DNA of 26,706 nucleotides, from NCBI GenBank assembly GCA_016287035.1, contig JAEEVI010000018.1, positions 1 to 26,706 on the forward strand. The letters are read 5' to 3'. The DNA is from Bacillota bacterium. GTDB lineage: Bacteria; Bacillota; Clostridia; Peptostreptococcales; Anaerovoracaceae. Below the pieces are notes generated by a model. It saw only the letters and a program-made list of their open reading frames with translations, was not told the origin of the DNA and ran no database searches. Shown piece by piece: positions 1 through 26,706 of the stretch. The stretch's first letter is position 1. Each line of letters starts with the position of its first letter. Both the position numbers and the translations under genes were made by a program.

Positions 1-348
1 CGCCTTCATCCGAAGGCCGTCTCGACCGTAAGGCTCGGCGGGAAGCCCGTCGGAGAAGACAGCCTTTCGGGCGTCACCGAATTCATACTGCTGTATCTCG
101 CGGTCGCCGTCCTTTCCACGTTCATAGTGACGTTCGACGGAGTGGATCTCGTGACGGCGTTCACGTCTGTCATATCATGCCTTAGCAACATCGGCCCCGG
201 ACTAGAGATGGTCGGTCCGACTATGAACTACGCGTTCTTCTCGGCACCCGTAAAGGTGCTGATGTCGATCCTCATGATCGCCGGAAGGCTCGAGCTGTTC
301 ACGATCATCCTCATGTTCACGCCGAGCTTCTGGGATCAGGACAGATAA
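1..348 (+). CDS. trkH: Trk-type K+ uptake membrane protein, C-terminal part (5' truncated by the window edge)
   Basis: Frame 1 is open from base 1 (RLHPKAVSTVRLGGKPV...). It carries the last pore-loop motif SCLSNIGPG and the C-terminal MIAGRLELF typical of TrkH. Confidence 0.9.
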   Translation, partial: RLHPKAVSTVRLGGKPVGEDSLSGVTEFILLYLAVAVLSTFIVTFDGVDLVTAFTSVISCLSNIGPGLEMVGPTMNYAFFSAPVKVLMSILMIAGRLELFTIILMFTPSFWDQDR

Positions 349-400
349 GCTGCTCAACATAATTATTGTTACGAAAATTAAGCAGAAAGGCGGATAAGAG

Positions 401-904
401 ATGCCCGATATGACAAAAGCCGCGCATTCAAAGAGAGCGCTCGCTGCCGGCGAACTGTTCGAACAGGGCTACAACTGCGCCCAGTCTGTGGCGCTCGCCT
501 TCCGCGACCTGGTGCCTCTCGACGAGGATACGCTCGCGCGTCTGGCAAGCCCGTTCGGAGCCGGCATAGGCCGCATGAACGAGGTATGCGGCGCAGTCAG
601 CGGCATGGCGATGATAATAGGCCTTACGGGCGGCTACAGCGACCCGAAGGCGCGAGAAGAAAAGGCGGCGCTCTACAGCGCCGTCCAGAAGCCCTGCAGG
701 GAGTTCGAATCCATATGCGGATCGATCGTATGCAGGGAGCTTTTGGGGTCTTCCGAAAAGCACAGAGGCGCCGTTCCGGAGGAACGGACGCCCGAGTACT
801 ACAAAAAGAGACCCTGCAGGGAACTGGTCATGACCGCGGCGGATATCCTGGAACGGTCACTGTCTGACGATCCTGCCGCCCTTCATGACGAAGCGGCAGT
901 CTGA
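401..904 (+). CDS. C_GCAxxG_C_C family putative redox-active protein
   Basis: GYNCAQSV, EVCGAVSG, GSIVCRELL and RPCREL give the family Cys pattern. Confidence 0.88.
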   Translation: MPDMTKAAHSKRALAAGELFEQGYNCAQSVALAFRDLVPLDEDTLARLASPFGAGIGRMNEVCGAVSGMAMIIGLTGGYSDPKAREEKAALYSAVQKPCREFESICGSIVCRELLGSSEKHRGAVPEERTPEYYKKRPCRELVMTAADILERSLSDDPAALHDEAAV

Positions 905-2095
905 CAGAGCGCCGGGGCTGACCAGAGGATCGGCTCCGAAGGCAGCTATGTCAGCGAGTTTTCCAGGTTCGGCGGAACCGATGCTCTTATCCATGCGCAT
1001 CAGCCTCGCCGCGTTTATCGTTAAGGCGCAGAGTATATCCGCCGGGGCGATCCCGCATTCGAAAAGCAGCTCCGCTTCTTCCGTCTGATGCCCGTGGGGG
1101 TTGAACGGCGAACCCGCGTCCGTTCCGAAGCATATCGGAACGCCGGCCCTGTAGCACATCTCCAGGCTCTTTCTGTGCGTGTCGCGCACCTCGGAAGCCT
1201 TCCGCACAGCCCACTCGGGCAGCCCCATGTCGTTTCCGTTCCTGACTATCTTTTCTACGGCTATGAGCGTCGGGACGAGCGACGCGCCCCGCTCGAGCAT
1301 AAGGTCCACCGCTTCTTCGTCCATGACCATCCCGTGATCTATGTTGTCGATGCCCGCCCTCAGCGCCGTCTTTATCGCCTCGTTTCCGTAGGCGTGAGCG
1401 GACGAATGGACGCCGTGCATCTTCGCAATGCCGCAGGCGGCCTTCATCTCCTCGAGCGTCATCTGGCAGACGCCGGTCACTCCTCCGGGGCTCATTATGC
1501 CGCCGGAAGCCATTATCTTTATGAACTGCGCGCCGTGCTTCAGATCGTACCGCGCGGCCCTCATCACCTCGTAAGGCCCGCAGCAGAGGAACTTTTCCAT
1601 CTCCGGATCCGCGAGATACGGACCGTAGCTGTCGTCCGCGTGACCGCCCGGGGCGCCGATGTACTGCCCGCACGTCATCAGGCGCGGGCCGTCGAACTCC
1701 CCTCTCGCGATCGAATCGCGCACAGCCTCGCTGATGAAATTCCTGTCGCCGCAGACGCGGAGCGAAGTGAAGCCAGCCGTGAGATCCGCCTGCGCGTTCT
1801 TAAGGCCGCGAAGCGTCCAGACCGCCGCGGTCTCCTTCGGCCTCCGCGCTCCGGGATCGGCCTGCCCGCTTATCCCCAGATGCGCGTGCGCGTCGATCAG
1901 GCCCGGCATAACGAAGAGGCCCCTCAGGTCCACGACCCTGACGCCGGCGTCCGCCGGCGCGCCCTCCGGAAGACTTCCCATGTCTCCCACGGCCTCTATC
2001 CTCTCGCCCGAGATATCGATATATCTGTCCTTCAGCGCCCTTTTGCCGACCGGGTCGAACACCCGGGAGCATAGCAGCCTTATTCTTTCATCCAT
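857..2095 (-). CDS. Metal-dependent amidohydrolase (Xaa-Pro dipeptidase / imidazolonepropionase-like subgroup)
   Basis: PGLIDAHAHL (HxH), IKIMASGG (carboxylated Lys), AHAYG, IDHG and FGTDAG metal ligands; GGAGG upstream. Confidence 0.88.
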   Translation of the reverse strand: MDERIRLLCSRVFDPVGKRALKDRYIDISGERIEAVGDMGSLPEGAPADAGVRVVDLRGLFVMPGLIDAHAHLGISGQADPGARRPKETAAVWTLRGLKNAQADLTAGFTSLRVCGDRNFISEAVRDSIARGEFDGPRLMTCGQYIGAPGGHADDSYGPYLADPEMEKFLCCGPYEVMRAARYDLKHGAQFIKIMASGGIMSPGGVTGVCQMTLEEMKAACGIAKMHGVHSSAHAYGNEAIKTALRAGIDNIDHGMVMDEEAVDLMLERGASLVPTLIAVEKIVRNGNDMGLPEWAVRKASEVRDTHRKSLEMCYRAGVPICFGTDAGSPFNPHGHQTEEAELLFECGIAPADILCALTINAARLMRMDKSIGSAEPGKLADIAAFGADPLVSPGALSDCRFVMKGGRIVRQ

Positions 2096-2181
2096 GCCGC
2101 GTCCTCCGAAAAACTAAAACTTTATCATCATGATACATCAGCTTCGGAGAATGTATCTTTTTCGATACAGAAGCGGAGCGC

Positions 2182-2225
2182 AAAAACGCAGCCCGGGCCG
2201 AAAACGGCGCCATGAGGCTGCGTTT
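2182..2225 (-). terminator. Intrinsic terminator after the CBS-ACT gene
   Basis: AAACGCAGCC (2184-2193) and GGCTGCGTTT (2216-2225) form an inverted repeat, followed by a T-run on the minus strand. Confidence 0.6.
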
Positions 2226-2254
2226 ATCGATATATGGACTTTTTCTTTGCCGAT

Positions 2255-2893
2255 CTACTTTTCGGCGCTCAGGACCGTAAAACCGGCCTCCTCGAAGGCA
2301 TTGCGGATGTCGGAGGAGTCTACGTTCTGAGAGGTCTTTATGAGCATCTCCGTGGAGCCGTCGGCGGTGTCGTATCTCGCCATATGGCTTATGTTCGCGC
2401 CCATGCCGCACACTATCGACGCGAGCTTCGCGAGAACGCCGGGCACGTCGTCGACCCTGATGACGAACCTGTGCGAGGCTGTGCGCCCTCCGAGAAGCTC
2501 TATGAGCGAATCGAACAGGTCGCTGTCCGTGACGATGCCGACGAGCTTTCCGCCGTCGAGCACCGGCAGGCAGTTTATGCCGTTTTCGCGCATGAGCACG
2601 GCAGCGTCCTCAACGAACGTGTCCGGAGAGCACGTGTACACGGTCTTCGACATCGCGTCGCGGACCCTGCTCTTGCTGAGAAGGTAGTTGAGCTCGAATA
2701 CGCTCAGCGTAGTCGCTTCGCTCGGAGAGAACCGTTCGACGTCCTTGTCGGTAACGATGCCGACGAGCTTTTCGCCGTCCATCACGGGGAGCTTTTTGAG
2801 CTTGCGGTCCCTCATCAGCGCGACGAGCGACGTTATGGACGCGTCCTGCTGGATCGTCACGGGATCCGGCGTCATTCTGTCTCTGACAAACAT
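2255..2893 (-). CDS. Tandem CBS domain plus C-terminal ACT domain protein (AcuB-like)
   Basis: Two LPVM/LD-G-KLVGIVT CBS repeats and the ACT signature DDVPGVLAKLASIVCGMGANI. Confidence 0.85.
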   Translation of the reverse strand: MFVRDRMTPDPVTIQQDASITSLVALMRDRKLKKLPVMDGEKLVGIVTDKDVERFSPSEATTLSVFELNYLLSKSRVRDAMSKTVYTCSPDTFVEDAAVLMRENGINCLPVLDGGKLVGIVTDSDLFDSLIELLGGRTASHRFVIRVDDVPGVLAKLASIVCGMGANISHMARYDTADGSTEMLIKTSQNVDSSDIRNAFEEAGFTVLSAEK

Positions 2894-2918
2894 ACTCTGT
2901 CCTTTCGCAATATAAAGC

Positions 2919-3446
2919 TTACTCTACGCAGGTGACCTTTATCCTGTCCGCGGGGATCTCTCTGGGCTCGTACTTTTCGGTCGTCTTTCCGAGGACGAGT
3001 CCGCAGCACGGAGTCTGATCCGCGGGGATGCCGAGCTTTTCGACGAGCTGCGGCATCTGGCGCAGAGCGATCATCGCGCCCCAGATGTGGCAGGCTCCGA
3101 CTCCGAGCTCGACGGCTTCGAGAGCCATGTTCTCCACGACGCACGCCGCGTTGGAATAGTAGGTGTTGATGCGGGGCCCGTCGCAGAGGGCGGAAGAAAC
3201 GATTATGATCATCGGAGCGCCGTAGAGCGGATGCTTGTTGGGATCTCCGAAGAATTCGCCGGCGCCCTTGTCGAACGCTTCCATGAACTCTTTGCTCTTT
3301 ACGACGGTGATCGTAAGGGTGTCGTATTCCTTCCTGCCGATCGGAGCGGACTGCGCCGCCTTGAGAATGAGAGCCAGTTCCTCGTCGGTTATGGGCTCTC
3401 CGGTGAAAGATCTGATGGATCTTCTTTTGCACATAGTTTCAAGCAT
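2919..3446 (-). CDS. Nitroreductase family flavoprotein
   Basis: KRRSIRSF FMN-phosphate motif, AAQSAP and LEAVELGVGACHIWG; AGGAGG RBS. Confidence 0.9.
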   Translation of the reverse strand: MLETMCKRRSIRSFTGEPITDEELALILKAAQSAPIGRKEYDTLTITVVKSKEFMEAFDKGAGEFFGDPNKHPLYGAPMIIIVSSALCDGPRINTYYSNAACVVENMALEAVELGVGACHIWGAMIALRQMPQLVEKLGIPADQTPCCGLVLGKTTEKYEPREIPADRIKVTCVE

Positions 3447-3502
3447 GTTATCATCCTCCTGTTTTATATGTCCGCGGATAATCCGCTTTGCTGTCTGTAA
3501 TT

Positions 3503-3532
3503 ATTATACTACCCCTGCGGACGCGTCCGCAA
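3503..3532 (-). promoter_or_regulatory. Sigma70-type promoter for the nitroreductase/CBS genes, overlapped by a 16-bp palindrome
   Basis: Minus strand TTGCGG-N18-TATAAT. The perfect palindrome TGCGGACGCGTCCGCA (3516-3531) covers the -35 and spacer. Confidence 0.5.
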
Positions 3533-3563
3533 GGGCAGCCGGTATCATCGCTATCCTTCGCTC

Positions 3564-4370
3564 TCAGCGCGCGCCGTATACCTTTTCGGCGTTGCCGGAG
3601 AGCATCTTTCTCGTATCGTCTTCGCTGTAGCCCATCCACAGCAGGGAGCGCATCTCCTGACGGAAATCGTGCATCGGAAAGTCCGTTCCGAACATCACCC
3701 TGTCGGGCCCGTAGAAGTCGATCATCTTCTTACCGCCGTAAACGCCGATAAAGAAGAGGCTCGAAGACGTGTCGACATAAAAGTTCTCGAGGCCCGCGAG
3801 CTTTTCGCGCGCTTCCTCCCAGACCGTATATCCTCCGAAATGCGCGCCGATAAACGTCGTCTTCGGGAAAGCGGTCACTACCGACCTGAGCCTGTCGGGA
3901 TTCGAGTTGTCGTAACGGCTGTCGCCGGTGTGCAGCAGCACGGGTATGCCCGCACTGCCGCAGAGATCGTAGATCTCCATCATACCGTCGTCGTCGACCT
4001 TATAACCCTGTATCTCGGGATGCATCTTTATTCCGTGGAGCCCGAGCTCGCAGAGCTCCCTGACGCACGCGGCCTGGTCCTCGCTGCGCGGGTGGAGGGA
4101 TCCGATGCCCGTGAATATATCCGGGCGCGACGCGGCCTGCTCCGCTATGAATCTGTTTATGCTCGACACCTGAGCCGGCGTCGTGGCGACCGAACTTATT
4201 ACGAAGCCGTCTACCCCCGCTGCCGTCCCGTTCTCCGCGAGGCTGGCGGCCGTCGCCGGATACAGCGACTTGAACGCGTAGAACCTGTCGGTCGCCGCGG
4301 CCGCTTTTTCCGCGATCTTCTCGGGGAAGATATGGCAGTGTGTGTCTATGACCTTGAAGCCTTCGAACAT
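3564..4370 (-). CDS. Amidohydrolase_2 family TIM-barrel metal-dependent hydrolase
   Basis: IDTHCHIF, IKMHP, LLHTG, GAHFG and MFGTDFP motifs. Confidence 0.87.
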   Translation of the reverse strand: MFEGFKVIDTHCHIFPEKIAEKAAAATDRFYAFKSLYPATAASLAENGTAAGVDGFVISSVATTPAQVSSINRFIAEQAASRPDIFTGIGSLHPRSEDQAACVRELCELGLHGIKMHPEIQGYKVDDDGMMEIYDLCGSAGIPVLLHTGDSRYDNSNPDRLRSVVTAFPKTTFIGAHFGGYTVWEEAREKLAGLENFYVDTSSSLFFIGVYGGKKMIDFYGPDRVMFGTDFPMHDFRQEMRSLLWMGYSEDDTRKMLSGNAEKVYGAR

Positions 4371-4375
4371 CGCGT

Positions 4376-5575
4376 CTATTTCCCGTACATCTCGGCGAGC
4401 TTCCTGAACGCGGGCAGAGACCTCCTGACCATGTCCGTGTCGACGCAGTAGGCGATCCTGACGTACCCTCCCATTCCGAACGTGTCGCTGGGAACTATGA
4501 GAAGATCGAGGCTCTTCGCCTTCTCGCAGAAAGCGTACGCGTCGGGCTCCATCGCCTTTATGAACAGGTAGAACGCTCCGTCCGGATGTACGACTTCGTA
4601 TCCGTACTCCACGAGGGCGTTATACAGTATATCCCTGTTAGTCTTGTAGACGGAGATGTCCGCTGTCTGTCCGAGGCACATCGGCACGGCTCTCTGGAAA
4701 ATGGCGGGAGCGCAGATGTAGCCCATCGATCTTCCGGCGCCGCACACGCTGAAGTAGACCTCGTCGTGATAAGGGCTCTTCGGAGAGACCATGATGTATC
4801 CGAAACGCTCGCCCGGCATGGACAGCGCCTTGCTGAACGAGTAGTTGATAATGCTGTTGTCGTAGTACTTCGGCACGAACGGAACCGTTATATCGTCGTC
4901 GTAGACGAGCTCTCTGTAGGGTTCGTCCGCGATCAGGAATATCGCGCTGCCGTACTTCTTCTGGGCGTCGTCGAGGAGCTTGGCGAGCTTTATGATGTCC
5001 TTCTCCGGGATGACCGCGCCTGTCGGGTTGTTGGGCGAATTGATTATGACGGCCTTAGTGTGTTCGTTGACCGCGCTTTCGAGCGCGTCGAAATCGATCT
5101 GGAAATCGGTCCTGCGGCACGGCACCTCGACGAGCTTCATACCGGCATCCTCTACGAAGACCTTATATTCTGTAAAATACGGAACGAAAACGATGGCCTC
5201 GTCGCCGGGCATCGAGATCGCGTTGAGCGTTATGGCGAGCGCGGAAGCGGCTCCGCAGGTGAGATAGAGATCTCCGCCGCTGCAGTTGAAGCCGTGGGTC
5301 TTGTTAAGGTAATCCGCGATAGTCTGACGGCTGGCCTGATCGCCCTGAGAGGACGTATAGCCGTGGAGCTGTATCGAAGAATATTTGCCGAGCACCTCGC
5401 GTATCGAATCGTTGAGCGCGGCGGGAGCGGGAGAGCTCGGATTGCCGAGGCTGTAGTCGTAGACCTTGTCGTCGCCGACCTCGAGCTTTCTCTTCTTGCC
5501 GTATTCGAAAAGCTCCCTCATCTCGTTGGGCTGAGTTCCGAGCTTGTAAAACCTTTCAGGAACGATCTTGTTCAT
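4376..5575 (-). CDS. PLP-dependent aminotransferase class I/II (aspartate aminotransferase-like)
   Basis: SLGNP, INSPNNPTG, ADEPY and SFSKALSMPGERFGY (PLP lysine). Confidence 0.92.
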   Translation of the reverse strand: MNKIVPERFYKLGTQPNEMRELFEYGKKRKLEVGDDKVYDYSLGNPSSPAPAALNDSIREVLGKYSSIQLHGYTSSQGDQASRQTIADYLNKTHGFNCSGGDLYLTCGAASALAITLNAISMPGDEAIVFVPYFTEYKVFVEDAGMKLVEVPCRRTDFQIDFDALESAVNEHTKAVIINSPNNPTGAVIPEKDIIKLAKLLDDAQKKYGSAIFLIADEPYRELVYDDDITVPFVPKYYDNSIINYSFSKALSMPGERFGYIMVSPKSPYHDEVYFSVCGAGRSMGYICAPAIFQRAVPMCLGQTADISVYKTNRDILYNALVEYGYEVVHPDGAFYLFIKAMEPDAYAFCEKAKSLDLLIVPSDTFGMGGYVRIAYCVDTDMVRRSLPAFRKLAEMYGK

Positions 5576-5626
5576 CTTTATGCCTTTCTATAAAAACCGA
5601 TGTGTTAGTTGTGCAGTAAATAAGTT

Positions 5627-5655
5627 ATTTTATAACGCCTGTACGAAAATATCAA
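5627..5655 (-). promoter_or_regulatory. Internal sigma70-type promoter for the class I aminotransferase and amidohydrolase_2 genes
   Basis: Minus strand TTGATA-N17-TAAAAT. Confidence 0.55.
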
Positions 5656-5699
5656 GGCGCGCCCGCTGTGAGGCGCGCCGGTACGGACTTGCGGCGTGT

Positions 5700-6539
5700 C
5701 TATTCAGTACATCTGTAATACTCTTCGACCATATGGCTGCGTATCGCCTCGAAGCGCTCCGGATCCCTGCCTCCGGCAGGCTTTCCGTCGACCTCCAGAG
5801 CCCTCAGGCAGGGCTTGCTTGAGCTGGAGATCAGTATCTCGTCGGCCTCGAAGAGATCCGGCAGATAGAAAGGCTCCTCGACGACAGGTATGCCGAGCGC
5901 CCCGCACGCGCTTATCATGTGATTGCGGGAGATCCCCTGAAGTATGAGATTGTCCGCGGGAGCCGTGTAAAACACGCCGTCCTTCAGGATGCTCGCGTTG
6001 CTGTGGGCGCATTCCGTGACGCGGCCGCCCGGTCGGAAGAAGACGACCTCCTGGCAGCCGGCGGCGCTGGCCTTCTGCGAGGCCATTACGGCCGGTATCA
6101 GATTGAGCGTCTTTATGTTGCAGTGAAGGAACCTCGTATCCTCGAGCGTGATCAGCTTTATGGGCTCTTTCCCTTCGTCGAGCTTCGACGGGCGCATCAT
6201 CACCCAGAGGTTTCCGGGTGCCCTGCTGTACGTGTGATCTCTGGGCGCGGTACCTCTCGTCACCTGAAAATATATGAACAGGTCGCCCGTATCGAGCTTT
6301 ACGACGAGCTCGTTCAGGAGCTTCGCGAGCTCGGCCTTCGTCACCGGGATCTGGATATCCAGAGCGTCAGCGCTCCTGAAGAACCTGTCGATATGTTCGT
6401 CGAGCGCGAATATGTGATAGTTGTGGCACGGTCCCGCGTCGTAGACCCCGTCGCCGAACCAGCAGACGCGGTCGTTCATGGGGATCGTCATATTCTCTAG
6501 GAGATCGAACTTTCCGTTGTAATAACCGAGGGCGCGCAT
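5700..6539 (-). CDS. dat: Aminotransferase class IV, D-amino-acid transaminase-like
   Basis: FGDGVY, QVTRG-APRDH (Arg-x-His carboxylate trap of DAAT), catalytic Lys in NIKTLNL, and ILQGISR. Confidence 0.75.
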   Translation of the reverse strand: MRALGYYNGKFDLLENMTIPMNDRVCWFGDGVYDAGPCHNYHIFALDEHIDRFFRSADALDIQIPVTKAELAKLLNELVVKLDTGDLFIYFQVTRGTAPRDHTYSRAPGNLWVMMRPSKLDEGKEPIKLITLEDTRFLHCNIKTLNLIPAVMASQKASAAGCQEVVFFRPGGRVTECAHSNASILKDGVFYTAPADNLILQGISRNHMISACGALGIPVVEEPFYLPDLFEADEILISSSSKPCLRALEVDGKPAGGRDPERFEAIRSHMVEEYYRCTE

Positions 6540-6540
6540 A

Positions 6541-7869
6541 CTATGCTTTTTCCTTTTTCCTTTCGGGGATCACGAATATGAATACGAGCGAGCTTATGAG
6601 CAGCAGATACGGGTAGAACAGCAGCGGTATGATCCTGAACGCCGAGAGACCGCAGCCGAGCGAGGCCGCCGCCGACAGAGCTACTAGCATCTGCGCGCCG
6701 TAGGGCAGGATGCCCTGCGAGATGCAGGAGAACGTGTCGAGGATCGAAGCCGTCTTCTTCGGCGTTATGCCGTAATTCTTCGCCATGTCGGAGGCGATCG
6801 GGTTAGCCATCACGATCGCTACCGTGTTGTTGGCGGTCGCTATGTCGAGGAGGACGACGAGGATCCCCATTCCGAGGAGCCCGCCCTTTCTGCCCTTGAA
6901 CACGTTGTATATAGCCGCCAGGAGCGCTTCGAAGCCGCCGGCTTCGCGGATCAGAGCGCAGATCGCGGAGACGAGGATCGCGACCATCGCGGTCTCGAAC
7001 ATCCCCGCGGCGCCCGCGCCCATTCCTCCGAGGAGCGCAGTGGCGGTAGCGGCGCCGGTGCAGAGCATGATCAGGAATCCGCTGACTATGCCCAGCAGCA
7101 GCACGACGAACACGTTTATACCGATGATACCGCCCGCGAGGACGATGACGTACGGGATTATCTGGATGAGGTCGTATCCGGGAACATCGAAGCCCTCAGT
7201 GAAGCTGCTCATGGAAACGACCAGGATGACGATCACCGATATTATCGCAGCAGGAAGAGCTATCGCGAAATTTTCGCGGAACTTGTCCCTCATTTCGCAT
7301 CCCTGCCCCTGGCAGGCGGCGATCGTCGTGTCGGAGATGAACGAAAGGTTGTCGCCGAACATCGCGCCGCCTATCACGGACGCGACGCACAGCGCCGGCG
7401 AAAAGCCCGAGGCCATCGACATCTCGACGGCTATCGGCGTTATGAGCGTTATCGTTCCGACGGAAGTGCCCATCGCTACGGATACGAGGCACGCGACTAT
7501 GAAGAGCACCGCGACAGCGTATCTCGCTGGGATCATGGAGAGCATGAAGTAAGCCACGCTCTGCGCGCTGCCCCTTCCTACGATGCCGACGAATATGCCG
7601 GCTTCAAGGAAGATCAGGAGCATTATGAATATGTTCCTGTCGCCCACTCCGCGCGCGGCAACGTCTATCTTCTTATCGAAGGAGAGCTCCCTGTTCTGCA
7701 GGAACGCCACGAGCAGAGCCACGAGGAATACGACGACGATGGGGATATTGTAGAAGCCCATGTCAATCTTCAGAACGTATTCCATGATTATTCCGAGGCC
7801 GAGATACAGTACTACGAATACTGCTATCGGCAGCAGCGCTGCGGCGCTGCCCCTTTTTACCTTTTCCAT
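6541..7869 (-). CDS. NhaC-family Na+/H+ antiporter-like transporter (putative amino-acid permease)
   Basis: About 11-12 hydrophobic helices with MGTSVGT and GAMFGDNLSFISDTT motifs. Its stop lies 1 nt from the dat start. Confidence 0.85.
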   Translation of the reverse strand: MEKVKRGSAAALLPIAVFVVLYLGLGIIMEYVLKIDMGFYNIPIVVVFLVALLVAFLQNRELSFDKKIDVAARGVGDRNIFIMLLIFLEAGIFVGIVGRGSAQSVAYFMLSMIPARYAVAVLFIVACLVSVAMGTSVGTITLITPIAVEMSMASGFSPALCVASVIGGAMFGDNLSFISDTTIAACQGQGCEMRDKFRENFAIALPAAIISVIVILVVSMSSFTEGFDVPGYDLIQIIPYVIVLAGGIIGINVFVVLLLGIVSGFLIMLCTGAATATALLGGMGAGAAGMFETAMVAILVSAICALIREAGGFEALLAAIYNVFKGRKGGLLGMGILVVLLDIATANNTVAIVMANPIASDMAKNYGITPKKTASILDTFSCISQGILPYGAQMLVALSAAASLGCGLSAFRIIPLLFYPYLLLISSLVFIFVIPERKKEKA

Positions 7870-7909
7870 CTTGTTCCTCCTTCACGCGCCGCGGCAGGCG
7901 CGCCGTATC

Positions 7910-8527
7910 TTATTCGTATACAGGTTCGAAATCGCTCGCGTCGTGGCCGCAGATCGGGCACAGAAAATCCGCCGGGAGCTGGCTTCCCTCGTATACGTAA
8001 TTACAGATCCTGCAGCGCCACGCCTTTATGGCGCGGGTCTCCTGCTTCTTCTCCGGCTTCGGCTTTATGTTCGACTGGTAGTAAGCGTACGTGAGAGGCG
8101 CGTCGTCCGAAAGTGACTTCGCGTCGGTGACCTCCGCGACGAACAGCGTATGGCTGCCGAGATCGATGCTCTGCAGCACCTTACAGCTGAGCACCGCGCA
8201 CGCGGACCAGCCCATGTACGGGACTCCCGCCGCGTCCTCGGGCAGGGAGATGTCCGCGAGCTTGTCGACGCTTCTGCCGGACTGCATGCCGAAGTGCTTT
8301 ATCGTCTCGAAGCTGACGTTCTCGCTGAGAACGCTGAGCGTGAACAGCCCGCTCTCCTTTATAAGATCGCAGCTGTAATTCGCGTTTATGACCGACACCG
8401 CGACTCTGACGGGATCGTTCGCCGTCTGAAAGCAGGTGTTAGTTATGCATCCGTTCTTTTTGTCTCCGCTCCTCGTGCCGAGCATGAAAACTCCGTAGCT
8501 GAGCGAATATAAGGCTTTTTTGTCCAT
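7910..8527 (-). CDS. Flavin reductase domain fused to a C-terminal rubredoxin-like domain (Hrb-like)
   Basis: LYSLSYGVF, NGCITNT and DLGSHTLFVAEV, with C-terminal CRIC...CPIC. Start reset to ATG 8527, which has a GGAGG RBS. Confidence 0.85.
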   Translation of the reverse strand: MDKKALYSLSYGVFMLGTRSGDKKNGCITNTCFQTANDPVRVAVSVINANYSCDLIKESGLFTLSVLSENVSFETIKHFGMQSGRSVDKLADISLPEDAAGVPYMGWSACAVLSCKVLQSIDLGSHTLFVAEVTDAKSLSDDAPLTYAYYQSNIKPKPEKKQETRAIKAWRCRICNYVYEGSQLPADFLCPICGHDASDFEPVYE

Positions 8528-8549
8528 GATCCAAGACCTCCTTCCCGCT

Positions 8550-8578
8550 ATGATAGCATAAAAAAAGAGCCGTGTGAA
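8550..8578 (-). promoter_or_regulatory. Extended -10 promoter for the flavin reductase-rubredoxin gene, embedded in the terminator
   Basis: Minus strand TTCACA-N17-TATCAT with TG at the extended -10 position. Confidence 0.45.
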
Positions 8579-8592
8579 CACGTCACACGGCT
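8560..8592 (-). terminator. Intrinsic terminator after the lyase gene
   Basis: Perfect 10-bp stem AGCCGTGTGA/TCACACGGCT with a 5-nt loop, then C and seven T on the minus strand. Confidence 0.75.
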
Positions 8593-8635
8593 TTGCGGGA
8601 CCGAACGTCCGAAGGACCGATCCGGATCCGGGAGC

Positions 8636-10270
8636 CTATTCGTTCGGATACGGCTCCAGGAACGCGTGGAAATGGCGCATGGGCAGTTCTCTTCCCATCG
8701 TTATCCTCATGTTCGGGATGCTCTCCCTGTCCTCGTAGAGCGCCTTTACGGCGGCGATCACGTAGTCGAGATGCTCTTTCGTGTACATGGAGCGGTTGAC
8801 CGCGAAGCGCACGACGTTGCAGACCTCGGCCTGCTGCTCGGGGGTCTTGAGATCGTATTCCATGGAATAGTCGCCGAGCTCCGAGACTCTTATGCCGTAG
8901 CGGCGTATCAGCTCGAGCGAGAAACCCTCTCCCGCGAAGCTCTCGTGGGAGCGCTTTCCGTCAAAGAACTCGTCCATGTTTATGTAGACGCCGTGTCCGC
9001 CGGCGGGGAGCACCACGCCCTTTACGCCTGCCTTGTAGAAGCCCTGCGCGAGGTATTCGCACTGCGAGACTCTCGCGTCGAGGTAATCGTAATCGCAGCA
9101 TTCGTAAAGGCCGGCGGCCAGAGCCATGATGTCTCTTCCGGACATGCCGCCGTAGGAGTCGTTCCCGTAGCAGGATATCTGCTTCACCTTCAGCAGTATG
9201 CCAACGTCCGTCTTTACGGAGCCGTCTTCGTTGAAATCCGAGAAGTTCTTCCAGAACCAGCCCCTGTCGCGGAACGCGAGGATGCCGCCCATGTTGGCGT
9301 GGCCGTCCTTCTTGAGAGACGCCGTGAATCCGTCGCAGTAGCTGAAGAGCTCCTTCGCGATGACGGGGATCGACTTGTCCCTGTAGCCTTCCTCGTACGT
9401 CTTGATGAAGTAGCAGTTCTCCGCCCAGCGCGCCGCGTCGAGCATGTACGGGATGCCGTATTTATGCGCTATGCGGCTGCATTCCCTGATGTTCGCCATA
9501 GAGACGGGCTGACCGCAGACAGTGTTGTTCGTTATCGTCGTGTATACGAGGGGGACGTTTTCGGGCCCGAGCGTCTCGATCAGCTGCTCGAGCTTCTTCG
9601 TGTCCATATTGCCCTTGAAGGGGTTCGTCGCGTACTTTCCGCCCTCCGGCACCTCGAAGAGGAGCTCCTTGTTGTAGAGGTTCCTGGGGATCGAGCCCAT
9701 CTGCTTTATGTTGCCCTCGGTCGTGTCGAAATGGCCGTTCGAGGGTATAGTATAAGCCTTGCCGGGCGTCCTTTTCCCGAGTATGTTCCTCACCATCTCG
9801 AAGAGCACGGACTCGGCGGCCCTTCCCTGCTGGATGATGAATGTATTCGGTCTTTCGAGCTGCGCGGCGCCGCCGTTGAACAGCCCTCCCTCGTATTCGC
9901 ACAGGTACACCTCGTCGAGCATCTTGTCGATGTCGGTGCAGTTCGTGCGGACGAGATCTATTATCCTCTTCTGATCGTCGCCTCTTTCGAAGCAGTCCCT
10001 GAGGGCGTCCAAAAGGACGTAATATCCCTTGTTGCGCCCGTACGATTCGTCTCCGAGGAACAACGCGGACCACTGAACGTCCGTCATTGCGGTCGTGCCG
10101 GAATCCGACAGCATATCGACCGTAAGAAGGCCCGCGGGAAATGCGAATTCGTTGTAATGCGTGGCTTTGAGGGCTCTCTCCCTCTGCTCGACCGTTACCT
10201 TGGGGATATTTCTGGTGACATAGGTAAAAGACTGGGGCGTTTTCACGTCCAGTTTATATTCGGTGCTCAT
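8636..10270 (-). CDS. Tryptophanase / tyrosine phenol-lyase family PLP beta-eliminating lyase, long form (544 aa)
   Basis: DMLSDSGT, GDESY (catalytic Tyr), QGRAAE, HFDTT, DAARWAEN, SLKKD (PLP Lys), GGH and the C-terminal RHF. Start reset to ATG 10270, which has an AAGGAGGT RBS. Confidence 0.88.
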   Translation of the reverse strand: MSTEYKLDVKTPQSFTYVTRNIPKVTVEQRERALKATHYNEFAFPAGLLTVDMLSDSGTTAMTDVQWSALFLGDESYGRNKGYYVLLDALRDCFERGDDQKRIIDLVRTNCTDIDKMLDEVYLCEYEGGLFNGGAAQLERPNTFIIQQGRAAESVLFEMVRNILGKRTPGKAYTIPSNGHFDTTEGNIKQMGSIPRNLYNKELLFEVPEGGKYATNPFKGNMDTKKLEQLIETLGPENVPLVYTTITNNTVCGQPVSMANIRECSRIAHKYGIPYMLDAARWAENCYFIKTYEEGYRDKSIPVIAKELFSYCDGFTASLKKDGHANMGGILAFRDRGWFWKNFSDFNEDGSVKTDVGILLKVKQISCYGNDSYGGMSGRDIMALAAGLYECCDYDYLDARVSQCEYLAQGFYKAGVKGVVLPAGGHGVYINMDEFFDGKRSHESFAGEGFSLELIRRYGIRVSELGDYSMEYDLKTPEQQAEVCNVVRFAVNRSMYTKEHLDYVIAAVKALYEDRESIPNMRITMGRELPMRHFHAFLEPYPNE

Positions 10271-10375
10271 AAATACTGACCTCCTTAAATCAGATTTACG
10301 TCTCATTTAAGAAGATACCCCGGTCGTCGATCCCGGGAGCGGGCCCGGGCGTCGCCTGGCGGACAGTATCGTTTC

Positions 10376-11092
10376 CTAATGTTTGTTGTAAGAATCGAAA
10401 TCGAAAAGCAGCGAGCCTACGTGCTTCTCCGACAGCTCCGCGGCCGTCTTCGTGTCCGAGCGCTTTATGGCGTCGAATATCGCCTTGTGCTCCGCTCTCA
10501 TGCGGTCGCGCTTGTCCTTGCTGAAGTCCCAGAGACCGCTCTCGGAGATGCTCACTACCGAATAATAGTTGATCCTCCTGCGCGAAGGATCGATCTGATC
10601 GTACGCTTTCAAAAGGAACATGTTCCCGGACGCCGCGTAAATGGCGCGGTGGAAGTTGCTGTCTGCCTCCAGGAACGTTTCGGCGTCGTCGGAGGCGCAT
10701 TCCGCTATGAAGCGGCGCATAACGTCCAGGTCTTCCTTGGTATACCTGTCCGCGGCGAGCGACGCGGCTATCGGATCGATCCTGCGCCTGAACTCGTGCA
10801 GCTGGGTATACTGGGCTCTCGTGAGCGGAACGACCCTCATGCTCCTCCCGCTCAGCTCCACGAGCCCGTCGCGGACGAGTATGTCCACGGCGTTCCGTAT
10901 CGTCGTGCGGCTCACGCCGCAGGCCTGTGAGAGCTCGAGCTCCTTGAACCTCTCGCCCGGCACGAGCCGGCATGATATTATCTCGCGCTTCAGGCATTCC
11001 CTTACCACCATGTAAAGCGGCATCATCGGGTTCTTCTTCTGCAGGAGCTCTATCTCTCTGCTCCTGTCGCGGTAAACGTCATGCTGGCTCAT
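10376..11092 (-). CDS. GntR family transcriptional regulator (wHTH plus FCD domain)
   Basis: GERFKELELSQACGVSRTTIRNA helix-turn-helix and FCD motifs DSNFHRAI, SGN and EH. Start is 11092 or 11098. Confidence 0.92.
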   Translation of the reverse strand: MSQHDVYRDRSREIELLQKKNPMMPLYMVVRECLKREIISCRLVPGERFKELELSQACGVSRTTIRNAVDILVRDGLVELSGRSMRVVPLTRAQYTQLHEFRRRIDPIAASLAADRYTKEDLDVMRRFIAECASDDAETFLEADSNFHRAIYAASGNMFLLKAYDQIDPSRRRINYYSVVSISESGLWDFSKDKRDRMRAEHKAIFDAIKRSDTKTAAELSEKHVGSLLFDFDSYNKH

Positions 11093-11115
11093 AACCATCC
11101 CTCCTCTGATAAAAC

Positions 11116-11154
11116 TGTATGACCTATTTTAACAAAGGACAGGGATCCGGGCAA
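11116..11154 (-). promoter_or_regulatory. Promoter of the GntR gene with a candidate autoregulatory GntR-type site
   Basis: Minus strand TTGCCC-N17-TAAAAT with extended TG. GGTCATACA (plus strand TGTATGACC, 11116-11124) follows immediately and fits the GntR-family GTM-N-KAC pattern. Confidence 0.5.
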
Positions 11155-11163
11155 TTATTCCTT

Positions 11164-12525
11164 TTAGAGTATATAGCCTGCGATCAGGAAGAGCGCGCAG
11201 GTGATCACGAACTGGATCAGCCTGTAGGGGACGAGCGCCTTCGAGGTCTCTACCGGGTCTACGCCCATAGCGGAAGACGGAAGGATAACGCTGTCGGATA
11301 CCGGCGAGAACAGATCTCCGAAGTGGGATCCGCTGATTATCGCGCCTACCGTGAGAGGGATGGAGATCCCGGAGGAGAGCGCGAGAGGAACTGCCAGCGG
11401 GAACACTATGACGGCGGAGGCGCTGAGCGAGCCCGTCGGATAGGAGATGAGGCAGCAGACGATGAAAGCGATCATCGGGATGAGCTTTCCGGAGAAGCTG
11501 TTGCCGAGCAGTCCGATGACATAGGTCGAGAAGCCCAGAGCGCTTACTACCTGGCCGAAAGTGAACGCGAACAGCAGGATGAGGAATACCATCGCTACCT
11601 GGCGGAAGCCGGCCGCGAACGCGCCCATGGACGCTCCGAACTTGACTCTGCCTCTGCAGATGCCGTAGATGACGGATACTACAGTTCCGATGAAGATACC
11701 TACGGTGACTACGAGCTTTCCGGCGAGCAGGGAGAAGAGAGGGATAGCGATGATGAGGCACGCGAACGGAACTACGAGAGCGTAGATGTCGGATACGACT
11801 TCGTCGCCGCCGAGAGTCTCGAGAGCTTCCTTCTGAGCCTGCGCTATCGCCTCGGCGGAGCTTTCATCGCTCGACTTTCTCTTGAGTATGCCCAGATCGG
11901 GGATAAGTCCGTACGCGTAAAGTCCCGCGGTGAGCACGGATACGATCGCGAAGAACTGGAACGGGATCGCCTGGACGAAGATCGTGTAGCCGTCAAAGCC
12001 CTGATCGGGAACGGCGGAAACGATGAGTCCGGAGAAGAAGAGGATGTAGTTGGTGATCGGCAGCATCGAGGACATCGCGTTGATGACGGACGTGCAGATC
12101 ATCGGGACCTTTACCTCGTTCATCTTGTTCTGGATCGTGGGGACCTTCATTACCCTGGGGATGGTGAGGCTTCCAAGGTTGGTCGCGATCGAGAAGAGCA
12201 TCGAGAACCAGAAGGTGTAGATGAGCGTCTGCTTGGGCGTATTCACCTTCTTCTGGCACCATTCCGCGAACGCCTTGAATCCTCCGGAGCGCTTTACGAA
12301 CTCGAGCATTATGCCGATGAGGATCATGCAGATAAGTACGTTCGTGTTGCTCTTGAAGCCGTTCGTCATGTACTCATCGACGATGGGCGGGATGAAGCCC
12401 GCGGGGCCGTTGATTATGAACGAACCGAGGACGATGCCCGCGAACAGCGAGATTATGATGTTCTTGGTCCACAGAGCGAGTACGATAGTTAGGATCGGAG
12501 GGATCACTGATAAAATAGTACCCAT
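11164..12525 (-). CDS. NhaC-family transporter (putative amino-acid permease)
   Basis: N-terminal LSVIPPILTIVLALWTKNIIISL, SYPTGS and GSHFGDLFSPVSDS motifs; polytopic membrane protein. Confidence 0.82.
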   Translation of the reverse strand: MGTILSVIPPILTIVLALWTKNIIISLFAGIVLGSFIINGPAGFIPPIVDEYMTNGFKSNTNVLICMILIGIMLEFVKRSGGFKAFAEWCQKKVNTPKQTLIYTFWFSMLFSIATNLGSLTIPRVMKVPTIQNKMNEVKVPMICTSVINAMSSMLPITNYILFFSGLIVSAVPDQGFDGYTIFVQAIPFQFFAIVSVLTAGLYAYGLIPDLGILKRKSSDESSAEAIAQAQKEALETLGGDEVVSDIYALVVPFACLIIAIPLFSLLAGKLVVTVGIFIGTVVSVIYGICRGRVKFGASMGAFAAGFRQVAMVFLILLFAFTFGQVVSALGFSTYVIGLLGNSFSGKLIPMIAFIVCCLISYPTGSLSASAVIVFPLAVPLALSSGISIPLTVGAIISGSHFGDLFSPVSDSVILPSSAMGVDPVETSKALVPYRLIQFVITCALFLIAGYIL

Positions 12526-12703
12526 TTTTTCTTTCCTTTCAACCTTTCAACTCTATAAATATGATTGCTGAAGAACGATAAGACCGCGCTGAACGGAATC
12601 GCGTTTCTGCAGTTTGAATGATATCACCGCGCCCGTGAATGTCGCTCGGAAAAAACAATAGAAACTTCCAATGTTTCGATTTTAAGACAAAAAAGCGGGC
12701 ATT

Positions 12704-12719
12704 TGTTTTCCGGAAAACA
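12704..12719. promoter_or_regulatory. Perfect 16-bp palindrome in the divergent promoter region (candidate operator)
   Basis: TGTTTTCCGGAAAACA equals its own reverse complement and lies just upstream of a CATAAT -10-like hexamer (12735-12740). Confidence 0.5.
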
Positions 12720-12839
12720 CAGACGCTGTTCATACATAATAATACAGGGCGAAGGACATATCCGCGCTGAACGGTACAAGCGCCCCGCGGCATCACTGTC
12801 GGGGGCATTCAAAGCCATTAGTTCTTTAAGGAGGAAAAA

Positions 12840-13220
12840 ATGGTAAAGTATTTAAAGGATATGCCATCAAAGCATTATGAGCACAACTGCGGCGGAGATC
12901 TTTACGTCGACGCGTGCAGGTTCCTCGAAGCCGACGAAGCTCTGCACGCGGGATCCTTCTTCGGAAGGGTCACGATGGTCCCCGGCTCCAGCGTCGGATA
13001 TCACGAGCAGAAGTGCAATCCCGACGGCGACCTCGAGGTGTACTACATCATAGAGGGCACCTATCTCGCGACTCTGAACGGAGAAGAGTCCACTCTCGGC
13101 CCCGGAGACGTTCTCGTATGCTATAATGGAGACTGGAACGGCCTCAAGAACATCGGAGACACGACCGGAACGGTCCTGGCGATGATCTTCTGCAGCCCCG
13201 ACAGAGAAAAAAAGGCATAG
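12840..13220 (+). CDS. Cupin domain protein
   Basis: PGSSVGYH...EVYYIIEG and LGPGDVL...GLKNIG cupin motifs 1 and 2; AAGGAGG RBS. Confidence 0.85.
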   Translation: MVKYLKDMPSKHYEHNCGGDLYVDACRFLEADEALHAGSFFGRVTMVPGSSVGYHEQKCNPDGDLEVYYIIEGTYLATLNGEESTLGPGDVLVCYNGDWNGLKNIGDTTGTVLAMIFCSPDREKKA

Positions 13221-13237
13221 AGAAAAGGAGTAAAGCT

Positions 13238-13615
13238 ATGAAGACACTTGTCAATTCCGAATACGCTCCCGCGGCGGCAGGCCCCTATTCGCACGCGATC
13301 GAAGCAAACGGCGTCGTATACGCCTCCGGACAGCTTCCGATCGATCTTGCGACAGGCCAGATCCCCGAAGGCATCGAAGCGCAGACAAAGGCCTCAATGA
13401 AGAACCTCGAGGAGGTCCTCAAGGCGGCGGGCTGCGGTCTCAACGACGTCGTAAAGACGACAGTCTTCCTCTCCGACATCAACAACTTCGGAGTCGTAAA
13501 CGGCCTTTACGCGGAATACTTCTCCGCGCCCTATCCCGCGCGTTCCTGCTACCAGGTGGCGGCTCTTCCCAAGGGAGCTCTCATCGAGGTCGAGGCGATC
13601 GCGGTAAAGCCCTGA
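13238..13615 (+). CDS. ridA: RidA-family reactive enamine/imine deaminase
   Basis: APAAAGPYSHA, SGQLP, PARS (catalytic Arg) and LPKGALIEVEAIA. Confidence 0.92.
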   Translation: MKTLVNSEYAPAAAGPYSHAIEANGVVYASGQLPIDLATGQIPEGIEAQTKASMKNLEEVLKAAGCGLNDVVKTTVFLSDINNFGVVNGLYAEYFSAPYPARSCYQVAALPKGALIEVEAIAVKP

Positions 13616-13658
13616 CGGGCACGGCGCCGGAAGACGCGCGCGCATCAAGCGACACATG

Positions 13659-13692
13659 AAAACAGTGCCGGACGATCGTCCGGCACTGTTTT
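13659..13692. terminator. Bidirectional intrinsic terminator between convergent ridA and the aminotransferase gene
   Basis: Perfect 34-bp palindrome AAAACAGTGCCGGACGATCGTCCGGCACTGTTTT with T-runs on both strands. Confidence 0.85.
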
Positions 13693-13707
13693 ATTATGAA
13701 TACTTTC

Positions 13708-14853
13708 TTACGCGGCCTTTTCAGCGAGGCAGCCGTGCGCGCGGAGGATCTCCTCCAGAGCGCTTACGAATCTGTCGGCGTTAGTCTCCGTGGCGTTGTA
13801 ACCCATGAGGCCAACGCGGAGGATCTTGCCCGCCATCGGTCCGAGACCCGCGCTGATGCTTATGCTGTAGTTGTCCCTGAGCTCCGAGATTATCTCCTTG
13901 TCGGTTATGCCTTCGGGAACGACGATGCAGTTGAGATCCGGAAGTCTGAACTCGGGAGCCACGAACAGTTCGAGGCCGATCCTTTCAAGCCCTTCCACGA
14001 GGCGCCTGTGCGCGGCCATATGCCTTGCGAAGCAGTTCTCCTTGCCCTCCTCGAGTATGTTGTACAGCGCCTGGTAAAGGCCGTACATCATGCTAATAGG
14101 CGCGGTGTGATGGTAGACCCTCGTCGCTCCCCTCCAGTAGTGGGTGAGCATGTTCATGTCGAGGTACCAGTTGGGCACCTTTGTCTTTCTGTTCTCTATG
14201 ACCTGCATCGCGGCGTCGCTGAAGGTTATCGGAGCGGCTCCCGGGGGGCAGGAAAGGCACTTCTGCGTGCCGCTGTAGGCGATGTCGGCGTGCCACTTGT
14301 CGACCTCTACGGGTATTCCGCCGAGGCTCGTGACGCAGTCGACGAGATAGAGGCTTCCGGCCTCGTGGACCATCCTGCCTATCTCCTCGACGGGGTTGCA
14401 TACGCCTGTCGAAGTCTCCGCGTGGACTATAGCCACGAGCTTGTAGTGATCCTGCTCGAGCAGCTCCTTTACCCTCGCCGGAACGACTGGCGTTCCCCAC
14501 TCGAACTCTTCCTTTGTGACCACCGCGCCGAGCCTGCTCGCTACGTCTTCCATGCGGTTGCCGAAAACGCCGTTCTCGAGCACGAGGACCTTGTCGCCCT
14601 TCTCTATGACGTTGACGAACGCGGCTTCCATTCCGATCGAACCTGTTCCGGACAGGGGGACCGTCACCTTGTTCTCGGTGCCGAAGAGCTCGCGCAGACC
14701 GTGCTTTATCTCCGCCATGATCTTGAGGAAATACGGATCGAGATGTCCGAGCACGTTGCGGGACATGGCGTGATACGTGTTGGGAGCCACGCCCGAGGGG
14801 CCGGCGCCGAGCAGAAGCAGGTTCTGAATGTCGTCAAGAAGATTCTGTTTCAT
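13708..14853 (-). CDS. Alanine/serine-glyoxylate aminotransferase, class V (AGXT/PucG-like)
   Basis: LLLGAGPS, SGTGSIGMEAA, HAETSTG, DCVTS, SGTQKCLSCPPG (PLP Lys), YHHTAP and RVGLMG. Start reset to ATG 14853 because the longer track ORF runs through the riboswitch. Confidence 0.9.
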   Translation of the reverse strand: MKQNLLDDIQNLLLLGAGPSGVAPNTYHAMSRNVLGHLDPYFLKIMAEIKHGLRELFGTENKVTVPLSGTGSIGMEAAFVNVIEKGDKVLVLENGVFGNRMEDVASRLGAVVTKEEFEWGTPVVPARVKELLEQDHYKLVAIVHAETSTGVCNPVEEIGRMVHEAGSLYLVDCVTSLGGIPVEVDKWHADIAYSGTQKCLSCPPGAAPITFSDAAMQVIENRKTKVPNWYLDMNMLTHYWRGATRVYHHTAPISMMYGLYQALYNILEEGKENCFARHMAAHRRLVEGLERIGLELFVAPEFRLPDLNCIVVPEGITDKEIISELRDNYSISISAGLGPMAGKILRVGLMGYNATETNADRFVSALEEILRAHGCLAEKAA

Positions 14854-14925
14854 AATCAAATATTCCCTTTCCTTTTTCGGACGGTCTCCCGTCCTAAGCC
14901 ATTGCCAGCGGATCCGGTGCCCGAT

Positions 14926-14966
14926 AAATAAAAAAGTCTGTTCGTGCACATGCACGCGAACAGACT
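14926..14966 (-). terminator. Attenuator hairpin forming the expression platform of the glycine riboswitch
   Basis: AGTCTGTTCG (14935-14944) and CGAACAGACT (14957-14966) form the stem, followed by UUUUUUAUUU in the transcript, about 75 nt before the start codon. Confidence 0.8.
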
Positions 14967-14995
14967 GCCCACAAAAATGGTATTTATCTAAGCAG

Positions 14996-15163
14996 CTCTG
15001 TCCTTTTGCCTGAGAGATTCGCATCTGCGCTTGCCCCTTCGGCACCCGTTTTTCAGGGATTCTCCAGAGTTCCATCAGCCTGCAGTCCTGTTCCTTCGGG
15101 AACGCCTGAGAGTTTTACTCCTTCGGCAGGCCTTTCGGCCGTTTTCCTGCAGACATCTACTGG
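14996..15163 (-). ncRNA. Tandem (two-aptamer) glycine riboswitch with leader-linker kink-turn
   Basis: Transcript reads CCA-GUA-GAU-GUCUGCAGGAAAA...GCCGAAGGAGUAAAACUCUCAGG...GGACUGCAGGC-UGA-UGGAA-CUCUGGAGAA...GCCGAAGGGGCAA...AUCUCUCAGGCAAAAGGACAGAG. Both aptamer cores and the k-turn elements are present. Confidence 0.95.
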
Positions 15164-15184
15164 TAATATTCAATTTACTGCATT

Positions 15185-15213
15185 AATATACCGCACACTT
15201 GCGGCGTTTGCAA
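15185..15213 (-). promoter_or_regulatory. Sigma70-type promoter driving the riboswitch-aminotransferase transcript
   Basis: Minus strand TTGCAA-N17-TATATT, about 20 nt upstream of the riboswitch 5' end. Confidence 0.7.
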
Positions 15214-15232
15214 CACCTTTTTTGAAAATATT

Positions 15233-15724
15233 TCAGGAGCTTTTTCCGGAGGCGTCCTGTTCCGCCTGGCGCAGCCTCTGCGCCCTGCGTTCTTCGGCCA
15301 TCCTCCACTCCTGCCGCTCCTCATCGCTCGTAAGGATAAGCCTGGGAAGCCTGTGCGGCCTGTCGTCGTCGCCCATTCCGACCATCGTGAGGTACGCTAT
15401 ATTTATGAGCTCGCGGCTGCCGTCGATATGCTCGACGTAGCTCTCGACCTTTACCTCCATAGACGCGTTCCCGACGTACGTGACCTTCCCCGAGACTATG
15501 ACCGTATCCTTTATGTAGGCCCCCTTGAGGAACCTGAGGTTCTCTATAGTGCCGGTCGTGACGTTCATCTGCGCGTGGCGCCTTCCGACTATCCCCGCGG
15601 TCTCGTCGATCCACCTGAGGAGCACGCCTCCGAACAGCCTTCCGGAATCGTTGAGGTCTCCGGCCATCACTATATGGCACGTCTCCGCCATGGATTCGGC
15701 CACAGTCTTATCTCTCGGCTCCAT
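15233..15724 (-). CDS. HotDog-fold acyl-CoA thioesterase (YciA-like)
   Basis: DLNDSGRLFGGVLLRWID, VTYVGNASMEV and AYLTMV motifs. Confidence 0.88.
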   Translation of the reverse strand: MEPRDKTVAESMAETCHIVMAGDLNDSGRLFGGVLLRWIDETAGIVGRRHAQMNVTTGTIENLRFLKGAYIKDTVIVSGKVTYVGNASMEVKVESYVEHIDGSRELINIAYLTMVGMGDDDRPHRLPRLILTSDEERQEWRMAEERRAQRLRQAEQDASGKSS

Positions 15725-15730
15725 AAAACG

Positions 15731-17110
15731 TCACTCCTGCGGTATCCTGTCGTCCGGAGAATAGAACTTGCACGCCATTCGCTCGGTGTGCTTGATCACG
15801 TACAGCGCCGTGTCCGCGTGCTTGAATATGACGTCTCCGGGCTCGCCCGGAACGCTGAAGGCCGCGCCGGCGCTTATCGTGAAGCCCGGGATCCCGCCGT
15901 CGGGCTCCGCGACGGCGCTGTTCATCTCGTCCACCTTCTGGGTTATGACGCCGCGCAGCACCGGAGAGTTCGATCTCATCACGACGGCGAATTCGTCGCC
16001 TCCTATGCGGCAGACCGCGTCCTCCGGGCGGAAGGTTATGAGCAGCATCGCGGCGAACTTCTTGAGCACCATGTCGCCCGTGTCGTGCCCGTACTTGTCG
16101 TTTATCTGCTTGAATTTGTCGATATCGATTATTATGAGCGTATAGCCCGTGCCGTCGAGCTCGGCGCACAGCTTGTCGAACGAGCGCCTGTTCAGCAGGC
16201 CCGTGAGCGGATCGTGCTCGGCCTCGTGCTCGAGCATGTCCTGCCTGCTGCGCGATCTCTCGAACAGCTCGTTGTACGTGCTGGCCAGGAACTGGAGCTC
16301 GTACGCGCCCTGCAGCGGCAGCTTCTCCTCGCGGTCCATGCACGCCACGGCGTTGCTCAGCGGGCTCACGACCAGAGGATGGATGAATACGATCATCAGG
16401 ATCGATAGTATAAGAAGGAGCGTGGTGAACATTATCTGGACCGCCATGAGGTTCTTATGGAGGATCGTGTTCGCCGCCTGATCGGCGTAGGTCGTCGCGG
16501 TGAGAGCCTGCAGGCAGCTGTCCACGTTGTTGCTTATCGTGTTCTTCGCGATGCGGTAATCCTCGTTGAACACGAGATCCTGCGCCTTTTCTCCCTGCGC
16601 GCGCGGCGTGAGCGCGAGGTCGGAGTCCGACAGCTCGACCGAACCGAGCGCCTTCGGGTACCGTGAAAGATCCGCTCCCGTCGACTCGATCTTAAGGCGC
16701 ATCGCGTAATACTCCGGCTGCGTCAGATCGGCCGAAGCGGTGAGAGCGTTTTCAAGATAATCGTATATCTCTGATCCTTCGAAGTATCTTCCCAGATCCT
16801 CGAGGGATCTTTCCCTGCGTCTGGTCTTTTCGATCTCTTCGAAGTAGTCGTGCGCGTATCTCTCGTCGCCCGTCACGACGAACGCCCTGACCCTGTCCGT
16901 CAGATAGTCCGACGCGTCCATCATCTCGCGGCTGTCCTGAAGGCATGCTATGTATCTTTCGGCGGCCTCGTCCGCCTTTCTGTGAGTCGAAGCCGTAAGG
17001 ACTATAAGGCCGACGAGTATGACCGCGAGTATAGCGACGGCTACGGCCATCGCCACGTTGAAAGTTCTGAATTTTATCGCTTTGATGTTTCTGGTATTGG
17101 ATCCTGTCAT
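15731..17110 (-). CDS. Membrane-bound diguanylate cyclase: two TM helices, extracytoplasmic helical sensor, HAMP-like linker, GGDEF
   Basis: HDPLTGLLNRR, DIDKFKQINDKYGHDTGD, I-site RPED and intact RIGGDEF. Two hydrophobic segments flank a roughly 190-aa external domain. Confidence 0.92.
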   Translation of the reverse strand: MTGSNTRNIKAIKFRTFNVAMAVAVAILAVILVGLIVLTASTHRKADEAAERYIACLQDSREMMDASDYLTDRVRAFVVTGDERYAHDYFEEIEKTRRRERSLEDLGRYFEGSEIYDYLENALTASADLTQPEYYAMRLKIESTGADLSRYPKALGSVELSDSDLALTPRAQGEKAQDLVFNEDYRIAKNTISNNVDSCLQALTATTYADQAANTILHKNLMAVQIMFTTLLLILSILMIVFIHPLVVSPLSNAVACMDREEKLPLQGAYELQFLASTYNELFERSRSRQDMLEHEAEHDPLTGLLNRRSFDKLCAELDGTGYTLIIIDIDKFKQINDKYGHDTGDMVLKKFAAMLLITFRPEDAVCRIGGDEFAVVMRSNSPVLRGVITQKVDEMNSAVAEPDGGIPGFTISAGAAFSVPGEPGDVIFKHADTALYVIKHTERMACKFYSPDDRIPQE

Positions 17111-17146
17111 TTTCCCATGAAGAGCGCGCGAGCGGCGCGCCGCCCC

Positions 17147-17491
17147 CTATTCGGCGCAGAGCGCCGTCAGATCTTTTAACGCGGCCGCGGCTTTGTCGTA
17201 AAGCCCGCTGTAATCGGCCTCGCTGCGGCTGCGGAGAAGCTCCGTCATCTCGGAGACCGGTCCGTATATCGGCGTAAGCGACAGGTTTGCCGCGACGCCC
17301 TTCAGCGAGTGCGCGCATTCGAAAGCGCGGCCGAGATCTCCGGCCTGCAGCGCCTGTCCGAGCGCTTCCATATCGTTGTCGGCGACAGCCATCTTTACCA
17401 GCCTGAGATAGAACGCTTCGTTGTTCATGCATCTCATGAGCCCCTCGTCGACGTCGGCCCCGTATTCCCTTAAAGCATCCAGTGTAAGCAT
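17147..17491 (-). CDS. Stand-alone Hpt (histidine phosphotransfer) domain protein
   Basis: AFECAHSLKGVAANLSL with the phospho-accepting His, in a small all-helical protein. Confidence 0.88.
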   Translation of the reverse strand: MLTLDALREYGADVDEGLMRCMNNEAFYLRLVKMAVADNDMEALGQALQAGDLGRAFECAHSLKGVAANLSLTPIYGPVSEMTELLRSRSEADYSGLYDKAAAALKDLTALCAE

Positions 17492-17492
17492 G

Positions 17493-19202
17493 TCAGCTCC
17501 TCCCCCCGGCTCCCGCCGCGCGGGACGTCAGCAATTCCTCAAATTCCCCGCCGGGTATCGGCTTTGAGAAATAATACCCCTGAACTATGTCGACTCCGGC
17601 CTTTTTGAGGATCGCGACCTGTTCGGCCGTCTCCACGCCTTCGGCTACGGCTATAAGGCCGAGATATTTCGCGATGTCCATTATGAGCTCTATCATCTTT
17701 ATGCCCTTCGGATCGTCGCTGAGATTGTTCACGAATTTCATGTCGAGCTTCAGGACGTCGATCGGAAGTCTCGTAAGCATGTTCAGCGACGAATAGCCCG
17801 AACCGAAGTCGTCCATCTCTATCTTGAATCCGCATGAGCGGAGCCTGGTGACGGACTCCACGAGCTGCCTGGAATCGTCCGTATACGCGGATTCCGTTAT
17901 CTCCAGATACAGATCCGCTGTGTCGATGCCGTATTTTTCGACGAGCCCTGTCAGCTCGGCCTCGAGATCCGGATCGTAGAGGTCTATGCGCGATATGTTG
18001 ATCGATACCGGGATCGAATATCCGTGCTCCCTCTTCCAGGACGCCATCTGGCTGACGGCGCTCTCCCAGACGAACCTGTCGAGCTTCATTATGAGGCCGT
18101 TCTCCTCGAACAGCGGTATAAACACGCCGGGGCTCACCATCCCGAGCTCGGGATGCTTCCAGCGCACGAGCGCCTCGGCGCTGCTGAGCGCGGGCTCGCT
18201 GCGCTGGATGTTGTATTTCGGCTGGTAATAGACGATGAACTGGCCCTGCCTCACGGCCTCCTCGAAATCCTCGACGAGGCGTCCGGCGAGCATCTGATCC
18301 TCGTGCATCCTGTCGTCGTAGAAGACGACCGGGTCTCCGTAGCGGTGCTTCGCGGCGTCGCAGGCGAGCGAAGCGCGGTCGAAGCGGCTGTCTATCACCA
18401 TGTCGCGGTCGACGTTGGAATACACGCCCATCCGCAGGTGCACCCAGGACGACTGGGATACCCTGCGCACGTGCTCCGTTATCCTTTCGAGCAGCCCGTG
18501 CATGTCGTCGAGATGCTCCCTGTAGATGAAGAACACGTCTGAAACGGGATGGCACGCCAGCCCGGCGGAGCCCTTCAGCTCCTCGAGTATGGCGCGGCCT
18601 ATCTCCGCGAGCACCGCGTCCGCGGCGGCTCTTCCGGTTATCTCGTTGACGAGCCGGAACCTGTTTATATTTATGGTTATGGCGTCCATCGCCGCGCCGG
18701 GATTGTGCAGGTCGAACTGGCGGCAGTACTCGAAGAAGAAGCTCTTCTTGTACAGCCCCGTGAGGTCTTCCACCGACGTGTTCTGAATGATGCTCGCGTC
18801 CTCGGCGAGCTCGATCGATCTGTTGATCCTCGCGAGCATGACGTCGGGATTGTCGTACGGCTTCGGTATGAAATCGGAGGCGCCGAGCTGAAGGCTCTTT
18901 ATCTCCGCCTGCTTTTCCGAGGTGAGAACTATGACCGGTATGCGGCGGAGCGCCGGATCCGAATGCATGCGGTCGAGCACTTCGTAGCCGTTCATCTCCG
19001 GCATCATCAGATCGAGCAGCACCAGCGACAGCGTCTCCCTGTGATCTTCTATTATCTCGAGCGCTTCGCGCCCGTTCGCGGCGTAGATGACGTCGTAGGT
19101 ATCCTCGACTAACGCCCCGAGCATCTCGCGGTTTATAGCCTCGTCGTCCACCACGAGCACTGTGCGTCTGAATTCCGGTTTTAAAGCCCTTTTCTCCATC
19201 AT
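17493..19202 (-). CDS. Response regulator with REC, degenerate GGDEF and EAL domains (c-di-GMP phosphodiesterase)
   Basis: REC residues VDD, LLDLMMP, LTS and IPKP are intact. The GGDEF motif is replaced by HPVSDVF. The EAL domain keeps YQPK, AEALVRW, EITES, DDFGSGYSSL, KLD, AEGVE and QGY. Confidence 0.92.
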   Translation of the reverse strand: MMEKRALKPEFRRTVLVVDDEAINREMLGALVEDTYDVIYAANGREALEIIEDHRETLSLVLLDLMMPEMNGYEVLDRMHSDPALRRIPVIVLTSEKQAEIKSLQLGASDFIPKPYDNPDVMLARINRSIELAEDASIIQNTSVEDLTGLYKKSFFFEYCRQFDLHNPGAAMDAITININRFRLVNEITGRAAADAVLAEIGRAILEELKGSAGLACHPVSDVFFIYREHLDDMHGLLERITEHVRRVSQSSWVHLRMGVYSNVDRDMVIDSRFDRASLACDAAKHRYGDPVVFYDDRMHEDQMLAGRLVEDFEEAVRQGQFIVYYQPKYNIQRSEPALSSAEALVRWKHPELGMVSPGVFIPLFEENGLIMKLDRFVWESAVSQMASWKREHGYSIPVSINISRIDLYDPDLEAELTGLVEKYGIDTADLYLEITESAYTDDSRQLVESVTRLRSCGFKIEMDDFGSGYSSLNMLTRLPIDVLKLDMKFVNNLSDDPKGIKMIELIMDIAKYLGLIAVAEGVETAEQVAILKKAGVDIVQGYYFSKPIPGGEFEELLTSRAAGAGGRS

Positions 19203-19286
19203 GACCTTGACAGTTTTAATTAAAAACAACAGTCAAACCTGCGGCGAAAGCTCTGGTCTGTTCCGCCGCAGTCGGTTACTTAGTAT

Positions 19287-19316
19287 ATTCTAACAGAAAA
19301 CGCCCGTTACAGGCAA
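19287..19316 (-). promoter_or_regulatory. Extended -10 promoter of the REC-EAL / Hpt / DGC / thioesterase operon
   Basis: Minus strand TTGCCT-N18-TAGAAT with TG at the extended position. Confidence 0.5.
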
Positions 19317-19327
19317 GTTAAAGTGCC

Positions 19328-19912
19328 TTATTTGAGCATTTTGAGCAGGCTTCCGAGGAGGTCCGCCGCGCCGGGCTTCTTGGCCTGGCTCTGGCCTCCG
19401 ACAAGAGAGCCGAGTATGGCGGTCATGTCGCCGCTTCCGAGAAGTCCCGACATGAGACCGGATACCATATCGGTGCTCGCCGCGGAATTGCTCGCCGCGG
19501 CCTGAACGTTCGCTTCCTTCCCGAGCATGCTCAGGAGAAGGGGCGCGGCGGCGGCCATAACGCTGGCGGCGACCTTGGGGGACACGTTGGCGTTGTTCGC
19601 GACCTGCGTTATCACTTCGTTCTTCTGCTTGCCGAAGAGATGGCCGATTATCTTGTCGCCGTCCGCGAGATCGGCGCCTCCGCCGAAAGCTCCGAGATCC
19701 GAGATATCGCTCGAAGAGTGATCGCTAATGGCCTGCAGGAAGCCTGCCGCGGTGTCGGAGTTCGCGCTTTGAGCCTGCGCGCCCTGAAGCATCGAGGGAA
19801 GCGCCGCTCCGAGGATGTTCGCGACGTCCGCGGATGACGAATTCGTCGCCTGTCCCACTCCGTTGACATAATTGGCCTGCATAAAAGTACCGAGAAGCTG
19901 TGTAAGATCCAT
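19328..19912 (-). CDS. DUF937 family protein of unknown function
   Basis: ALPSMLQG, GFLQAISDH, DGDKIIGHLFG and AAAAPLLLSMLG pattern. Start reset to ATG 19912, which has an AGGAGGTG RBS. Confidence 0.8.
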   Translation of the reverse strand: MDLTQLLGTFMQANYVNGVGQATNSSSADVANILGAALPSMLQGAQAQSANSDTAAGFLQAISDHSSSDISDLGAFGGGADLADGDKIIGHLFGKQKNEVITQVANNANVSPKVAASVMAAAAPLLLSMLGKEANVQAAASNSAASTDMVSGLMSGLLGSGDMTAILGSLVGGQSQAKKPGAADLLGSLLKMLK

Positions 19913-19999
19913 ATCGCACCTCCTGTGCGCGCGCAAAGCGCTCCATTACTATATTGACTATGATACCACTTTCGCGGAAGAGCCGCCAGTTCCGCGGAC

Positions 20000-21253
20000 T
20001 TATTCCCGCTTCGCGGAGATCGATCCGAAATACCTCTTTCCCGCCTCTTCGGAGGCTGCCGCCCTCGCTTCGTCTATGGCGGCGTAGTTGTCGAGCAGAA
20101 GATCCGTAACTATGCCGGATATGGCTCCGCTCCGCGCGCTGCCGCGCAGGACTTCGACCGCGGCTGCTTTTTCCATACCCTTTCTGTAAGGACGCTCTTC
20201 AGTTATCGCCGAGAAGATGTCGGCCACAGCCATTATCCTCGAGCCTATGGGTATCTCCCCTGCGGTGAGAGCGAACGGATATCCGCTGCCGTCGAGCTTT
20301 TCGTGGTGGAACGAAGCCCAGTCGCATATCTGCGCGAAGCCTTCTATGTCCTTGAGCAGCACGTGCGTATAGTACGCGTGCTCCTTTACCGTATTGAACT
20401 CGGAATCCGTGAGCTTCCCCGGCTTTTCCAGGATCGACGCGGGGATCTTGAGCTTTCCCAGGTCGTGAAGATACCCTGCGATCAGCATCATCCGGCACTC
20501 GTCGTCCGACATCCCGATGAGCCTCGCGAGCTTTTCGGCGGAAGCGGCTACGCCTGCCGAATGCATGGCTGTGAACGGGCTCCTGAAGTCGATCAGCTGC
20601 GAGACGAATCTGGTGAACATCATCGTCTCCTCGAGCGAAACGTCCCTGTTCTCCGGTATGAAATCGAGGAAATGATCGGGGCGGTAATATATGTCGAGCC
20701 AGATGTACGCCTTCGCGCTTATCCTGTCGAACGCGTCCAGCACGTCCGGGCGGTAGACGCCTTTCTCCGCGCAGTGAAGGACGCTCTTCACCTTCTCGAG
20801 CCTGTCGAGTATCGGACCGTCGCCGTCCAGCATAAGCGACACGTGATCGGCGAGCTTTATGACCTGCCCGTATAGCAGCGGCCCTCCGACCGTCCTCTGC
20901 CTTGAGGAGAGCTTGTCCCAGCGCGCCTGGCTGTTGAGCACGGTCTCGGATATGTGGCGGAACGCCGGAAACCCTTCGAGTATCCGTGAGCCCGCTTTCG
21001 CGACCTTCAGCACCCTGCGCTCGACGTCCGTGAGCGCAAGGTCGCCCTCCTCGGCTACGGAGCCGACGTCGTGCATTATCGCGCCGTAGATAATATTGTG
21101 TCTGTCCTTGTCCGGAAGCTCCATGGCTTCCGCGAGCCTGTACGCGATGTACGCGACACGCTGGTGATGATCCTGCACGTCGGGTATCGTGAGGTTGAGA
21201 GCCCCCGCGAACGCCTGTATGAGATCATGCATGTTCGTGAATCTGTCGGACAT
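20000..21253 (-). CDS. Tandem HD domain protein: degenerate N-terminal HD-GYP plus intact C-terminal HD-GYP cyclic dinucleotide phosphodiesterase
   Basis: Domain 1 has HHQRV and MHDVG but lacks HHE/GYP. Domain 2 has HSAGV, LHDLGK, HHEKLDGSGYP, VAD and RPYR. Confidence 0.9.
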   Translation of the reverse strand: MSDRFTNMHDLIQAFAGALNLTIPDVQDHHQRVAYIAYRLAEAMELPDKDRHNIIYGAIMHDVGSVAEEGDLALTDVERRVLKVAKAGSRILEGFPAFRHISETVLNSQARWDKLSSRQRTVGGPLLYGQVIKLADHVSLMLDGDGPILDRLEKVKSVLHCAEKGVYRPDVLDAFDRISAKAYIWLDIYYRPDHFLDFIPENRDVSLEETMMFTRFVSQLIDFRSPFTAMHSAGVAASAEKLARLIGMSDDECRMMLIAGYLHDLGKLKIPASILEKPGKLTDSEFNTVKEHAYYTHVLLKDIEGFAQICDWASFHHEKLDGSGYPFALTAGEIPIGSRIMAVADIFSAITEERPYRKGMEKAAAVEVLRGSARSGAISGIVTDLLLDNYAAIDEARAAASEEAGKRYFGSISAKRE

Positions 21254-21278
21254 ATCCTGCTCCGTTATTTAAAAGCGT

Positions 21279-23618
21279 CTACATAAAAGCTGAGACCGCG
21301 ATCTTTACGATGAACGCGACTCCCCACGCCACGGCGCACTGCCAGACGACCACGCCGATCGCCCACAGGCCTCCCATCTCGCGCTTTATCGACGCGACTG
21401 CGGCTACGCACGGGGTGTACAGCAGCGAGAACGCCAGCATGACCGCCGCGGAAGAAGCGGTGAACACGGTCGCGACGCCGCCGGTGAACAGCATCTCCAT
21501 CGTCGCGACTACGCTCTCCTTCGCGATGAAGCCGCTTATGAGCGACGTGACGACGCGCCAGTCGCCGAGTCCGAGCGGCGCGAACAGCGGCGCTATGAGC
21601 CCCGCCGCCTGCGCGAGTATGCTCTGCGAGGGGTCTGAAACGAGGTTGAACCCCGTGTCGAACTGCTGGAGCACCCAGACTATTATCGTCGCCACGAGTA
21701 TTATGCTGAAGGCTCTCGTTATGAAATCCTTAGCTTTCTCCCAGAGGAGCTGCAGGACGTTCTTTGCGGAAGGCATCCTGTAGTTCGGAAGCTCGAGCAC
21801 GAACGTCGCGGCCTCTCCGCGGAACAGCGTGTTCTTGAAGAGCAGCGCCGCGAGCACTCCGACGAATATGCCGAGGAAATAAAGGCCGGCCATTATAAGG
21901 CCCTTTTTCTCCGCGAAGAACGCGCTCACGAAGAATCCGTACACCGGGAGCTTCGCGGAGCAGCTCATGAACGGCGTCAGAAGGATCGTCATCTTCCTGT
22001 CGCGGCTCCTGGAAAGGGTCCTCGTCGCCATAACGGCCGGGACCGTGCAGCCGAAGCCTATAAGAAGAGGAACGATGCTCCGCCCGGAAAGCCCGATGCG
22101 GCGCAGGAGCTTGTCCATGAAGAACGCTACGCGGGCGATGTAACCGCTGTCTTCCATGAGAGAAAGGAACAGGAACAGCGTCACGACTATCGGAAGGAAG
22201 CTCAGAACGCTCCCAACGCCCTCGAATATGCCGTCTGTGACGAGCCCCCTGAGCGCCGAATTGACGTTCGAGGCCTCCATCCAGCCGTCCACGGCCTTCG
22301 AGGCGGCTCCGATCGCGGCCGCGAGCAGATCCTGAAGCACCGGGCCGATGACGTCGAACGTCAGCCAGAGCGTAAGGAACATTATGATTATGAAGACGGG
22401 TATGGCCGTCCATTTTCCGGTAAGTATCCTGTCTATCTTTTCAGAGCGGAGATACTCCCTGCTGTGCTTCGGCTTTACGACGGTGCTCTCGCAGACGCGC
22501 TCGATGAAGTCGAAGCGCATGTCGGCCATCGCGGCGCACCTGTCCATGCCGCTCTCGCTCTCCATCTGGACCGCTATGTGATCCAGGAGCTGCCGCTCGT
22601 TGTCGTCGAGCCCGAGCTGGGAAAGCACGAGCGGGTCGTTCTCCAGCGCCTTGGTCGCCGCGAAGCGCAGAGGTATGTCCGCCTTCTCCGCGTGGTCCTC
22701 TATCATCGATTCGACCGCGTGTATCGCGCGGTGGATCGCGCCGCCGTGCTCCGTCTTGCTGCACAGATCCTGATGCAGCGGCTTTTCCTGATATTTCGCC
22801 ACGTGCAGCGCGTGCTCGACGAGCTCGTCTACGCCCTCGTCCTTTGCCGCCGATATCGGAACGACGGGAACGCCCAGCAGCGCCTCCATCCTGTTGATAT
22901 CTATGGCTCCGTTGTTCCCGCGGACCTCGTCCATCATGTTCAGGGCGATGACCATCGGGATGTTCATCTCGAGCAGCTGCATGGAAAGATACAGGTTGCG
23001 CTCGATGTTCGTCGCGTCGACGATGTTTATTATCCCCCTGGGCTTTCCCTGCAGCACGAAGTTCCTCGAAACGACCTCCTCGCTGCTGTACGGCGACATC
23101 GAATATATGCCCGGAAGATCCGTGACGACCGTGTTCGCGTGGCCGCGTATCACGCCGTCCCTGCGGTCCACGGTGACGCCGGGGAAGTTTCCGACGTGCT
23201 GGTTGGCTCCGGTGAGCCTGTTGAAGAGCGTCGTCTTTCCGCAGTTCTGATTGCCCACGAGCGCGAAGGTGAGCGGCTCGGAGTCGGGCAGAGGATCGCC
23301 GTCGCCTTTGGCGTGGTACTTGCCGGATTCGCCCAGGCCCGGATGCGCGTCCTGGCTCGTCCGCTCGATCCTGCTGTGCGGGTTGCTGCGCTCCGGAACA
23401 GGAGCTATGTCTATCCTCGCGGCGTCGGCGAGGCGCAGCGCCAGCGCGTAGCCGTGTATCTGAAGCTCCATGGGATCGCCCATCGGGGCGAGCTTCGTTA
23501 CGGTCACCTCGGTGCCCGGTATCAGTCCCATGTCCAGAAAATGCTGTCTCAGAGCGGCCTCGCCGCCCACATGCGTTATAGCGGCGCTCTCGCCGACTTT
23601 CAATTCCTTAAGCGTCAT
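21279..23618 (-). CDS. feoB: Ferrous iron transporter, FeoA-FeoB fusion
   Basis: N-terminal FeoA (LKELKVGE...LDMGLIPG...APMGDP), then GNQNCGKT, NFPGVTV, DLPG and NMMD GTPase motifs, and gate motifs GFGCTVPA and PFMSCSAK. Confidence 0.96.
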   Translation of the reverse strand: MTLKELKVGESAAITHVGGEAALRQHFLDMGLIPGTEVTVTKLAPMGDPMELQIHGYALALRLADAARIDIAPVPERSNPHSRIERTSQDAHPGLGESGKYHAKGDGDPLPDSEPLTFALVGNQNCGKTTLFNRLTGANQHVGNFPGVTVDRRDGVIRGHANTVVTDLPGIYSMSPYSSEEVVSRNFVLQGKPRGIINIVDATNIERNLYLSMQLLEMNIPMVIALNMMDEVRGNNGAIDINRMEALLGVPVVPISAAKDEGVDELVEHALHVAKYQEKPLHQDLCSKTEHGGAIHRAIHAVESMIEDHAEKADIPLRFAATKALENDPLVLSQLGLDDNERQLLDHIAVQMESESGMDRCAAMADMRFDFIERVCESTVVKPKHSREYLRSEKIDRILTGKWTAIPVFIIIMFLTLWLTFDVIGPVLQDLLAAAIGAASKAVDGWMEASNVNSALRGLVTDGIFEGVGSVLSFLPIVVTLFLFLSLMEDSGYIARVAFFMDKLLRRIGLSGRSIVPLLIGFGCTVPAVMATRTLSRSRDRKMTILLTPFMSCSAKLPVYGFFVSAFFAEKKGLIMAGLYFLGIFVGVLAALLFKNTLFRGEAATFVLELPNYRMPSAKNVLQLLWEKAKDFITRAFSIILVATIIVWVLQQFDTGFNLVSDPSQSILAQAAGLIAPLFAPLGLGDWRVVTSLISGFIAKESVVATMEMLFTGGVATVFTASSAAVMLAFSLLYTPCVAAVASIKREMGGLWAIGVVVWQCAVAWGVAFIVKIAVSAFM

Positions 23619-23698
23619 ATCGCTTTTGTCTCCGTATATCTTTCGGGTCCGCGCGGCCCGGAAAGAAATAAGGCTCCGCGCGGCTCGTTTATCTATAT

Positions 23699-23727
23699 AT
23701 TATACGCCATTTGGCGCGGCTTGTCAG
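23699..23727 (-). promoter_or_regulatory. Sigma70-type promoter of feoAB
   Basis: Minus strand CTGACA-N17-TATAAT. Confidence 0.6.
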
Positions 23728-23756
23728 CGCAAACAACCGCGGGGCAAACTAAACGG

Positions 23757-23786
23757 TTGAAAAGCCGTGCACTGTTCATATAAAAT
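23757..23786 (+). promoter_or_regulatory. Sigma70-type promoter of the XRE-FadR regulator, divergent from feoAB
   Basis: TTGAAA-N18-TAAAAT. Confidence 0.45.
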
Positions 23787-23833
23787 ATTACGCGACAGAG
23801 ATCGCACGGGACCGCACGGAAGGAGCTGCCGGT

Positions 23834-24841
23834 ATGTCTAAACAGGAGATCGGATATCGCGAGGGGATCAACATCATGACGCTGCGCCGCCATTTCAAGA
23901 TGACGGCCGCCGAATTCGCTGACAGCTGGCTCACGGACGGCGAAGGCGAACGCGTCGTTTCGCCCGAAGAGCTCAAAAGGATCGAAGCCGGCGAACTCGG
24001 AGCGGAGAAGGTGCTGGCGCACCTCGAACACACGCTCTCAATGGATCCGTCGATGTTCGACATGGATCCGGATTCGTTCGCGAAGAACATCGATTACTTT
24101 ACGGAAGACGTATCGAAAAAACCCGAAAGGTTCTCGAGCTTCGCGGTCTCCGACAGGGACAGCACGATAAACGCGAACCTGCGCATCCTCTCGGATTATC
24201 TCGCGAACAACATCATCAAGGGCACCTTCAAGGCCGGAAGCAAGCTCCCGTCCGACAGGACACTGTCCGAGATACTCGATCTTCCCAGAGCGTCCGTCCG
24301 CGACGCGCTCAAGGTCCTCGACGCGCTCGGCGTCATACACATAAAGCCGGGCAGCGGGTCTTATATCGCCTCGGAGATGGACGACATCTTCACGTTCCCG
24401 TTCTCATGGACGTTCCTTCTCGACGACAGCATAAACGACGAGATATTCGAGCTGCGCGAGATACTCGAGGTCAAGGCCGTAAAGGACGTCTGCAGGAACA
24501 GGGACCATCCCGATTTCCCGAAGATCGCCGAAGTCATAGCGCAGGAAAAGGACAGCTTTTCGCGCTACGATTTTTCCAGCTTTGTGGAATATGACAACAG
24601 GTTCCACTATTTTATCGCCAAATGCTCGGGGAACAAGCTGCTCTGCAGCCTTCTCGTCACGAGCAAAAAGATACTGGCTCTGGCCAACACCCTCAACGGC
24701 ATGTCGAACGTGCACAAGATGACCGCGATACACCACGAGCACATGGCTATCGCGGAGGCTCTGCAGGCAGGCGACTCCAAGGGCGCCGCGGAGGCTATGA
24801 AAAAGCATCTCAAGTATTCCAGGATAAGGTACGCAAAATAA
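23834..24841 (+). CDS. FadR/GntR family regulator with an extra N-terminal XRE-like HTH domain
   Basis: Residues about 115-335 carry LPSDRTLSEILDLPRASVRDAL, GSGSY and FCD motifs ELREILE, DNRFH, SGN and EH. Residues about 11-75 follow an XRE pattern. AAGGAG RBS precedes ATG 23834. Confidence 0.85.
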   Translation: MSKQEIGYREGINIMTLRRHFKMTAAEFADSWLTDGEGERVVSPEELKRIEAGELGAEKVLAHLEHTLSMDPSMFDMDPDSFAKNIDYFTEDVSKKPERFSSFAVSDRDSTINANLRILSDYLANNIIKGTFKAGSKLPSDRTLSEILDLPRASVRDALKVLDALGVIHIKPGSGSYIASEMDDIFTFPFSWTFLLDDSINDEIFELREILEVKAVKDVCRNRDHPDFPKIAEVIAQEKDSFSRYDFSSFVEYDNRFHYFIAKCSGNKLLCSLLVTSKKILALANTLNGMSNVHKMTAIHHEHMAIAEALQAGDSKGAAEAMKKHLKYSRIRYAK

Positions 24842-24863
24842 TTCAAAATCTTCGTTTTTCCCA

Positions 24864-24892
24864 TTGACAACTCGCGGATACGGTCATAGACT
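24864..24892 (+). promoter_or_regulatory. Sigma70-type promoter of the amidohydrolase-transporter operon
   Basis: TTGACA-N17-TAGACT. Confidence 0.75.
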
Positions 24893-24901
24893 TAAGGCAA
24901 C

Positions 24902-24919
24902 TGGTTAACCGGTTAGCCA
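24902..24919. promoter_or_regulatory. Candidate FadR-type operator just downstream of the promoter
   Basis: TGGTTAACCGGTTAGCCA is a near-perfect 18-bp palindrome (one mismatched pair) built of TGGT/ACCA-like half-sites. Confidence 0.6.
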
Positions 24920-25005
24920 ATCAGCGATAGTTCGTTCTCCCGCTTATATGTGCAGCGCGCACATAGCGGAATCTTTATAGAGTTTTATTTAAAGAAAGGG
25001 ACCAC

Positions 25006-26238
25006 ATGGATATCGCAAAGAGCACTGCTCGCATCGAAAAGGATCTTGAAGCTCTCAAGCAGTTCACCTCCACAAAAGGCTGCGGATGCACCCGCATGCC
25101 CTTCTCCCCCGAATTCAGAAAAGCCGCCGACTACATGATCGCGGCGATGACCGACGCCGGGATGGAAGTCTGGGAAGACTGCGCCGGCAACGTATTCGGA
25201 CGAATCAGGGGCAAGGATTCCTCAAAGCCCTGCGTAATGATGGGCTCGCACATCGACTCCGTTTATAACGGCGGCGATTACGACGGCATCGCGGGAGTCG
25301 TCACGGCCGTAGAGGTCGGAAGGCTCATAAAAGAGGAAGGCCTCGAGCTCGAAGCGGACTTCGTGGCCGCGGGCTTCATGGACGAGGAAGGCTGCCGCTT
25401 CGGCAACGGCTACTTCGGTTCCAAGTGCATGCTCGGCGAGATGACGGAGCACGAGACGATGACGTTCAAGGACAGGGACGGCATCACGATCGCGGAAGCG
25501 ATGCGCTCCTACAACCTCAAGCCCTCCAATATCGGAAGCTGCAAGTGGCCCGAGGGCTCGATCGGTCACTACCTCGAGCTCCACATAGAACAGGGCCCGG
25601 TGCTCGACGCGAAGAAGATCCAGCTCGGACTCGTCGACTGCATCGTAGGCATCCAGCGCTACATGATCACCGTCAACGGCCGCGCCGACCACGCGGGGAC
25701 CACCCCGATGGATATGCGCATCGACGCCATGGATATGGCGGCGAACGTAGTGGCCAAGATCCCCGGCTTCGCAAGGGAGCAGGGACACGGAGCCGTAGCG
25801 ACGACCGGCTACATCAAGGCTACCCCCGGCGGAATGAACGTCATCGCCCAGTCCGTCGAGTTCTCGGTCGACATCAGATGCACCGAGCAGGAGATAATCA
25901 ACGACATAACCGCGAACATCAAGAAGTCCCTCGAAGAGGAGACTGCCCGCATGGGCGGAAGCTACACGATGGAGCAGAAGCTCTTCGTGACGCCCTGCAA
26001 GATGAGCGCTCACATGCTCGACATCCTCGAGGACAGCTGCAAGGCCCACGGCTACAGCTACCTCAGGCTGCCCAGCGGCGCCGGCCACGACGCCCTCGCC
26101 ATCGGTCAGACGATCGACACAGTCATGCTCTTCGTTCCGAGCGTGAACGCCAGGAGCCACTGCCCCGAGGAGTTCACCCCGTACGAGAACTTCGGACAGG
26201 CCGTGAGCGTCATGTTCGATCTGCTCAAGGCTCTTTAA
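25006..26238 (+). CDS. M20-family Zn hydrolase (allantoate amidohydrolase / N-carbamoyl-amino acid hydrolase / beta-ureidopropionase group)
   Basis: GSHIDSV-NGG-YDG, DEEG-RF, ELHIEQGP, HAGTTPM, SGAGHDA and SHCPEE. Confidence 0.92.
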   Translation: MDIAKSTARIEKDLEALKQFTSTKGCGCTRMPFSPEFRKAADYMIAAMTDAGMEVWEDCAGNVFGRIRGKDSSKPCVMMGSHIDSVYNGGDYDGIAGVVTAVEVGRLIKEEGLELEADFVAAGFMDEEGCRFGNGYFGSKCMLGEMTEHETMTFKDRDGITIAEAMRSYNLKPSNIGSCKWPEGSIGHYLELHIEQGPVLDAKKIQLGLVDCIVGIQRYMITVNGRADHAGTTPMDMRIDAMDMAANVVAKIPGFAREQGHGAVATTGYIKATPGGMNVIAQSVEFSVDIRCTEQEIINDITANIKKSLEEETARMGGSYTMEQKLFVTPCKMSAHMLDILEDSCKAHGYSYLRLPSGAGHDALAIGQTIDTVMLFVPSVNARSHCPEEFTPYENFGQAVSVMFDLLKAL

Positions 26239-26340
26239 TACGGTACCTTTAAAATTCAAATATAGGTATTTTGCCGCCGTCCTCCGCCGCAGCAGGGAAA
26301 CGGCGGCCGCAGTTATATCTTTTTTCATGGAGGTCTTTTT

Positions 26341-26706
26341 ATGGAAAAAAAGTCTAAGCTGCCGTCATTGACAGTCCTGATCCTTATCGGCGCCGTGCTC
26401 GGTATGGCTCTGGGTCTTCTGATCGGCCCCCCGATGAAGAACGTCAAGTTCATCGGCGACATCTTCATCAACCTCGTAATGATGGCCATTTACCCGATGG
26501 TAATGTCGGCTATCGCGATGTCCTTCGCGGAGAACACCGGAGGCAACTCCGGAAAGATGGGCGCCGCCACCGTAAAGTGGATCGTCATCTTCACGTTCGT
26601 ATCCGCTCTCATCGGTCTGGCTCTCGGCAGCATCATCAAGCCGGGCGCGGGAATGGCGATGGGCGAGCTCGCTTCCACTGTAGAAGCTACGAGCCCCTCC
26701 CTCCTC
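26341..26706 (+). CDS. Dicarboxylate/amino acid:cation symporter (DAACS/GltP family), 3' truncated
   Basis: Not in the ORF track because it has no stop in the window. It translates as MEKKSKLPSLTVLILIGAVLG...KFIGDIFINLVMM...GKMG...IIKPGAG, with a GGAGGT RBS. Confidence 0.85.
   Translation, partial: MEKKSKLPSLTVLILIGAVLGMALGLLIGPPMKNVKFIGDIFINLVMMAIYPMVMSAIAMSFAENTGGNSGKMGAATVKWIVIFTFVSALIGLALGSIIKPGAGMAMGELASTVEATSPSLL

Follow-up and report, generated by a model that had tools for sequence, protein, structure and literature searches.

Does glycine shut off transcription of an enzyme that itself makes glycine? This question is raised by the minus strand of the window (the whole 26,706-nucleotide stretch of DNA analysed here), which carries a complete unit of promoter, tandem glycine riboswitch, terminator and aminotransferase gene. 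We consider it fairly probable that this unit is a transcriptional glycine-OFF riboswitch on a glyoxylate-to-glycine enzyme of the AGT family; since the enzyme would make glycine from glyoxylate, the circuit would be one of end-product feedback. The host assembly is a MAG of 1.39 Mb in 225 contigs, and a genome scan of this 79.7% complete MAG found a single RF00504 locus, the window's own. The elements of the unit are as follows.

15185-15213, minus strand: sigma-70-like promoter, TTGCAA-17-TATATT
15161-15163, minus strand: P0 5' strand CCA, pairing with UGG at 15072-15074 in the inter-aptamer linker, from alignment with the RF03166 tandem model
15078-15154, minus strand: aptamer 1, variant form (RF00504, 50.4 bits), with P1 and P2 covarying across leaders
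15090-15103, minus strand: extra hairpin GUUCC-CGAA-GGAAC in J3/1 of aptamer 1, from the leader alignment
14988-15077, minus strand: aptamer 2, canonical (RF00504, 65.7 bits)
15069-15065 with 15000-14996, minus strand: P1 of aptamer 2, CUCUG with CAGAG, from the leader alignment
14992-15003, minus strand: anti-terminator 5' half GGACAGAGCUGC, made up of GGAC of J3/1, the P1 3' strand CAGAG and the flank CUGC
14958-14970, minus strand: anti-terminator 3' half (GG)GCAGUCUGUUC, sharing the first 8 nt of the terminator 5' arm
14926-14965, minus strand: intrinsic terminator with an 8-bp plus 4-bp stem and a GC bulge, then UUUUUUAUUU
14851-14874, minus strand: ribosome-binding site AAGGAAAGGGA and ATG (14853-14851), from the sequence and a reading frame check
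13708-14853, minus strand: AGT-family class-V aminotransferase of 381 aa (PF00266)

The promoter boxes recur as TTGCAA/TATACT at equal distance in the leaders L001, L004 and L005. The aminotransferase gene is monocistronic, and the next genes, RidA and cupin, lie on the opposite strand in convergent orientation. A small hairpin, GGACGG-GAGA-CCGUCC, is also found at 14879-14894 (minus strand), between the terminator and the ribosome-binding site.

The aminotransferase belongs to class V (Pfam PF00266, E 2e-32). In a PDB search, its best solved relatives were the AGT of Nostoc (alr1004, 1vjo, 355 bits), the mouse and human AGTs (283-299 bits; human AGXT, 1h0c, 283 bits) and insect AGT/HKT, while Arabidopsis SGAT, PhnW and cysteine desulfurases scored far below the AGTs. 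No NCBIfam equivalog cut-off was reached. The homology to the Nostoc and human enzymes is full-length and the catalytic residues are shared; the window enzyme resembles the Nostoc enzyme in having SGTGS and a Phe, whereas human AGT has SGSGH and Trp108. Alignment showed that the equivalents of human Lys209, Asp183, Arg360, Tyr260 and Thr263 are conserved. Among the residues kept are the lysine for PLP (in YSGTQK), the aspartate that contacts the pyridine nitrogen (in LVDCV) and the arginine that binds the substrate carboxylate (in LRVGLMG), and the YHHT motif is kept as well. The original prediction had named an alanine/serine-glyoxylate aminotransferase, and AGT family membership, with AGTs as the closest solved relatives and the catalytic residues kept, agrees with that assignment. 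Sequence does not reveal the specificity of AGT-family members; the most likely reaction would be conversion of glyoxylate to glycine, a second glycine route alongside GlyA, which is present in the window genome and most relatives. This aminotransferase is the sole AGXT-family gene in four of the five genomes searched, and G001 has a paralogue (L203, 40% identity) with no serA neighbour.

Relatives of 70-76% identity were found in Clostridium sp. AM58-1XD, Allofournierella massiliensis, Lachnospiraceae, Oscillospiraceae and gut metagenomes. The riboswitch lies upstream of every such relative with enough upstream DNA except L234 (70%), and it is absent both there and at homologues of 68% identity or less. 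The closest copies of the riboswitch-aminotransferase cassette are in Oscillospiraceae and Lachnospiraceae, relatives of 72-76% are in other families of Clostridia, and a sample of 30 genera from the window's own family yielded no copy of the aminotransferase. Such a patchy distribution suggests that riboswitch and gene travel together as a unit by horizontal transfer. A Na:alanine symporter gene preceded by a glycine riboswitch of its own lies in divergent orientation to the cassette in Clostridium sp. AM58-1XD, and since each of the two is under a glycine riboswitch, uptake and aminotransferase appear to be co-repressed in this organism.

Homologues of 64-68% identity (L225, L226 and the P0046 locus) adjoin HpcH/C-C-lyase/DUF6986 or DHDPS-type aldolases together with IclR regulators, a gene context that fits glyoxylate as the substrate. 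This neighbourhood is itself a possible glyoxylate-producing catabolic module. [quoted passage not shown] We found glyXS-glyXL in all five cassette-bearing relatives, with no riboswitch on it within the fetched loci. GlyXL, GlyXS and the Na:alanine symporter were not found in the window genome, a MAG that is 79.7% complete. GlyXL was present in 23 of the 30 sampled confamilial genera and this aminotransferase in none, so the aminotransferase is not an obligate partner of GlyXL. Because GlyXL and GlyXS were not found in the window MAG and the pair is common, the link of the aminotransferase to the GlyXL-GlyXS pathway is plausible but unproven. Under this link the window enzyme would be the last step of the route; the likeness to the B. 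methanolicus switch is a glycine riboswitch on a step from glyoxylate to glycine, although the regulated genes differ. In the cassette-bearing Oscillospiraceae MAG G004, no match to SHMT (PF00464) was found, while glyXS-glyXL and the riboswitch-aminotransferase are both there; if the lack of SHMT is real, the glyoxylate route could be the sole source of glycine in this organism.

The same gene neighbourhoods bear on an alternative which keeps the OFF switch but assigns the aminotransferase to catabolic disposal or assimilation of glyoxylate, with glycine as a product brake. In that case an aldolase, or the degradation of purines or hydroxyproline, would supply the glyoxylate, and such a role would suit the HpcH/C-C-lyase or DHDPS-type aldolases and IclR regulators beside the riboswitch-less homologues of 64-68%, as well as the presence of GlyA in the window genome, where GlyXL was not found (79.7% complete). 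However, the riboswitch-bearing clade has lost the aldolase/IclR context and is monocistronic, the cassette of one relative is partnered by an uptake gene that is itself glycine-repressed, and the cassette occurs in G004 without an SHMT match. We therefore think a catabolic role unlikely, while giving it some weight.

A place in serine metabolism was also weighed, in which an OFF switch would act on a phosphoserine or hydroxypyruvate transaminase and glycine, being convertible to serine, would repress serine synthesis. In line with such a role, phosphoserine transaminase activity has been proven for the AGXT-like SerC3 enzymes of Clostridia (PMC13759103), and published work places serA/serC under the control of glycine riboswitches (PMC3766115, PMC2211319). 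We sampled SerC3 by genomic context only, next to serA-DUF1015, and the two serA/DUF1015-linked proteins (L223 and L224) were only 29-30% identical to the window enzyme, with 132-143 bits against 355 bits for the Nostoc AGT. Identity of the window enzyme as a SerC3 phosphoserine transaminase was thus rejected. In addition, no serA is adjacent, and a canonical SerC above cut-off was present in the window genome and four relatives, which makes a serine role improbable. An enzyme that makes glycine from glyoxylate remains our preferred reading.

At the RNA level, both aptamers exceeded the RF00504 gathering score of 32 bits, aptamer 2 with E 8.4e-12 over 14988-15077 and aptamer 1 with E 1.1e-9 for a match at 15073-15159, bearing out the claim of a tandem glycine riboswitch. 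The tandem also aligned over its full length to RF03166, a model of tandem shape; its 69.2 bits are below the gathering score of 110, and membership of this glycine-GGAnGA variant was rejected. Matches to SCARNA4 and PhotoRC-I were set aside as chance, the latter being the extra hairpin on the opposite strand. Aptamer 2 matches the conserved core in full (GGAGA in J1/2, CCGAAGG and CUCAGGCAAAAGGAC). Aptamer 1 is off consensus, with GGAAAA in J1/2, a UAAAA loop instead of P3b, and a 14-nt hairpin in place of the A-rich J3/1. From this sequence the tandem is predicted to bind glycine, and aptamer 1, with its GGAAAA and J3/1 hairpin, may perhaps be unable to do so.

In a tandem alignment of nine leaders, 94% of cells were paired and 13 pairs were changed on both sides, and no shuffle or slid register approached this pairing support; the covariation check proposed in the original prediction thus backed the tandem fold. 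P0, the leader-linker helix of the K-turn region, was 100% paired in the nine leaders, and one of its pairs had changed at both positions. The extra hairpin, in which three of five pairs were changed on both sides across the same leaders, is present in all aminotransferase leaders, and the tandem transporter leaders L116 and L129 have a short J3/1 without it. Among orthologous leaders aptamer 2 is near-invariant and aptamer 1 more variable. A conserved aptamer 2 and a degenerate aptamer 1 have been reported for OFF-type tandems (Torgerson et al. PMC7161355; Crum et al. PMC6944388), and since the asymmetry in these leaders follows this pattern, it was counted for the OFF reading.

The original prediction had described an 11-bp anti-terminator with one G-U pair and a bulge, and this could be read directly off the sequence: GGACAGAGCUGC (15003-14992) pairs with GCAGUCUGUUC (14968-14958) over 11 bp, one of them G-U, and a single G is bulged. 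RNAduplex extended the pairing to -18.0 to -19.1 kcal/mol, a value equalled by 0.2-0.7% of shuffled partners. As had been claimed, the 3' segment holds the terminator 5' arm, the overlap being the first 8 nt of the arm (14965-14958), and the 5' segment contains the P1 3' strand CAGAG, so that the anti-terminator excludes P1. The stem of the terminator occupies 14965-14936, with a hairpin energy of -15 to -19 kcal/mol, and U6 comes directly after it at 14935-14930. The terminator lies about 30 nt downstream of aptamer 2, 29 nt past P1, and is separate from P1. A simple terminator scanner passed over this terminator because of its bulge and loop.

When the transcript ending at the terminator 5' arm was folded, the MFE structure lacked P1 and had CAGAG from aptamer 2 paired into the arm. 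The full-length unconstrained MFE structure (-47.2 kcal/mol) kept the anti-terminator, and enforcing the five P1 pairs gave the complete 12-pair terminator at -44.3 kcal/mol. The gap of about 3 kcal/mol could plausibly be covered by ligand binding and tertiary contacts. The window thus combines an independent terminator with an anti-terminator exclusive with P1, as expected of a transcriptional-OFF platform. The OFF logic is supported in silico, since the constrained folds flip as predicted and the terminator is separate from P1, and these models suggest that in vivo the ligand would lower expression.

In the mechanism we propose, the promoter at about 15213-15185 would start the leader, which would fold into the tandem glycine aptamer. 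At low glycine, the short P1 of aptamer 2 would not be locked, and GGGCAGUCUGUUC could pair first with the flank 3' of P1 (CUGC/GCAG), next invade P1 and then enter the GGAC junction, the four flank bases CUGC just outside P1 serving as a toehold for strand invasion. The anti-terminator would then occupy the terminator 5' arm and permit read-through into the aminotransferase gene. With glycine bound, chiefly by the conserved aptamer 2, P1 would be held shut, the 5' arm would be freed, and the terminator would form and halt transcription at the U tract. In public reads, the best runs held at most 18% of sampled words, in short Logan contigs from bovine and sheep gut, and most matches were conserved aptamer cores of other organisms. 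One 151-nt contig from an RNA library spans 14835-14985 across the terminator, possibly as DNA carry-over.

Terminator and anti-terminator were then compared in 14 distinct orthologous leaders. The terminator lies 29-62 nt beyond aptamer 2 in all 14, and overlaps P1 in none. Pairing of the P1 3' strand with the arm did better than shuffles (fraction <=0.03) in nine leaders, was marginal in three (L144, L006 and L230/L232) and was unsupported in two (L227 and L005, shuffle fraction 0.20-0.27), so the anti-terminator is weak or unclear in two to five of the 14. The original prediction was to fall if this pairing proved not to be conserved; the nine supported leaders speak for conservation, although the marginal and unsupported ones show that it is imperfect. 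Arm sequences differ, being GCAGUCUGUUC in the window, GCACCUGUUC in L233 and GAGCAGCUCU in most others, and all are complementary to the same aptamer strand. Flank and arm co-vary as CUGC/GCAG in the window and L145, GUGC/GCAC in L233 and CCGC/GCGG in L144, with CUGU/GCAG in L001, L231, L004 and L002; L003 and L006 have a CCGC flank opposite GCAG, giving a C-A mismatch. In L003/L160 and L005/L230/L232, the partner of the P1 3' strand in the ligand-free MFE structure is a segment adjoining the terminator, with no overlap between segment and terminator, and in several relatives the MFE structure retains the terminator with or without P1. The L004 leader (1076-1500) has two terminator-like hairpins, and we counted the duplex of the distal one (-15.6 kcal/mol, shuffle fraction 0.000) rather than the upstream hairpin picked automatically. 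L004 also has about 290 extra nt between its distal terminator and the start codon, which leaves room for a second promoter or another element.

These comparisons also weigh on the opposite reading, an ON switch by which glycine would induce the aminotransferase and be degraded to glyoxylate. Most tandem glycine riboswitches are indeed of the ON type (PMC7161355). The gcvT-type ON tandem of Bacillus subtilis resembles the window in its two aptamers, P0/K-turn linker and intrinsic terminator platform, but its terminator arm overlaps the P1 3' strand, so that P1 formation prevents termination; because the window terminator is separate from P1, the logic is inverted relative to it. True ON leaders of relatives have this overlapping design: in the Allofournierella gcvT leader L190 and the leader L192 of a glycine-exporter-type gene (PF03458, Gly_transporter), the terminator 5' arm (AGAGCGCGC... 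and AGAGUACACG..., respectively) starts inside the P1 3' strand. None of the 14 orthologous leaders shows an ON design. In the window, the terminator is complete 29 nt past P1, no pairing ties termination to an open P1, and enforcing P1 yields the terminator. Moreover, the AGT reaction strongly favours glycine formation, which is opposite to the direction that an ON switch would serve. All these results make induction by glycine very unlikely. Least probable of all is a decaying or constitutive attenuator with a non-functional aptamer 1 and a glycine-independent terminator, which could account for the off-consensus aptamer 1 and for the terminators kept with or without P1 in the MFE folds of several relatives, but which we largely discount because aptamer 2 is near-invariant across leaders of proteins only 70-76% identical and the helices of aptamer 1, extra hairpin included, covary, pointing to purifying selection on the whole tandem.

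The preferred reading of a glycine-OFF switch was compared with other glycine riboswitches. Tandem OFF glycine riboswitches are established for Na:alanine (AGCS) symporters (PMC7161355, PMC11477304). Those of Vibrio cholerae (VC1422), Streptococcus pyogenes and Fusobacterium nucleatum share with the window the aptamer family, a better conserved aptamer 2, control by terminator versus anti-terminator and the predicted glycine-repressed logic, but they control a transporter, whereas the window cargo is a cytoplasmic aminotransferase. About 60 transporter leaders (among L024-L142) were collected from related Clostridia by a 17-nt aptamer-2 word. Among the Na:alanine symporter leaders of Oscillospiraceae and their relatives, the type-2 singlet accompanied by a ghost aptamer predominates. 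The transporter leaders have a terminator 5' arm, UUUUCCGGAGUUGC, whose sequence complements the P1 5' strand (AACUCUGGAGAA), which on sequence implies a two-step relay, unlike the aminotransferase leaders; the window arm is instead complementary to the P1 3' strand, and its tandem is complete. By this comparison, the aminotransferase leader joins a complete tandem to a predicted OFF-type platform that has a build of its own. In two Lachnospiraceae MAGs (L031 and L049), a glycine riboswitch was also seen upstream of glyA (SHMT, 415 aa), about 245 nt from the aptamer-2 word, with the transporter-type platform UUUUCCGGAGCCGC...CGGUUCUUUUUUUU. Since this platform is of the transporter type, glyA looks glycine-repressed there.

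Reported cargos of glycine riboswitches include grd, gcv, glyA, abgB, transporters, sdaA and serA/serC in a regulon survey (PMC3766115), further serC and glcB (PMC2211319), and glyXS-glyXL (PMC13759103). No report of an AGT-family cargo was found in the searchable literature on glycine riboswitches. The original prediction had not recognised this context as characterised, which agrees with the search for an AGT cargo, but it overstated the novelty, as OFF tandems and biosynthetic cargos were already known. Riboswitch class and kind of regulation are both familiar, and what the window adds to them is a new cargo together with a new build of the platform.

A broader proposal, which we put forward only tentatively, is that the cassette is a dedicated, glycine-feedback last step of the glyoxylate route in gut Clostridia that moves horizontally, with an anti-terminator of simple toehold type and, in aptamer 1, a fourth helix that is new and covaries, and that it offers a clean natural model of tandem OFF switching. 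As a compact, full-tandem OFF leader with an unusual aptamer 1, it would be of use in working out what part each of the two aptamers plays. The cassette may likewise assist in naming the transaminase partner of the GlyXL-GlyXS pathway. A review has stated that glycine riboswitches do not regulate essential-metabolite production (PMC11477304). If confirmed, the finding would add a transaminase step of glycine supply to the catabolic and uptake functions already placed under glycine riboswitches, and would provide regulatory evidence that an AGT-family enzyme makes glycine in anaerobic gut bacteria.
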